Shown: positions 1-64,000 of the stretch, piece by piece
Layout: each line of letters begins with the position of its first letter
Position numbering within the stretch: position 1 is the first letter of the stretch
DNA from: an uncultured Chloroflexia bacterium
Lineage (GTDB): Bacteria; Chloroflexota; UBA6077; JACCZL01
NCBI GenBank assembly: GCA_963765765.1
Contig: CAVXYC010000023.1
Span: 419,927-483,926, forward strand
DNA length: 64,000 bases
Direction: 5' to 3'
Made by a program: the position numbers and the translations under genes
Notes under the pieces: model-generated
What the model saw: the letters and a program-made list of their open reading frames with translations, nothing else
The model's database searches: none
What the model was told of the DNA's origin: nothing

Positions 1-1
1 G

Positions 2-2764
2 AACCCAGAGCGCATTCAGATGCCCGATATCGACATGGACTTCGCCGACGATCGGCGCGAGGAAGTCATCCAGTACGTCGTGGATCGCTACGGCCGCGAT
101 CACGTTTCGCAGATCGTGACCTTTGGACGACTACTGGCACGTGCTGCCATCCGCGACGCGGGTCGGGCAATGGGCTACCAGCTCAGCGAGATTGATCGCG
201 TCACCAAGATGATCCCGCAAATCCCGGTGGGCTTGAAGATCGACGACGCGCTGCGAATGAACCGCGAGTTCTCGCAGCTCTACGATGGCGACCCTCGCGT
301 AAAGATGCTCGTGGATCGCGCCAAATCCATTGAGGGTGTCACCCGCCACGCCTCCACGCACGCTGCCGGGGTGGTCGTCTCTCGCGATCCCCTTACGGAC
401 CACGTGCCGCTGGCCCGAGTAGCCAAGAACGACGACATGGTCATGACCCAGTACTCCCAGAAGGGGTTGGAGAAGATCGGTCTGCTCAAGATGGACTTCC
501 TGGGCCTGGCCAACCTGACCATGCTGGAAAAGGCAATCCGCAACGTCGAGGAGACTCGCGGAAACAAGGTCGATCTGGCCACCATGCCGCTGGACGATCA
601 GAAGACCTACGACATGCTGGCGCGCGGCGAGACCAATAGCGTGTTCCAGCTTGAAGGTCGCGGCATGACGCGCTACATCCAGGAGTTGAAGCCGCAGACC
701 ATTCATCACCTCGCGGCCATGATCTCGCTCTATCGCCCCGGGCCCATGGCGCACATTCCGTCGTATATCGCACGGAAGGACGGCCGCGAGAAGGTCCACT
801 ACCTGGATGACTCCCTCGTTCCGTTGCTCGAGGAGACGTACGGCATCATCGTTTACCAGGACCAGGTCCTACAGCTTGTCCAGAAAGTGGCCGGCTACTC
901 GCTGGGCCAGGCCGATATCCTGCGTCGCGCCATGGGTAAAAAGATTGCCGAAGAGATGCGTCAAGAGAAGGCGCATTTCGTCGATGGCGCTACCAAGCAG
1001 GGATACAAAAAGGACGTTGCCGAGAAGCTCTGGGAGTACATCGAGCCGTTTGCCGGATATGCGTTCAATAAGGCGCATGCCGTCTGTTACGCCTACACCT
1101 CCTATCAAACGGCGTACTTCAAGGCGAACTTTCCCGTTGAGTGGATGGCCGCTGTGCTCACCACTGAAGCGCTGGATACGGCCAAGGTGGTCTCGGTCAT
1201 CGGCGAGTGCCGTCGTCTGGGAGTGCCGCTGCTGCCCCCTAGCGTCAATCGCAGCAAGCCGCGGTTTACGGTCGAGGCAATCTCCGATGAAGATGGTCAC
1301 ACGTCCGATTCCGACGGAGAGCCGCTACTGGGCATCCGATACGGACTCGCCGCCGTTAAGAATGTGGGTGAAGGCGCAGTAGAGCTGCTGATTGCCGAGC
1401 GCGAGGCCAACGGCCCGTTCCAGACCTTCGAGGAATTTTGTCGCCGTGTGGACCTGCGCACGATGAACAAGCGAGTCATCGAAGCGCTGATCAAGTGTGG
1501 CGCCATGGACGAGTTCGGCGAGCGCGCGCAGCTACTGGCTGCGGTCGACCAGTTTATGGCCGCGGGCCAGCGAGATCAGAAGGCCATGGGCGCGGGCCAG
1601 ACGAGCCTGTTCGATCTCGGAGACTCGAGTAGCGCACCGGCGGTGAGCGTCAGTTTGCCCAACATCACGCCCGCGGGCACCGAGCAGCGTCTCGCCTGGG
1701 AGAAGGAAGCCCTAGGGCTCTATTTCTCGGAGCACCCATTTGAGCGAGCTTCTCGCTGGTTAAGCTCACGGGTCACCGTTGATACCAGTCAGGTCACACC
1801 TGAGATCAGCGGAGAAATGGTGACTGTCGCGGGGATCATCACCGAGGTGCGGCGCATTATCACCAAGCGGAATGAGACGATGGCACGCGTGATCGTGGAA
1901 GACCTCCACGGATCGGTGGAAGTGATCGCCTTCCCCAAGACGTATGAGCGCACTGCCGAAGCCTGGAAAGAAGACGCCGTCGTCATCCTTCAGGGAAAGG
2001 TCGAAGTTCGCGAGGAGCAGGTCCAGATCTTGTGCGAGACTGCTGACCTCTGGACTATTCCTGAGGGTCAGGAGCCGCCGCCTCCGCTCTACAGCCAGCA
2101 GAGTGAAACAAGTCGGCCAAATGGGCATGGCTATCGGATGCAGCGCTCCTCGCCCAATGAGAATGAACACTCCCAGAACAACGGGGCAAAGAGTACTAGG
2201 ACGAACGGGACCAATGGCCATGCTGCGACGGCAACTGCCAATGGCGACAACGCCGATCGTCCACCGATCTCCATGAAGTTGACGCTACGGCGTACCGGCG
2301 ATGCGCCCGCCGACATACGCACGCTCGAGAAGCTTCACAAGCTCCTCGAGTCCGCGAACGGCAAAGACCCGTATGAGCTCGAGCTTGTATCCACGCAGAA
2401 GCGAGTTCGTATTGAGGCGCCTGACTCAAAAACTGACTTTAATGCTGATCTGGAGATTGCCCTCCGCCGCCTACTCGGCGCGGAGAACGTCGTCGTGCAA
2501 GCGGCCATGATGCCGATGCCCGAAGGGCCCGCCACCGACCTGGAGCCGCCGCCATTCCCGGATCCAATCATGGACTATGAACCGGATGACGATGTTGAGG
2601 CGTACTTCCCTCCGCCGCCCTCGGTTGCTACGAGCCCGAAGCCACCAGCGGACGATCCCGAAGAAGCCCTCATGGCCGCGCGAATCTCCGGCAATCTGCT
2701 CCCCGGAGAATCACCCCTGCCAGGCGTCGAGGCGCGGCGATCATGGTGGAGTAACGAGGATTGA
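2..2764 (+). CDS. dnaE: DNA polymerase III alpha subunit (5' part lies before window)
   Basis: Motifs PDIDMDF, STHAAGVV, KMDFLGL, YRPGPM, YQDQV, RRAMGKK, YAFNKAHA; OB-fold region; frame open from position 2. Confidence 0.97.
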   Translation, partial: NPERIQMPDIDMDFADDRREEVIQYVVDRYGRDHVSQIVTFGRLLARAAIRDAGRAMGYQLSEIDRVTKMIPQIPVGLKIDDALRMNREFSQLYDGDPRVKMLVDRAKSIEGVTRHASTHAAGVVVSRDPLTDHVPLARVAKNDDMVMTQYSQKGLEKIGLLKMDFLGLANLTMLEKAIRNVEETRGNKVDLATMPLDDQKTYDMLARGETNSVFQLEGRGMTRYIQELKPQTIHHLAAMISLYRPGPMAHIPSYIARKDGREKVHYLDDSLVPLLEETYGIIVYQDQVLQLVQKVAGYSLGQADILRRAMGKKIAEEMRQEKAHFVDGATKQGYKKDVAEKLWEYIEPFAGYAFNKAHAVCYAYTSYQTAYFKANFPVEWMAAVLTTEALDTAKVVSVIGECRRLGVPLLPPSVNRSKPRFTVEAISDEDGHTSDSDGEPLLGIRYGLAAVKNVGEGAVELLIAEREANGPFQTFEEFCRRVDLRTMNKRVIEALIKCGAMDEFGERAQLLAAVDQFMAAGQRDQKAMGAGQTSLFDLGDSSSAPAVSVSLPNITPAGTEQRLAWEKEALGLYFSEHPFERASRWLSSRVTVDTSQVTPEISGEMVTVAGIITEVRRIITKRNETMARVIVEDLHGSVEVIAFPKTYERTAEAWKEDAVVILQGKVEVREEQVQILCETADLWTIPEGQEPPPPLYSQQSETSRPNGHGYRMQRSSPNENEHSQNNGAKSTRTNGTNGHAATATANGDNADRPPISMKLTLRRTGDAPADIRTLEKLHKLLESANGKDPYELELVSTQKRVRIEAPDSKTDFNADLEIALRRLLGAENVVVQAAMMPMPEGPATDLEPPPFPDPIMDYEPDDDVEAYFPPPPSVATSPKPPADDPEEALMAARISGNLLPGESPLPGVEARRSWWSNED

Positions 2765-2846
2765 GATCGTGCTTGCGGAACCATTTCTCATTTCACCGGC
2801 CACTGTGTCTGTGCTCGGCTCCTTCGCGTTAGTCTGAACGATGTGA

Positions 2847-3010
2847 ATGAAAAAGATCGACGCACTCGAAGCCGGAGCGCCTTCATGATGAAGTGCCGCG
2901 GGTGAGAGCATTGCCATCACTCGGCTGGGCCAGACAGTCGCCGAGCTCGTCCCACCTCGGACCCAGGTTGTTCAGGATGCTATAACGAGCGCTCGAAGAG
3001 TGGCGCGGCT
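2847..3010 (+). pseudogene. Degenerate Phd/YefM-type antitoxin remnant
   Basis: Broken frames read MKKIDALEA / GESIAITRLGQTVAELVP, resembling the Phd 'GEEIVITRHGKPVARLVP' pattern; internal stop, no toxin partner. Confidence 0.55.
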
Positions 3011-3117
3011 ACCGTGCCAGGCAAGGACTTCGTCTCAGTGCCTCTCGCTCCGCGAAATGACCAAGGGCGATCGCCGGTAGGGCTCTTTCCACGACCCAAC
3101 CATGTGCGCTCTGCCCC

Positions 3118-3744
3118 TCAGACCTCTTTGAGCGTCGCCCTCATCCGCTCTCCCAAAGCCTGTTGATCTGGGTCATCGCTGGTAATTAGCCGATCCAGTA
3201 CGTGCTTCTGATCGACCGCGGGGCGGTTCTGACTGACTTTGAACTTGCCCTCCAGCCGCGTGATCGGTATCTCAAATGCAACGATGCCCTTCACCATGCC
3301 GGCGTAGTATTCATCCGGCAGGTCCATGACCCAGGGCTCGTCCCGCCCGGTTTCGTTGGTCTTGACGAGTCGTTCCAGCACTGAGCGAACGTCGGCCTCG
3401 TCGTTGATGATGTGTGGTTTGCCGTAGGCATGCACCACGGCGTAGTTCCATGTCGGGACGCTCGGATGCACCTCGTACCAGGATGGTGAGATGTAACCAT
3501 GCTCGCCCTGGAAGATGACCAGCGCATCGTCCCCGTCGACGAAATCTCGCCACTGGGGATTGGCTCGCGCCATGTGAGCGATGAGGGTGCCATCGTCGCC
3601 AGATTCGCGATCCAGCATGAACGGCAAGTGACTCGCAATGAGGCCGTTCTGCGCGTGCGTCACAAGCGTGGCGAAGCTAAACCGTTCAATGACCTCGAAA
3701 ATGGCCGATTTGTCATGAACGGCGAAGAGCGGCGGAATGTACAC
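3118..3744 (-). CDS. paiB: PaiB-family FMN-binding negative transcriptional regulator
   Basis: VYIPPLF start (GTG 3744), AHMARANPQW, YISPSWY, VPTWNY, KFKVSQN. Confidence 0.88.
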   Translation of the reverse strand: MYIPPLFAVHDKSAIFEVIERFSFATLVTHAQNGLIASHLPFMLDRESGDDGTLIAHMARANPQWRDFVDGDDALVIFQGEHGYISPSWYEVHPSVPTWNYAVVHAYGKPHIINDEADVRSVLERLVKTNETGRDEPWVMDLPDEYYAGMVKGIVAFEIPITRLEGKFKVSQNRPAVDQKHVLDRLITSDDPDQQALGERMRATLKEV

Positions 3745-3781
3745 AAGCCAACCTCCGGAGCTAAACGATAGCACCAGGGCA

Positions 3782-3804
3782 TGTAGTGAGCGCTTCAGCG
3801 CTTT
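3782..3804 (+). repeat. Single GTAG-type REP-like unit
   Basis: TGTAGTGAGCGCTTCAGCGCTTT, identical to the arm of the 14078-14234 element. Confidence 0.7.
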
Positions 3805-3834
3805 GCCAAGGGACGCACGGGACGTAACAGAGCC

Positions 3835-6464
3835 CTACGTATTCCTTTCGTCTGGCATGGCTCCAATCGTCACTGTTCCCGCATCGCCATCGACGGTGAT
3901 CGTCTGGCCATTCTTGATGAATTGCGTGCCCTGGCCTGTGCCCATGACGGCTGGGATACCGTACTCGCGCGCCACAATGGAGCCGTGCGCGAGTACGCCG
4001 CCGATGTCAGTTACCAGACCGCGGGCGTGGGCGAAGAGCGGCGTCCAGGCCGGTGTGGTGATCGGGCAGACTAGGATAGTCCCGGGTTGCATTGCGCCAA
4101 ACTCAGCCGGGGACATGACGACGCTCGCAGGAGCGGTGACTCGACCCGGACTGACCGCAAAGCCTTTGAGAACGTTGGTCGTTGATTCATTGCGTCGCTG
4201 CGTCTCGCGGGCTGAAAGATCGATGACGCCGATGTGGAACTTGTACTCGGGCGGTACCGCGGCGGGCGGATGGAGCCGCAAGCGGGAGCTCCTCAGGTCT
4301 CGTCGATCCCTCGCCGTACGCGCCAGATCGCGGCGTGGTTCGCCACGCGCCCGCGCCGCGATACCGCCCTGCAGCTCGCTGCAATTGAGATAGAACACGT
4401 CATCGGCTTTGTGCAGCGTGCCGGATTCGACCATTCGCCGCCCAAGCTCTAGCGCCATCTTCCGAAGAGTTGGCCAACCGTAGCCCAGGTAGAAGAGCGC
4501 TTCCTCTCTATTGGGCGCGAATCTCCACGCCCAACTCAACAGCCGCTTGAAGATCTTGCGACGAATTGGATCAAGCGATCTGCTCGTCTCACGAGCTAGA
4601 GCGTTGCGCTCCCGCACAATGCGTTGTCGGCGAGTCGTCGTGTCGACGCGTGACTGAGCAGCCATGGCCTTCAGCGTCACCAGGACTGGAAGTGGGTCGT
4701 CCATTTGCGTCGGCTCCACAAAGTCCAGGCTGTAGATCTGGTGACCGTAGCGCGCGAAATAGCTTTTCAGTCCCTGCATCAGTCGCGTTGCGTCCGCCCG
4801 ATGTTCCAGCACGGTGAGCAAGTCCTCGGCCGATGCCTCAGAGAACAGCGACTGGAGAGAGCTGGATCGGCGGACCTGATCCGCTAGAGATTCGAGCTCT
4901 TCTTCGGAATCCAGTGTCTTCGAGGGGAGTCCTCGCAGGAGCTGACTACTATGAAGATTCTTACCAGGTATGAACGAAATTAGGAATGAGTCAAGGAGGC
5001 TGTCGGTTACTTTGGCCTGACCGATGACCAATGCCGCGTTGAACCAATAGCTGGCGTCTGCCCAGGTGATGCTCCGGATTCCTTCAAGCAGCATTGCATC
5101 ATTCGTCTGGCGCGGGTCAAGCGCTTTCCAGCGGTCGACTTCGGCGAGATAGGTCGGGATGGCCTGATCCTTCCAGGCCGGGACGGCATGTTTGAAGAGC
5201 GAAGGCAATCCTCGCGAGAACACCTTCGCGTAGAGGGCCACGGAGTCCCAGCCAATGCGCGTATCCGCGCGCATGTATGCGTAGCCGTTGACCGTGATGC
5301 ACAGCGGCCTATCCAGGAAGGCGCCAAGTGAGACACCCATATCGAGCACGTCCATGACTTGATCGGCCGATCGTTCAAGCCCCTGACCTAGATAGAGCTC
5401 GTCGAACAACGGCGAAAGCGGACCCGGTATGTGCTCTACGATCTGGCGGCGGATCCACTTAGCTCCAGGGATCGGCGATTCCCATCGCACGTCGCGCAGC
5501 GGCGGAGCGGGTAGTCCCGTAATTGGGCGTGACTGCAGTAGCCAGAGTCGACCCTCGGCAAAAGCCCATTCGATATCCTGCGGTACATCATCGAAGTGCT
5601 TCTGGAGTCGCATGCCCAGCGTGCCCAGCTCTTTGAGCTGTGCATCGGTCAGCGCACGCTCGGCTTGCTGCGCAGCACCGACGGTGACCATTTCGGTACC
5701 GTCGGTGCTGGTAACGATCTTCTGAGATTTTTCACCGATCTGAACGGTGACGATGGAAAGGTCGTGATTCCTCAGCGTGTACGTATCCGGCGTCACCTGA
5801 CCGCCGACTACCGCCTCGCCCAGACCGTAACTGGCATTGACGACTAGCTCGGCTCGGTCGCCGGTGGCGGGGTTGGCGGTGAACAGGATGCCGGCGACAT
5901 CGGCTGGCACCATCGCTTGAACGACAACGCCCATCGCCACACCGCGATGATCGATCCCGAGCCGATCGCGATAGTGAATCGCCCGCTCAGTCCAGAGGGA
6001 AGCCCAGCATTTGCGCACCGCGGAGGCGAGCGCGTCGATTCCGCGTACATTGAGAAACGTGTCTTGCTGGCCGGCGAAGCTTGCCTCTGGAAGGTCCTCG
6101 GCGGTTGCCGATGAGCGAACTGCAACAGCCGTATCCCGCCCGACCAGACTGACGTAGGCCATACCCAGTTCCGATTGCAGCTCATCTCCGAGGGGTGTTA
6201 TCTCAATCTTCTTACGCAACGCCGCTATGAGCAATTCTGACGAGTCCTGAGAGCGCTCCGAGAGGACGCGATCGACCTCAGTGTCGAGCTTGTTCTCGAT
6301 CATGAATGCGCGATAGGCACCGGTGGTGACGTGGAAGCCGTCGGGCACAGGAAAGCCGGCCGCGCGTGTGCTGGCCAGCGACGCGCCCTTGCCGCCAACG
6401 CGTTCAATGGTGGCACTGGGATCGTCGAGTGGCAGGAGAAGAGGGGGAGCTGGGTTGCGCTCAT
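3835..6464 (-). CDS. PEP-utilising/PPDK-type phosphotransferase with rifampin-phosphotransferase-like architecture
   Basis: N-terminal GGKGASL, AVRSSATAEDL, SFAGQQDT, DIEWA, LQSRPIT; C-terminal His-swivel TTPAWTPLF, HGSIVAREYGIPAV; probable ATG 6464 separated by an indel in a C-run. Confidence 0.85.
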
Positions 6465-6529
6465 GGGTACTTCGAGTGCGTGGAGTGGTCTATCGACCCT
6501 TCACCTATAGATTAATCCTCTCCCCGTCA

Positions 6530-6572
6530 GAAGCCACGAAGGAGCGCGGAAATCCGCGCCCCTTCGTGGCTT
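6530..6572. terminator. Hairpin immediately after the DoxX stop
   Basis: AAGCCACGAAGGAGCGCGG-AAAT-CCGCGCCCCTTCGTGGCTT inverted repeat. Confidence 0.5.
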
Positions 6573-6574
6573 GA

Positions 6575-7102
6575 CTAGGCTGCTCGCTGGAGCTCTGATC
6601 CCGCTTCACTCTCGGCGGGCGCTCTGGTCGCAAGCGCTGCAATCACTCCGCCGATGGCCAGCACCAGCGTAACGATGAGCGTTTCGGGCATGGGAAGCGA
6701 GATACCGAGCGCAGCGTCCAGGGACCATGCCCCCGGGCCGCTTATGGCTACCGTCAGCGAAGCGGCGATGAGGACGAGCAGGTATTCGAGGCCGCCGTCC
6801 TGAGCCCAGAAGCGGGGCCAGTGCGCCAGGATGATGGCGATCAGCATGGCCGCGATGATGCTGACTGAGCCGAGCGGATTCAGGAGGCCAAGAGCGAGAA
6901 GCAGGCCACCACCCGCTTCACTCAATCCGGCCAGAAAAGCCCAGAACTTGCCCGGCCGCAACCGGAATTGATTCTCAAAGAAGCCGCCCACACCGACCAG
7001 GCCATAGCCTCCGAACCAACCAAAGAGCTTCTGAGCGCCATGACCGAACATGAGCGCGCCAATCACGAGACGCAATAGAAGCATCCCCAGGTCGTACGAC
7101 AT
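6575..7102 (-). CDS. DoxX-family membrane protein
   Basis: LLLRLVIGALMFGHGAQKLFGWFGG, GGLEY; divergent from an HxlR regulator, a typical pairing. Confidence 0.9.
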   Translation of the reverse strand: MSYDLGMLLLRLVIGALMFGHGAQKLFGWFGGYGLVGVGGFFENQFRLRPGKFWAFLAGLSEAGGGLLLALGLLNPLGSVSIIAAMLIAIILAHWPRFWAQDGGLEYLLVLIAASLTVAISGPGAWSLDAALGISLPMPETLIVTLVLAIGGVIAALATRAPAESEAGSELQRAA

Positions 7103-7206
7103 CGTTTCCTCCGCGGCGAGATCGAATGAACGATTCTTGGCTGATCTCGCTATAGTAGCTATATAAACAGTAGTTACTTGAAGAATATTCCCGGGCAGAG
7201 GACAAT

Positions 7207-7569
7207 GTGCGTATGACGGATCACGGAGAAGTTGGCGAGCTGTGCGTCGTCTATCACCGGGCAATTGAGCTGCTTGGTCGACGTTGGACCGGCGCCATCT
7301 TGCAGATCATGCTCGGTGGCACGCATCGCTTCAATGACATCGCGGCCGCCATCCCCGGCCTAACCGATCGCATGTTGTCTGAGCGACTCAAGGAGCTCGA
7401 GGCTGAGGGTATGATCACCCGCACCGTGATCCCTGATACGCCCGTCCGTGTTGAATACCGTCTCACGGAAAAGGGCGCCTCGGTGGGCCCGATCGTGCAA
7501 GCCATCGGCGTCTGGGCGCATGAGTGGCTGGCGGATGAATCGGAGTCAGTGCCTGCTGGGCACCGTTAG
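7207..7569 (+). CDS. HxlR-family winged-helix regulator
   Basis: ELLGRRWTGAIL, RFNDI, RMLSERLKELE, PVRVEYRLTEKG. Confidence 0.92.
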   Translation: MRMTDHGEVGELCVVYHRAIELLGRRWTGAILQIMLGGTHRFNDIAAAIPGLTDRMLSERLKELEAEGMITRTVIPDTPVRVEYRLTEKGASVGPIVQAIGVWAHEWLADESESVPAGHR

Positions 7570-7675
7570 CGAACATAGGAGGAAGGCAGGAATACCTGCC
7601 TACTTCATAAGTCCGTGGCCTGATATCTCCATGACATGAAGTCGAAAATCGGTTCTTGAGGTCCCTGCGTTCCTT

Positions 7676-8011
7676 TCACGACACCGCCGTACCGGGCGGT
7701 ACGTCGCGATCCGGGGTGAGCAATGAGAACTCCTCGCCCTCGGCTCGTCCGCCGGCGGCGAGGAGCATGCCCTGGCTCTCAATGCCGCGGATCTTCGCCG
7801 GCTCGAGATTGGCGACGATCACGATCGAGCGTCCCACGAGGTCTTCAGGCGCGCGGAAGTTGGCGATGCCTGAGACGATTGTTCGTTGTTCTGAGCCGAG
7901 ATCGATGCTCAGCTTGAGCAGCCGATCCGTTCCCTCAACCCGTTCCGCGGATAGGACCTTCGCAACCCGCAGGTCCAGTGTTTTGAATTGGTCGATGCTT
8001 ATGGTTTCCAT
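7676..8011 (-). CDS. Stand-alone tRNA-binding protein (MetG C-terminal/Trbp111/CsaA-like)
   Basis: ISIDQFKTLDLRVAKV, RTIVSGI, VANLEPAKIRGIESQGMLLAA; RBS AAGGAG upstream. Confidence 0.9.
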   Translation of the reverse strand: METISIDQFKTLDLRVAKVLSAERVEGTDRLLKLSIDLGSEQRTIVSGIANFRAPEDLVGRSIVIVANLEPAKIRGIESQGMLLAAGGRAEGEEFSLLTPDRDVPPGTAVS

Positions 8012-8133
8012 TGTGTCTCCTTTGTAGAGCGGGCGTCCCTGCCCTCCCCGGTGGCAGTCAGGACGCGTGGAGCTAAACGACTGTCCCCCGCCGGCGGGGC
8101 AGGGACTCCCCTCTAGAGCAATGCGCAGGGCGT

Positions 8134-8921
8134 CTAAAGCGACTTCACCGCCCCGCCATCCACGACGATGACCTGCCCGGTCACGTAGCTGGCCTTCTCC
8201 GAACAAAGGAATACCGCCACGTTCGCCAGCTCTTCCGGTGTTCCGAGGCGACCCATTGGTATCGCTGCGACGCTGGCCGCGCGGACTTCCTCGACGGTTT
8301 TGCCCAATCGTTCGGCGTTGGCCGCGTCGGTGTGATTCAGGCGTTCGGTGGCAATGCGGCCCGGCGCGATCACGTTCACGGTGATGCCTTCTTTCGCAAT
8401 CTCGTTTGAAAGAGACTTAGAAAGGCCGACCACGCCGGGGCGCACGCCGTTGGAAAGAATCAAGCCTTCGATCGGCTGCTTCACCGAACTGGAGGCGAGT
8501 GTCAGCAGACGACCCCATCCGCGCTCCTTCATCGAAGGTAAAACCGCGCGGTAGAGACGCACGGTGCTGAGAAGGTTTAGCTCGAAGGCCCGCTGCCAGG
8601 CTGCGTCGTCGAACATGTCGAACTGCCCCGCCGGCGGGCCACCGGCATTGTTGAACAGGATGTCGATCTGTCCCCACTTCGCCAGTGTCTGGTCTACGAC
8701 ACGCTGGATGTCCTCGGGGTTCGTGACATCCGCCGTCAGCGGTAAAAGCTCCGCGCTCGTCGCGCGCGAATCTCATCGGCCGCCGCGTCGATGCTCGTCT
8801 GATCGCGTGAGAACATCGCCACCTTTGCGCCCTCTGCAGCAAGCCCGGCGGCGACGGCTTTTCCTATACCTTTGCTCGATGCCGCGACGATCGCGACCCG
8901 GCCGGCGAGTCCTAGATCCAT
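8134..8921 (-). CDS. SDR-family oxidoreductase (frameshift near 8750)
   Basis: AASSKGIG nucleotide-binding motif in 8736-8921; GQIDILFNNAGGP, IPMGRLGTPEE, SYVTGQVIVVDGG in the downstream frame. Confidence 0.88.
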
Positions 8922-8942
8922 GTCAATCCATCCCCTCGAGTG

Positions 8943-9038
8943 AATGAAGAATTAAGAATGCAGAATGCAGAAGATCTAGGTTGTCCGCCAAAGGTGACCG
9001 ACATCGCTCAGCTTCATTCTGCATTCTAATTCTTCATT
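8943..9038. repeat. Inverted heptamer-repeat element
   Basis: AATGAAGAATTAAGAATGCAGAATGCAGAAG ... CTTCATTCTGCATTCTAATTCTTCATT. Confidence 0.7.
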
Positions 9039-9474
9039 TCCTAAGCACGTCCTCGATTACTTCCGCCGCTCTTCCTAGCAGCGCGATCTCGGAGGCCGGC
9101 AATCCTCTTAATAGCAATGCGAGCTGTTCTATGCGCCGACCTCGACCACGCTCCAGCACAGTCTTGCCATTCGGCGTGATGTGAATCCACTGCACGCGGC
9201 CATCCCCCTCATCAGCAATACGCTCAACGAGCCGGGCGCGCTCGAGCGCCGCGACGATTCGCGACATGGTCGGCCGCGAGACTTGCTCAGCGGTCGCGAG
9301 TCCGCTTAGCGTTTGCGGACCGCCAAATCCCACGACGGAAAGCGCCGAGAGTCGGGCGGCGCTGAGGCCCAGTGCCTCGTCTTCTTTGCGCAATCGCCGA
9401 AGCAGGTGAATGGCAGCCGAGTTGAGCGCCGACGCTACCTGCTCAGTCTGCGAAACAGGGCCGGGCTCGTTCAT
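9034..9474 (-). CDS. MarR-family regulator
   Basis: LSAARLSALS, LATAEQVSRPTMSRIVAALE, DGRVQWIHITPNG. Confidence 0.9.
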   Translation of the reverse strand: MNEPGPVSQTEQVASALNSAAIHLLRRLRKEDEALGLSAARLSALSVVGFGGPQTLSGLATAEQVSRPTMSRIVAALERARLVERIADEGDGRVQWIHITPNGKTVLERGRGRRIEQLALLLRGLPASEIALLGRAAEVIEDVLRK

Positions 9475-9575
9475 TGCACCATTACTCGCTCGGGCGTATA
9501 GTTGTCTATGCTAAGTAGTTTCAATAAACCCATGATCTACGAAGGCAAGGTGCCTCTTCAATCGGGAGGATACAC

Positions 9576-9971
9576 ATGACCGACGCTGTACCGGGACCAT
9601 CGCGCATCGGCCAGATCGCAATCAATATCAAGGACCTGGATCGCGCGGTCGCCTTCTATCGCGACGTGCTCGGCCTCACGTTTCTCTTCCAGGCGCCGCC
9701 CTCCTTGGCATTCTTCGACTGCGGTGGCGTGAGACTCATGTTGAGCCCGCCAGAAGGACCTGAGCACGATCATCCTTCATCGGTCATCTACTATGTTGTA
9801 GATGACATCCACGCCGCCCATGCGGACGTCGTTGGACGCGGCGCGGAATCGGTGGGAGAGCCTCACCTTCTCGCGAAAATGCCAGATCATGACCTCTGGA
9901 TGGCGTTCGTCAACGACACGGAGGGAAATGTGGTTGGCCTCATGAACGAGGTCCGGCCTCCCGCGGCGTAG
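9576..9971 (+). CDS. VOC/glyoxalase-family protein
   Basis: IGQIAINIKDLDRAVAFYRDVLGL, WMAFVNDTEGNVVGL; RBS GGAGG. Confidence 0.9.
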   Translation: MTDAVPGPSRIGQIAINIKDLDRAVAFYRDVLGLTFLFQAPPSLAFFDCGGVRLMLSPPEGPEHDHPSSVIYYVVDDIHAAHADVVGRGAESVGEPHLLAKMPDHDLWMAFVNDTEGNVVGLMNEVRPPAA

Positions 9972-9980
9972 CGGAGTCAC

Positions 9981-10080
9981 TTTGGACTGCGGCGGTCTTC
10001 GCCGCTTTCAGCGAGGCTGGAAGCCGACCTCCGTGTCGCTCCGCTCGGTGGGAAAGCGGCGAAGACCGCCGCAGTCCAAA
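9981..10080. repeat. REPIN/MITE-like inverted repeat
   Basis: 29-bp perfect inverted arms TTTGGACTGCGGCGGTCTTCGCCGCTTTC, each self-palindromic. Confidence 0.8.
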
Positions 10081-10103
10081 ATTGGATCGAATGGACTTGT
10101 CTT

Positions 10104-21129: not shown

Positions 21130-22245
21130 AGCCCGGCGGTCCTGAAACCGGGTGACACGCTAACCGTCGCCCAACTCAATAGGGCCTTACTCGCTCGACA
21201 ACATCTGCTGATGCGTAGCCAATTGACGGCGGCCGAGATGATCGAGCATCTGGCTGGCATGCAGGCCCAGGTGCCCAACTCGCCGTACGTCGGCTTGTGG
21301 TCGCGCATCGAGCAATTCAAGGCGTCTGAGCTGGCGGACATGGTGAGGCAGCGCCAGGCCGTGAGGCTGTCGCTCATGCGCCAGACGTTGCATCTGGTCA
21401 CCGCGCGGGATTGTCTCTGGATGCGGCCCGTGATGCAGGCCACGCTGCATCATGGACTCTTCGTGGGCAGCGTGTTTCGACAGGGCCTTGTTAACGTCGA
21501 TATCGATGAGGTCGTCCAGCTTGGCCGATCGCTCGTCGAAGAGCGGCCTCTTACGATGACCGAAGTGCGCGCCGTGTTTAAGGAACGCTGGCCTGAGCGC
21601 AATGCCGAGTCGCTCGCGGCGGCGGTGTACTACCTGCTGCCGATGATCCAGGTGCCGCCCCGCGGGGTGTGGGGGCAAGGCGGACTGCCCCGCTGCACCA
21701 CAGCGGAATGCTGGCTTGGCCAACCGCTCTCCCAGGAGACCGAGCCGGACCCTCTTATCTTGCGCTATCTGGCGGCGTTCGGCCCCGCGACAGTGGCCGA
21801 CGTTCAAGCCTGGTCCGGGCTGCGCACCCTCAGCGAGCCGATCAATCGGCTTCGCCCGCTGCTGGTGACCTTCAAAGACGAGCGAGGACGGGAGTTGTTC
21901 GATATTCCGGATGGACCGCGACCGGACTCCAGCGTCGCGGCGCCTGTACGCTTTCTGCCAGAGTACGACAATCTTCTCCTGGCGTACGCGGACCGCTCAC
22001 GCGTCATACCGGAACACTTCCGCAGGATCATCTCGACGAGTCTGGGTCGTCCGACATTTCTGATGGATGGATTCGTCGCGGGGTTCTGGAATGTCTCTAA
22101 GGGCAAGCAGAACGCCACTCTCCAGATCGAGTCGTTGGACAAGCTTTCGAAGCGACACCAGGCGCAGCTCGATCGAGAGGGAAAAAGACTGCTTACGTTT
22201 ATCGCACCCGATGCTGCTAAGCAAACCGTTTTGTTCAATATATAA
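21127..22245 (+). CDS. AlkZ-family DNA glycosylase (HTH_42)
   Basis: LNRALLARQHLL, AGMQAQ (QxQ motif), LMRQTLHLV, RYLAAFGPATVADVQAWSG, RFLPEYDNLLL. Confidence 0.9.
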   Translation: MSPAVLKPGDTLTVAQLNRALLARQHLLMRSQLTAAEMIEHLAGMQAQVPNSPYVGLWSRIEQFKASELADMVRQRQAVRLSLMRQTLHLVTARDCLWMRPVMQATLHHGLFVGSVFRQGLVNVDIDEVVQLGRSLVEERPLTMTEVRAVFKERWPERNAESLAAAVYYLLPMIQVPPRGVWGQGGLPRCTTAECWLGQPLSQETEPDPLILRYLAAFGPATVADVQAWSGLRTLSEPINRLRPLLVTFKDERGRELFDIPDGPRPDSSVAAPVRFLPEYDNLLLAYADRSRVIPEHFRRIISTSLGRPTFLMDGFVAGFWNVSKGKQNATLQIESLDKLSKRHQAQLDREGKRLLTFIAPDAAKQTVLFNI

Positions 22246-22394
22246 GAACAAAATCGCTTGGCTCGGACGCTTCCCTTCACGACTGAGCCCGCGCGGACGT
22301 ACAGTGCTAGCACTAGCACCAAGCACGCAGGGGGCGATCGTACTCACGCGTCAGCTGTGGTTGCTCTAGCCTGGAAACCTCAGGAGGACCCGAC

Positions 22395-23710
22395 ATGTTG
22401 AGTCGAGAAGACAACGAGCTGCTGTGCCGCACCGGCCCCGGAACACCCATGGGCGAGCTGTTCCGCCGCTTCTGGCTGCCGGCCATGCTGGCCAGCGACC
22501 TGCCCGGCCCCGATTCTGAGCCCTGGCGCCTGCAGATCCTCGGCGAGCGGCTCGTCGCCTTTCGCGACACCAACGGCGAAGGTCGGCATCCTGGATCGGC
22601 ACTGCCCGCATCGGCTGGCCGACCTGTGGTTCGGCCGGAACGAGGAGAGCGGGCTGACTTGCGCCTACCACGGCTGGAAGTTCGACGTCGAGGGCAACAC
22701 GGTCAGCATGCCGACCGAACCGGCCGACAGCGACTTCAAGGAGCGCTTGAAGATCAAGAACTATCCGGCCAAGGAGTTCGGCGGGGTGGTGTGGGTCTAC
22801 ATGGGGCCCAAGGAGCTGGAGCCGGAGCTCCCGCAGTTCGAGTGGGCGCGAATTGCCGACGACCAGCGGTGCATTCGGAGCTGGATGCAGGAATCGAACT
22901 ATATGCAGGCGGCCGAGGGCGAGATCGACTCGGCTCACGTGAGCTTCAACCACCGCTGGTTCAATCCCGATGACCAGCCGGCCGGCGCTCCGCCAGACGA
23001 ACCGTACCAATACCAAAGGCACGGTGGTGAACTGGCAGGATGGCGCTCCGCGTCTCACTGTCAAGGAGACTGACTACGGGATGATGTACGGCTCTCGCCG
23101 CCAGACTGGTGACAATGAGTATTACTGGCGCTGCACGCAGTTCATGCTTCCGTTCTACAGTCTTATCCCCCAGCCAAAGTATCCCCGCGGCGGCCGCTGT
23201 TGGGTGCCGATGGACGACGAGCACTGCACTGTGTTCCAGTACAACCATCATCCCGATCGAGCGATGACGGAGCAGGAGCGCTTTCGGGCCAGCTCCAGTC
23301 CGGAGGGGCTCACCAAGCAGGTCTACAAGCTGCCCGGGGACCGCACGCTGATCGATTGCTGGCGCCCGCGCCGTATCCGCGACAACGATTACTTGATCGA
23401 TCGCGAGATGCAGCGCACCCAGAACTTCACCGGCATTGCCTCAGGTCGAGAGCAGGACATGGCGATGACGGATGGGATGGGCTTCATTCCGGAGCGCTGG
23501 CGGGAGCACCTCGGGACTACCGATGTCGCAATCATCGCCGCGCGTAGGATTCTTCTGAAGGCTGCGCGCGACCTTCAGAACGGCATCGAGCCATACGCGC
23601 CACACCATGGCGACCTCTATCATATTCGTCCGATCGACGTGATCAGCGAAGACGATGAGTTCGATGCGCTGCTGGAGCGGCACGGAGATATGGCAGCGGC
23701 GCGCATCTAG
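22395..23710 (+). CDS. Rieske non-heme iron oxygenase (phthalate 4,5-dioxygenase/LigX-like), frameshifted
   Basis: TGPGTPMGELFRRFW, CPHR...CAYHGWKFD Rieske motif, EGEIDSAHVSFNH, EHLGTTDVAII. Confidence 0.88.
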
Positions 23711-23716
23711 AATAGT

Positions 23717-23803
23717 TACAAATGCAAAATGCAAAGTGGCGGCCGCGAGAATCCACGCTATTTGTGGTTCCCACTTTTAACTTTGCACTTTGACTTTTGA
23801 ACT
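23717..23803. repeat. Inverted heptamer-repeat element between convergent genes
   Basis: CAAATGCAAAATGCAAAGTG ... CACTTTTAACTTTGCACTTTGACTTTTGAACT. Confidence 0.65.
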
Positions 23804-23806
23804 CGC

Positions 23807-24338
23807 TTAGATCAGTCCCGCGATCGCAAGCAGTGCTCCCACCGCCATGACCGGTACTGGATGGATGTTGCCGAAGCGCATGAAGACGACCAGGCTGATG
23901 CCGGTCACGAGCAGTGCTGGCGGCCGATGCGTTCGCGCCGGTGGCGACGATAAATCCGCTGGCCACCATGAGCCCCACGGCAATTGGCGCGAGTCCGCGC
24001 TGAATACGCATCAGCCAAGGCTTGACTGAGTCGCGCCGGCCCAGGCGATAGGCCGCGTACGCCAGGATGGACGACGGCAGCACCACGGCAACGGCCGCCA
24101 CCACCGCGCCCACCCAGCCGGCTACTCGCCAGCCGATCAGGCTCACAACCATTGCGTTCGGTCCTGGCGACATCTGGGCGATGGCGTATACGGCGGCGAA
24201 TTCCTCATTCGTTAGCCAGCCGTGTCCACCCACGGTCTGACGATTCAGCTCTGGAATGATCGTGTTGGCGCCGCCCACGGCAACCAGCGAGAGCGGTGCG
24301 ATAATGAGGACGAGCTGTAGCAGGACGGACGTGTTCAT
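23807..24338 (-). CDS. Short-chain chromate transporter (ChrA family) subunit, 3' frameshift
   Basis: AVGGANTIIPE, AIAQMSPGPN. Confidence 0.85.
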
Positions 24339-24905
24339 CTCGGCTCCATCTTCCAGGCGACGGCCATGCTGAGCGGACCCAACACCAGCAGCACTGGAAT
24401 GAGCGGCAGCCGCGCGATACCAACGCTGATGAACGCCAGCACGGCCATGCCGATGGCCCAGTACTCATGGCGGAACGGCTTGATGAGCTTGAGCCCGTTT
24501 GTCAGCATGAACCCTGCAACCACTGCCGCGGCGCCACGCAAGCCCGGTACGCACAAGGTCCAGCTCAGCACCACGATCGTAGAGGGCCCCGAGGATCATC
24601 ATGATGATCACCGGCGGGCCACAGAACCCAAGTATCGCTACGATTGAGCCGATCGGCCCGTGTGTCATGGCACCGATCCAGACGGTCATGTTGATGATGT
24701 TGCCGCCGGGCAGCACCTGGCACACGCCCAGCATCTCCCCGAATTCGCGATCGGTGAGCCACCTGCGCTTGTCGACCAGCACGCGGCGAGCCCACGCCAG
24801 CGCCCCACCAAAGCTCGAGAGCGTGATCTCGAGATACGTAAGAAATAGATCGATCAGTCGGACCCCCGCCAGGCCCGTGTGCGGCACCGTACCCTCGGCC
24901 ATCAT
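24335..24905 (-). CDS. Short-chain chromate transporter (ChrA family) subunit, frameshifted
   Basis: SSFGGALAWARRVLVDKRRWL, CQVLPGGN; overlaps partner gene by 4 bp. Confidence 0.85.
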
Positions 24906-25016
24906 CCCTCCAGCCGATGGGGATTGTAACGGTGACGCGCTCCAGACGATTGCGGATCGACCATGATTGGTCTACGCTCCATCGTGCAGTCCACTCGCGC
25001 CAGAAGGGGAGAGGTC

Positions 25017-25574
25017 ATGTTCAAGCTCGAGCGCTTTATCGAAAAATGTCATGACGCGCTGAGAGAACAGAGTCCTCAAGCAGCGATGAACGAGCTCATG
25101 CGGCAAACGGTATTGGAACCCGCCGGGGTAGCAGCCGAGCTGGGTGAGCCTACCGAGGGAGGTATCACCGTTCTGCACCGTTCCGCGGAGCTCACCGTTC
25201 TCAATGTGGTTTGGGCGCCTGACATGTCAGTCAATCCGCACAATCACTGCATGTGGGCGGTCATCGGCGTGTATGGCGGCACCGAAGACAACACCTTTTT
25301 CCGACGTGCCGGCGTTGGGTTCGAGCAAGTTGGCGGCAGGTCAATCGAGGAGCGTGATACGTTGACCCTCGGCGAGCATGGTATTCATGCCGTTCGCAAC
25401 TCGCTCACGCAACTCACCGGCGGCCTCCATGTCTACGGCGGCGATTTTCTTGGCGCGGATCGTCGAATATGGGACCCAGAGACGTGGGAAGAAAGCGCCT
25501 ACGATCCCCAGAGGACGATGCGACAGTTCACCGAAGCAAATGAGCGCTGGGCGGCGAAGCAAGGTCAGACCTAG
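25017..25574 (+). CDS. Cysteine dioxygenase-like cupin
   Basis: PHNHCMWAVIGVYGGTEDN, IHAV, LHVYGGDF. Confidence 0.8.
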   Translation: MFKLERFIEKCHDALREQSPQAAMNELMRQTVLEPAGVAAELGEPTEGGITVLHRSAELTVLNVVWAPDMSVNPHNHCMWAVIGVYGGTEDNTFFRRAGVGFEQVGGRSIEERDTLTLGEHGIHAVRNSLTQLTGGLHVYGGDFLGADRRIWDPETWEESAYDPQRTMRQFTEANERWAAKQGQT

Positions 25575-25804
25575 ACGGGCACTGGGACCGCCGACATCCT
25601 GTCGGCTCGGCCCATCGCAGGGCCGCCTCAAGTGAATCAGGCAGCAGATGTTGTGGCCACCGCGATCCGTCCCCTCAGGGGCCGGGCCGACAAGATGTCG
25701 GCGGTCCCAGCGGGTGCGGCGGCGCTCTGCATCTGATCGTTCCACTGCTAGACTAGTAGCACGCGACCACGCTCAACGAAGATCGCGCTTAGCGGAGGGC
25801 AGGC

Positions 25805-26893
25805 ATGAAGTTCGGAACGTTCCACTTGCTCCAGTGGCACGAGGGTAAGAGCCAGGCGCAGGTATTCAAGGAGACGGTGGAGTTGGTGAAGCTCTCGGAG
25901 GAGCTTGGGTTTGACTCAGTCTGGCTGGCCGACCACCACTTCTCCCGCTACGGTCTCGGCTCGTCGGTGCTCACCATTGCCTCGCACCTGGCGGGCGTGA
26001 CTTCCAAGCTGAAGATCGGCACCGCCGTCGTCGTTCTGCCCTTCTACAACCCCCTGACCGTGGCCGAGGTCGCCGCGACCGTAGACAACTTGAGCGACGG
26101 TCGACTGATCCTCGGGGTTGGGCGCGGCTACCAGTGGTCCGAGTTTCACCGACACAACGTGCCGTTTGAGGAGTCGCGCGATCGGTTCGACGAGGCGCTG
26201 GAGATCATTCTGCGCGCCTGGACCGAAGAGGAGCTGAACTATCAGGGCAAGTTCTGGCAGATCAACGGCGCTGAAGTACTGCCCAAGCCGATTCAGAAGC
26301 CGCATCCGCCTATTGCCGTGGCCACTCTCTCACAGGATGGTTTCCGCAACGCCGCGCGACGCGGCCAGAGCGTGATCTGTGGCGGGTCCACCGGAACTGT
26401 CGCGGGAATTACTCAGAACCTGGCGCTATATCGCGATTCGCTGGCTAGCGCCGGCTTTGCCTACGATCCCGGCAGCGTCATCATCTCCCGTCCGGTCTAC
26501 GTTGGCCGCACGCGAGAAGAGGCAAAGGCCGTCGCCGGCGGAGCAGAGCGCCTGAACTGGTTCCTGGACGCTCAGCGTCGCGTGGCTCTGCCACCGGCGG
26601 ATCGATGGGACTTGGTGCCGGAGAAGGAGCGCCCAGTCATCGAGCGCATGCGCTGGCGCAGCGAGCTGACCTGGGATGAAGCGTTCGATACGATGGGCAT
26701 TTCAGGCTCACCCGACGACTGTATCCAGCAGCTTGAAGAGCTGGACGGCATCGTGGGCGGCCTCGAGACGCTGATCTGCAGCTTCGCCTTGGGCGGCTTT
26801 GATTTCAAACAGACGGCTGCGTCGATGGAGCTGTTTGCCAGAGAAGTGATGCCGAGGTTTGCTGAGAGGCCGTTAGCCACTGCGGCCGGTTAA
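25805..26893 (+). CDS. LLM-class flavin-dependent monooxygenase
   Basis: GFDSVWLADHHF, DNLSDGRLILGVGRGY, PKPIQKPHPP. Confidence 0.92.
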   Translation: MKFGTFHLLQWHEGKSQAQVFKETVELVKLSEELGFDSVWLADHHFSRYGLGSSVLTIASHLAGVTSKLKIGTAVVVLPFYNPLTVAEVAATVDNLSDGRLILGVGRGYQWSEFHRHNVPFEESRDRFDEALEIILRAWTEEELNYQGKFWQINGAEVLPKPIQKPHPPIAVATLSQDGFRNAARRGQSVICGGSTGTVAGITQNLALYRDSLASAGFAYDPGSVIISRPVYVGRTREEAKAVAGGAERLNWFLDAQRRVALPPADRWDLVPEKERPVIERMRWRSELTWDEAFDTMGISGSPDDCIQQLEELDGIVGGLETLICSFALGGFDFKQTAASMELFAREVMPRFAERPLATAAG

Positions 26894-26914
26894 GTTGTAG
26901 GCGCTCGCCTGAGA

Positions 26915-26959
26915 TCCCACCCCAGCCCTCCCCGCGCACGGAGAGGGCTGGGGTGGGGT
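26915..26959. repeat. Palindromic hairpin between convergent genes
   Basis: CCCACCCCAGCCCTC...GAGGGCTGGGGTGGG. Confidence 0.55.
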
Positions 26960-26980
26960 CCTCGCTGCGTCTTGGAAGTG

Positions 26981-28174
26981 CTATTTAAAGAAGATCTTGT
27001 CCATGGCCTCAACGTACTCGTTGGAGTTCTCAATCTGCTCCGCGGTACGTTGTTTCGGTTTCACTTCGGCGGCCGAGGGCCAACCCGCGGGTGGTGGCGC
27101 GCCGGGCAGTACGCCATAGACGCCGACCTTCTCGCCCAGGATCTTCTGGCCCTCCTCAGAGAGGGCAAAGCTTATCCACAGCTTGGCCACGTCCTGCCCG
27201 GGCGCGTTCTTCACCAGGCCCACGTTGCTGATGACGCCCGTGGTGCTGCCCTCACGCAGCCAGACGATCTTGACCGGCGCGTTCTTCTCCAATCCGAGAA
27301 TCTCGCTGGTTACGTTGACGGGTAGAAAGAGCGCGTACTCCCCGCGCGCCACCTGCGGCGGCGCGGCGTCGCGGTCGCGCACGAACGTCGGCTCCTGGGC
27401 TTTGAGCTTCTCCATCCACTCCTGCCCGAGGTCGTCATAGGTGACAGTGAACCAATCCGTGCCCGGGCCATTCCCCCGAGGATCCTCGAACAGCAGCTTG
27501 CCCTTACCCTTCCAGAACGGATCCAGCAAGTCCTCGCGTTTGGTGGGTATCTTGTCTGCCGGAACCAGGCTGGTGTTTACGACGACGCCGAACATGTTCT
27601 GGCTCACCGCGATGCGAGCTTTTGACGGAGGAATAGTCTGAGGTAGCAGATCCCTGGTTGGCGGACCCTCCCACTCGACGAAGTAGCCCTGCTGATCCAT
27701 GCCGTAGAGCGAAGTTGCGCCACCCCACACGACGTTGGCGATGTGCCTGCCGCTAGCCGTTTCCGCACCGATGCGCTGGAACGTCTCGATACCGCGGAGA
27801 TTGACCGACTCAGCGGATGTCCCCGGGAATTTTTGTTTGAACGCTTCGATGAACGGCTGGTACTCGGGACCCGGGCCATACTGGACGACGTTCATTTCAC
27901 CTGAGGCACGCGCCTTCTGGTAGTACTCATCCAGCTTTGCCGCGACCGGGTCTGATTTGGTCGCCGCGGCTGGCGCTGCTTTCTCGGCCGGTTTCTCCGC
28001 GGCGGGGGCTGGCTTCTCGGCCGCCGGTTTTTCAGCGGCGGTTGTCGGAGCGGCCGCAGGCTTAGCCGGCGCGGCGGTTGGCGAAGGCGCCGCGGCTGGA
28101 GCGCATGCCGCGATCAGCAGGGTGCTCGCCGTTGCCAGACCGAATATGTTCCAGAGCAAGTGGGTGCGGGACAT
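26981..28174 (-). CDS. ABC transporter substrate-binding lipoprotein (Fe(III)/family-6-like)
   Basis: Lipobox IAAC, Ala/Pro/Lys linker, DLLDPFWKGK, VARGEY, AKLWISFALSEEGQ. Confidence 0.85.
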   Translation of the reverse strand: MSRTHLLWNIFGLATASTLLIAACAPAAAPSPTAAPAKPAAAPTTAAEKPAAEKPAPAAEKPAEKAAPAAATKSDPVAAKLDEYYQKARASGEMNVVQYGPGPEYQPFIEAFKQKFPGTSAESVNLRGIETFQRIGAETASGRHIANVVWGGATSLYGMDQQGYFVEWEGPPTRDLLPQTIPPSKARIAVSQNMFGVVVNTSLVPADKIPTKREDLLDPFWKGKGKLLFEDPRGNGPGTDWFTVTYDDLGQEWMEKLKAQEPTFVRDRDAAPPQVARGEYALFLPVNVTSEILGLEKNAPVKIVWLREGSTTGVISNVGLVKNAPGQDVAKLWISFALSEEGQKILGEKVGVYGVLPGAPPPAGWPSAAEVKPKQRTAEQIENSNEYVEAMDKIFFK

Positions 28175-28333
28175 GGCTTGATCCCTCCTACGGTCACTAT
28201 TAGGCATCCAACGGCGCAAGAATGCAACTAATGGCGAGGAACCCGAGAGGGGGTCCCTCTCGGCAGCTCCGGAACCGAGAAAAAACTGGCGCCCCAGATG
28301 GAGCGCCAGTCGATCAGATCATCGTCAGAGACT

Positions 28334-29515
28334 CTACTTGAAGAACGTCTTGTCCATGATCTCAACGTACTCGTTCGATTTTTCAATCTGCTCAGCGCTA
28401 CGTTGCTGCGGCTTGACTTCCGCGGCTGTGGGCCAGCCCTCGGGCGGTGGGGAACCGGGCAGTACGCCGTAGACGCCCACCTTCTCACCGAGGACCTTCT
28501 GGCCCTCCTCTGAGAGCCACCAGCTGATCCACAGCTTGGCCACGTCCTGACCCGGTGCATTCTTTACCAGGCCGATGTTGTTAGTCACGCCCGTGGCGCC
28601 ACCATCGCGCAGCCAGAACACTTTGACGGGCGCGCTCTTCTCCATGGCCAAGATTTCGGTGGTCACATTGACGGGCAGGAAGAGCGCGTACTCACCACGT
28701 GCCACCTGGGGTGGTGCGGCATCGCGATCGCGAATGAACGTGGGATCCTGGGCTTTGATATTGTCCAGCCACTCCTGCTTCAGGTTGTCGTAGGTGATGG
28801 TGAAGAAATCCGTGCCGGGTCCGCCGGCGCGCGGGTCCTCGAACAGCAGCTTGCCCTTGCCCTTCCAGAACGGATCCGTCAGCTCCTGCCGCGATGTCGG
28901 GATCTTGTCAGCCGGGACCTGGTCCGTATTCACAATGATCCCGTACATGCTTTGGCTCACGGCATAGCGGACCTTCGAAGCCGGGATGGTCGAAGGCAGC
29001 AGATCTTTCGTGGGCGGCCCCTCCCACTCCACGAAGTAGCCTTGCTGGTCCATGCCAAAGAGAGACGTAGCCCCGCCGCTGACCACGTTGGCGATGTGCT
29101 TGCCGCTGGCGGTTTCGGCGCTGATGCGCTGGAACGTCTCCACACCGCGTAGATTTACCGTCTCAGCCGAGGTACCGGGGAACTTTTGCTTGAACGCCTC
29201 CACCATCGGCGCGTATTCGGGCCCTGGGCCATAGTGGGTGATGTTCATCTCACCCGAGGCACGCGCCTTCTGGTAGTACTCGTCCAGCTTCGCCGCGCCG
29301 GAGTCGGCCTTACTCTGCGGTGCCGGAGCGGCTTTCTCGGCGGCTGGCTTTGCCTCGGCGGGCGCCTTTTCGGCCGCGGCGGTCGTGGGCGCCGCGGCCG
29401 GCTTAGCCGGTGCGGCCGTTGGTGAAGGCGCCGCCGCGGGCGCGCATGCCGCAATCAGCAATGTGCTCGCCGTTGCGACACCGAGCAGCCTGCGTATTGC
29501 GCGAGACAGTGACAT
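28334..29515 (-). CDS. ABC transporter substrate-binding lipoprotein (tandem paralogue)
   Basis: Highly similar along its length to 26981-28174. Confidence 0.85.
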   Translation of the reverse strand: MSLSRAIRRLLGVATASTLLIAACAPAAAPSPTAAPAKPAAAPTTAAAEKAPAEAKPAAEKAAPAPQSKADSGAAKLDEYYQKARASGEMNITHYGPGPEYAPMVEAFKQKFPGTSAETVNLRGVETFQRISAETASGKHIANVVSGGATSLFGMDQQGYFVEWEGPPTKDLLPSTIPASKVRYAVSQSMYGIIVNTDQVPADKIPTSRQELTDPFWKGKGKLLFEDPRAGGPGTDFFTITYDNLKQEWLDNIKAQDPTFIRDRDAAPPQVARGEYALFLPVNVTTEILAMEKSAPVKVFWLRDGGATGVTNNIGLVKNAPGQDVAKLWISWWLSEEGQKVLGEKVGVYGVLPGSPPPEGWPTAAEVKPQQRSAEQIEKSNEYVEIMDKTFFK

Positions 29516-29683
29516 GGCCTGATTTCCTCCTGAGAGCCTGGAAATCTCCAGGCTAGGGGCTATGTCACATTAAGCATCGATTGTCTGAGGATTGCAAATA
29601 AAAGAGGTGGATCGCCCACGCCGGCCAGCCTCATGCGACCCCCTCAGTTGACGTGGGCCGAGGCTCGCCACATAGTAGGGTGC

Positions 29684-30691
29684 ATGGACCCAATCCCGCG
29701 CCACAGGCGCCGCCACTTCATCCAGGTCAGCTTGGCCCTGGCCGGGTGCGGCCTGCTGGGCGGTTGCGGGGTCCCGCCGCCCGGGGCGCGGCCCCCGCGG
29801 ATCGGCCATGTGTCGGCCGGCACCCCAGCTCCGGAATCCCGGGCGGCGTTCCGCGACCAGTTGCGCGACCTCGGCTACGCGGATGGCCGGAACATCGTCA
29901 TCGAGGAGCGGGTCGCCGACGGGCGACTGGAGCCCCTGCCCGCTATGATGGCCGAGCTGGTCCGTCTGCCCGTGGATGTCATCGTGACGGCGGGCACGCC
30001 GGCGACTCTGGCCGCTCGGGACGCGACCGACACGATCCCGATCGTGCAGGTATCGGGCACGGTCGATCTCGTCCGGGACGGGGCCCTGGCCAGCTTCGCG
30101 CGGCCGGGCGGCAACGTGACCGGCCTCGCCACGATCGGCGACGAGCTCACCGCCAAGCGGCTCGACCTGCTCGGGCAGGCGGTCCCGGGGCTCCGCCGCG
30201 TGGCCGTGCTCGGGAATCAGGCCGGCCGGTCCACGGCAGTGTCCTGGCAGGAGGCGGAGGCCGCGGCGCGGGGTTCGGGGGTCGACGTGCAACCGCTGGA
30301 GGTCCGCGGCCCCGAGGAGCTCGAGGGCCTCATGGCGGAGGCGCGCGCCGGGGGCACGCCCAGGGGCTCCTCCTGCTGATCGACCCGTTCACCGTCGCCC
30401 ACCGGGCACGCATCGCGGGACTGGCGCGGGCGTATCAGCTGCCGTCGAGCTTTGATCGGAGGGAGTTCGCAGTCGACGGTGGCCTGATGAGCTACGGGCC
30501 CGACTACACCGATATGCACCGTCGCGGTGCGGTGTACGTGGACAAGATCCTGAAGGGGGCCCTGGCAGGCCGACCTGCCGATGGAGCGGCCGACGACCTT
30601 TGACCTCATTATCAATCTCGCGACCGCCGAGGCCCTCGGGCTTACCATGCCCCAGTCCGTGTTGCAGCAGGCCACCGAGCTCATCCAGTAA
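29684..30691 (+). CDS. ABC_sub_bind (PF04392-like) substrate-binding protein, copy 1, frameshifted
   Basis: RRRHF N-terminus, ASFARPGGNVTGL, GGLMSYGPD, YVDKILKGA, MERPTTFDLIINL. Confidence 0.85.
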
Positions 30692-30925
30692 AACTCAGCC
30701 GACGTGGGCCCCAGTTCGCTCTCACGCCCCTTCAATCCACCGGCTAATCCGCGCTTCACGGACTGCTCGCACGTGCGCACGGCGAGACCATAGCGGTCCG
30801 AATCGCATGAATCCGCCGAACCGGCGCCGGGGCGCAGGGAATCTTCCAAGGAGTTGACGCAGAGTATCCCGGCCCGGTCCGACGCGTTACAGTCGGGGCC
30901 GGAGCGAACCAGGGGGACAGCGCGC

Positions 30926-31220
30926 ATGGCATCCCACCCGCGATGGCAGGAGGCCAGCGGGAACGTCGCCGAAGTGTACCAGCGACATCTTGTCCCGGCC
31001 ATGTTCGCCACCTGGGCACCGACGCTGATCGACCTGGCCGGTGTGCGGCCAGGGCGAGCGCGTTCTCGACGTGGCCTGCGGCACCGGCGTAGTGATCGCC
31101 TGGTCGCCACGCGGGGCGGGAGCGGGGGCGGGTGGTGGGGCTGGACGTCAGCGCGGCGATGCTGGCGGTCGGCCGCTCGTTGCCGGTCGTCGAGGGCGCG
31201 CCCATCGAGTGGTTGGCAGA
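30926..31220 (+). pseudogene. Class I SAM methyltransferase N-terminal fragment
   Basis: EVYQRHLVPAMF, ERVLDVACGTGVV, VGLDVSAAML; similarity ends after PIEW. Confidence 0.7.
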
Positions 31221-31281
31221 TTTGACATCTGTTGGCTCTGCGCAATGGCGCCATAGCGCGGAGATTGGCGCTGCGTCGCTT

Positions 31282-32326
31282 CTACCTGGGTCGAAAGACC
31301 GCGAAGGCCTTGTTCGAGTTGAAGACGTGCGACTCGATCCAGTCCAGTACGTCGGCTTTGTAGCCCAGCTCGGTCATGGCGCCGGCCAGGCAGACCCAGT
31401 TCAAGAACTCCTGCAGCCCTGACTCCTCGATCTGGGGCACGGTGAGATCGCGCCAGCGATCGAAGTGCCCGTTCCGCAGCTCGTCAACGTGGACGCGGTC
31501 GGCGTCCATATCCGGATAAACCCAGGAGTGCTTGTCCACCAGGAATGCGTGTGACCAGCTGGACGAGGCGATCAGGGCAACGCGGTACGGGCTAGCCAGC
31601 ATAATCCGCGCGGTGGCTCGACCAATATCGAAACAGCGCCTGGGGCTGGGCGACGGCGGGTCGATAGCGTCGTTGAAGATTGCGTACTTCGCGTTCCCAT
31701 GATGGCGGATAACGCCGCTGCCGTAGCAGTTCACCGCGAACGGAATCACGGGGTAATCGAAGCCACGTCGATCGTAGTCCAGGTACACCAGCGTGTTGAT
31801 GTGTGCGTGACTCAAACCATGCTTGTAGGCCGCTCGGTACGCGTAGGCAACGTCGAACTCCTGCGCCAGTAGCTCGCGAATGAGATGCATCGCCGCCGCC
31901 CGATGTCCGCGAATGGGCATCGTAAATTCGGGCGACTCGCCCCAGATGTTGGGAACCTCATCCCCGCCGGGGTGAAACGGCACGGTGGGCTGCTCGTCAA
32001 ACGCGTACACGCAGAACGCCGGTACGACCGTCTCGCGGAAGTTCTCGTACTGGTCGTCCCCCCAGACGAGCACCACGTCGGGCTTGAACTCATCCAGCGC
32101 CGCGCGCACGCGACGGAAGCCTTCGATGAGACGTGCGCGGTGTGAGGCTTCCGCGGCCTCCAGATCCGACCACTCGCGCTGCATCGCCTCGGGCCAGTTC
32201 TCCGGAGATTTCCAGTGCGCTGGGACGGCGTCCTGCTTGATGGGTGTTCTTGAGGATGAACGCCAGATCACCACGGTAGAGCATCAGCGGGTAATGCGTC
32301 ATCCCGATGCCAAGGATCTCGGCCAT
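31282..32326 (-). CDS. LigB-family extradiol ring-cleavage dioxygenase, frameshift near 32265
   Basis: MAEILGIGMTHYP, PDVVLVWGDDQYENF, LSHAH, IASSSWSHAF. Confidence 0.82.
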
Positions 32327-32436
32327 GATGGCCTCCTCGTCGCGTGGTGGCTTGTCCAGTGAGCTTAGCGTAATAGAGAGCGATCCAGCGCTCCCAGTGG
32401 TGGATATTTAGGAATAGGAACTACCTTCGAGGCCCT

Positions 32437-32464
32437 CGTTCCGATAACCTCCATTATCGGCCCG
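32437..32464 (+). repeat. dif-like site 1
   Basis: CGTTCCGATAA-CCTCCA-TTATCGGCCCG. Confidence 0.75.
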
Positions 32465-32518
32465 TGTCTGCCTAGGGGCTCAGCGAAATAGGGGAGATTG
32501 ATCGAGCGAGCTCACTCG

Positions 32519-33515
32519 CTACTGGATGAGTTCGGTGGCCTGAGCGAGGACAGACTGCGGGATGGTCATGCCCAAGTCCCTGTGCGGCCTTGAGATTGAT
32601 CACGAAGTCGAAGGTCGTTGGCTCTTCGACGGGGAGATCGGCCGGTTGGCCCCTTTGAGGATGCTGTCCACGTAGGCGGCGGCGCGCTGGTAGATCACGG
32701 CGTAGTTGGGCCCGTAGGTCGCGAGCCCGCCCAGATCGGTGAACTCGCGATGCTCGTAGAACGCCGCCAGCCGATGCTGCCCGCCAGCTTCGACGACCCG
32801 AGTCGATAGGTGAGGATCGGCGCGGCTGACCGATGGCACCAGCAGCGCGTCAGCACCCCAGTCGTCCGCCGCCGTGAAGGCGCCGGCGAAATGGTCGGCC
32901 GTTCGCGCCGGCACCACCGCACCTGCTGCCCCAGGGTCTGGGCCGCCGCCTCGAAGTTCGCGAGCCGCGGCCCTGTCACTGGACTGTCGGGGTTGGCCAG
33001 GACGGCGACGCGGGAGGCCGTGGGGACGACCTCCTTCAGCCGCTCCATCCGCTTCATGTCGGTGTCATCGCCCGAGGTGCTCAAAGCCGGTGACGTTCCC
33101 GCCCGGCCGCGCGAGACTGGCGACCAGGCCGCTCCGACGAGGTCGGGGACCGCGGCGGCAACGATCGGGATGGTGCTGGTGGCCGGCTTGGCGGCGAGGC
33201 TCGCCGGGCCGCCTATCGCCACGAGGAGATCGGGCTGCAGGTCGACCAGCTCGGCCGCGAGCCCGGGAGGCGCTCGATCTGGCCCTCGGAGAAGCGGTAC
33301 TCGATGTGGATGTTGCTGCCCCTCGCTCGTAGCCGTGCTCGCGCAGCCCCACGGAGGAAGTCGTCGCCCGGTGCGCGGGGGCCAGGAAGCCGATGCGCGG
33401 CATCCTCGCCGTCCGCTGACCCGGCGCCGACAGGACCCCGCAGCCGGCGAGCAGGCTGAGGCCGGTGAGACCAAGGCTGGCGCGCAGGAAGTCTCGACGA
33501 TTCCACGGACTCCAT
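32519..33515 (-). CDS. ABC_sub_bind substrate-binding protein, copy 2 (multiple frameshifts)
   Basis: RRDFLRASLGL, ASLARPGGNVTG, GGLATYGPN, YVDSILKGA; homologous to 37843-38849. Confidence 0.8.
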
Positions 33516-33655
33516 AGCGGCCAGTATAGACCCGGTGGCTTGAGCCCACAATCGGACCATGCACCCACCGCGGTCGGTGCTCGGCCAGACAACGGAGCCG
33601 ATCCAGAAAAGGATCTCTCACGCCCCTCACGGCGCACGCTCCGCGTTTTGAAACA

Positions 33656-33683
33656 AGTTCCGATAACCCGCCTTATCGAACCA
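33656..33683 (+). repeat. dif-like site 2
   Basis: AGTTCCGATAA-CCCGCC-TTATCGAACCA. Confidence 0.75.
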
Positions 33684-33746
33684 TCACCTCCACACTTTGG
33701 TCTCATCCACACGCCAGGCGATTCTGTCAATTCGACAGAGCAGCGT

Positions 33747-34787
33747 CTAGAAGAACACCTCGGCGAGACCGTAAAATTCTGCGTCCACACGTTTGGTGCC
33801 GGCGACAGATCGGAGGTCCACTGGTGTGACATGCTGCCCCTTAACCGCCACCATGACGCCGAAGTGGCCCTCCCGAATCAAATCAACGGCGGCCACGCCC
33901 ACACGGGTCGCCCAGATGCGGTCCAGTGCCGTCGGGGACCCGCCGCGCTGGAGATGTCCGAGGACTGTGACCCGCGCCTCAAATCCGGTGCGCTGTTCAA
34001 TCAGCCGGGCGAGCGTATCACCGACGCCCCGCCGATCCAGGCGGACATGGCCGAACGCATCGGCTTCAGATCCGGCATCCTGCGAGGCGAGCTCGGCCAG
34101 CTCAAGCCCTTCGCACACCACAATGATGCTGAAGTCCTTCCCCTGTTGCCGGCGATCCTGGAGGTGCGTGCAGATGGTGTCAAGGTTCGTCGCCACCTCC
34201 GGCACCACGATGAGGTCGGCGCCACCAGCCAGCCCACCGGCGACAGCCACCCAGCCGGAGTCACGCCCCATTACCTCCACCACAAGGACTCGATGATGGG
34301 CAGTGGCGGTGGTGTGGAGTCGGTCCAGTGCGTCCGCCACGATCTGAACGGCGGTGTAGAAACCGATACAGTAGTCGGTTTCGGTCAGGTCATTGTCGAC
34401 GGTCTTGGGCACCCCGACGACCTTGCATCCGAGCTCTGATAGACGAGCCGCTACCGACAACGTATCATCGCCGCCGATCGCAACGAGTGCGTCGATGTTC
34501 ACGCGACGCAGATTCTCAAGAACCTGCTGGAGGTCTTCGGGCCGCTTGAGTGGATTGGTGCGCGACGTTCCCAGGATGGTACCGCCGATATGCAAGATGC
34601 CAGAAACCACGCGCGGGGTCAGTGGTTCCGTATCGCCCGAGTCGAGCAGGCCAGCCCAGCCGTTGCGAACCCCGAGCACGGAATAGCCGTATTGAAAGGA
34701 CCTTCGCGCCACGGCTCGAATCGCGGCATTGAGCCCCGGGGCATCCCCCCCGCCTGTCAAGATGCCAATGTTCAATGTGATCTCCAA
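33747..34787 (-). CDS. pfkA: 6-phosphofructokinase, probably PPi-dependent
   Basis: TGGGDAPGLNAAIR, GGTILGTSR, GGDDT and PKTVDND (Asp104/Lys124-type residues associated with PPi use), VMGR, LGHLQRGG. Confidence 0.92.
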   Translation of the reverse strand: MEITLNIGILTGGGDAPGLNAAIRAVARRSFQYGYSVLGVRNGWAGLLDSGDTEPLTPRVVSGILHIGGTILGTSRTNPLKRPEDLQQVLENLRRVNIDALVAIGGDDTLSVAARLSELGCKVVGVPKTVDNDLTETDYCIGFYTAVQIVADALDRLHTTATAHHRVLVVEVMGRDSGWVAVAGGLAGGADLIVVPEVATNLDTICTHLQDRRQQGKDFSIIVVCEGLELAELASQDAGSEADAFGHVRLDRRGVGDTLARLIEQRTGFEARVTVLGHLQRGGSPTALDRIWATRVGVAAVDLIREGHFGVMVAVKGQHVTPVDLRSVAGTKRVDAEFYGLAEVFF

Positions 34788-35293
34788 AACGCTCTCGGTG
34801 CGCCCAGGAATACGCTGGGCCGCTCACAGTGTCAAACGGAGGTGTTCGCCAGGGCACAATGAGATCAGACCGAGAGCCCATTGCGGCGAGTGGAGGAAGT
34901 TAGCACACAGAAACCTGTCGCAGGGAATCAACCTGCGCGCCTCGTCACGGAGATATTCCCGTTTCGACGGTGATGATTGAATCTTCGTGAACAGATGGAG
35001 ATTCTAGACGGATACCCAGGGTTGATCCCAGCGCTTATGAATTCATGCGCCAAGAGGAGACCCGTGAGAGTAGATGGCTTACACAACGGTTCAAAAACCC
35101 CGTGCTACTCCTCATCTTGAGCTGAGCGGATCTGCGATGCTCGCCAAGTGGACCTTCACTATCGGTCGGACGCCCCAACATTCGACTTCTGCTGGTTGCC
35201 ACGCTTAGACAGGCCCTGTTTTCCTCCTGAGGCTTTAGATCTGCCGCAGGCTGCTAAGCCAGGCTGGGGCCTACCGGCTCATCGCCTCCACCC

Positions 35294-35387
35294 AGTTCCT
35301 GTAATCGCCATTCTCGGAACCGTCACCATCCGATAATCCGCCTTATCAGACAGTTCGCAAGTAGCCCTAATCCCCATTAACAGGCGA
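35294..35387 (+). repeat. Cluster of dif-like sites 3a/3b/3c
   Basis: AGTTCCTGTAA-TCGCCA-TTCTCGGAACC (35294), CCATCCGATAA-TCCGCC-TTATCAGACAG (35326), degenerate AGTAGCCCTAA-TCCCCA-TTAACAGGCGA (35360). Confidence 0.7.
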
Positions 35388-35745
35388 TGGCGTCAGGTCG
35401 ATGAGAGCTCGGTCGGATCAAATCGCTGGAGCATGCGCTGCACCTGCCCGTAGTGCTGTTCTTCGAGCACCGCCTCTTCGTCGATGCGCACCGCGGTGGC
35501 CTCGTTGCCGCGGTCTCCTCACCAGGCGCTGTCGTGTCGCCGCGGAGCACCTATCAAGAAACGGACTGAGTCCTCGCCTGCCGAGCAGTCAAGCGGACCG
35601 GTGGTAGTCACTCCTTCGGTCCACTCCATCGGGCCCCCGACATCCGCCAGTAACCGGTCGGGGCTCTTCGCTATCCGGCCGGCCTCGGTGGGTATACTCT
35701 AAGCCGGCACTGCCGAGCCCTAGATAGAGGTTGTTCCCGATCGTG

Positions 35746-36096
35746 ATGTTGATACGCGTGCTCGCTCTCGCGCTCCTGGCGCTGCCGCTCATGCTGGCGT
35801 CCCCCGTGGCGCAGGCACAGACCAGCCAGTGCACCGGGCAGTTCGCCGCCCTTGAAGCGACCATCCAGGGTGCCGAATCCCTGAACAAGAGGACCCGGGC
35901 GAGTTTCCTGGGTAAGGCGCAGGATGCCCAGGCGAAGCTCGCCGCGGGCAAGTCGGCGGATGCCGCCCGAAAGCTCGACGATATCAAGAGCTCGCTCGCG
36001 CAGCTCGAGCAGGCGGGCAAGGTCAGCTCGACCGACGCCGCGGCGATTCGCGCGGCGACCGATGCCGCCCTGGGGTGCGTGACACCCAGTAGCTGA
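35746..36096 (+). CDS. Small secreted alpha-helical protein (FIMAH-like)
   Basis: Signal peptide ending AQA, two Cys, amphipathic helices, followed by terminator. Confidence 0.7.
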   Translation: MLIRVLALALLALPLMLASPVAQAQTSQCTGQFAALEATIQGAESLNKRTRASFLGKAQDAQAKLAAGKSADAARKLDDIKSSLAQLEQAGKVSSTDAAAIRAATDAALGCVTPSS

Positions 36097-36120
36097 CGTC
36101 CAGCGACTGACGAAACGGAG

Positions 36121-36148
36121 AGAAGGCCCGCTTCGGCGGGTTTCTTCA
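36121..36148 (+). terminator. Intrinsic terminator
   Basis: AGAAGGCCCGC-TTCG-GCGGGTTTCTT. Confidence 0.75.
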
Positions 36149-36235
36149 TCGCGCCCGCTTTCAGCCCCTGGATGGAGCGGCACTTCCTGCACCGCTGATG
36201 GCTCACCGCGCTCGTTACCATCTCCCTGCGAGTCC

Positions 36236-36294
36236 GGTTCCTGTAATCCCCATTCCCGGGAACCCGCAATCCGATAATCCCTATTATCGGCCGA
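36236..36294 (+). repeat. Paired dif-like sites 4a/4b
   Basis: GGTTCCTGTAA-TCCCCA-TTCCCGGGAAC (36236) and CAATCCGATAA-TCCCTA-TTATCGGCCGA (36267). Confidence 0.75.
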
Positions 36295-36343
36295 CCCGCT
36301 AAGCTTGAGCCCCGCTGCCATAGCGATGTAGCCCAGAGGTTTC

Positions 36344-36856
36344 ATGGCCAGGGAGTATCGATCCCCGAGCAGAGGAGGATGCGACCATGGCGCAGGGAAC
36401 GTCACCGACGAGGAACTTGCCGCACTCATTCAGCGCACTGCGGAAGCCGCCAAGGCCTATATCCGTGGGGATATGCGCACCTACTTCACGCTGATTCGGC
36501 ACGGGGACGACTACACGCTCATGTCACCGTTCGGCGGAGAACCGACACGCGGCTTCGACACCTCGCCCGAGCGCCTCGAAGCCCTGGAGCGCTACTTTCA
36601 GAACGGCGAAGCGGAACTGGAGGTGGTGCAGACCTACACGTCCGGCGATCTGGTCGTGCTGGTGGTGATCGAACGGCAGCATGGCGAGGTCGGTGGACTG
36701 CCGGACCAGGACTGGTCGCTGCGCGTGACCTTGGTCTTTCGGCGTGACGGATCGGAGTGGCGGCAGGTGCATCGGCATGCCGACCCGCTGGTCCATGGCA
36801 TCAGCCTGGAGCAACTCGCGGCGCTCGCTCGCGGAGCGGATGACCCGGTACGCTGA
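36344..36856 (+). CDS. SnoaL/NTF2-like (DUF4440-type) protein
   Basis: YTLMSPFGG, SGDLVVLVVIER, WSLRVTLVFRRDGSEWRQVHRHADPL; true start probably ATG 36388 (RBS GGAGG) with an indel. Confidence 0.8.
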   Translation: MAREYRSPSRGGCDHGAGNVTDEELAALIQRTAEAAKAYIRGDMRTYFTLIRHGDDYTLMSPFGGEPTRGFDTSPERLEALERYFQNGEAELEVVQTYTSGDLVVLVVIERQHGEVGGLPDQDWSLRVTLVFRRDGSEWRQVHRHADPLVHGISLEQLAALARGADDPVR

Positions 36857-36914
36857 CACGTTCCCGGTCCTGGCTGAGGCGACCCACGTCATCCCGTCAT
36901 CACCGGCGCGTCAA

Positions 36915-36942
36915 CGTTCCGATAACCCCCATTATCAGAATG
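36915..36942 (+). repeat. dif-like site 5
   Basis: CGTTCCGATAA-CCCCCA-TTATCAGAATG. Confidence 0.75.
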
Positions 36943-36966
36943 AAAGCCCACTAGTTCGGTTGTTGA

Positions 36967-37548
36967 TCAGCGGGATAATAGGTACAGATGTGAACACCAG
37001 TTCCGCTTATGGTCGTCTTGGCTAGTCGAAGTGGGCGCGCATTCCCATCGTCGGGGAACAGGCGCTTGCCCCCCAAGCAGTATCGGCTCGATCATCAATC
37101 GATACTCGTCGACAAGGTCGTGCTCGATGAGCGCTTTGACCAAGCTGGCGCTCCCCATAACCTGCAGTCCGCCCTCCTTCACGCCTACGTGGATCCCGTA
37201 CAGCGCCAATCGCATCTTGAGGCGGCAGCAAGGTGGAAACTTCCCAGTTGAGATCGCCCTGCCCTAGCGTACGGGAGGCAAGATACTTGGGGATTGCATT
37301 CGATCTGCAAATGAATCGCCCGGCCCGCTCGGGCCACGCTGCAGCCATGATCTGCCAGGTGCGACGACCGAAAAGCAGCGCCTCGGTTCCGTCCATGACT
37401 TCATAGGGACCGGTCCCATCGTGTACGGATCGAAATATTGCGTGGACAGACCGCCGTGAGCGAAGCCGCCGTCCGGATCATCCTGTGGCTGACCTGGCGC
37501 CTGAACTACACCGTCCAAGCTCATGAAGTCGCTAACAATAAGGCGCAT
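36967..37548 (-). pseudogene. Dihydrofolate reductase/RibD C-terminal family protein, several frameshifts
   Basis: MRLIVSDFMSLDGVVQAPG, ALLFGRRTWQ, GSASLVKALIEHDLVDEYRLMIEPILLG in three frames. Confidence 0.8.
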
Positions 37549-37742
37549 CTCGATGCTCCCTACAGCCAAGAGTCAACGCTGATGGAGTGCTCGCTGCAAG
37601 AGCTGTACCGTCATTCGGTGAGGCGAGGACGGACTAGTGCGTCCCTTTTCCCTTTGAGCGAGCGCCAAGCCTAGATGTGGGACTGCCCCAAGCGGGAGCT
37701 CTTAGCGCAGTGTCGACACGCGCGGAGATCCCCAGGAGTAGA

Positions 37743-37789
37743 GCCTCGTTCCGATAAGCCTCGTTCCGATAACCCTCATTATCGGCCGT
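37743..37789 (+). repeat. dif-like site 6 with tandemly duplicated left arm
   Basis: GCCTCGTTCCGATAA x2, then CCCTCA-TTATCGGCCGT. Confidence 0.78.
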
Positions 37790-37842
37790 GCCTGCCTGGG
37801 GGCTCTGCGAAAGAGGGGAGTTTGCGCGAGCGAGGTCACTCG

Positions 37843-38849
37843 CTACTGGATGATCTCGGTGGCCTGCGGCAGGACCGACTGCGGGATGGTCAGCCCAAGC
37901 GCCTGCGCGGTCTTGAGGTTGATCACGAAGTCGAAAGTCGTGGGCTGCTCGAACGGCATATCGGCAGGGTTGGCGCCCTTGAGGATCCTATCCACGTAGG
38001 CAGCGGCACCCTGGTAGATCTCGGTATAGTTTGGCCCGTAGCTCGCGAGCCCGCCCACATCGGTGAAATCACTGTGTTCGTAGAACGCCGCAGCCGGTGC
38101 TGGGCCGCCAGCTCGACGACCCGAGTGGGGTAACTGGTGGCAGGGGTACCCGATGGCACCAGCAGCGCGTCGGCATCCCAGTCGACCGCCGCTGCAAAGG
38201 CGCCGATGAGATCATCGGCCGTCCGCGCCGGCACCAGTCGCACCTGTTGCCCGAGGGCCTGGGCTGCCGCCTCGAAGCTCGCTAGGCGCGGCCCTGTCGT
38301 TACACCGTTGGGGTTGGCCAGGATGGCAACGCGGGAGGCAGTGGGGACCACCTCCTTCAGCCGCTCCATGCGCTTCATGTCGGTGCCATAGCCTATGGTG
38401 CTCAGCCCGGTGACGTTCCCGCCCGGCCGCGCGAGACTGGCGACCAGGCCGCTCCCGACCGGGTCAATGACCACGGCAACGATCGGGATGGTGCTGGTGG
38501 CCTGCTTGGCGGCGAGGCTCGCCGCGGGATCTGTCGTCACGAGGACATCGAGCTGCAAGTCGACTAGCTCGACGCCGAGCGCCGGCAACCGGTTGTTGTC
38601 ACTGTCCGCGAAGCGGTACTCGATGTGGATGTTCCTTCCGTCCTCGTAGCCGTGCTCGCGCAGGCCACGGAGAAAGTCCTCGATCGGGCCCGCCGCACCT
38701 TCGCGTGTGCGGTTGGTCAGGAAGCCAATCCGCGGCGTCCTCGCTGTCCCCCGACCCGGCGCCGACACGACCCCGCGACCGGCGAGCAGGCTCAGGCCGG
38801 TGAGGCCAAGGCCAGCGCGCAGAAATTCGCGACGACTCGACGGGTCCAT
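37843..38849 (-). CDS. ABC_sub_bind substrate-binding protein, copy 3 (one frameshift near 38090)
   Basis: SRREFLRAGLGL, GYEDGRNIHIEYRF, ASLARPGGNVTGLS, YVDRILKGANPADMPFEQPTTFDFVINLKTA. Confidence 0.88.
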
Positions 38850-38983
38850 GGCGGCCAGTATAAATCTGAGCCCGCCGATCGAACCGTTCACCCCACCGCG
38901 GTCAGCGATCGGCCAGGCAACGGAGCCGATCCAGAAAGGGATCTCTCGCGCCCTCCCCGGCGCCCGCTCCGCGTTTTGAAACA

Positions 38984-39011
38984 GGGTCCGATAACCCGCC
39001 TTCCCAGACGG
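38984..39011 (+). repeat. dif-like site 7
   Basis: GGGTCCGATAA-CCCGCC-TTCCCAGACGG; extra half-site TTATCGGACCA at 39078. Confidence 0.68.
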
Positions 39012-39433
39012 TTCTCTCCCCCAGGCTGATCTCAATTCGCCGATTTCCATCGTCCAGATAGTTGCCCGCGGACAGGTTTATCGGACCATGTTTACCGGGT
39101 TCACAGTTCACTTCGCGTAGCGCCCGTCAATGTCAGGTCAAGACAATAGCACGGGGATTCGACGGACGTCCCATCGCGGACCAATGCGCGCTCGATAGCG
39201 CTGACACGATCTCGCGCTTCTGGGGTGGACCCCTTCCCAATCAGTTGTTGCTCCGGTACCTCCCTGTTACCATGGAAGCCGCCTGGATCGGACCGCTTTT
39301 GGCAGCCACAGACCATCATGCCGGCGCTCGAGTCGGCACACACTGCTGCCGCATCTTCACTCGGAAGCGTGGGAACATTACCGCCTAGAGATACGGTCGC
39401 TCGGGCCGCCAGCGTCGAATTGGAGATGAGAGC

Positions 39434-41155
39434 ATGCGAATGACGCGATTCCTGCCACTGTTACTGGTCGGCCTCCTGGTTGCCTGCGCACCCAGCGCGC
39501 CCCGTTCTGAGCCGACGTCGGCTCCGGCCGCCAAGGCGGCGGCCACAACGGCGGCTGCGTCTGCGACCGTCGCCCCACCGAGTAAATCAGAGGCAGGAGC
39601 GGCGGCCTCGCAGGCGACTCCTGCCGATCAATGCGAACCAGGGAAGGAGCATTGGCGTTCTCCCGGCCCGGCTAAGCGAGGAGGCAGCATTACCCGTGCA
39701 GGCACGCTTACGGCGCTTGATCCAACCAAGGCAGTTGGCTCGGGCGATCCTGGTCCCCAGATTTACAACACCCTGGTCGAGACGCGTGGCTGCCGTTACG
39801 GCGATCCGGTCATGGCGCCCAGTCTGGCGAAATCTTGGGATATCTCGCCAGATGGGCTTACCTACACGCTTCACTTGAATCCGGCCGCCAAATGGCAGAA
39901 CAAGCCGCCGGTCAACGGTCGACCTTTCACTTCAGCGGACGTGGCCTGGAGTATTGAGTACCACAAGAGCGGCACCGTCGTTCGCTCACTCTGGGAGGGC
40001 GTCACGCATGAAGAGCCCGATCCCCAGACTGTCGTACTGAAGCTCCAGCAGCCCGATGCGGACTTCATGGGCAAGCTCGGCCACTATCAGAACGTCATGT
40101 TGGCGCATGAGGTGAAGGAGCAGAACGGCGACTTTTCCACGGTGGTCGTCGGTACCGGTGCGTTCATGCTGCAGGACTACAAACCCGGCCAGGAATCTAC
40201 CATGGTCCGCAACCCGGATTACTGGGAGATGGGTAACGACGGTCAGCCGCTGCCTTACTTTGATTCAGTCAAGACCGTTGAGTTCCAGGATTACAACGCC
40301 GAGGTCGCGGCCTTCCGAGGCGGCCAGATCGACTACACCGGCACGTTTGGGCTGCTGAAGCTGGAAGCGGATGCGATGAAGGCCGGTAACCCGAAGCTGG
40401 TGGTCACTCAGGAGCTTCAGTTCACGCACGCTGGCATCTGGTTCCGCCTGGATAAGGCGCCCTGGAACGATGTGCGCGTACGCAAGGCGGTCCTTATGAC
40501 GCTGGATCGCGAGGACCTCATTGCCAGCAATCGCGGCGGCGCGGTTCACTCGGGCTACGTGCCCGCGGCCATGCCGGAATATGCCTGGCCGGAAGCCAAG
40601 ATGATCGATAAGTTCAAACTCGATCGTGAGGGTGCCAAGAAGCTTCTTGCCGAAGCCGGCATCGCGCCTGGCAGCATCGACGTCACGCTCAAGACGGCCT
40701 CACAGTTTGCCGAGGACGCGGAGGTGGCCCAACAGCACCTCGCGGCCATTGGTATCCAGACAAAGGTCGTGGTTGAAGGTCGCAACTTCACGACAATCAT
40801 CAACGGCTTGAACTTCGACGACCTTGGGTGGGGAGTAAATCCCGGCCAGCCAAACCTGAACTACTGGGTGGGCGATTTCATCCGCACAGGCGCGTCGTTC
40901 AACTCAATCAAGTTCAGCGACGCGCAGGCTGACCAGCTCGCCATCGCTCAATCCAAGGAGCTGGACCCGGTCAAGCGCAAGGAGCTCACCGATCAACTTC
41001 AGGATCGGCTGTACGAGACGGTGCCTTACGCACCCACCGTCAGCCGCATCTACTATCACTTCATCTCCTGCCGAATTAAGAATTCGTCGCTCGGCAAGCC
41101 CAACCACAACCAGGTGTCCATGAAGCAGGCATGGGTCGATCCGACCGGGTGCTAG
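39434..41155 (+). CDS. Family 5 (peptide/nickel-type) ABC substrate-binding lipoprotein
   Basis: Lipobox LVAC, LAKSWDISPDGLTYTLHL, GTGAFML, RNPDYW, DVRVRKA. Confidence 0.9.
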   Translation: MRMTRFLPLLLVGLLVACAPSAPRSEPTSAPAAKAAATTAAASATVAPPSKSEAGAAASQATPADQCEPGKEHWRSPGPAKRGGSITRAGTLTALDPTKAVGSGDPGPQIYNTLVETRGCRYGDPVMAPSLAKSWDISPDGLTYTLHLNPAAKWQNKPPVNGRPFTSADVAWSIEYHKSGTVVRSLWEGVTHEEPDPQTVVLKLQQPDADFMGKLGHYQNVMLAHEVKEQNGDFSTVVVGTGAFMLQDYKPGQESTMVRNPDYWEMGNDGQPLPYFDSVKTVEFQDYNAEVAAFRGGQIDYTGTFGLLKLEADAMKAGNPKLVVTQELQFTHAGIWFRLDKAPWNDVRVRKAVLMTLDREDLIASNRGGAVHSGYVPAAMPEYAWPEAKMIDKFKLDREGAKKLLAEAGIAPGSIDVTLKTASQFAEDAEVAQQHLAAIGIQTKVVVEGRNFTTIINGLNFDDLGWGVNPGQPNLNYWVGDFIRTGASFNSIKFSDAQADQLAIAQSKELDPVKRKELTDQLQDRLYETVPYAPTVSRIYYHFISCRIKNSSLGKPNHNQVSMKQAWVDPTGC

Positions 41156-41205
41156 CACCCGTAAGCATCGAGGGGAGTGCCCTCAAGTCACGCTGACGGT
41201 GGCAT

Positions 41206-42231
41206 ATGCCCAACCTCGCGGAGAAGGAGTCAACGATGATTATCGACGCGCACCAACACCTGGTTGGCGGGCCACAGATGGGCCAGTACCAGGTATCGCT
41301 GCTCAACGGTCGCGGCTTTCATGGGAAGGGCCATCCGGGGTTCACGGCGGAGATGGTTGCCGGGTGGAAGCAGCAGGGCAAAACCCATATCCAGCTGCTG
41401 GACGAGGTCGGCACAGACGTGGCCTTCCTATCTCCCCGGCCGTTCACACTGATGCACTCGGAAAAGCCCGACAAGATCGTCCATTGGTTCGTCGAGGCTA
41501 ACAACGATGCTATCGCGCTCGCATGCAAGAACGAGCCGAACCGCTTCCGCGGCGTTGCAGGACTTCCTCAATGTGATGGTTCACCGGTGACGGACACGTT
41601 CGAGGAGATTGATCGCTGCATTAACGATCTTGGCTTCGTGGGCATCATGATCAACCCTGATCCGAGCGAGGGTCAACACACCACCCCGACAATGGGTGAC
41701 AAGTACTGGTATCCGCTCTACGAGAAGATGGAGAAGGAAGACATCCCCGCGCTGATTCATCCAGCGAGCTGCAAAGACCTGCGGGAGTCATTCCACAATC
41801 ACTTCATCACCGAGGAGAGCATCCAGATACTGGCTCTGGCGGTATCCACGGTCTTCGATGATTTTCCGAATCTCAAGATCATCATCAGCCACGGAGGCGG
41901 ATCTATTCCTTACCAGGTGGGCCGCTGGCGAGCCCGGCTTCGCGGCAAGAACGGTGAGGAGACTTTCGACCAGCACATAAAGAAGCTGTACTACGACACG
42001 TGTCTCTACAACGTCGAGTCGCTCGAGCTGCTGTTCAAGGTCATCGGAACTGATCGCTGCCTGTTTGGCACCGAGCGTCCGGGCGCCGGCTCGGCGGACA
42101 ACCCTCGCACCGGCGAGTGGTATGACAACACGAAGCCGCTCATCGATGGCATCGACTTCCTGTCACCCGAGGATCGCAACGCCATCTACGAGGGCAATGC
42201 GAGGGCCCTGTATGGAAAGCGGTATCACTAA
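41206..42231 (+). CDS. Amidohydrolase_2-family enzyme, LigJ (4-oxalomesaconate hydratase)-like
   Basis: MIIDAHQH, INPDPSEG, WYPLYEKM, SHGGGSIPY, YYDTC, LFGTERPG. Confidence 0.82.
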   Translation: MPNLAEKESTMIIDAHQHLVGGPQMGQYQVSLLNGRGFHGKGHPGFTAEMVAGWKQQGKTHIQLLDEVGTDVAFLSPRPFTLMHSEKPDKIVHWFVEANNDAIALACKNEPNRFRGVAGLPQCDGSPVTDTFEEIDRCINDLGFVGIMINPDPSEGQHTTPTMGDKYWYPLYEKMEKEDIPALIHPASCKDLRESFHNHFITEESIQILALAVSTVFDDFPNLKIIISHGGGSIPYQVGRWRARLRGKNGEETFDQHIKKLYYDTCLYNVESLELLFKVIGTDRCLFGTERPGAGSADNPRTGEWYDNTKPLIDGIDFLSPEDRNAIYEGNARALYGKRYH

Positions 42232-42298
42232 CGGGCACAATTCACCGATGCGTTCAACTCGCTCACGCTGAGAGCGCATCGCAAATAACTGGCGCACA

Positions 42299-42329
42299 AG
42301 AAGTCCGGGGGCGTTCACCCGGACTTCTT
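42299..42329. terminator. Bidirectional terminator-like hairpin
   Basis: AGAAGTCCGGG...CCCGGACTTCTT between convergent genes. Confidence 0.6.
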
Positions 42330-42401
42330 GTGTTATTCACAGACGTCGCAGTCAGAGCGCCATCAATCCGAAATGAGATGCCACGGTGGACGGCCGTCCA
42401 T

Positions 42402-42914
42402 CTATGGATTTGACCGAATCTGCATCACCATGTCGCCTTCCAGGGCGGGCCCGACAAATGGAGCCGCCGCGGTACGATCGAACGACGAGGTATCGTCGTT
42501 GATGAAGCCGACCGCCTTGTACGCGCGCTGGGCGCGCTCATTGGTGCGATGTACGTCGAGCCAGACTAAATCTGACCGGAGCTCCGCAAAGGCATGGCTG
42601 ACGAGAAGCCGGAGTGCTCGTCGGCCGATACCCTCGGCTGGAGTGGCGACGGCAATCCGCTTGAGGTAGATTCCGAGACCCTCGCGGCGAAGATCGTAGG
42701 TGATGAGGTAGCCCACCGGGGTCTTGTCGGACGAGCGCTCGATGATCAAGTGCTCCTGATCAAAGCGCCGGCACGCGTCAAAGTGCTTCTCTACCGACCA
42801 TTGCCCGATGAGGCCTCGATATTCCGTTGCCTGCTCCACGGAGCAGACGAAATCAAGATCAACTGCTCCCGTAGGCCGCAGTTGTACACCATCGTCAATC
42901 AGGGTCACTGGCAT
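42402..42914 (-). CDS. GNAT-family acetyltransferase
   Basis: EGIGRRAL, VWLDVHRTNERAQRAYKAVGF. Confidence 0.8.
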   Translation of the reverse strand: MPVTLIDDGVQLRPTGAVDLDFVCSVEQATEYRGLIGQWSVEKHFDACRRFDQEHLIIERSSDKTPVGYLITYDLRREGLGIYLKRIAVATPAEGIGRRALRLLVSHAFAELRSDLVWLDVHRTNERAQRAYKAVGFINDDTSSFDRTAAAPFVGPALEGDMVMQIRSNP

Positions 42915-43163
42915 GCACACCAGCCGATGCGAGCGTCCTGGTGTCGAAGTCCGTTGTTCTTGTAGACATCAGCGATGCGCGTTTTTCTCACAGTGTCTTT
43001 CTCCCGCCCTAATTTTGGATGACCGGCACCGTCGAGCGTAAGTCCGGCATGGTGATCGGCTCATATGCGCGGAGTTTGACGATCCAGCGGCCCACGGGTT
43101 CCCACAGCGACGAGACTCATGGGAGCCGTAGGGTACTTAAAGTGATCTCGGCGGGGAAGAAAA

Positions 43164-43197
43164 GAAGAAGCCCGCGGCATTCGCCGCGGGCTTCTTG
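43164..43197 (-). terminator. Intrinsic terminator downstream of the cupin gene
   Basis: AAGAAGCCCGCGGC-ATTC-GCCGCGGGCTTCTT with flanking A-tract. Confidence 0.75.
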
Positions 43198-43216
43198 TGC
43201 CAGCTACAGGCTCGGT

Positions 43217-44362
43217 CTACGACTCGCCTGAGTACTCCCATTCGTAGTTGGGGTCCTTATACGCCTGCTCAGGCATGATGCTTGTGAGCCCGCGAGCCTT
43301 GAGCTCAGACTCAAACTTCTCGCGGATCCAGGGCTCCTCGAAGGGATACTCGATCTGGTTCTGAGCGCGATTATCGACACGCTCGCCGCTGCCCATCATC
43401 TGGGGCAGCGGGTGCCAGGCCAGGTAGCGCGCAGGAGTTTCGCCCACATTGAAGTGCTGGTGGAACCAGCGGTTCGGCGGAACGAAAACGCTGCCCTCAT
43501 GCCACGGAATAACCACCTTCTCCTCGCCCTCGGGCCACATGATGGAGTAGCCCTCACCCGCGGGGATGATGATGACGAAGCCGGGGCCATGCCGATGACC
43601 CTTCTTGTAGGTTCGTGCATCGAAGACAGACATGTGGCAGGTCATCTGTGACTCGGGGAACTCGATATGCACGACGCGTCCGCCGGCGCCGCGACCCCAG
43701 AAGGGCACGAGCTGATCCCAGGCGCGCATGTCTGGGAAAAAGCTGCCGTACCACTTGGCACGCTTCCGACCCCACAGGGTGTCGTGCTCGATCTTCGCCT
43801 CGGAGTAGTACTCGCCCGATGGCGTTGGGAGCTTCTTGACGTCCCCATACGGGTTGTTGAAGAAGAAGTCCGGATCGGGGATGACAGACATTGCGACCGG
43901 CAGGTAGCTGTAATGAACTAATCGTGCCGGTCGATCGCCGCGCATGTTAGTGATCTGATGCCAGCGGTTATGCGGCAGCATGAAAAGACTGTGCTTCTGC
44001 CACTCGAAGGTCTTCTTCTGGCCGTCCTCGCCCCAGACAGTGCAAACGCCCTGACCGTCAGCTACGTAGACGGACTCATCGAAGCCGAATCGCGCCGCGG
44101 GCAGAGTGGCACCCGGGGGCACCTCTGTCACGCGCGCCTCAGCCGCGCCCTGCTGCCCGGCTAGCTGAAGGAAAGCAGTCTTGCACTGGCGCTCTTCCCA
44201 CCATTCCACTTCAACGGTGCGGACGTCTTCGATGTAATACCCACGGTGGATTGGGAGCCCGAGGCTGCCGATCCAGTCGTTGTACGGTTTGGCACCGCGG
44301 AACGGCCCTTCATTCGACTCGCCCTGGCTGGCGGGTGTCGCGGTTTCTTGCGCCATTGGCAA
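43217..44362 (-). CDS. Bicupin protein
   Basis: Two cupin repeats; YKKGHRHGPG, GEGYS, FVPPNRWFHQHFN. Confidence 0.8.
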   Translation of the reverse strand: MPMAQETATPASQGESNEGPFRGAKPYNDWIGSLGLPIHRGYYIEDVRTVEVEWWEERQCKTAFLQLAGQQGAAEARVTEVPPGATLPAARFGFDESVYVADGQGVCTVWGEDGQKKTFEWQKHSLFMLPHNRWHQITNMRGDRPARLVHYSYLPVAMSVIPDPDFFFNNPYGDVKKLPTPSGEYYSEAKIEHDTLWGRKRAKWYGSFFPDMRAWDQLVPFWGRGAGGRVVHIEFPESQMTCHMSVFDARTYKKGHRHGPGFVIIIPAGEGYSIMWPEGEEKVVIPWHEGSVFVPPNRWFHQHFNVGETPARYLAWHPLPQMMGSGERVDNRAQNQIEYPFEEPWIREKFESELKARGLTSIMPEQAYKDPNYEWEYSGES

Positions 44363-44513
44363 TGGTCCTCTCTGATCAGCGCGCGCTGACGCGCTCTAGT
44401 GCAGTTTGACATTCAAACATCTTGTGGCGGCGGTGTCAATCTTTGACGAAGCCGCGGAGCCGCAGGCGCAACAGAACCGCACCCTGACGGGATGCGGCTC
44501 TGCCGTCCTGACG

Positions 44514-45485
44514 CTATTTCAGTGCTGGCAATACATCATCGACAAAGGACTGGAGCTGCGCAGGTTGCTGGTAGCTCATGAAGCGGATCGCGAACGTCGT
44601 CACGCCGGCATGGATGAGCGTCTGAATCCGCTGGATGCATGCACTTGCGGAACCCACCGCGCCGGTCCGATCCAACGTCTCGCGGGAGAAGCGGGCGTTG
44701 TAATAGGCCTCCATGTAGCGCTGTGACTCTTCAAAGGCGGTCTCGGAATCGTCATTGATGTTCATGTTCAGGTAGAGGCAGGCCTCGAAGTCACTCGGCA
44801 AGGACCGACCCTCGTCCTCCGCGTAATCGCGAATGATCTCCAGTGAGCGAGTCACTTCATCGGCGGTCTTGCCAATGGTCATCCAGCCGTCAGCCATGGT
44901 GGCGACGCGTTTGTAAGCAGACTCCACGTTACGGGGATGGCTCAGATTAGGACTCGAGGCGATCCAGATGGGCAGCGGCTGCTGGACAGGCCGCGGCTCG
45001 AGTGTGAGGTCGTCAAATCGGCAGAATTCTCCGCTGAACGTGACATGCTCTGAGCCGGAGAGCTGGCGCAGGATCTCGATCGTCTCCACCATGCGGCGAG
45101 TTCGTGTGGCCGGATCGAAGCTCCAGGCTCGAAATTCGCCGGGCCAATTGCCCGGCTTGGCCTGCCCCTGGCAAGCGACGAACACCGTTCGGCCTCCTGC
45201 AATGTTGTCCAGCGCGGACCATTGATACGCCAGCAGAAGCGGATCGCGCAGTGGCGTGGTGGCCATGCATGCCGGTCCGATCCTTACTCGGGACGTGCGG
45301 GCGGCAACTGCGCTCATCAACGCGAGTGATTCCACTCGCGGCTTGGCGCCCAGCGAATCACCTACCCAGACATCCGATAGCCCGCTTGCCTCCGCGGATT
45401 CCGCGAGGGCGAGGAGGTCTTCCGCCGAGTCATCGGCGATCACGACATTCCGATTCGATAAGACGAGTCCAAACCGCGCGCTCAT
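44514..45485 (-). CDS. LLM-class oxidoreductase
   Basis: DVWVGDSL, AVAARTSRVRIG, EPRPVQQPLPIWIA, ADGWM. Confidence 0.88.
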   Translation of the reverse strand: MSARFGLVLSNRNVVIADDSAEDLLALAESAEASGLSDVWVGDSLGAKPRVESLALMSAVAARTSRVRIGPACMATTPLRDPLLLAYQWSALDNIAGGRTVFVACQGQAKPGNWPGEFRAWSFDPATRTRRMVETIEILRQLSGSEHVTFSGEFCRFDDLTLEPRPVQQPLPIWIASSPNLSHPRNVESAYKRVATMADGWMTIGKTADEVTRSLEIIRDYAEDEGRSLPSDFEACLYLNMNINDDSETAFEESQRYMEAYYNARFSRETLDRTGAVGSASACIQRIQTLIHAGVTTFAIRFMSYQQPAQLQSFVDDVLPALK

Positions 45486-46004
45486 GCTCTTTCCATCCAG
45501 GTGCCGAAACGATAGTGCATGGTACAGGAGTGACCCTGAACGATTACTCGCCCAGCGGGCTATTGAACGAGCAGCGGTAGCCCGCTCGAGTGCAGAGATA
45601 CGGGCTACGAGTCCCTCATCTGGTGGGGCGTCAGGCTTGCGTGAAGCTCGCTCAAGCTCGGGCGCCAGCCGGTATTTGGGAGCCAATTCATCGATTTCCA
45701 GCCTGAGGTCAGTCGACCACAGGCCAGCGGCAGGAGCACGTCAACCGCGGTCGTAGTGTCTAGACGAATGAGCGTGGATGTGGCTCGTTGTGGGCCGTGA
45801 CAACGACGTCACAATGCCCGAAACAGTGCCGCATCGCGTCAGGTTACGGGTCAATTACGGACGATTCTCAACCGAACTCGCCACCGGCTGGTTGATGGAT
45901 TTGGTCCGGATTGATCGCGCGAGGACCCGACACACCCGCGCGATACGCCGCTGCTTGGTACCGGTTCATCTAGAATCGACTCCACATACACGGGAGGCAA
46001 ACGT

Positions 46005-46805
46005 ATGGATCTGGATCTAAAAGGCAAGACCGCACTGATCACTGGCGGGAGTCGTGGTATCGGCAAAGCTGTGGCGAGGCAGCTCGCGCAAGAAGGCGCA
46101 GACGTGGCGATCGCGGCCCGAACACAGGACGTTCTGGATGCCACGGCAAAGGAGATTGCCGAGGAGTCGGGCCAGAAGGTGGTGCCGATCCTCGTAGATA
46201 CCGGCGATGATGCGTCGGTGAAAGCCATGGTGGACAAGGCGATAGCCGAGCTCGGTCACATCGACATTCTCGTCAACTCGGCGGCCCAACCGGGCGGCCA
46301 GGGGCCTGTTCCAAAGCTCGCCAATATCACCAATGAGCTCTTCTGGGCGGACATGAACGTCAAAGTGCTCGGTTATTTGCGCTGCTGTCGCGAGGTGGCT
46401 CCGCACATGATCCAGCAAGGCTGGGGTCGCATCATCAACATTAGTGGTCTGGCAGCGCGCAACTCAGGGAACGCTATCGGCAGCATGCGCAATATCTCCG
46501 TTGCGTCGCTCACCAAGAACGTCGCCGACGAGCTTGGTCCGCACGGCATCAATGTGACCTGCGTTCACCCGGCGACCACCTGGACAGAGAAGACGCCCGG
46601 CGTCATAGCGGCGCAGGCGAAGGCTCAGGGAGTGTCCGAGTCTGAAATCGAGAAGCGGATGAACGAGGGTAATTCCATTCGCAAGATGATCCATATGGAT
46701 GAAGTTGCCCACGTGATCACCTTCCTGGCCTCGCCCAAGTCCGTGGCGATCAACGGCGATGCCATTGCCGCTGGCGGTGGCGCGCCGCGGTCTATCTACT
46801 ACTAG
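46005..46805 (+). CDS. SDR-family oxidoreductase
   Basis: TGGSRGIG, DILVNSA, WGRIINISG; RBS GGAGG. Confidence 0.92.
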   Translation: MDLDLKGKTALITGGSRGIGKAVARQLAQEGADVAIAARTQDVLDATAKEIAEESGQKVVPILVDTGDDASVKAMVDKAIAELGHIDILVNSAAQPGGQGPVPKLANITNELFWADMNVKVLGYLRCCREVAPHMIQQGWGRIINISGLAARNSGNAIGSMRNISVASLTKNVADELGPHGINVTCVHPATTWTEKTPGVIAAQAKAQGVSESEIEKRMNEGNSIRKMIHMDEVAHVITFLASPKSVAINGDAIAAGGGAPRSIYY

Positions 46806-46887
46806 AGCTTCCATAAGAGACACTTGGGACCCACGGCACTTGCGAATCTGTCCCTGGGTCCCATCAGTCTCATAAGTCGCCAGCCGC

Positions 46888-48139
46888 ATGATTGACCAGG
46901 ATCGCGTTGCCCACCAGGGCCGCTGGCGAGCGCTTGCGCTTATCGGCATTGCTCAGGTGGGTGCCATGAGCACGTGGTTCAGCGCCGCGGCCGTGGCCCC
47001 ATCTCTTGCCGCGGAGTGGCGGCTCGGCGTCTCCGAGGTTGCCGGCCTGACGGCAGCGGTCCAGCTTGGGTTCGTGGTGGGGGCGCTGGTTCTGGCTGTG
47101 ACCGGGCTGGCCGATGTTTGGAGCAGCCGCCGTGTCTTCACCTGTGCCGCGCTTCTCGCGGCGCTCCTCAACGCCGCCCTAATACTGATACCCGGCTCCT
47201 ACTGGCAGGCGTTGTTGCTGCGTGCGCTGCTCGGCTTCAGTCTTGCCGGGGTCTACCCCGTCGGCATGAAGCTCATGACGGGCTGGTTTCGCGAGCATCG
47301 CGGCCTGGCCATTGGTACGGTCGTTGGCGCGCTTACTCTTGGCGCGGCTCTGCCCCATGCCGTGGCGGCGTTAGAGCTGAGTCAAGTCGCTGGCCTGGCG
47401 CTCGGTGATTCTGTTCACCAGTGCAGCTTCGCTGATCTCGGCGGCGCTCGTCGGAGGCTTTGTATCCAGCGGGCCGTTTGAAGCCCGCGGATCTACTATC
47501 GACCTACGTTGGGCGATACGCTCGCTGGCCGATCCGCCCTTGAGGTTGGCGAACTTCGGGTATTTCGGTCACATGTGGGAGCTCTACGCTATGTGGACGT
47601 GGCTGCCGGCGTTCCTGGCGGCGAGCTTTGCCGAATGGACCCGCGCTAGTGGTACGCCAATCACCACGACGCAATCGAGCGTCGCGGCAGCGATCGCCAT
47701 TGGCGCAGGAGCGCTTGGTTGCATAGGGGCTGGCGTGGTGGCGGACCGCATTGGCCGTACGTTGACCACGTCAGTGGCCATGGTGGTAAGTGGTACCAGC
47801 GCACTAATCGCCGGTTTGATCTTTGGCCAGGCTCCGTGGCTGGTGGTCCTCGTCGCCACGATCTGGGGAATCAGCGTGATCGCCGACTCAGCGCAGTTCT
47901 CGGCGTCTGTAAGCGAGCTCGCTCCGCCGGAGCGTGTGGGCAGTGCCCTGGCAATCCAGACGTCGGTTGGGTTCCTTCTGACGGTTGTGAGCATCCAGCT
48001 CCTACCATTGACGCAGAGCATGATCGGCTGGTCAGGCGCGTTCGCGATACTCGCTCTGGGCCCCGCGTTTGGAGTCGCCGCGATGCTGCGATTGCGGTCG
48101 CGGCCCGAGGCCGCCCGCATGGCCGGCGGGCGGCGTTGA
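46888..48139 (+). CDS. MFS transporter, frameshift near 47390
   Basis: Hydrophobic helices, AGVYPVGMKL, GYFGHMWELYAMWTW, ADSAQFSA. Confidence 0.88.
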
Positions 48140-48706
48140 AGCTCACATGTCCGTAGACGTCGCTCGATTCGATCCTCCGCAAGCCTCTGCCCTCCAGAAG
48201 ACGGCGGAGGCTGCACATCCCACCATGATGGCGAGCATCCGGACCTGGCACCCGAACCAGTAACGCAGGGCGCTGGAGTGGGAGGCAGCCGAACCGACCT
48301 ACCGAGACCTGTGGCAGAAGGGTCCGGGTCGAACCGGTGGCGATTGGGAGGATGCCGAGCCGGGCTATCGCTACGGGGTCGAGCGTGCCATGGATGAAGA
48401 CTTACAAGGGCATAGCTGGAAGCAGGTCGAAGGTGACCTGAGCAGCGGCTTTACTGACTGGGCCAAGCGGCACGGATACGACGTGCGTTGGATGACCTGG
48501 AGCACATGCGGGAACATGTGCAGGATGTGTGGGATGAACTGGCCGGCCCGCTCCGGATCACGCGGCTGCGTCGACGGGCGTCATAGCGCGGCTGACGCGC
48601 CACTGTACTCTACTTGCGCACTCTGTTCGAGCCGCGCAGCATCAATAGCTCCGACGCGCAACTTCAGCGTCCTTCTCGCTTATTGGGCAATAGTCATCCC
48701 GATGCA

Positions 48707-49137
48707 TATTGCCCGGTGATAAACCGGAACTCATCGCAGCACTTCCATTTCCGGATAACCGTTTCGCTGTAATCACCCCGGGCCGACCCTTGTTCTCAGC
48801 AGACGACCGAGCTTGAGATCGGACGAGCGCGTCATTGTCAAGTCCGCAGGGGGACCCAAAGTGGTTCCAATAACCCTGTTCAACCTGACTTATCTGGACC
48901 AGGTGACATTAGGAAACACGTTCTATTGCCCGGTGATAAACCGGTACCCATCGCAGCACTTCCATTCCGGGTAAGCGTTTCGCTGTAATGACGCCGGGCC
49001 AACCCTCTTTCTCAGCAGACGGCCGGGCTTTGATCGGACGAGTGCGTCATTGTCAATTCTGCAGGGGACCCAAAGTGGTTCGATGACCGTGTTCAAACTG
49101 ACTTATCTGGAACCAGGTGACAATAGGAAACACGTTC
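48707..49137. repeat. Diverged non-coding tandem duplication (217 bp + 214 bp)
   Basis: Both units run TATTGCCCGGTGATAAACCGG ... GGAAACACGTTC (48707-48923, 48924-49137). Confidence 0.9.
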
Positions 49138-49247
49138 GAGTGACTGCGGGAGGTTCTGATATCGAGGGATCAGCGGAACCAGCCGGGCTGTGATCAGGAG
49201 CAGGGATCGCTTGTTGCGACAAGCCGTGGCCCGTCCGGGCGACTCGG

Positions 49248-50533
49248 CTAGGATCGAGGCACGGGCGTGGTGTCGAACGGCGGGCTCATGAATCCCGCCC
49301 CGTCAGCGCCCTCGCACGCAATCCCGTTGCGATTGCCGTCGATCGTCAGCGGATCGGTCGGATTCGCCCGCAGGTACGCTTGCGCCTGCGCCTGGCTGGC
49401 GAACGTCGAGCACATCGTCCCAGCGACCGCCGGGCTCGGACCGCCAGGCAGCGGCGTCGACGTAGCGAACGAGATCCGCGTCAGCGTGGGCGCCACATTG
49501 TCGTTGTCGCCGTCATCATTAGAGTCGTTGGAGTTGTTGTCGTTGTCGGCGTAGATGCCGTACGGCTTGGGCGTGGGCGTGGTCAGCGCCCGGCGCACCT
49601 CCACCTGCTGCTCAGCGCAGCGGATCGTCGAATCGACGGAGAAGACGTACTGGTGCAGTCCCTGGCCAGGTAGGGCGGACCGTCCACTCATATACGAATC
49701 CGAGCTGGCCGGTGCGATTGCGCAGGAACGTGGGCGACTCTGTCCCCGTCAGGCGCGGGTAGGCGTACGGCCGGGCCGAGGTGACGGCGACGAGCAGCTC
49801 GTCGCCGACCCGCGATTCGGCCGGCGAGAAGCTGATCTGCTCGTCGCCGTGGCACGTGTCCGGCGTCCCGGGCGACCCCGCGAGCCCCGGACTCGGGCTC
49901 GGTCCGAAGGTGGTCGACGCATTCGTGCCGCCGGCGAGGCCGGGCACGAAGGTCGGCGACGGGGACGCATTGGAGCCGATGCCGCCGTAGGGTGTTGGCA
50001 GCAGCCCGGACCCCGCGGTCGTTGGCGATGGGGTGGGCGGGCTGAACGTCCCGACGCTGCATGGAGCATCGCAGAATGTCAGCGCCAGGACCTGACCGAT
50101 GAGCACGTCCCGACGGCCCCCGCCGTCATCGAACGCCAGCGTGGCGCCGTCGAAGCTGGCGATCCGCCCGGCGAGCAGCTCCCCCGAGACGAGTAGCGCC
50201 TGGTCGACGGCGGTGGGCTCCAAGAACGTGCGCGGCGGCTCCGTCGCGCCGAGCGCGATCCAGTCGACATCGGCGCGACCGAGCGTGCCGGCGCTGAGTC
50301 CGGACCAGCGAGTCGTCCACGGCCAGCAGCTGCCCGGTCAGGACGCCGCCGGCGCGGGTCTTCACGGTATCCGGCGCGCGCTGGGCCACCGGGCTGGCCG
50401 AGGACTGGGCCGTGATCAGCAAGGGTGCCACCAGGCACCCGAGCACCAGGAGCAGCGCGCGGACGCGTCTTGGTGCCAAACCGAGGGACAACGCGCCGGT
50501 GCGCTCTGCAAGATTGCTTCGCTTGTGTGTCAT
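49248..50533 (-). CDS. Secreted Pro/Thr-rich protein with C-terminal Excalibur-like Ca-binding domain, frameshifted
   Basis: Signal-like N-terminus, TPSP linkers, CSTFASQAQAQAYLRANPTDPLTIDGNRNGIACE. Confidence 0.7.
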
Positions 50534-50559
50534 GATTCACCGGCCCTGGGTTGCAGTGT

Positions 50560-50589
50560 AGCAGGGGCCGGCCGCCTGGCCGGCCCCTC
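50560..50589 (-). terminator. Hairpin after the large secreted-protein gene
   Basis: AGGGGCCGGCC...GGCCGGCCCCT. Confidence 0.5.
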
Positions 50590-50618
50590 GATGTGTCGTA
50601 GCGCTCCTCTCGCCGATA

Positions 50619-52298
50619 TTAGGGGATCGTTATGGTCGCCGTGTGGCTCCCCCTTGGTACCGGTGCGTGGATCCCGTCGGTGATGCCACAGATGCTCGCG
50701 GCGGTGGAGTTCGCCGGCGCCGATGCGATCGTGTCCGTGTCGTCAGTACCGCCGACGGCGTCGTAATCCACTCGGCTCTTGTAAATCGTGTTGTCCGTCT
50801 TACAGACGATCGTGATGACCTTGAAGGACTGGAGCGTGTTGGTGATGGTGCAGGTCTTGTCGTCTCCCGCCGCCAGCGTGACACTCCCCGCGGCGCTGCA
50901 ATCGCCCCCGATGACGGTGGTGTAGTCGGAGAGGCTCGTCCCCGTGCCGGCCGTCTCACCCACCGTGTGCGTCCCAGCGGTCACGGGCACCTTACCGGTG
51001 GTACCGGCGTCACCGACATTGGTCACCTTGTCCACACCGTCGATCTGCAGATTGAACTTCCCGGGGTCGCTGCTCGGCACCAGCACCTTATTCACCGTCA
51101 GCTTGGTCTGCTTCGTGTTGGTGAAGGTGCAGTCGACGGTGCCATTCACCCCCAGGGTGATGTTGACCTTCCGCGGGTTGGTTGCGTCCGTGGTTGCGCT
51201 TGTACCGGCCCCGTCGACGGTGCAGACGATGTCCTTCAGGTCGTATCCCAGGGTCGACGGATCGTTCTCGGTGACGCTGTACGACCCGGGAGTGACCTCC
51301 GTCCCGAAGTCTTTTACCCCACCATCCTTGAGGTTGAAGGTCGTGGTGCTACCGATATTGGTGGTGAAGCCGAACTCGGTCGTCGTGTCCCCATCCGGCA
51401 GCGTCTGCTTGGTAATCTTGATCCCGCCGCAGTTGCTGACGCTCACCGAGGCCGGCGCGACGAAGTCCTTGATCGCCGAGGTGAAGGCGTCGGACGAGCG
51501 GCTCTTGAGATACGCGCGCCCGAAGTTGACGCACTGGCCCGCCGGGAAGATGCCCGAGTCGGTCAGGTTGACCGACGCCTCGCCGAACGTCCGCGCCGAG
51601 AGCGTCCGCGGCGCGTCCGGTGGGATCGGGTCGGTGACCGAGGCCGTGTTGACGGCTCCCTCGAAGTTGGCCCCGCTGAGGGCGTGGACCGAGTCCCAGC
51701 ACGGCAGCTTGTTGCCGGCCTCGCAGCCGGGGTTGGCCCCAGTCTGGTTGGCCGTGGTCTTCCAGAGGTGATAGCCGAGCGTCGGGGTGGTCCCCCCCTG
51801 GGACAGGTCGTACTTGATCAGCAGGTCCCCGGCGGTGCGGACCGGCGTCACCCCGTTGCTGCTCAGGGTGCTCGACTGATTGAACTCGAAGTCCATATTG
51901 GTCGTGCCGGTGGGCTCCTGGACGCGCTCCCAGGCCAGGTACAGGAAGTCCTTGCCGCTGACCTTCTCGTTGGCCACGTAGAAGCGGGTCAGGTCGCTCT
52001 TGTTGTTCGGGATCCCCCCGGTCCCCACGCTCGGGACGGCGTCGTTCTCCGAGGTCCCCTCGCCGAACGAGTCGTCCTGCTGGCCGGTGGGTGTGTCGAT
52101 CCCCGTCTTGAGATTGGGCGCGGGCGTTGCCCAGTCCGTCTCCGAGCCGTCCACCACGAGGTTGCCGTCGGCGGCGTCGAAGGTGCTGCCGGTGAGGTTG
52201 GCGGTCACCAGCCCCGTGGAGCCGATCGTGACCGCGAGGACCGCGACGAGCGTGGCGAGTACGTGCCACCGTCGCATATGGGATAAGAAGTGTGTCAT
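50619..52298 (-). CDS. Secreted surface protein with prealbumin-like/SpaA-type beta-sandwich repeats
   Basis: Signal peptide; Thr/Gly-rich; IKITKQT...YSVTE...CTFTNT and LTVNKV...HTVGE...CTITNT repeats. Confidence 0.8.
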   Translation of the reverse strand: MTHFLSHMRRWHVLATLVAVLAVTIGSTGLVTANLTGSTFDAADGNLVVDGSETDWATPAPNLKTGIDTPTGQQDDSFGEGTSENDAVPSVGTGGIPNNKSDLTRFYVANEKVSGKDFLYLAWERVQEPTGTTNMDFEFNQSSTLSSNGVTPVRTAGDLLIKYDLSQGGTTPTLGYHLWKTTANQTGANPGCEAGNKLPCWDSVHALSGANFEGAVNTASVTDPIPPDAPRTLSARTFGEASVNLTDSGIFPAGQCVNFGRAYLKSRSSDAFTSAIKDFVAPASVSVSNCGGIKITKQTLPDGDTTTEFGFTTNIGSTTTFNLKDGGVKDFGTEVTPGSYSVTENDPSTLGYDLKDIVCTVDGAGTSATTDATNPRKVNITLGVNGTVDCTFTNTKQTKLTVNKVLVPSSDPGKFNLQIDGVDKVTNVGDAGTTGKVPVTAGTHTVGETAGTGTSLSDYTTVIGGDCSAAGSVTLAAGDDKTCTITNTLQSFKVITIVCKTDNTIYKSRVDYDAVGGTDDTDTIASAPANSTAASICGITDGIHAPVPRGSHTATITIP

Positions 52299-52483
52299 CG
52301 TTTCGTTCTCCGAGTGTTCCGTCGCGCCACGGGTGATTCCGTGGTGGACCCTGGGATCAGTGCCGCGTCCGGGGCAGTTGGTCGATGGGCGGCTCGGGCC
52401 GGCCATGATCCGGTGTCCGGAAGCGGGGATTGATTGCGTCGGTGAACGCTCCTTTCGCGTGGCAACCGACGGAGAACCCGGTG

Positions 52484-53737
52484 GATGCCCTTCGACGACA
52501 CCTCGTACGGGGCGTCGACGAGCTCGGGACAGACACGGAAGGACCCGTCGGCAGACCGCGAACGGCGACAACACGCCGATGGGCCGGCCCGGATGTGTGC
52601 AATATGGCACTTACCCCGAGCCGGCCCATCGCCAAAATGGAGACGGTACGAGGTGTGACGAGCACTCCCTTGCCTGTGGCCCCGTGGTTGCCGCCGTACC
52701 GGGGCCGCTCTCTCGCGTTCCGTGGTTACGGGCGGCGCATCTTAGCCGCCCGCTCGACTTGCCCCACCTCCATCCACAAGCGCTCGCGCCGGGTCCGCAT
52801 ACCGGCCCGAGTCACGCAAGTACTCCCGGACGGTCTGCTCGCTGCTCGAAGGCAACAAAAAGACCGACCGGGACCACGCCCAGCCGGTTTCGCAATTTGG
52901 CTCACCGGCCGGCGAGACATAGGGTCCTGCGGCGCAGCAACCCGCTGGCAGTATGACGGCTCCACCGAGCTTAGGTATGTACAATTCTGCACATCCCTCC
53001 GCCTTTTGACCTAGGCCCGCTGACGGATGCGCCGATGCGCTCCATCTCCGGCCGCTTGCGGTGGAGCGTGGTCCTCACGCGGCTGGCCGGGATGCCCCGT
53101 GGTACGATTAACCGCTGCGCCCGGGCTGACCATCGCACCCCCGCCGAGGCCCGAGCCGGTCTCCACGATGCCCTTCGATGACACCTAGTACGGGCGTCGA
53201 CGAGCTCGGGATAGACGCGAAAGGTTCCATCGGACCACCCCGAGAGGCCACAACATGCCGATGGCGTGCAATATCGCACTTGTCCCGAAGCCGGCCCAAG
53301 GGCGAAAATGGAGACGGTATGGGTTGTGACGAGCACTCCCTTGCCTGCGGCCCCGGCGGTTGCCGCCGTACCGGGGCCGCTCTCTCGCGTTCCGTGGTTA
53401 CGGGCGGCGCATCTGAGCGACCCGCTCGACTTGCCCCCCACCTCCATCCACAACCGCTCGGGCCGAGCCCGCATACCGGCCCGAGTCACGCAAGTACTCC
53501 TGGACGGTCTGCCCGCTGCTCGAAGGCAACAAAAAAGGCCAACCGGGCCACGCCCAGCCGGTTCGCAATTGGCTCCACCCAGCGCATCAGCGAGCCGTAC
53601 CAAGGTCGGACCCGTGCTGGGCTTCTCAGCCACTGAGCTGCGTGACCCTAACACGGCGTCTCATTTGTGTCAAGTTTGTGACACCGGCCGACTGACGGAT
53701 GCGCCGATGCGCTCCATCTCCGGCCGCCTGCGGTGGA
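52484..53737. repeat. Two diverged ~680-bp non-coding units
   Basis: 52484-52903 aligns with 53167-53575; 53020-53065 aligns with 53692-53737. Confidence 0.88.
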
Positions 53738-54051
53738 ACTGGCGGGTTCCGCCGCTCGATGACCTGATCACGTACGAGCTGATGCCGGACGATTCCGGGG
53801 TGAACCTCAAGATCGGCCCGGACACTGGGCATGAGTAGCCCCCGATCGGTACTCGCCCAGGCCACTAAGCTGATCCACTAGCCAACGAGCTCTCGCGATC
53901 AGACTCACTGGACTCCGCTTCGTCCGCGATCAAGCACCGTCGGATACCAGGGTAATCCGAACATCAGGATGTCGCGCTCAATCACTCAATGATCCGCACG
54001 CCGCCAGTGGTCCGCACGGCTCAGGGTGTCGTCGACCTGGCGCCGCAGCGA

Positions 54052-54306
54052 TCAGTTCCGCCGCTCCCACATCTCCTCAATCGGAGATAACTCCTCGGTG
54101 AGCATCCTCTGAAGGCTCTTCAGCGCCTCCCGAGAGATCAACGGCGGTGTGATCGGTCGCTTCGGTGTGGATGGCAGGAGAACTTGCGCCTCGTACTCAT
54201 CCCAACGTGAGAGCGCACGGTTGACCCGTTTCAACTGCGCAAGGATGCGGCGACGGCGGGCTCGGAATGCTCGGACGCCCTCCGGTTTCACTCGCTGTCC
54301 TAGCAT
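54052..54306 (-). CDS. Small hypothetical protein
   Basis: 84-aa ORF with plausible helical composition; no family recognised. Confidence 0.4.
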   Translation of the reverse strand: MLGQRVKPEGVRAFRARRRRILAQLKRVNRALSRWDEYEAQVLLPSTPKRPITPPLISREALKSLQRMLTEELSPIEEMWERRN

Positions 54307-54366
54307 GAGATGGTCTGAGCCAAACTGAGCACGTTTGGCGCCGGCTCGGCGTCTTCAGTCCGTTGG

Positions 54367-54573
54367 CTAAGCGACCTTGCCGTGCAACTCCGCCAGCATT
54401 GCCCGCGCCACCGGACGGAGTCCCACGGACTCGCAATCACGATAGGTCGAGTACAGCACGTGATCGACCAAGCGCCGCTCAGCGTCCGTCCACGACTGAT
54501 CGCGCTCGTAGTAGAGCTCAGTCATATGAGCGAACCGCTCGAGGGCGAAGCACTGCAGCTCGTGATGAGTCAT
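54367..54573 (-). CDS. Small hypothetical protein
   Basis: MTHHELQCFALERF...STYRDCESVG; natural amino-acid composition. Confidence 0.45.
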   Translation of the reverse strand: MTHHELQCFALERFAHMTELYYERDQSWTDAERRLVDHVLYSTYRDCESVGLRPVARAMLAELHGKVA

Positions 54574-55163
54574 GGGAGGCGCAGTGTGCCCGAGAGCGGG
54601 TCGGCGCGTCAAGAAAATTCGCGGCAGGACAATTACTCGGCGGTCGGTTCTCGCACCGGTGACTCACGGCTAACCGTGGGAGATCAGTCAAGCATGGCGA
54701 CTCGAGAACACGTTTACAGCGTGCCGAGAATGCCCCTATGCGAAGTGGGGTGGTGTGTCCTAGGACTGCGGCTCAGCGACGGGTCTAAGTGAGGGAATTG
54801 GAACGCAATCCGCGGGTGGCGCGTCGATGAATACAGACGAAGTGAGACGAGGAGCCGTTCGTGGCGCAATGGATCATCGCCACCGTCTCTCGGAACCTCG
54901 TCCTCGCAACTGTTGGTAGTACCCCGGTCGTGATCGGCGCTCTAAGGCGCGGTCACCGGTTAGCGACATGATGGGGGATTCTGGAGTTGATTGATTGATT
55001 GTTCCCAAGAAATTGATGGCCATCGGTCTCGCGATTGGTGGTTTGGCGGAGCTGGGGTTGTGGATCTCGGGGCGACCGGCTGATTCGGGCAGGTGCACTC
55101 GCGGGAGGTGTGACTGGTCGAAACCAGACGGCGCGATTGCGGGCGCGACGCACCTCTGTGGAG

Positions 55164-55397
55164 ATGGCGATGGATAGCTCTGAATTAAAGATAGCGAGCC
55201 GTTCTGACGCTGATGCAGCGATGACGGAGGATGGGCGCTTTCGTGAGTGGGACGACGAGTGGGGTCTGGACAGGATGTGCCTCGACTGCGGCCACGACTG
55301 GATCTCCGGATGCGATGGTGAGTGCCCGTGCCTGAGATGCCGGGCCGAGTGGCATCCGCTGGAAGGGGTGGAGCGGGGGGATGGCGAGATGCGTTGA
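55164..55397 (+). CDS. Small Cys-rich (zinc-ribbon-like) hypothetical protein
   Basis: CLDCGH...CPCLRC. Confidence 0.35.
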   Translation: MAMDSSELKIASRSDADAAMTEDGRFREWDDEWGLDRMCLDCGHDWISGCDGECPCLRCRAEWHPLEGVERGDGEMR

Positions 55398-55731
55398 CGC
55401 CTCGTTTCACCTTCTGACTGGTGTAATTGGGAGGTGTCCCCTAGGACGCACGACTCTGCGATCGGCATGCCACCCCCGCTCGACGCCGGTGACCGAGCGC
55501 GCCTAGGCTGCCATCTCGGGATCTTCCGCCGGCCCGACCAGTTCAAGCCATAGAGATATGCACATCCGCACTCATCAGTAAGTGTCCGAGTGCGCTTATC
55601 GTAAAGTGGGTCGGGTGGCACTGCGGTTGCCTCCTGGCCTTGAATGCAGGTCGGGTGAGGAGAGACACCCGACCTGATTTGTTGCTACTTCGCGGTCCCT
55701 CCTGTCGGGGATCGAGCCGCTGCGCTCCCGA

Positions 55732-55895
55732 GTGCGAGTTTGGTCGTGGATGACGACCTGGAATTCCGATACGCCATCGCTGATGCACTCAGGGATATGG
55801 GGCTGGGAGGTCCGCGGCGCGGCCGATGGTGTCGATGCCCTGAGCACGATACTCGACTGGCGACCCGACGTGATTCTGCTTGACTTGAAGCCCCT
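55732..55895 (+). pseudogene. Response-regulator receiver domain remnant
   Basis: VVDDD..., WEVRGAADGVDAL...RPDVILLDL across frames; truncated. Confidence 0.65.
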
Positions 55896-56039
55896 ATCAT
55901 TGACGGGCCCCGCTCCGGTTGCTGGTTCGTCGCGCGGCCTCAGCCCGCCGGTGGTAGGTCGCGATCACCACCCCAGTTGTCGTCGTGGTCACCTCGTCGA
56001 CGAGGCGGAGGGAGGCGACTGGGCTCCCGTTGGGGAAGT

Positions 56040-56416
56040 GCCTGGAGCTGGATGTACATCGGTTGCTTGGTCTTCTTGTCGGGATCGATCATCTTCCACT
56101 CGTAGAAGCCATCCGCGGGGATGATGCAGCGCCCCTTGGCGATGCTCCCGCGAAACATCCCACTGGTAGCGAGGGTCTCAGCGCGCGCGTTGATCGGGGG
56201 CGGGCGCTTGCCCGGCTTCCGTCCATGAAGTGCGGCACAAAGCCCCACTTGGCCATTCGCAGCTCCCGAGTTCCATTCGAGTGCTGCACCACGATGGGAA
56301 TGTCCTGCGACGGCGCCACGTTGAACCGGGGCGTGATCGTCGTCTCGGCAAATTCTTCGAGGCCGAACCGTCGCATGAGGGGGGCTGGGGTCACCCAACG
56401 TGTATCGTCCACACAT
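56040..56416 (-). pseudogene. SRAP/YedK (SOS response-associated peptidase) N-terminal part
   Basis: MCGRYTL, PRFNVAPSQ, WGFVP, INARAET, RCIIPADGFYEW, KQPMYI; similarity ends abruptly. Confidence 0.85.
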
Positions 56417-56601
56417 AGAAGTCAGGGTAGCACTTCGCTAGACTCTGGCGGGTAATCCCACTCGAACCGTGGCACATGGATGCTGTCCTGACTATCGCCA
56501 CTACGCTCTCTCGATATGTACCGCTGTTGCGGCATGCGCCAGACCACGACAGCTCGGTTGTTGCGGTTCCTAGAGCAGGATCGATACGTCGTGGGCGACC
56601 C

Positions 56602-57159
56602 CTACTCGGCGGGTGGACTTCCTTCACCCGCGAATCTCTCGCTCGCCTTGCGGCCCCAGCCTCGTTGACCTGGTCGACCGACCGGTCGCCCGGGAAACAC
56701 GGCTCCGAGCCCCAAGTCGTCGAGCTGCGCTGATAGCCAGCTCTGGGCGGTCCAGCGAGCAACCCGATCGCGAAAACGCGCGAGACGCTCGGCGCGCTCC
56801 GGTTCCCGGGATTTCAAGGGCCTCGGCCATGACCTTCGCTGTCCCTTCGACATCCAGCGGCGACACCAGCAGAGCGCTGTCGGAGGCCTCCTCTACCACG
56901 CCCGCTGTCTCGGAGAGGATCAGGACACCGGGGCGCTGAGAGACCACCGCCCACTCCTTGGCTACCAGATTCATCCCGTCCTTGAGTGAGTTGACCATGA
57001 GCACATCACAGGATTCCATTGCCGCCAGCGCCTGATCGCGATCGTTCGTGTAAAAGACCTCGATCGGCGGACGGCCGCACTCGTCGGCGTACTGCGAGTT
57101 GATCTCATCGATACACTGATAGACGGCATCGCGGTAGGCCCGATAAATGTCAAGATCGA
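56602..57159 (-). pseudogene. otsA: Trehalose-6-phosphate synthase C-terminal fragment (5' part missing)
   Basis: [37 protein letters not shown]. Confidence 0.82.
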
Positions 57160-57445
57160 GGCACGTGCCAAGGCGATGCTACAACACGGTTGGCAGGACG
57201 AGGTGCGTGTGCTGATCGTCACGTCCCCGAGGATGCGCCCGCATGGAACGCGACCGGCTATCGGGCGATTCGTCTGCTCGAGAGAGGCGAGCTCTCCCAC
57301 GGGACGCGCTGCAGAAAGTGATCGTCGAGACGCGGCAGTACGCGAAGCGGCAGCGACCTGGTTCCGGCACCAGCTCGCCGGGGACGAGGTCACCGCTCGA
57401 CCGCGCGACCCCGAGTGGGAGGCGCGCGCCCTTCCTGGTGGCAGA
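57155..57445 (+). CDS. miaA: tRNA dimethylallyltransferase C-terminal fragment (5' part missing)
   Basis: [36 protein letters not shown]. Confidence 0.78.
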
Positions 57446-57454
57446 ATGGCACGC

Positions 57455-58591
57455 ATGAAGATCGGCATCACCTGCTATCCGACCTACGGCGGGTCCGGCG
57501 CCGTCGCGACGGAGCTCGGCATCGCGCTCGCGCAGCGCGGCCACGAGATCCACTTCATCACGTATCAGCAGCCGTTCCGGCTCCCGCGTTCCTGCCGCGC
57601 ATCTACTTCCACGAGGTGGACGTCGGCCGGTATCCGCTGTTCGAGTACCCGCCGTACGACCTCGCGCTGGCGGTGCGCATGCACGAGGTGGTGCTGCGCG
57701 CACAGCTCGACCTCCTGCACGTGCACTACGCGATCCCGCACGCGACGAGCGCGTGGATCGCGCGCGAGATGCTCGCGCAGACGCGCCCGACATCAAGGTG
57801 GTCACGACGCTGCACGGCACCGACATCACCATCGTCGGCCAGGATCCGTCGTTCCACGCCATCACCAAGTTCTCGATCGAGAAGTCGGACGGCCTCACCG
57901 CGGTCTCGCAGTACCTCGCGACGGAGACGCAGTCGCGCGTTCGGCTGCACGGCGTGCCGCATCGAGGTGATCCCGAACTTCATCGACCCGACCGTCTACG
58001 ACCGGTCGCGCTACACGCCGCAGCTCGCGAGCAGGTCGAACGGCGAGCGCAAGGTGCTGATGCACATCTCGAACTTCCGCGCCGGTCAAGCGCGTCCGCG
58101 ACGTGGTGCGGCATCTACGCGCGCGTCGCGCAGCGAGGTGCCGAGCGTGCTCGTGATGGTCGGCGACGGGCCCGAGCGCATCGACGCCGAGCAGGAGGCG
58201 CGCCGGCTCGGCGTGCAGGACAGCGTGTTCTTCCTCGGCAAGCTCGAGGCGGTCGCGCCGCTGCTGGCGAGCGCGGACCTCTTTCTCCTGCCCTCGCAGA
58301 GCGAGTCGTTCGGCCTGAGCGCGCTCGAGGCGCTGGCTCCGGGGTGCCGGTCGTCGGCGTCGCGCGCCGGCGGCCTGCCCGAAGTCGTGCGCGACGGCGA
58401 GACCGGCGCGCTGTGCGCCGTCGGCGACGTCGACGCGATGGCCGCAGCCGCGATCGCGGATCCTCGCGCGACGACGCAGCGCTGGCACTCGATGAGCGAC
58501 GCTCGCGGCCGCCGACGCCCGCGAGCGATTCGCGCTGGACCAGATGGTCGCGCAGTACGAGGCCTTCTACGTCGAACGCGATCGGCAGTAG
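57455..58591 (+). CDS. bshA: N-acetylglucosaminyl-malate synthase BshA (GT4), many indels
   Basis: [55 protein letters not shown]. Confidence 0.9.
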
Positions 58592-58679
58592 CCTCCGTGC
58601 GGACGACGAAGCTGCTGCTCGCCCGATCCACGGCTTCCGTCGAACGCCGCTCGTCTCGCTCAACCTCCGCCGCGCCGCC

Positions 58680-59447
58680 ACGCTCGATGCCTTCCAGCGC
58701 TACGTTGCTCGGCATCGTCGAGGGCATCACCGAGTTCCTCCCCATCTCGTCGACGGCGCACCTGATCCTCGCCAGCCATGCGCTGGGTCTGGCCGAGACG
58801 GAGTTCCTGAAGAGCTTCGAGATCATCATCCAGTTCGGCGCCATCCTCTCGGTGGTCGTGCTCTACTGGAGGCGGTTCTCGACGTGCGAGGTGCTGAAGA
58901 AGCTCGTCGTCGCGTTCATTCCGACCGGCATCATCGGGCTCACGGTCTACAAGGTCATCAAGGGGTTCTCTGATGGGCAGCCTCACCGTCATGCTGCTCG
59001 CGCTGCTATCGGCGGCGTCGCGCTCATCGTGTTCGAGCGCTTCCGGGACGGCGGACGACCGGGACGTCGACTTCAACGAGATCACCTATCGAACGCGTTC
59101 CTGATCGGCCTCTTCCAGGCGATCGCCGTGATCCCCGGCGTCTCGCGCTCCGCGGCGACGATCGTCGGCGGGTCGCTGCTCGGCGTCTCCAAGCGCACGA
59201 TCGTCGAGTTCTCCTTCATCCTCGCGGTCCCGACGATGCTCGCCGCCACGGGCTCGAGCTGGTCAAGAGCCACGCGCCCTCAGCGGCAACTTCGGCGTTC
59301 TCGGGATCGGATTCGTCGTCAGCTTCATCACCGCGATCGTCGCGATCAAGTGGCTGCTGGCGTACGTCAAGAAGCGCGACTTCTCGCTGTTCGGCTGGTA
59401 CCGCATCGTCGCTCGCGCTCGTGTTCTACCTTGTCTTCCTCCGCTGA
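58680..59447 (+). CDS. uppP: Undecaprenyl-diphosphatase, many indels; start approximate
   Basis: GIVEGITEFLPISSTAHL, IQFGAIL, PGVSRSAAT, EFSFILAVP, FGWYRI. Confidence 0.9.
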
Positions 59448-59449
59448 CG

Positions 59450-60220
59450 GCGCACGTCGCGATCCGCTACGACGGGTCTACCGCCGCGGAGCTCGCGGCG
59501 CTGCTCGGCGTTCCGCGCGTGGAGGTGTACGCCTCGGTCGCGCTCGACGCTGGACATCGCGCACGACGCGGCTGCCGGCCGCGCCGCGCCGGGACGCTGG
59601 TGCTCGCCGACGAGCAGACGGCGGGGCGGGGACCCACGGTCGGCGCTGGACGTCGCCGCCCGGTGCGGCGTCTGGCTCGCGCTGATCGAGCGCCCGAGCG
59701 ACGCGTCGCGCGCTCGACGTGCTGTCGCTCCGCTGCGGGCTGTTCGTCGCCGAGGCGCTCGACGCGCTGGCGTCGGCGACCGATCGGCGTGAAGTGGCCG
59801 AACGATCTGTACGTCGGCGGACGTAAGCTCGCGGGCAGTGCTGATCGAGACGCGATGGCGCGGCGCCGCCCGGAGTGGGTCGCCATCGGGTTCGGGCTCA
59901 ACGTGCGCACGCCACCGGATCTGGACGAGCGCGACCGGACTCGCCGCGGATGCCGCCGACTCGACGCGCTCGTGCGCGCTCGTGCCGGCGCTCCGTCGCG
60001 CGGCGGCGCGCGCACGCGGGCATCTCACCGAGGACGAGCTCGCGCGCTGGCACGCCCGCGACATCGCGCGGGGCCGCGCCGTCGTCGCGCGCCGTCGCGC
60101 GGCATCGTTGCAGTGGCATCGCCGCGGCGGGCGAGCTGCTCGTCGGGTCGGACGACGGCAGCGTCGCGCGGCACCGCACCGGCTCGCTCACCTTCGCCGA
60201 GCCGACTCCCATGCTCCTGA
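59450..60220 (+). CDS. birA: Biotin-protein ligase, many indels; ends approximate
   Basis: LADEQTAGRG, VKWPNDLYVGGRKLAG, IGFGLNV. Confidence 0.8.
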   Translation, partial: AHVAIRYDGSTAAELAALLGVPRVEVYASVALDAGHRARRGCRPRRAGTLVLADEQTAGRGPTVGAGRRRPVRRLARADRAPERRVARSTCCRSAAGCSSPRRSTRWRRRPIGVKWPNDLYVGGRKLAGSADRDAMARRRPEWVAIGFGLNVRTPPDLDERDRTRRGCRRLDALVRARAGAPSRGGARTRASHRGRARALARPRHRAGPRRRRAPSRGIVAVASPRRASCSSGRTTAASRGTAPARSPSPSRLPCS

Positions 60221-60984
60221 CCTTCGACGTCGGGAACACCGAGACGACGCTCGGCCTGTACGATGGCGACGACGCTCCGCGCGCACTGGCGCATCATGAC
60301 CGACGTCGCGCGCACGCCCGACGAGTTCGGCGTCCTGCTGCGCGGTCTGCTCGCACGGCAGGCGATCGCGCTCCGCGAGGTCACGGGCGTCGCGATCGGG
60401 TCGGTCGTTCCGCCGGTCACAGCGCCGCTGGCCGAGGCGTGTCGCGCGTGGCTCCCCGCCACGCGCGTCGAGATCATCGATGCGCGCTCGCCGCTGCCGA
60501 TCACGCTCGACGTCGACGAGCCGCTCACCGTCGGCGCCGACCGCATCATCAACACGCTCGCGGCGAGCCGGCGATACGCGCGCGACGCGATCGTCGTCGA
60601 CCTGGGCACGGCGACGACGTTCGACTGCATCACGAAGGACGCGCGTCTTCCTCGGCGGCGTGATCGCGCCCGGCGTCGCAGACGTCGGCGGAGACGCTGT
60701 TCCGTCGCACGTCCAAGCTGCCCGCGACGGAGCTCGTCGCGCCGAGCGCGCGTCATCGGCACGCGCACGGAGGAGTGCATCCGCGCGGGGTCATGTTCGG
60801 CGCGGCGGAGTCGATCGACGGGATCGTGCGCCGCATCAAGGCGGAGTGGCCGCACGACGACGACGCCGATCGTGATCGGCGACCGGCGGCCTCGCCGAGA
60901 CGTTCGCGCCCCTCTGCCGGCGTTCGACGCGGTGGACCCGTATCTGACGCTGCACGGGCTCGCGCTGGCCTTCGCAGCTGCTAG
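60211..60984 (+). CDS. coaX: Type III pantothenate kinase, many indels
   Basis: MLLTFDVGNT, SVVP, VGADR, VVDLGTATTFD, GGVIAPG, LTLHGL. Confidence 0.9.
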
Positions 60985-61093
60985 CCGGGCACCTGACGAC
61001 CTCAGCGAGCACGCCGGCGAGCGCGCGCCGCAAATGTAAGTCGTCTTCGAAACATTTTACGCGCCGCGCGTACTCCCTTTCCGGCCCTCCGCC

Positions 61094-61122
61094 TTGCATC
61101 GCCGCTCGGCGCTCGCTAAAAT
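61094..61122 (+). promoter_or_regulatory. Sigma70-type promoter of groESL
   Basis: TTGCAT-N17-TAAAAT immediately upstream of CIRCE. Confidence 0.75.
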
Positions 61123-61129
61123 CGGGCTG

Positions 61130-61156
61130 TTAGCACTCTCCAGTCACGAGTGCTAA
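61130..61156 (+). promoter_or_regulatory. CIRCE element (HrcA operator)
   Basis: Perfect TTAGCACTC-N9-GAGTGCTAA. Confidence 0.97.
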
Positions 61157-61210
61157 TCGTCCAGACTCGAAGCGTTCACCGTCATTCACCCTGATGGAGG
61201 CGCACCACCT

Positions 61211-63194
<1,984 letters not shown>

Positions 63195-63220
63195 CCGCTC
63201 GAACGCATGGCTCGCCGAAC

Positions 63221-63258
63221 GACGAACGGGGGCCGAGGGCCCCCGTTCGTGTTTCTCT
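63221..63258 (+). terminator. Intrinsic terminator after groEL
   Basis: ACGAACGGGGGCC-GAG-GGCCCCCGTTCGT followed by GTTTCT. Confidence 0.8.
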
Positions 63259-63306
63259 GGGGACGGACCCGGGACGGACCCTATTGCGGTTGTCCGCCGG
63301 TGCGCC

Positions 63307-64000
63307 CTACAGCATCAACGAGTACTGCGTCGCGGCTTCGGCGCGTGCGGCCCGGGGCAGGAAGGGCCGACGACATCGTGCTGCATCGCACGCTGAGACG
63401 TCCGCGAAAGCGCGTGGGGCGCAGCGCAACGGACGTCGTCTGATGCGCGAGCCCATGATCGTTGCAGTTCTCGCTCAGGTGCGCCAGCACGACGTGCGCG
63501 AGGTTTGCGTGCACGACGTCGCGCACGAGTTCCGCGCTCGCGCGGTTCGAGAGATGCCCCGTCCGCGACGCGATGCGTGCCCGCACGGACGGCGGATACG
63601 GCCCGCACCAAGCATCCCCTCGTCGTGGTTCGACTCGAGCACCAGGAGATCCGCGCCGCTGCACAGCGTGCGGACGCCGTCGCTCACGTATCCGACGTCG
63701 GTGCACACGACCGCGGTCACGCCGCTGTGCGTCGTGCTCACGCGCACCCCGATCGGGCTCGCGGCGTCGTGCGGCGTGGCATACGTCGTCAGCTGCATCC
63801 GCGATAGACCACGCTCGCGCCGGGCGCTACCCGTGCGCACTGCACCTCCTGCAGCTCGGGCCAGGCGTCGATCGTTCCATCGCTCGCGTAGAGCGCCCAG
63901 CCCCAGCGCCGAGCCCCTGCAGCCGCGCCCTTGACGTGGTCGGTGTGCTCGTGCGTGACGATGCACGCCTCGATCGACTCCGGCGCGACGCCAATCGTGC
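63307..64000 (-). CDS. MBL-fold metallo-hydrolase (YycJ/WalJ-like), 5' part beyond window
   Basis: [33 protein letters not shown]. Confidence 0.82.

Follow-up and report, generated by a model that had tools for sequence, protein, structure and literature searches.

In the window, a 64,000-nucleotide stretch of bacterial DNA, two homologous segments each carry a PF04392 substrate-binding-protein gene between short palindromes, raising the question of whether the segment between the palindromes is a movable unit and, if so, what would move it. A MAFFT alignment of the two copies with ~500-bp flanks places the start of homology at CCTCGTTCCGATAA (32434 in copy A, 37759 in copy B) and its end at TCCGATAACCCGCCTT (33674 and 39002), and both limits fall inside a 28-bp site that we refer to as T1. 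In a global alignment, positions 32437-33683 and 37762-39011 are 83.4% identical (1226 aligned columns, 46 gap columns), whereas the 500-bp flanks are 42.5% (left) and 40.2% (right) identical, the level of unrelated DNA. The original prediction of two homologous regions with unrelated sequence outside the sites is thus confirmed, as the alignment ends at the sites rather than running well past them, and other PF04392 copies with the same leader also carry the motif. The many substitutions and 1-bp indels between the copies likewise bear out the claim that the duplication is not an assembly echo; the frame of the copy A gene is broken by several 1-bp indels. Some details required revision. The right site of copy B, previously taken for a half site, is a recurrent variant with the right arm TTCCCAG that is also found at C1:191288, C32:227970, and C32:296454. 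The sequence that follows copy B on the right is indeed unrelated to the right flank of copy A, but it proved to be a degenerate copy of a conserved array-end element.

The binding-protein module is present four times, as the two window copies and at C27:45972-47320 and C1:191288-192543, each time with different neighbors. Its leader (TTTTGAAACAGGGT joined to CCGATAA) abuts seven sites and its tail abuts six. The homology families to the left of T1 sites pair without restriction with those to the right, and the breaks fall at the site. At C1:192520, for example, the 3′ end from one binding-protein subfamily is fused to a tail from another, and at C23:452367 that tail lies beside unique DNA. 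The four module copies with their different neighbors, together with flank families that break at the site, support the predicted behavior of the site-to-site segment as a unit of duplication and rearrangement. The copies are 83-86% identical to one another, indicating that any movement is old. No excised or alternative junction was observed; the best-matching public sequencing run contained 0.10 of the sampled words, and the three runs aligned contributed just short fragments from relatives. A promoter scan gave no support for a promoter identified by eye in this module (TTGTGG-17-TATACT).

T1 (cGTTCCGATAA-YCCCCA-TTATCGGAACg) is 28 bp long with an 11-6-11 geometry, its mutually palindromic arms (perfect over 7 to 10 bp) enclosing a 6-nt center, and the PWM consensus of 28 sites is CGTTCCGATAA CCCCCA TTATCGGAACG. 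At a threshold of ≥14 bits, the PWM yields 69 strand matches in the 6.5-Mb genome, giving 48 T1 sites, and 0 in a reversed-genome control; a simple pattern matches 38+32 times genome-wide versus 3+4 times when reversed. Homopolymer errors in the assembly may account for T1 spacers that are 5 or 7 nt long. The sites form ~12 arrays on at least 10 contigs, built of gene modules of 0.7 to 4.5 kb. Within the window, the pattern CCGATAA-N6-TTATC with ≤2 mismatches is found 15 times versus 1.74 expected (maximum of 7 over 100 shuffles), and nine T1 sites of a single polarity, seven good and two degenerate (35294 and 36236), delimit six modules containing two binding-protein genes, a phosphofructokinase gene, a small ORF, a SnoaL-like gene, and RibD_C fragments (Table 1). 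A partial arm duplication like that at 37745-37759 is also present at C30:97342.

TABLE 1. Parts of the window array and related elements, in window coordinates (C23 coordinates refer to the contig)
Feature	Position	Strand	Basis and remarks
T1 site 1 (CGTTCCGATAA CCTCCA TTATCGGCCCG)	32437..32464	+	PWM 41.2 bits; left end of array and left boundary of copy A; homology to copy B starts here
Module 1: PF04392 substrate-binding-protein gene, copy A	32519..33515	-	PF04392 match C23:452906-453181; ORF fragments; stop and start read from sequence
T1 site 2 (AGTTCCGATAA CCCGCC TTATCGAACCA)	33656..33683	+	PWM 35.5 bits; right boundary of copy A; homology stops within
Module 2: phosphofructokinase gene, intact, 346 aa	33747..34787	-	Pfam PF00365, E 3e-106
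Degenerate T1 (AGTTCCTGTAATCGCCATTCTCGGAACC), 4 bp ahead of site 3 (tandem double site)	35294..35321	+	PWM 28.0 bits
T1 site 3	35326..35353	+	PWM 30.9 bits; pattern match
Module 3: 121-aa ORF, hydrophobic N terminus	35731..36096	+	ORF listing; no family in Pfam search
Degenerate T1, 3 bp ahead of site 4 (second tandem double site)	36236..36263	+	PWM 19.2 bits
T1 site 4	36267..36294	+	PWM 31.6 bits
Module 4: SnoaL-like protein, 170 aa	36344..36856	+	Pfam PF13474, E 4e-9
T1 site 5	36915..36942	+	PWM 45.7 bits
Module 5: RibD_C-type (dihydrofolate-reductase-like) gene fragments	36967..37569	-	PF01872 match 36967-37215; split ORFs
15-bp left-arm duplicate (CCTCGTTCCGATAAG) directly ahead of site 6	37745..37759	+	Read from sequence
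T1 site 6	37762..37789	+	PWM 37.8 bits; left boundary of copy B (alignment)
Module 6: PF04392 substrate-binding-protein gene, copy B, one frameshift	37843..38849	-	PF04392 matches C23:457778-458002 and 458059-458601; Pfam
T1 site 7, last of array, variant right arm (GGGTCCGATAA CCCGCC TTCCCAGACGG)	38984..39011	+	PWM 24.7 bits; variant at three other places
T2 inverted repeat (TCCAGATA-N-GGTTTATCGGACC): T1 arms, ~14-nt spacer	39053..39088	+	Starts 69 nt past start of site 7; aligned with six other array ends
Degenerate copy of ~260-bp noncoding array-cap element	39053..39330	+	Alignment
Two tandem orphan cap-element copies, no intact T1; T2 at 48863-48898	48690..49150	-	Sequence comparison

The strand of the near-palindromic T1 was assigned from its spacer, and spacer polarity is identical in 26 of 26 neighboring pairs separated by less than 5 kb, irrespective of which strand encodes the intervening genes. 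Serial site-specific insertion predicts such uniform polarity; operators or REP elements do not. T1 could alternatively be a self-spreading, selfish repeat of the REP/BIME or MITE type (mobilized, for instance, by a REP-associated HUH transposase) that lands between genes, with the modules representing the DNA between insertions. A short palindrome confined in dozens of copies to one genome would fit such an origin, as would the three Y1_Tnp genes in this genome, but none of the three adjoins a T1. REPs usually occur in both orientations and as inverted pairs, whereas all 26 T1 pairs are direct. Whole 1.2-kb modules with a conserved leader and tail also recur between sites at different loci, and in other organisms T1 is associated with a tyrosine recombinase gene, which together make a selfish repeat very improbable.

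Nine arrays, including that of the window, end in a conserved cap, in which the last T1 is followed after ~40 nt by a second inverted repeat, T2, whose arms are those of T1 but separated by 14 nt. In all nine, T2 is positioned +66 to +77 nt from the last T1 and invariably on the same side (seven ends were aligned), and the cap continues past T2 with ~190 bp of further conserved noncoding DNA. These nine capped arrays carry no recombinase gene; an array together with a gene platform is found only at C30. Upstream of recombinase genes, T2 overlaps a -10-like box and thus at least looks like an operator. The palindromes might accordingly be regulatory or structural elements of the genes (operators, terminators, or nucleoid-protein sites), copied by ordinary duplication and homologous recombination rather than by site-specific recombination, and the intergenic location of T1, the terminator-like score of site 2, and the old age of the module copies are all compatible with this alternative. 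However, it does not account for a polarity that disregards gene strand in all 26 pairs, for a single T1 site type that bounds unrelated genes on either strand, or for homology that breaks inside 28 bp. Orthologous gene families of relatives lack the site, the T1 stem is rich in A/T, and most sites lack a U-tract. We therefore consider a purely regulatory or structural role improbable.

Module cargo is not limited to the binding protein and includes phosphofructokinase, SnoaL, methyltransferases, arsenic-type genes, and a cytochrome bd oxidase. T1 lies within 450 bp of 20 of the 34 PF04392 loci in the genome and of none of the remaining 14, and in relatives many PF04392 genes are lined up in close tandem with no accompanying site or tail, indicating that the family expansion predates the sites and is independent of them. 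Given the 14 site-free loci, the expansion in relatives, and the diverse cargo, the earlier suggestion that the mobile unit helps explain multicopy orphan ABC_sub_bind genes was not supported in that form.

At C30, the array is followed in turn by T1, a degenerate T1, a T2-like inverted repeat, and the recombinase gene (C30:93979-94931), so that the gene has a T1-T2-type composite upstream. The degenerate core beside it (GGTCTCATAA-CGCTTC-TTCTGCGAACC) differs from the canonical array arms. In this assembly, a frameshift interrupts the recombinase gene, whose same-genus orthologue has an in-frame TAG. The product contains SAM-like and catalytic domains with RHR-Y residues visible in the C-terminal half, and intact homologues carry PF02899 and PF00589. 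Its best NCBIfam matches are XerC (162 bits), XerA (161 bits), and XerD (151 bits), all below cutoff and far beneath the equivalog cutoffs of 335 bits for XerC and 330 bits for XerD. The C30 protein is Xer-like, neither XerC nor XerD. The recombinase protein is ~300 aa in size.

We identified nine homologue loci elsewhere, eight of them with upstream DNA. Six of the eight (G064, G088 twice, G097, L048, and L049, the last with a weak core) share the same design: a T1-type core with a 6- to 7-nt spacer, an interval of ~37-45 nt, and T2 with a 13- to 16-nt spacer. The G217 locus has only T2 upstream, and the G029 locus has neither T1 nor T2 upstream. Only remnants are present in the 290 bp available upstream at G001, a genome with the orthologue and no T1 at ≤1 mismatch. 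The arms vary symmetrically across loci (GATAA/TTATC, GAGAA/TTCTC, and CTATAA/TTATTC), and those of the G064 core (TTCCGATAA-CGATGC-TTATCGGAA) are exactly the array arms. Other genomes contain about one T1 per recombinase copy (one in G064; three sites for three copies in G088), so the 48 sites here represent an expansion. The family is patchily distributed, in that 7 of 401 genomes from the phylum encode a member at E≤1e-45, and its members sit among mobile-element genes; it abounds in soil metagenomes, where 1361 protein clusters reach E≤1e-40 among 8000 scored.

Since the T1-T2 design lies upstream of this gene here and of its homologues elsewhere, the C30-family enzyme is the likely catalyst, acting in trans. 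With modest confidence, we propose that T1 is the crossover site of this family and that modules excise and reinsert like integron cassettes or Acinetobacter dif modules. The anatomy, census, and polarity of the sites, the mosaic nature of their flanks, and the association of the recombinase gene with T1-T2 come directly from computation, and from them we infer binding, cleavage, excision, insertion, and the identity of the acting enzyme. T1 sites would be core recombination sites of an Xer-family tyrosine recombinase, each offering a dimer two inverted arms of ~10-11 bp and taking its direction from an asymmetric 6-bp crossover region. A module would be a segment of one or a few genes flanked by two T1 sites in direct repeat. 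When these two sites recombine, the segment would leave as a circle with one T1, which could then insert at any other T1, and repeated insertion would build same-polarity arrays. The binding-protein duplicate would represent one module family, present four times. T1-T2 may serve as the primary, attI-like site, with T2 doubling as an operator over the -10 box of the recombinase gene.

Several observations stand against assigning this role to the C30 enzyme: its gene is frameshifted and adjoins only 1 of the ~12 arrays, G001 lacks T1, G029 lacks T1-T2, and a housekeeping XerD-like enzyme that could act instead is encoded at C29 of this genome (G000; 268.6 bits to XerD, 30% identical to the accessory family). 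If so, T1 sites would be extra copies of the genome's own chromosome-dimer-resolution site, the housekeeping Xer would move the modules, as proposed for Acinetobacter pdif, and the C30 recombinase would be a bystander that shares a site type with its paralogue. Consistent with this, most arrays have no recombinase gene nearby, and a T1-like site (TCCGAGAA-GATACA-TTCTCGGA) occurs exactly once per genome, between convergent genes, in all 11 genomes sampled from g93, another genus of this phylum. These genomes have no match to the accessory recombinase, so a housekeeping enzyme of the phylum probably reads such arms. The Frankia alni dif, as quoted in the available part of PMC3025954, also shares the arm CCGATAA with T1; this match, the 11-6-11 geometry, and the single-copy g93 site make "dif-like," the term used in the original prediction, a fair label. 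However, the outer palindromic flanks of the g93 site change in a compensating way, which also fits a hairpin or terminator. A search for the true dif of this genome did not locate it, the sole candidate lying inside a gene, and two genomes of the same family, G001 (92% complete) and G005 (97% complete, 6 contigs), have no T1-like site at ≤1 mismatch. It is specifically the accessory recombinase genes that have the T1-T2 cap design upstream; nothing similar precedes the C29 gene. Movement by the housekeeping Xer therefore appears unlikely to us, and the C30-family enzyme remains our candidate.

The arrays resemble the dif modules (pdif or xrs) of Acinetobacter plasmids and chromosomes as described in the available portions of PMC6449649, PMC7399989, PMC13141974, and PMC12907356: discrete gene modules with 28-bp Xer-type 11-6-11 sites and no recombinase within, one module recurring in different contexts, and several modules in a row. 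Unlike in Acinetobacter, a T1-T2 cap ends the arrays, an accessory recombinase gene carries the same composite, and the cargo is metabolic and carried by an uncultured soil bacterium of high GC content, probably a member of the Chloroflexota. The pdif sites are asymmetric XerC/XerD sites of alternating orientation that depend on housekeeping XerCD. T1 arms, in contrast, are symmetric, suggesting a single recombinase, and all sites in an array are direct repeats (26/26 pairs).

Integrons likewise consist of same-polarity arrays of small gene units, with other arrays lacking the enzyme gene, and at the C30 locus only, the likeness extends to an array beside a tyrosine recombinase gene with an upstream core site and a predicted accessory binding site. 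Integron attC sites are hairpins of 57 to 141 nt, long imperfect palindromes with R″/L″-L′/R′ boxes, whereas T1 is a simple 28-bp duplex-type palindrome, and module genes lie on either strand. An IntI-type integrase identity for the C30 recombinase was rejected, as it scores 79.6 bits on the integron-integrase model TIGR02249 (cutoff, 265), with XerC, XerA, and XerD as its best models. IMEX (CTX-phi, TLC-phi, and the gonococcal island) are phages or islands at a single chromosomal dif; they share insertion by Xer-type recombination (here predicted), dif-like flanking sites, and tandem arrays at one locus, but not the ~12 arrays of 0.7- to 4.5-kb gene modules on at least 10 contigs. XerS and XerH are housekeeping systems with one site per chromosome, whereas the C30 family is patchy and lies among mobile-element genes, and its site is multiplied to 48 here. 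The resemblance to XerS/difSL and XerH/difH lies in a recombinase gene genetically linked to its own dif-like site, as described in the available part of PMC2731167, and in palindromic arms.

Our literature searches found such modules only in Acinetobacter. To our knowledge, site-bounded dif modules in print come almost exclusively from Acinetobacter plasmids, and integrons are absent or rare in many soil phyla. The array organization described here points to integron-like copying and shuffling of genes via simple Xer/dif-type sites. With ~48 directional Xer-type sites and whole genes in capped arrays tied comparatively to one recombinase family, it offers a concrete, testable model with a candidate enzyme-site pair: a ~300-aa protein, a 28-bp core, and an accessory site. 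Such a model would allow single genes to be copied, stacked, and exchanged in uncultured high-GC soil bacteria with no need for transposases. It also provides a partial explanation for the dispersal of some orphan solute-binding-protein genes in this genome. More tentatively, we consider it possible that this is an integron-like system of gene capture, genome-wide in extent and relying on plain dif-type duplex sites, in which an accessory Xer-family recombinase, normally with one T1-T2 at its own promoter, would have seeded ~12 chromosomal arrays of ~35 promoter-bearing modules, each capped by an attI-like T1-T2, copying and dispersing orphan binding-protein and metabolic genes. If the capture-system reading is true, Xer-site cassette arrays would constitute a widespread class of gene shuffling, undescribed outside Acinetobacter in the literature that we searched.

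When the two binding-protein modules were aligned with about 500 bp of flank per side (MAFFT), identity rose sharply at CCTCGTTCCGATAA (window positions 32434 in copy A and 37759 in copy B) and dropped past TCCGATAACCCGCCTT (33674 and 39002). The two copies are 83.4% identical from site to site (1226 aligned columns, 46 gap columns), while their 500-bp flanks are 42.5% (left) and 40.2% (right) identical, the level of unrelated DNA. This confirms the original prediction of a duplicated module whose homology is confined between dif-like sites. Two details need correction: copy B has no half site on its right, where the right arm TTCCCAG recurs in three other places, and the sequence beyond copy B on that side is not random but carries a second inverted repeat, T2, and a degenerate cap. 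The module is present four times in the source genome, twice in the window and once each on two other contigs (see the table), and the four copies are mutually 83 to 86% identical with differing neighbors. An all-against-all BLAST of 600-bp flanks from 38 sites revealed flank families that reach the site and then end, with left and right families variously combined. In a site-centered listing, the leader of the binding-protein module (TTTTGAAACAGGGT) adjoins seven sites and its tail (cc(c)gtgcctgcctaggggctcagcg) six, and beyond these sites lies unrelated DNA or another flank family. The prediction that the site-to-site segment is the mobile unit thus stands as far as the unit is concerned, given four copies, mosaic flanks, and uniform polarity; its mobility we only infer.

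The 28-bp site, T1, is strongly overrepresented. The window contains 15 matches to CCGATAA-N6-TTATC with at most two mismatches, against 1.74 expected. From 28 good sites we derived a weight matrix with the consensus CGTTCCGATAA-CCCCCA-TTATCGGAACG, in which mutually palindromic arms flank an asymmetric, C-rich 6-bp center. T1 is built like a tyrosine-recombinase core site. With a threshold of 14 bits, the matrix yields 69 strand hits in the source genome (6.5 Mb, 33 contigs; the window is C23:419927-483926) and none in the reversed genome. Merging strands and including nine sites with a 5- or 7-nt C-run spacer, which are possibly homopolymer errors, brings the total to 48. Spacer polarity is the same in all 26 neighboring pairs less than 5 kb apart, a count that depends on the spacer for the strand call, and the intervening genes lie on either strand. 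We also observed tandem double sites, in which a degenerate T1 lies 3 to 12 bp from a good one; these go beyond simple excision and insertion and might represent emptied modules or serve for cooperative binding. Separately, some complete sites are immediately preceded by a partly duplicated left arm, in some cases together with the spacer, a possible footprint of aberrant strand exchange.

Coordinates of sites, modules, caps, and associated genes (plain numbers, window positions; C-numbers, contigs of the source genome; L-numbers, extracted loci or metagenome contigs with their own coordinates)
Feature	Position	Remark
Good T1 sites (n = 7)	32437, 33656, 35326, 36267, 36915, 37762, 38984	
Degenerate T1 sites (n = 2)	35294, 36236	each 3-4 bp before a good site
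First of six window modules: PF04392 binding-protein gene, copy A		several frame breaks
Window module: phosphofructokinase gene		intact
Window module: 121-aa ORF		without family
Window module: SnoaL-like gene		
Window module: RibD_C gene		fragments
Window module: second PF04392 gene, copy B		one frame break
Further copies of the binding-protein module	C27:45972-47320; C1:191288-192543	
Tandem double sites	35294-35353; 36236-36294; C30:95040-95110	
Partial left-arm duplications	37745-37759; C30:97342	
T2 at the end of the window array	39053-39088	degenerate cap to ~39330
Two tandem orphan caps	48690-49150	~230-260 bp each
Xer-like recombinase gene	C30:93979-94931	beside T1 array
Canonical T1 near recombinase gene	C30:95082	
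Frameshift-split Xer-like recombinase	L001:5977-6931	
Small Cys/His protein	L001:5658-6089	
Recombinase orthologue in G001	G001:C647, L022:95-1174	in-frame TAG
Frameshift-split PhoX	L005:12514-14518	
Frameshift-split ECF sigma factor	L005:11162-12087	
Phage-type integrase	L002:3292-4445	frameshift-split; sites L002:5706 and 6908
Phage-type integrase	L003:6027-7159	frameshift-split; site L003:5139
Phage-type integrase	L016:3-422	T1-T2 ~2475-2580
Other hairpin-type palindromes	C23:350176-350203; C18:136909-136936	
Single-copy T1-like site of genus g93	L058:3095-3132 (G222); L059:3093-3130 (G338)	
Rejected dif candidate	C28:190939-190962	

T2 (GGTTCCAGATAA-N14-GGTTATCGGAACC) has the T1 arms around a spacer of about 14 nt. 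Always found on one and the same side, it closes nine arrays or solo sites, starts 66 to 77 nt past the start of the last T1, and is followed by about 190 bp more of conserved noncoding DNA. Rfam returned no matches in the window and six site-bearing loci, so no curated RNA family covers this cap. Two tandem orphan caps with no intact T1 lie 10 kb from the window array, the second followed by a badly degenerate T1-like palindrome.

Cargo between the sites is diverse. Elsewhere in the genome, modules carry methyltransferases, cytochrome bd oxidase subunits I and II, further PF04392 genes, an arsenic-type set (two LMWPc phosphatases and a MIP channel), and an AurF-like gene with an ECF sigma factor. 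The expected enrichment of T1 at PF04392 genes was borne out, with 23 of 48 sites within 450 bp of a match versus 0.45 expected (maximum of 5 in 2,000 random draws), and only 20 of 34 PF04392 loci have a T1 site. Single frameshifts split many array-adjacent genes, including PhoX, an ECF sigma factor, two phage-type integrases, and the Xer-like recombinase; an aspartokinase gene and other housekeeping genes are unbroken. These splits are either assembly indel errors in repeated DNA or real decay, and since the assembly may carry such errors, calling pseudogenes is unsafe.

Among 21 Phage_integrase matches in the source genome, one, an Xer-like recombinase gene, sits beside a T1 array on contig C30. 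There the array is followed by a canonical and then a degenerate T1, and, after about 37 nt, by a T2-like inverted repeat that stands about 60 nt before the gene. The C-terminal half of the protein best matches the XerC, XerA, and XerD models (162, 161, and 151 bits, all below the cutoff) and reaches only 79.6 bits with the integron-integrase model. Homologs with 43 to 87% identity occur in G001 (a genome of the same genus), G029, G064, G088 (three copies), G097, and G217, placing the family in 7 of the 401 genomes sampled from the phylum (E ≤ 1e-45, source genome counted), and two more lie on metagenome contigs. To judge by the composition of this sample, the phylum is probably Chloroflexota; an atlas search with an aspartokinase returned clusters chiefly from Actinomycetota and one from Chloroflexota. 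Upstream DNA is available at eight of the nine other loci, the third G088 copy beginning at a contig end. Six of them (G064, two in G088, G097, and the metagenome contigs L048 and L049, the last with a weak core) have a T1-type core with a 6- to 7-nt spacer, 37 to 45 nt, and a T2 with a 13- to 16-nt spacer and a left arm that overlaps a TATAAT-like box. G217 has T2 alone, G029 has neither element upstream, and G001 has only remnants in the 290 bp available. The arms vary symmetrically from locus to locus, and those of the G064 core (TTCCGATAA-CGATGC-TTATCGGAA) are identical to those of the source-genome arrays. Conservation of the composite across proteins only 43 to 69% identical is the main reason for assigning T1 and T2 to this enzyme family, and the anatomy and the link to the recombinase are established at the level of sequence comparison. 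The other recombinase-bearing genomes have about one T1 per recombinase copy. The neighborhoods of the homologs contain IS fragments, toxin-antitoxin genes, a restriction enzyme, and a relaxase-like gene. Members of the family abound in metagenomes, with 1,361 clusters at E ≤ 1e-40 among 8,000 candidates scored, mostly on short contigs. A small conserved protein with a Cys/His pattern (110 to 143 aa) follows the recombinase gene in both G001 and the source genome.

The main alternative catalyst is the housekeeping XerD-like protein encoded on contig C29, which scores 268.6 bits and is 30% identical to the accessory family. Upstream of its gene there is no T1-like palindrome and no counterpart of T1-T2. 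A different inverted repeat precedes another Xer-like gene, on C10. Phage-type integrases occur 0.9 to 1.3 kb from T1 on C20 and C1 and 2 kb from T1-T2 in G029, and on C20 a binding-protein module lies between the integrase and prophage-like genes (a putative small terminase subunit). The two source-genome integrases are 45% identical over their N-terminal 99 residues, and the G029 fragment gives an 18-residue match only. Neither source-genome integrase gene has a T1 on its far side, so use of T1 by these enzymes is not shown, and their action on it is a minor possibility. A REP/RAYT origin of T1 was rejected, as none of the three Y1_Tnp genes in the genome is near a T1. Another long hairpin-type palindrome, sharing the words TCCGATAA and TTATCG, occurs twice; a Y1_Tnp (HUH transposase) match lies some 400 bp from the C23 instance, and the two may form a REP/RAYT pair.

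At no more than one mismatch, T1 has 24+24 hits in the source genome, 0 to 3 in each of 40 relatives, and none in G001. Among 185,579 species genomes, the source genome left out, the exact canonical site gives three single hits, in unrelated Alphaproteobacteria MAGs (L034, L035, and L036). The relatives' PF04392 genes resemble the module in the coding region only and stand in tight tandem rows (stop overlapping start) without tail or site. A T1-like site, TCCGAGAA-GATACA-TTCTCGGA, occurs once per genome in all 11 sampled genomes of another genus of the phylum, g93, between convergent genes and with outer flanks kept palindromic by compensating changes. At two such loci it reads TCCGAGAA-TGTATC-TTCTCGGA and is extended by 7 to 8 palindromic bases that are species variable yet complementary. 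A chromosomal dif would be expected to look this way, although a hairpin would be an alternative. The Frankia alni dif shares the arm CCGATAA (PMC3025954); with the single-copy g93 site, this makes “dif-like” a fair label. In the source genome, a scan with F. alni-type dif arms gave no convincing site, and the true dif was not found. The single candidate, the near-palindrome TGACATTCTGCAAATTATGTCAAC, is kept in G001 with an apparent compensating change and was rejected because it lies inside a conserved 430-aa gene.

From this comparative evidence we infer that catalysis takes place, that modules move, and which enzyme acts. Between directly repeated T1 sites, the intervening DNA would be excised as a circle carrying one site, and the circle would reinsert at any other T1. 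Serial insertion would produce same-polarity arrays and mosaic junctions, which match those observed, and T1-T2 would serve as a primary, attI-like site and as the operator of the recombinase gene. Several findings weigh against this proposal. The C30 gene is frameshift split in this assembly, and its G001 orthologue, 87% identical to the C30 product, has an in-frame TAG; G001 has the recombinase gene yet no T1; the module copies are old, at 83 to 86% identity; and a promoter scan did not recover the promoter seen by eye in the binding-protein modules. Public reads showed no excision product: the best run contained a 0.10 fraction of the sampled words, and the contigs were short, mostly 88 to 95% alike, with none across a site; a few read “joints” had sides of less than 31 nt, in short pieces of relatives. 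These reads speak neither for nor against mobility. A comparison with G001 for an empty site found the window-flanking genes on different short contigs, with no syntenic stretch readable, and the LigB-like gene of the window flank has a closer source-genome counterpart on contig C2.

The closest published systems are the Acinetobacter dif modules (PMC6449649, PMC7399989, PMC13141974, and PMC12907356; see also PMC11705084 and 10.1101/2022.12.17.520857). The present system has their site geometry and module logic, but the alternating XerC/XerD sites of Acinetobacter are absent here. With integrons, the other close system, it shares a capped same-polarity array beside a recombinase platform, but IntI and attC are absent here. 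Full-text searches, with subscription journals outside their scope, returned no account of such arrays beyond Acinetobacter, which falls short of proving their absence. What emerges is a set of chromosomal arrays whose gene modules are bounded by directional dif-type sites, and comparative evidence ties it to an accessory Xer-like recombinase. It represents a variant of the dif-module and integron kind that lacks defining features of each.

What the first reader, a model, noticed from the sequence alone, without database searches (positions are those of the whole stretch)
32437..39011. Array of co-oriented dif-like sites dividing DNA into one-gene modules: candidate Xer-type cassette system
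Seen: about ten 28-bp sites of 11+6+11 geometry at 32437, 33656, 35294, 35326, (35360), 36236, 36267, 36915, 37762 and 38984, with core TCCGATAA-N6-TTATCRG. Their spacers (CCTCCA, CCCGCC, TCGCCA, TCCGCC, TCCCCA, TCCCCA, TCCCTA, CCCCCA, CCCTCA, CCCGCC) are all C-rich on the + strand, so all sites point the same way. Each interval between sites or site clusters holds exactly one gene, in mixed orientation: SBP, PFK, secreted helical protein, SnoaL, DHFR-like, SBP. I did not see complete sites elsewhere in the window. Known: ATAA-N6-TTAT is the geometry of dif/XerCD sites (E. coli GGTGCGCATAA-TGTATA-TTATGTTAAAT), and Acinetobacter pdif sites bound mobile modules. Here both arms are XerC-like and the sites are direct repeats, not alternating. 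Inference: a tyrosine recombinase acting in trans stacks and excises circular single-gene cassettes, an integron-like system without attC or intI.
Basis: partly seen in the sequence, partly recalled or inferred. Interest (0 to 1): 0.92.

Follow-up and report, generated by a model that had tools for sequence, protein, structure and literature searches.

The report
Lox-like sites bounding shuffled gene cassettes
A soil bacterium's genome carries about 45 copies of a short recombination-type DNA site, all pointing the same way within each cluster and flanking single genes that have been copied and reshuffled, which looks like a gene-capture system resembling integrons but built from different parts.

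Summary
The window has 8 clear and 2-3 degenerate sites between 32437 and 39011. The consensus is GTTCCGATAA-CCCCCA-TTATCGGAAC, and every site has the C-rich spacer on the + strand. Genome-wide I count 45 sites. All 26 neighbour pairs lying within 20 kb of each other are co-oriented.

The sites behave as recombination junctions. Among site pairs, 17 share only the left flank, 18 share only the right flank and 1 shares both. A 1.2-kb substrate-binding-protein (SBP) cassette occurs in at least 4 places, and its homology ends inside the sites. A 92%-identical metagenome contig has one acetyltransferase cassette where this genome has 42 kb between two co-oriented sites.

A dedicated Xer-like recombinase gene, closest to archaeal XerA, lies elsewhere in the genome. 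It sits 220 bp from a perfect site, with a second, wider palindrome in between. The same site-palindrome-gene arrangement recurs next to 59-62%-identical orthologues in two other families of the phylum. The wider palindrome also caps the window's array at 39052-39087.

The motif is not the clade's dif. It is not an attC site, a REP element or a known RNA.

Caveats: all evidence is in silico. The recombinase gene carries a frameshift in this assembly. No circles or excision alleles were seen.

Verdict: a real feature and probably a new variant of cassette systems. Interest 0.8.

The parts
32437..32464 (+). Core site 1, TCCGATAA-CCTCCA-TTATCGGC. Left boundary of the array. It lies between the LigB-family gene and the 3' end of SBP copy 1.
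   Evidence: PWM 43.8
32517..33630 (-). Module 1: ABC_sub_bind substrate-binding protein, copy 1. It has a 1-nt insertion relative to its paralogues, so it is either a pseudogene or an assembly error.
33656..33683 (+). Core site 2, TCCGATAA-CCCGCC-TTATCGAA.
   Evidence: PWM 38.3
33747..34787 (-). Module 2: phosphofructokinase (PF00365, E 3e-106).
35294..35387 (+). Cluster of three tandem sites: degenerate 35294 (TCCTGTAA-TCGCCA-TTCTCGGA), good 35326 (TCCGATAA-TCCGCC-TTATCAGA) and weak 35360.
   Evidence: PWM 23.2 and 32.4; the third is below threshold
35731..36096 (+). Module 3: 121-aa ORF with a hydrophobic N-terminus and no Pfam family. A 140-bp remnant of another gene precedes it at 35389-35528.
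36236..36294 (+). Tandem pair of sites: weak 36236 (TCCTGTAA-TCCCCA-TTCCCGGG) and good 36267 (TCCGATAA-TCCCTA-TTATCGGC).
   Evidence: PWM 13.1 and 28.0
36344..36856 (+). Module 4: SnoaL_3/DUF4440 protein.
36915..36942 (+). Core site with the consensus spacer, TCCGATAA-CCCCCA-TTATCAGA. It lies between two convergent gene ends. Its left flank keeps a remnant of an SBP 3' end.
   Evidence: (PWM 46.8)
36967..37569 (-). Module 5: RibD_C-like (DHFR-like) gene, broken over several frames.
37740..37789 (+). A duplicated left half-site (37740-37754) followed by the core site at 37762, TCCGATAA-CCCTCA-TTATCGGC.
   Evidence: PWM 40.1
37843..38850 (-). Module 6: ABC_sub_bind SBP, copy 2. The listed ORF is 37923-39050; the true ends are uncertain.
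38984..39011 (+). Terminal core site with a variant right arm, TCCGATAA-CCCGCC-TTCCCAGA.
   Evidence: (PWM 27.2)
39052..39087 (+). Distal palindrome, GTCCAGATAG-N16-TTATCGGACC. Together with the terminal core site it forms the composite array end. The same composite stands in front of the recombinase gene at G000:C30 and in G064 and G088.

Best explanation
The sites are double-stranded core recombination sites: two 10-bp inverted arms around an asymmetric 6-bp centre. They belong to a dedicated Xer-like tyrosine recombinase whose closest characterised relatives are archaeal XerA and XerC/XerD.

In this genome the gene lies on another contig (G000:C30:93976-94864, minus strand), so it would act in trans on the window's array.

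Proposed mechanism:
- Recombination between two direct sites excises the DNA between them as a circle carrying one hybrid site.
- Such a circle can re-enter at any other site.
- Because the centre is asymmetric, every insertion yields direct repeats, so arrays grown by serial insertion are co-oriented.
- A module is therefore: right arm, then gene(s), then left arm.
- Arrays are polar. At their right end a core site is followed about 45 bp later by a wider palindrome of the same half-sites (16-bp spacing). This composite stands between site and recombinase gene wherever the gene has its site, so it is probably an attI-like privileged site and/or the gene's operator.

The window holds the largest array: six modules over 6.6 kb.

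Shown: the sites, their orientation, the mosaic flanks, the cassette copies, the breakpoint against a relative, and the gene-site linkage in orthologues.
Inferred: binding, strand exchange in the centre, circular intermediates, the role of the composite, and present-day activity.
For: 1. Number and clustering. There are 45 sites in the genome. 24 neighbour gaps are 5 kb or less, against 1.5 expected (maximum 7 in 2000 random placements). 26 of 26 neighbour pairs within 20 kb and 13 of 13 multi-site clusters are co-oriented.

2. Independent assortment of flanks. Among pairs of the 45 sites, 17 share only the left flank, 18 only the right flank and 1 both. Arm variants travel with their own flank. 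The right arm TTATCGGC goes with the 'R1' right flank in 5 of its 8 occurrences. The left variant GGTCC goes with the SBP-upstream flank and is joined to six different right arms.

3. Cassette copies. The SBP cassette occurs at C23 (twice), C1 and C27 at 82-88% identity. Homology starts after the left arm of one site and ends at the spacer of the next.

4. Breakpoint against a relative. Metagenome contig L035 is 92% identical to C27:45650-45997 and to C27:88419-89285, but has 1 kb with one GNAT gene between them. This genome has 42 kb there, bounded by co-oriented sites. Homology ends at the edge of the core site.

5. Recombinase. A Xer-like gene lies 220 bp from a perfect site at C30:95085. 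It has an RHR-H-Y active-site pattern read from the translation. Its best NCBIfam hits are XerC, XerA and XerD, all below their cut-offs. The best solved relative is XerA, 5hxy.

6. Distribution of the gene. Close orthologues are found in only 4 of 400 other genomes of the phylum sample (G001, G029, G064, G088), plus two at 43% identity.

7. Conserved architecture. Core site, about 45 bp, distal palindrome and gene are found at G064 and at two G088 copies. In G088 both arms have changed symmetrically, from ATAA/TTAT to AGAA/TTCT. G088 has 9 pattern matches against 0 for the control.

8. Polarity. The distal palindrome lies on the right-arm side of 11 core sites. It is at the right-most site of 7 of 13 clusters and never at the left-most.

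9. Lineage specificity. 25 pattern matches here against 0-1 in each of 40 relatives.
Against: - The recombinase gene carries a 1-nt insertion in this assembly. Its G001 orthologue has an in-frame TAG, and the G029 copy lacks its 5' half. The enzyme may therefore be dead in all three closest carriers. Other genes of this assembly are also frameshifted, so an assembly error is possible.
- Only 4 of 9 recombinase loci examined show the adjacent composite site. In G001:C647 and G088:C276 the contig ends just upstream. G029 is truncated. G217 and G097 (43% identity) show none.
- Direct repeats of an active site should delete quickly. The persistence of arrays needs low activity or incompatible spacers; neighbouring spacers in the window do differ, but their effect is untested.
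- No circular junction or excision allele was seen, because the public runs were uninformative.
- A simple sigma-70 scan found no promoter in the composite.
- The same arms also occur in unrelated contexts: low-GC phage contigs near terminase genes, and upstream of a dnaB-like gene in three alphaproteobacterial MAGs. The palindrome alone is therefore not diagnostic.
- 18 of 45 sites adjoin SBP-family genes, so some flank sharing reflects a gene family rather than mobility.
Confidence: 0.65

Rival explanations
1. The sites mimic the chromosomal dif site, and the housekeeping XerC/XerD-type recombinases move the modules, as in Acinetobacter dif modules or IMEX elements. On this reading the C30 recombinase is incidental.
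For: The geometry matches dif/Xer: ATAA-N6-TTAT with arms of about 11 bp. The genome has further full-length Xer-like genes (C29, C15, C10). The C29 protein scores 268 bits on XerD and 266 on the Xer subfamily model. The dedicated gene is frameshifted.
Against: The motif is not the clade's dif. Only 4 of 26 relatives of the order (at least 85% complete) have any CCGATAA-N6-TTATC, and 3 of 40 relatives have one match to the longer pattern. Site occurrence follows the dedicated recombinase. G001, G029, G064 and G088 carry both, and the site is physically next to the gene in G000, G064 and G088. Arm changes in G088 accompany a diverged recombinase.
Confidence: 0.12
2. The palindromes are regulatory or structural repeats: a transcription-factor operator, a REP-like hairpin or a 3'-UTR element. 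They spread passively with duplications of the large SBP gene family, and no site-specific recombination is involved.
For: 18 of 45 sites lie within 250 bp of an SBP-family gene, against 0.3 expected. The arms are palindromic. The same half-sites occur with 16-bp spacing around a TTGACA hexamer. Similar palindromes occur in non-recombinase contexts elsewhere.
Against: - The conserved asymmetric spacer and 26 of 26 co-oriented neighbours are not expected of operators or REPs.
- Sites face SBP 3' ends in both relative orientations (8 versus 7), so they are not one inherited 3' UTR.
- Homology breaks fall inside the sites, and flanks assort independently.
- Site 36915 lies between convergent gene ends.
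- Hairpins are weak (-0.7 to -5.6 kcal/mol), and 2 of the 4 tested fold no better than shuffles.
- The common right-arm variants break the stem without compensation.
- No Rfam family matches.
- Three Y1 transposase genes exist, but none is near a site.
- A true REP-like repeat of this genus (43 copies) is a different sequence.
Confidence: 0.08
3. The recombinase is a TnpI-type cointegrate resolvase of a Tn3-family transposon. The core site plus distal palindrome is its resolution site, and the many sites are relics of transposon copies.
For: In G088:C378 a Tn3 transposase fragment and a second tyrosine recombinase lie directly upstream of the site. A core inverted repeat with adjacent accessory repeats next to the recombinase gene resembles the Tn4430 resolution site; this comparison is recalled, not tested.
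Against: No Tn3 transposase domain was found in G000, G001, G029 or G064; it is present in 1 of the 5 genomes searched. 34 of the 45 sites lack the accessory palindrome. The modules are single ordinary genes with no transposon ends.
Confidence: 0.05

Closest known systems
Integrons (IntI, attI, attC cassette arrays)
   Same: Arrays of co-oriented recombination sites separate small, mostly one-gene modules of accessory function. One end of the array carries a distinct composite site next to a tyrosine-recombinase gene transcribed away from the array. Arrays without a recombinase gene also exist, comparable to CALINs. Array content differs between close relatives.
   Different: The sites are 26-28 bp double-strand-type palindromes with weak hairpins, not 57-141 nt folded attC sites. 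The recombinase lacks a continuous match to the integron-integrase model: 79.6 bits in two stretches against a cut-off of 265. Cassette genes point both ways, so they need their own promoters.
Acinetobacter dif (pdif) modules moved by XerC/XerD
   Same: Small gene modules are bounded by 28-bp Xer-type sites with 11+6+11 geometry, and the modules are found in different contexts. Source: abstracts of PMC12907356, PMC7399989 and PMC13141974, seen in the listing.
   Different: There the sites alternate in orientation (C and D modules), lie on plasmids, and are thought to use the host XerCD. Here the sites are direct repeats on large contigs, the motif is not the clade's dif, and a dedicated recombinase gene is linked to the site.
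Archaeal XerA/dif and other single-recombinase Xer systems (XerS/difSL, XerH/difH)
   Same: XerA is the closest solved and named relative of the recombinase. Its site has 11-bp near-perfect inverted arms with a 6-bp spacer (PMC2958812, passages read). The gene lies next to its site, as recalled for xerS/difSL.
   Different: Those systems have one site per chromosome, at the terminus, for dimer resolution. Here there are 45 sites in arrays, and the protein stays below the XerA, XerC and XerD equivalog cut-offs (161/220, 162/335 and 151/330 bits).
Cre/loxP of phage P1 and TnpI/IRS of Tn4430 (recalled from memory)
   Same: A single tyrosine recombinase acts on a short palindromic site with an asymmetric spacer that sets directionality, and its gene lies next to the site. 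In Tn4430 accessory repeats flank the core on the gene side.
   Different: Those have one site per element. They are not used to stack host genes into arrays.

Membership tests
Integron | Integron integrase (IntI) with its family-specific extra segment | tested here: not met
   TIGR02249 scores 79.6 bits in two separate stretches against a cut-off of 265. NF011946 scores 59.9 against 435.
Integron | attC sites: long imperfect palindromes that fold as single strands | tested here: not met
   The sites are 26-28 bp. As single-stranded DNA they fold at -0.7 to -5.6 kcal/mol, and 2 of the 4 tested are no better than shuffles.
Integron | Cassettes mostly promoterless and co-oriented behind a common promoter | tested here: not met
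   Window modules read -, -, +, +, -, -.
Xer/dif chromosome dimer resolution | Site geometry of about 11 + 6 + 11 bp with ATAA-N6-TTAT | tested here: met
   Spacing of 6 in 25 of 49 half-site pairs counted across spacings 0-40 nt (7 more at spacing 7, 2 at spacing 5); no other spacing has more than 2. PWM information spans about 26 bp.
Xer/dif chromosome dimer resolution | One site per replicon, conserved across the clade | tested here: not met
   There are 45 sites here. 22 of 26 relatives in the order have no CCGATAA-N6-TTATC at all.
Xer/dif chromosome dimer resolution | Recombinase reaches the XerC, XerD or XerA equivalog score | tested here: not met
   162.4/335, 150.7/330 and 161.1/220 bits for the catalytic ORF alone, since the gene is split by a frameshift.
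Acinetobacter-type dif modules | Bounding sites in alternating (inverted) orientation | tested here: not met
   26 of 26 neighbour pairs are direct.
Acinetobacter-type dif modules | Recombination by host XerC/XerD | not testable with these tools
   This needs binding or recombination assays.
REP/BIME with RAYT | REPs flanking a Y1 (RAYT) transposase gene; stable hairpins | tested here: not met
   The three PF01797 hits (C20:198k, C18:114k, C23:351k) have no PWM site nearby. The hairpins are weak.
Tn3-family TnpI/IRS resolution system | Tn3-type transposase in the same element | tested here: not met
   PF01526 was found in 0 of G000, G001, G029 and G064, and only in G088.
Tyrosine recombinase superfamily (for the C30 gene) | Phage_integrase catalytic domain with the R..HxxR..H..Y pattern | tested here: met
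   PF00589 at E 5.3e-35. The motif residues were read from the translation. Intact 321-325 aa orthologues exist in G064 and G088.

The most novel reading that the evidence does not exclude
This is a second, independently evolved gene-capture platform. A XerA-like recombinase, with a composite attI-like site beside its gene, inserts and excises circular cassettes at short double-stranded lox/dif-like sites. It thereby builds polar, co-oriented cassette arrays at many chromosomal loci. The recombinase family is common in environmental metagenomes under generic 'XerC/XerD' labels, so such platforms may be widespread and overlooked.
Probability: 0.45. Interest if true: 0.9.

Novelty: new variant of a known kind. 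Interest (0 to 1): 0.8.

Why it matters
Integrons are the textbook way bacteria stack and reshuffle single genes, and Acinetobacter dif modules are the only other cassette-like system in wide discussion. If confirmed, this system would show that the same outcome can be built from an ordinary Cre/Xer-style double-strand site and a simple recombinase, without folded attC sites.

It would give a name and a function to a large family of 'XerC/XerD-like' genes in soil metagenomes; more than 120 clusters at 61% identity or above appear among the listed hits. It would explain how a large paralogous transporter family is amplified. It could also supply new site/recombinase pairs with natural specificity variants (ATAA versus AGAA arms) for genome engineering.

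The hypothesis is directly testable with two-site plasmids and an intact orthologue.

Tried and rejected
**Synteny with the genus-mate.** G001 and four family members were searched with both flanks of the array. G001 is about 78-80% identical and split into 650 contigs. Each flank gene sits on a different small contig, and the LigB-type match is closer to a paralogue on G000:C2. No conclusion on conserved order was possible.

**Public reads.** One run search and one lay. Three runs held only 5-9% of the sampled words, as short low-depth contigs of relatives. The listed joints have sides of 20-48 letters and do not coincide with sites. This counts neither for nor against excision.

**GC skew against site orientation.** The skew is weak and the relation inconsistent, so I dropped it.

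**Clade dif.** The idea that the motif is the clade's dif was rejected.

**Lost recombinase genes.** The idea that other composite ends are followed by remnants of lost recombinase genes found no support. tblastn of two intact orthologues against 1.8 kb to the right of 12 composite or composite-like ends hit only the C30 locus.

**Phage-type integrases near sites.** Those at C20:548-549k and C1:184-185k are mutually related (37-46%), but their surroundings share only the site. I treat them as coincidental neighbours.

**Promoter in the composite.** The simple scan gave no call.

**Databases and literature.**
- Rfam: no family in the window or five array loci.
- Protein atlas: only generic integrase clusters.
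- Plasmid collection: no relative above 33% identity.
- Literature: three searches (listings and abstracts only) gave no description of direct-repeat Xer-type cassette arrays with a dedicated recombinase. I read passages of PMC2958812. Supplements are closed and were not seen. This is not proof that the system is unpublished.

**Organism.** The phylum and name were not determined.

Full report
**1. Where the window lies and what is in it**

The window is G000:C23:419927-483926, the end of a 484-kb contig of a 6.49-Mb, 33-contig, 61% G+C genome. The genome is 92% complete with 6.9% contamination.

A core pattern with up to 2 mismatches finds 7 matches against 1.02 expected; 0 of 100 shuffles reach 7, and six of the seven lie between 32442 and 37784. 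A longer pattern finds 7, all between 32440 and 39005, against 0.07 expected.

Seven sites are clear: 32437, 33656, 35326, 36267, 36915, 37762 and 38984. Sites 35294 and 36236 are degenerate partners lying 31-32 bp in front of good sites. Site 35360 is marginal. All have the C-rich spacer on the + strand.

The genes between the sites are as described. Three qualifications apply. The RibD_C-like gene is in pieces. SBP copy 1 has a 1-nt insertion relative to its paralogues. A 140-bp gene remnant lies at 35389-35528.

**2. Genome-wide picture**

A PWM from 29 clear sites gives 42 hits in the genome against 1 in a shuffled genome. Seven more sites have 5- or 7-nt spacers within the C run. With weak hits removed, I work with 45 sites.
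- The consensus is GTTCCGATAA-CCCCCA-TTATCGGAAC.
- The left arm is exact in 35 of 45 sites.
- The right arm is more varied: TTATCGGA 13, TTATCGGC 8, TTATCAGA 5, TTCTCGGA 3, TTCCCAGA 3.
- Half-site pairs strongly prefer a 6-nt spacing (25 pairs); 7 pairs have 7 nt, 2 have 5 nt, and no other spacing from 0 to 40 nt has more than 2.
- The sites are clustered: 24 neighbour gaps of 5 kb or less against 1.5 expected (maximum 7 in 2000 trials).
- Every one of the 26 neighbour pairs within 20 kb, and every one of the 13 multi-site clusters, is co-oriented. Both orientations occur in the genome overall.

The window holds the largest cluster.

**3. The sites are junctions between independently assorting DNA**

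Clustering the 150-bp flanks of all 45 sites gives 17 site pairs that share only the left flank, 18 that share only the right flank, and one pair that shares both.

A 1.2-kb SBP module occurs at C23:452360-453600, C23:457685-458928, C1:191302-192543 and C27:46161-47315, at 82-88% identity. In the alignment, sequence to the left of the left site and to the right of the right site's spacer is unrelated between copies. Everything from the right arm of the left site to the left arm of the right site is homologous.

Arm variants follow their own side. The GGTCC left variant always comes with the SBP-upstream flank but is joined to six different right arms. The TTATCGGC right arm comes with the 'R1' flank in 5 of its 8 occurrences. 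This is what exchange inside the central region produces.

**4. A breakpoint against a close relative**

Contig L035 is 92% identical to C27:45650-45864 and to C27:88419-89285, and 83% identical over C27:45873-45997. In L035 these flanks are about 1 kb apart, with a single GNAT acetyltransferase gene between them. In G000 they are 42 kb apart, and the interval begins and ends with co-oriented sites (45975 and 88180) and has further sites inside.

Homology on the left ends at the edge of the core site. On the right it resumes about 110 bp beyond the composite end, which differs between the two genomes.

Two more contigs from the same metagenome (L041, L042) join G000-like sequence to other partners at a site.

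It rests on short contigs from one sample.

**5. A dedicated recombinase**

Of the 21 PF00589 hits in the genome, one is a roughly 300-aa Xer-like gene at C30:93976-94864 on the minus strand, 220 bp from the perfect site at C30:95085.
- It is single-copy.
- It scores best on the XerC, XerA and XerD models, all below their cut-offs. It matches the integron-integrase model only in two separate pieces.
- An intact orthologue's best solved relative is archaeal XerA, 5hxy (E 4e-38).
- No plasmid in the collection encodes anything above 33% identity.

In this assembly the gene has a 1-nt insertion. Substitutions against the G001 orthologue (78% nucleotide identity, 87% protein identity) look mostly synonymous by eye, which suggests recent function. 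G001's copy has an in-frame TAG, and G029's copy lacks its 5' half.

A 93-aa ORF with paired cysteines follows the gene. It is conserved in G001 (72%) and G064 (37%).

**6. Gene-site linkage is conserved**

Among 40 relatives, only G001 (87%) and G029 (69%) have close orthologues; all other hits are 36% or less. Among 400 genomes sampled across the phylum, G064 (62%) and G088 (three copies at 60, 59 and 52%) are added, plus two at 43%.

At G064 and at two G088 copies the same order is found: core site, about 45 bp, then a wider palindrome of the same half-sites (GTTCC-A-TATAA, 14-16 nt, GGTTATCGGAACC), then the gene. In G088 both core arms have changed symmetrically (GAGAA / TTCTC). G088 has 9 pattern matches against 0 for the reversed control, including two co-oriented sites 6.4 kb apart.

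G064 has a second, co-oriented site 2.4 kb from the first. G029 has a perfect site and a core-plus-distal composite on other contigs. G001 has a tandem site cluster at a contig end.

Results against this linkage: five of the nine recombinase loci examined show no adjacent site. Two of these start at a contig end, one is the truncated G029 gene, and two are the 43% relatives.

**7. Arrays are polar**

In G000 the distal palindrome follows 11 core sites, always on the right-arm side. The sites are C1:191291, C6:22655, C7:229, C7:45097, C10:48972, C20:551911, C23:204641, C23:458913 (window 38984), C27:88180, C30:95085 and C32:296457.

It is at the right-most site of 7 of 13 clusters, internal in one, and never left-most. 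Partial copies follow C1:19791 and C27:48704.

The genes beyond these ends are unrelated to one another: PhoX, Rieske, a 5'-3' exonuclease, an epimerase, a methylase fragment and an SBP_bac_5 operon. The composite is therefore not the promoter of one gene family. No recombinase remnants follow the other composites.

The geometry is array, composite site, then recombinase gene reading away. This is the geometry of cassettes, attI and intI in an integron.

**8. What the modules carry**

SBP-family genes are strongly over-represented. 18 of 45 sites lie within 250 bp of one, against 0.3 expected. The gene's 3' end faces the site from the left 8 times and from the right 7 times, so the site is not a fixed part of the gene's 3' region.

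Other modules encode PFK, SnoaL, a RibD_C-like protein, a META-domain protein, a methyltransferase, an LMWPc phosphatase with a MIP channel, an AurF-like protein, cytochrome bd subunit I, a CAAX protease and a LuxR-GAF regulator.

**9. Alternatives tested**

- **Clade dif.** Only 4 of 26 relatives in the order have any CCGATAA-N6-TTATC, and 3 of 40 relatives have a single match to the longer pattern.
- **REP or hairpin.** Single-strand folds are weak, and 2 of 4 are no better than shuffles. The frequent right-arm variants break the stem. Y1 transposase genes are not near sites. Rfam finds nothing.
- **Operator.** This is contradicted by the asymmetric spacer, the co-orientation, the position between convergent genes, and the breaks in homology.
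- **Tn3 resolution site.** A Tn3 transposase fragment adjoins the site in G088 only, that is 1 of 5 genomes searched.
- **Host Xer use.** This cannot be excluded.

**10. What remains open**

Nothing here shows binding, strand exchange or circles. The recombinase may be inactive in this genome, in which case the arrays are relics.

Neighbouring spacers in the window differ: CCTCCA, CCCGCC, TCGCCA, TCCGCC, TCCCTA, CCCCCA, CCCTCA, CCCGCC. If this enzyme, like Cre or Flp, needs matching centres, that difference would stabilise the array. This is inference.

The recombinase family is large in metagenomes: 2321 proteins at E of 1e-30 or below, and the 120 listed are all at 61% identity or above, mostly unnamed or labelled XerC/XerD.

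**11. Verdict**

The system works like an integron but is not one. Its closest molecular relatives are single-recombinase Xer systems.

I rate it a new variant of a known kind, with interest 0.8 and confidence 0.65 in the mechanism.

Noticed in passing
window 44476-44502 (also 43 places in G000; many in G001): A different repeat of about 27 bp with hairpin potential (CCGCACCC..GGGATGCGG type). It has 43 copies at up to 3 mismatches in G000 and dozens of 93-100% matches in the genus-mate G001. It looks like an ordinary REP-like family shared by the genus, unlike the recombination-type sites.
   Followed up: partly
window 48689-49152, minus strand (G000:C23:468615-469078): Two tandem copies of a 240-bp element that begins with the wide palindrome (GGTCCAGATAA-N16-TTATTGGAACC) and a TTGACA hexamer. 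Further copies lie at C1:3130-3361 and next to the site at C1:191291. There is no Rfam match, and no core site adjoins it here. It may be a small mobile or regulatory unit derived from the composite array end.
   Followed up: partly
L040 (metagenome contig, 5087 bp), sites at 616 and 4548: In an unrelated 58% G+C organism, a roughly 3.9-kb unit is repeated in tandem. The unit holds a small CxxC protein, the same palindrome, a different tyrosine recombinase (28% identical to the C30 enzyme) starting 35 bp after the site, an HTH protein and an IS1595 transposase. The second site carries symmetrical changes in both arms.
   Followed up: partly
L052-L075 (24 viral-collection contigs): The perfect-arm palindrome TTCCGATAA-N6-TTATCGGAA occurs once in each of 24 predicted viral contigs. 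In low-G+C phage contigs it lies 200-560 bp upstream of the large terminase gene (3 of 3 checked). In 3 high-G+C contigs a tyrosine recombinase lies within 110-290 bp.
   Followed up: partly
L001-L003 (three alphaproteobacterial MAG contigs): A conserved TCCGATAAYCCCCATTATCGGG palindrome sits in a conserved position, just upstream of a sequence whose translation, by eye, resembles the start of a replicative helicase. This is probably an unrelated operator.
   Followed up: no
L050 2490-4049 (G088:C378): One open frame joins the C-terminal part of a Tn3-family transposase to a second tyrosine recombinase (32% identical to the neighbouring one), directly upstream of the core site.
   Followed up: partly
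G000:C20:548200-549450, G000:C1:184000-185200, G000:C30:94640, window 32517-33630: Several genes of this assembly are split by single frameshifts: two phage-type integrases, the Xer-like recombinase and SBP copy 1. Either the assembly has indel errors or many mobile-element genes are decaying.
   Followed up: no
G000:C7:37156-41627 (L010 5156-9627): One interval between two sites carries an LMWPc phosphatase and a MIP channel side by side. This pairing is typical of arsenic-resistance clusters (from memory) and would suit an accessory cassette.
   Followed up: no
G000:C30:93660-93938, minus strand: A 93-aa ORF with paired cysteines, resembling a topoisomerase-type zinc ribbon by eye, overlaps the stop of the recombinase gene. 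It is conserved after the orthologues in G001 (72%) and G064 (37%). It has no Pfam or NCBIfam hit and may be an accessory factor.
   Followed up: partly
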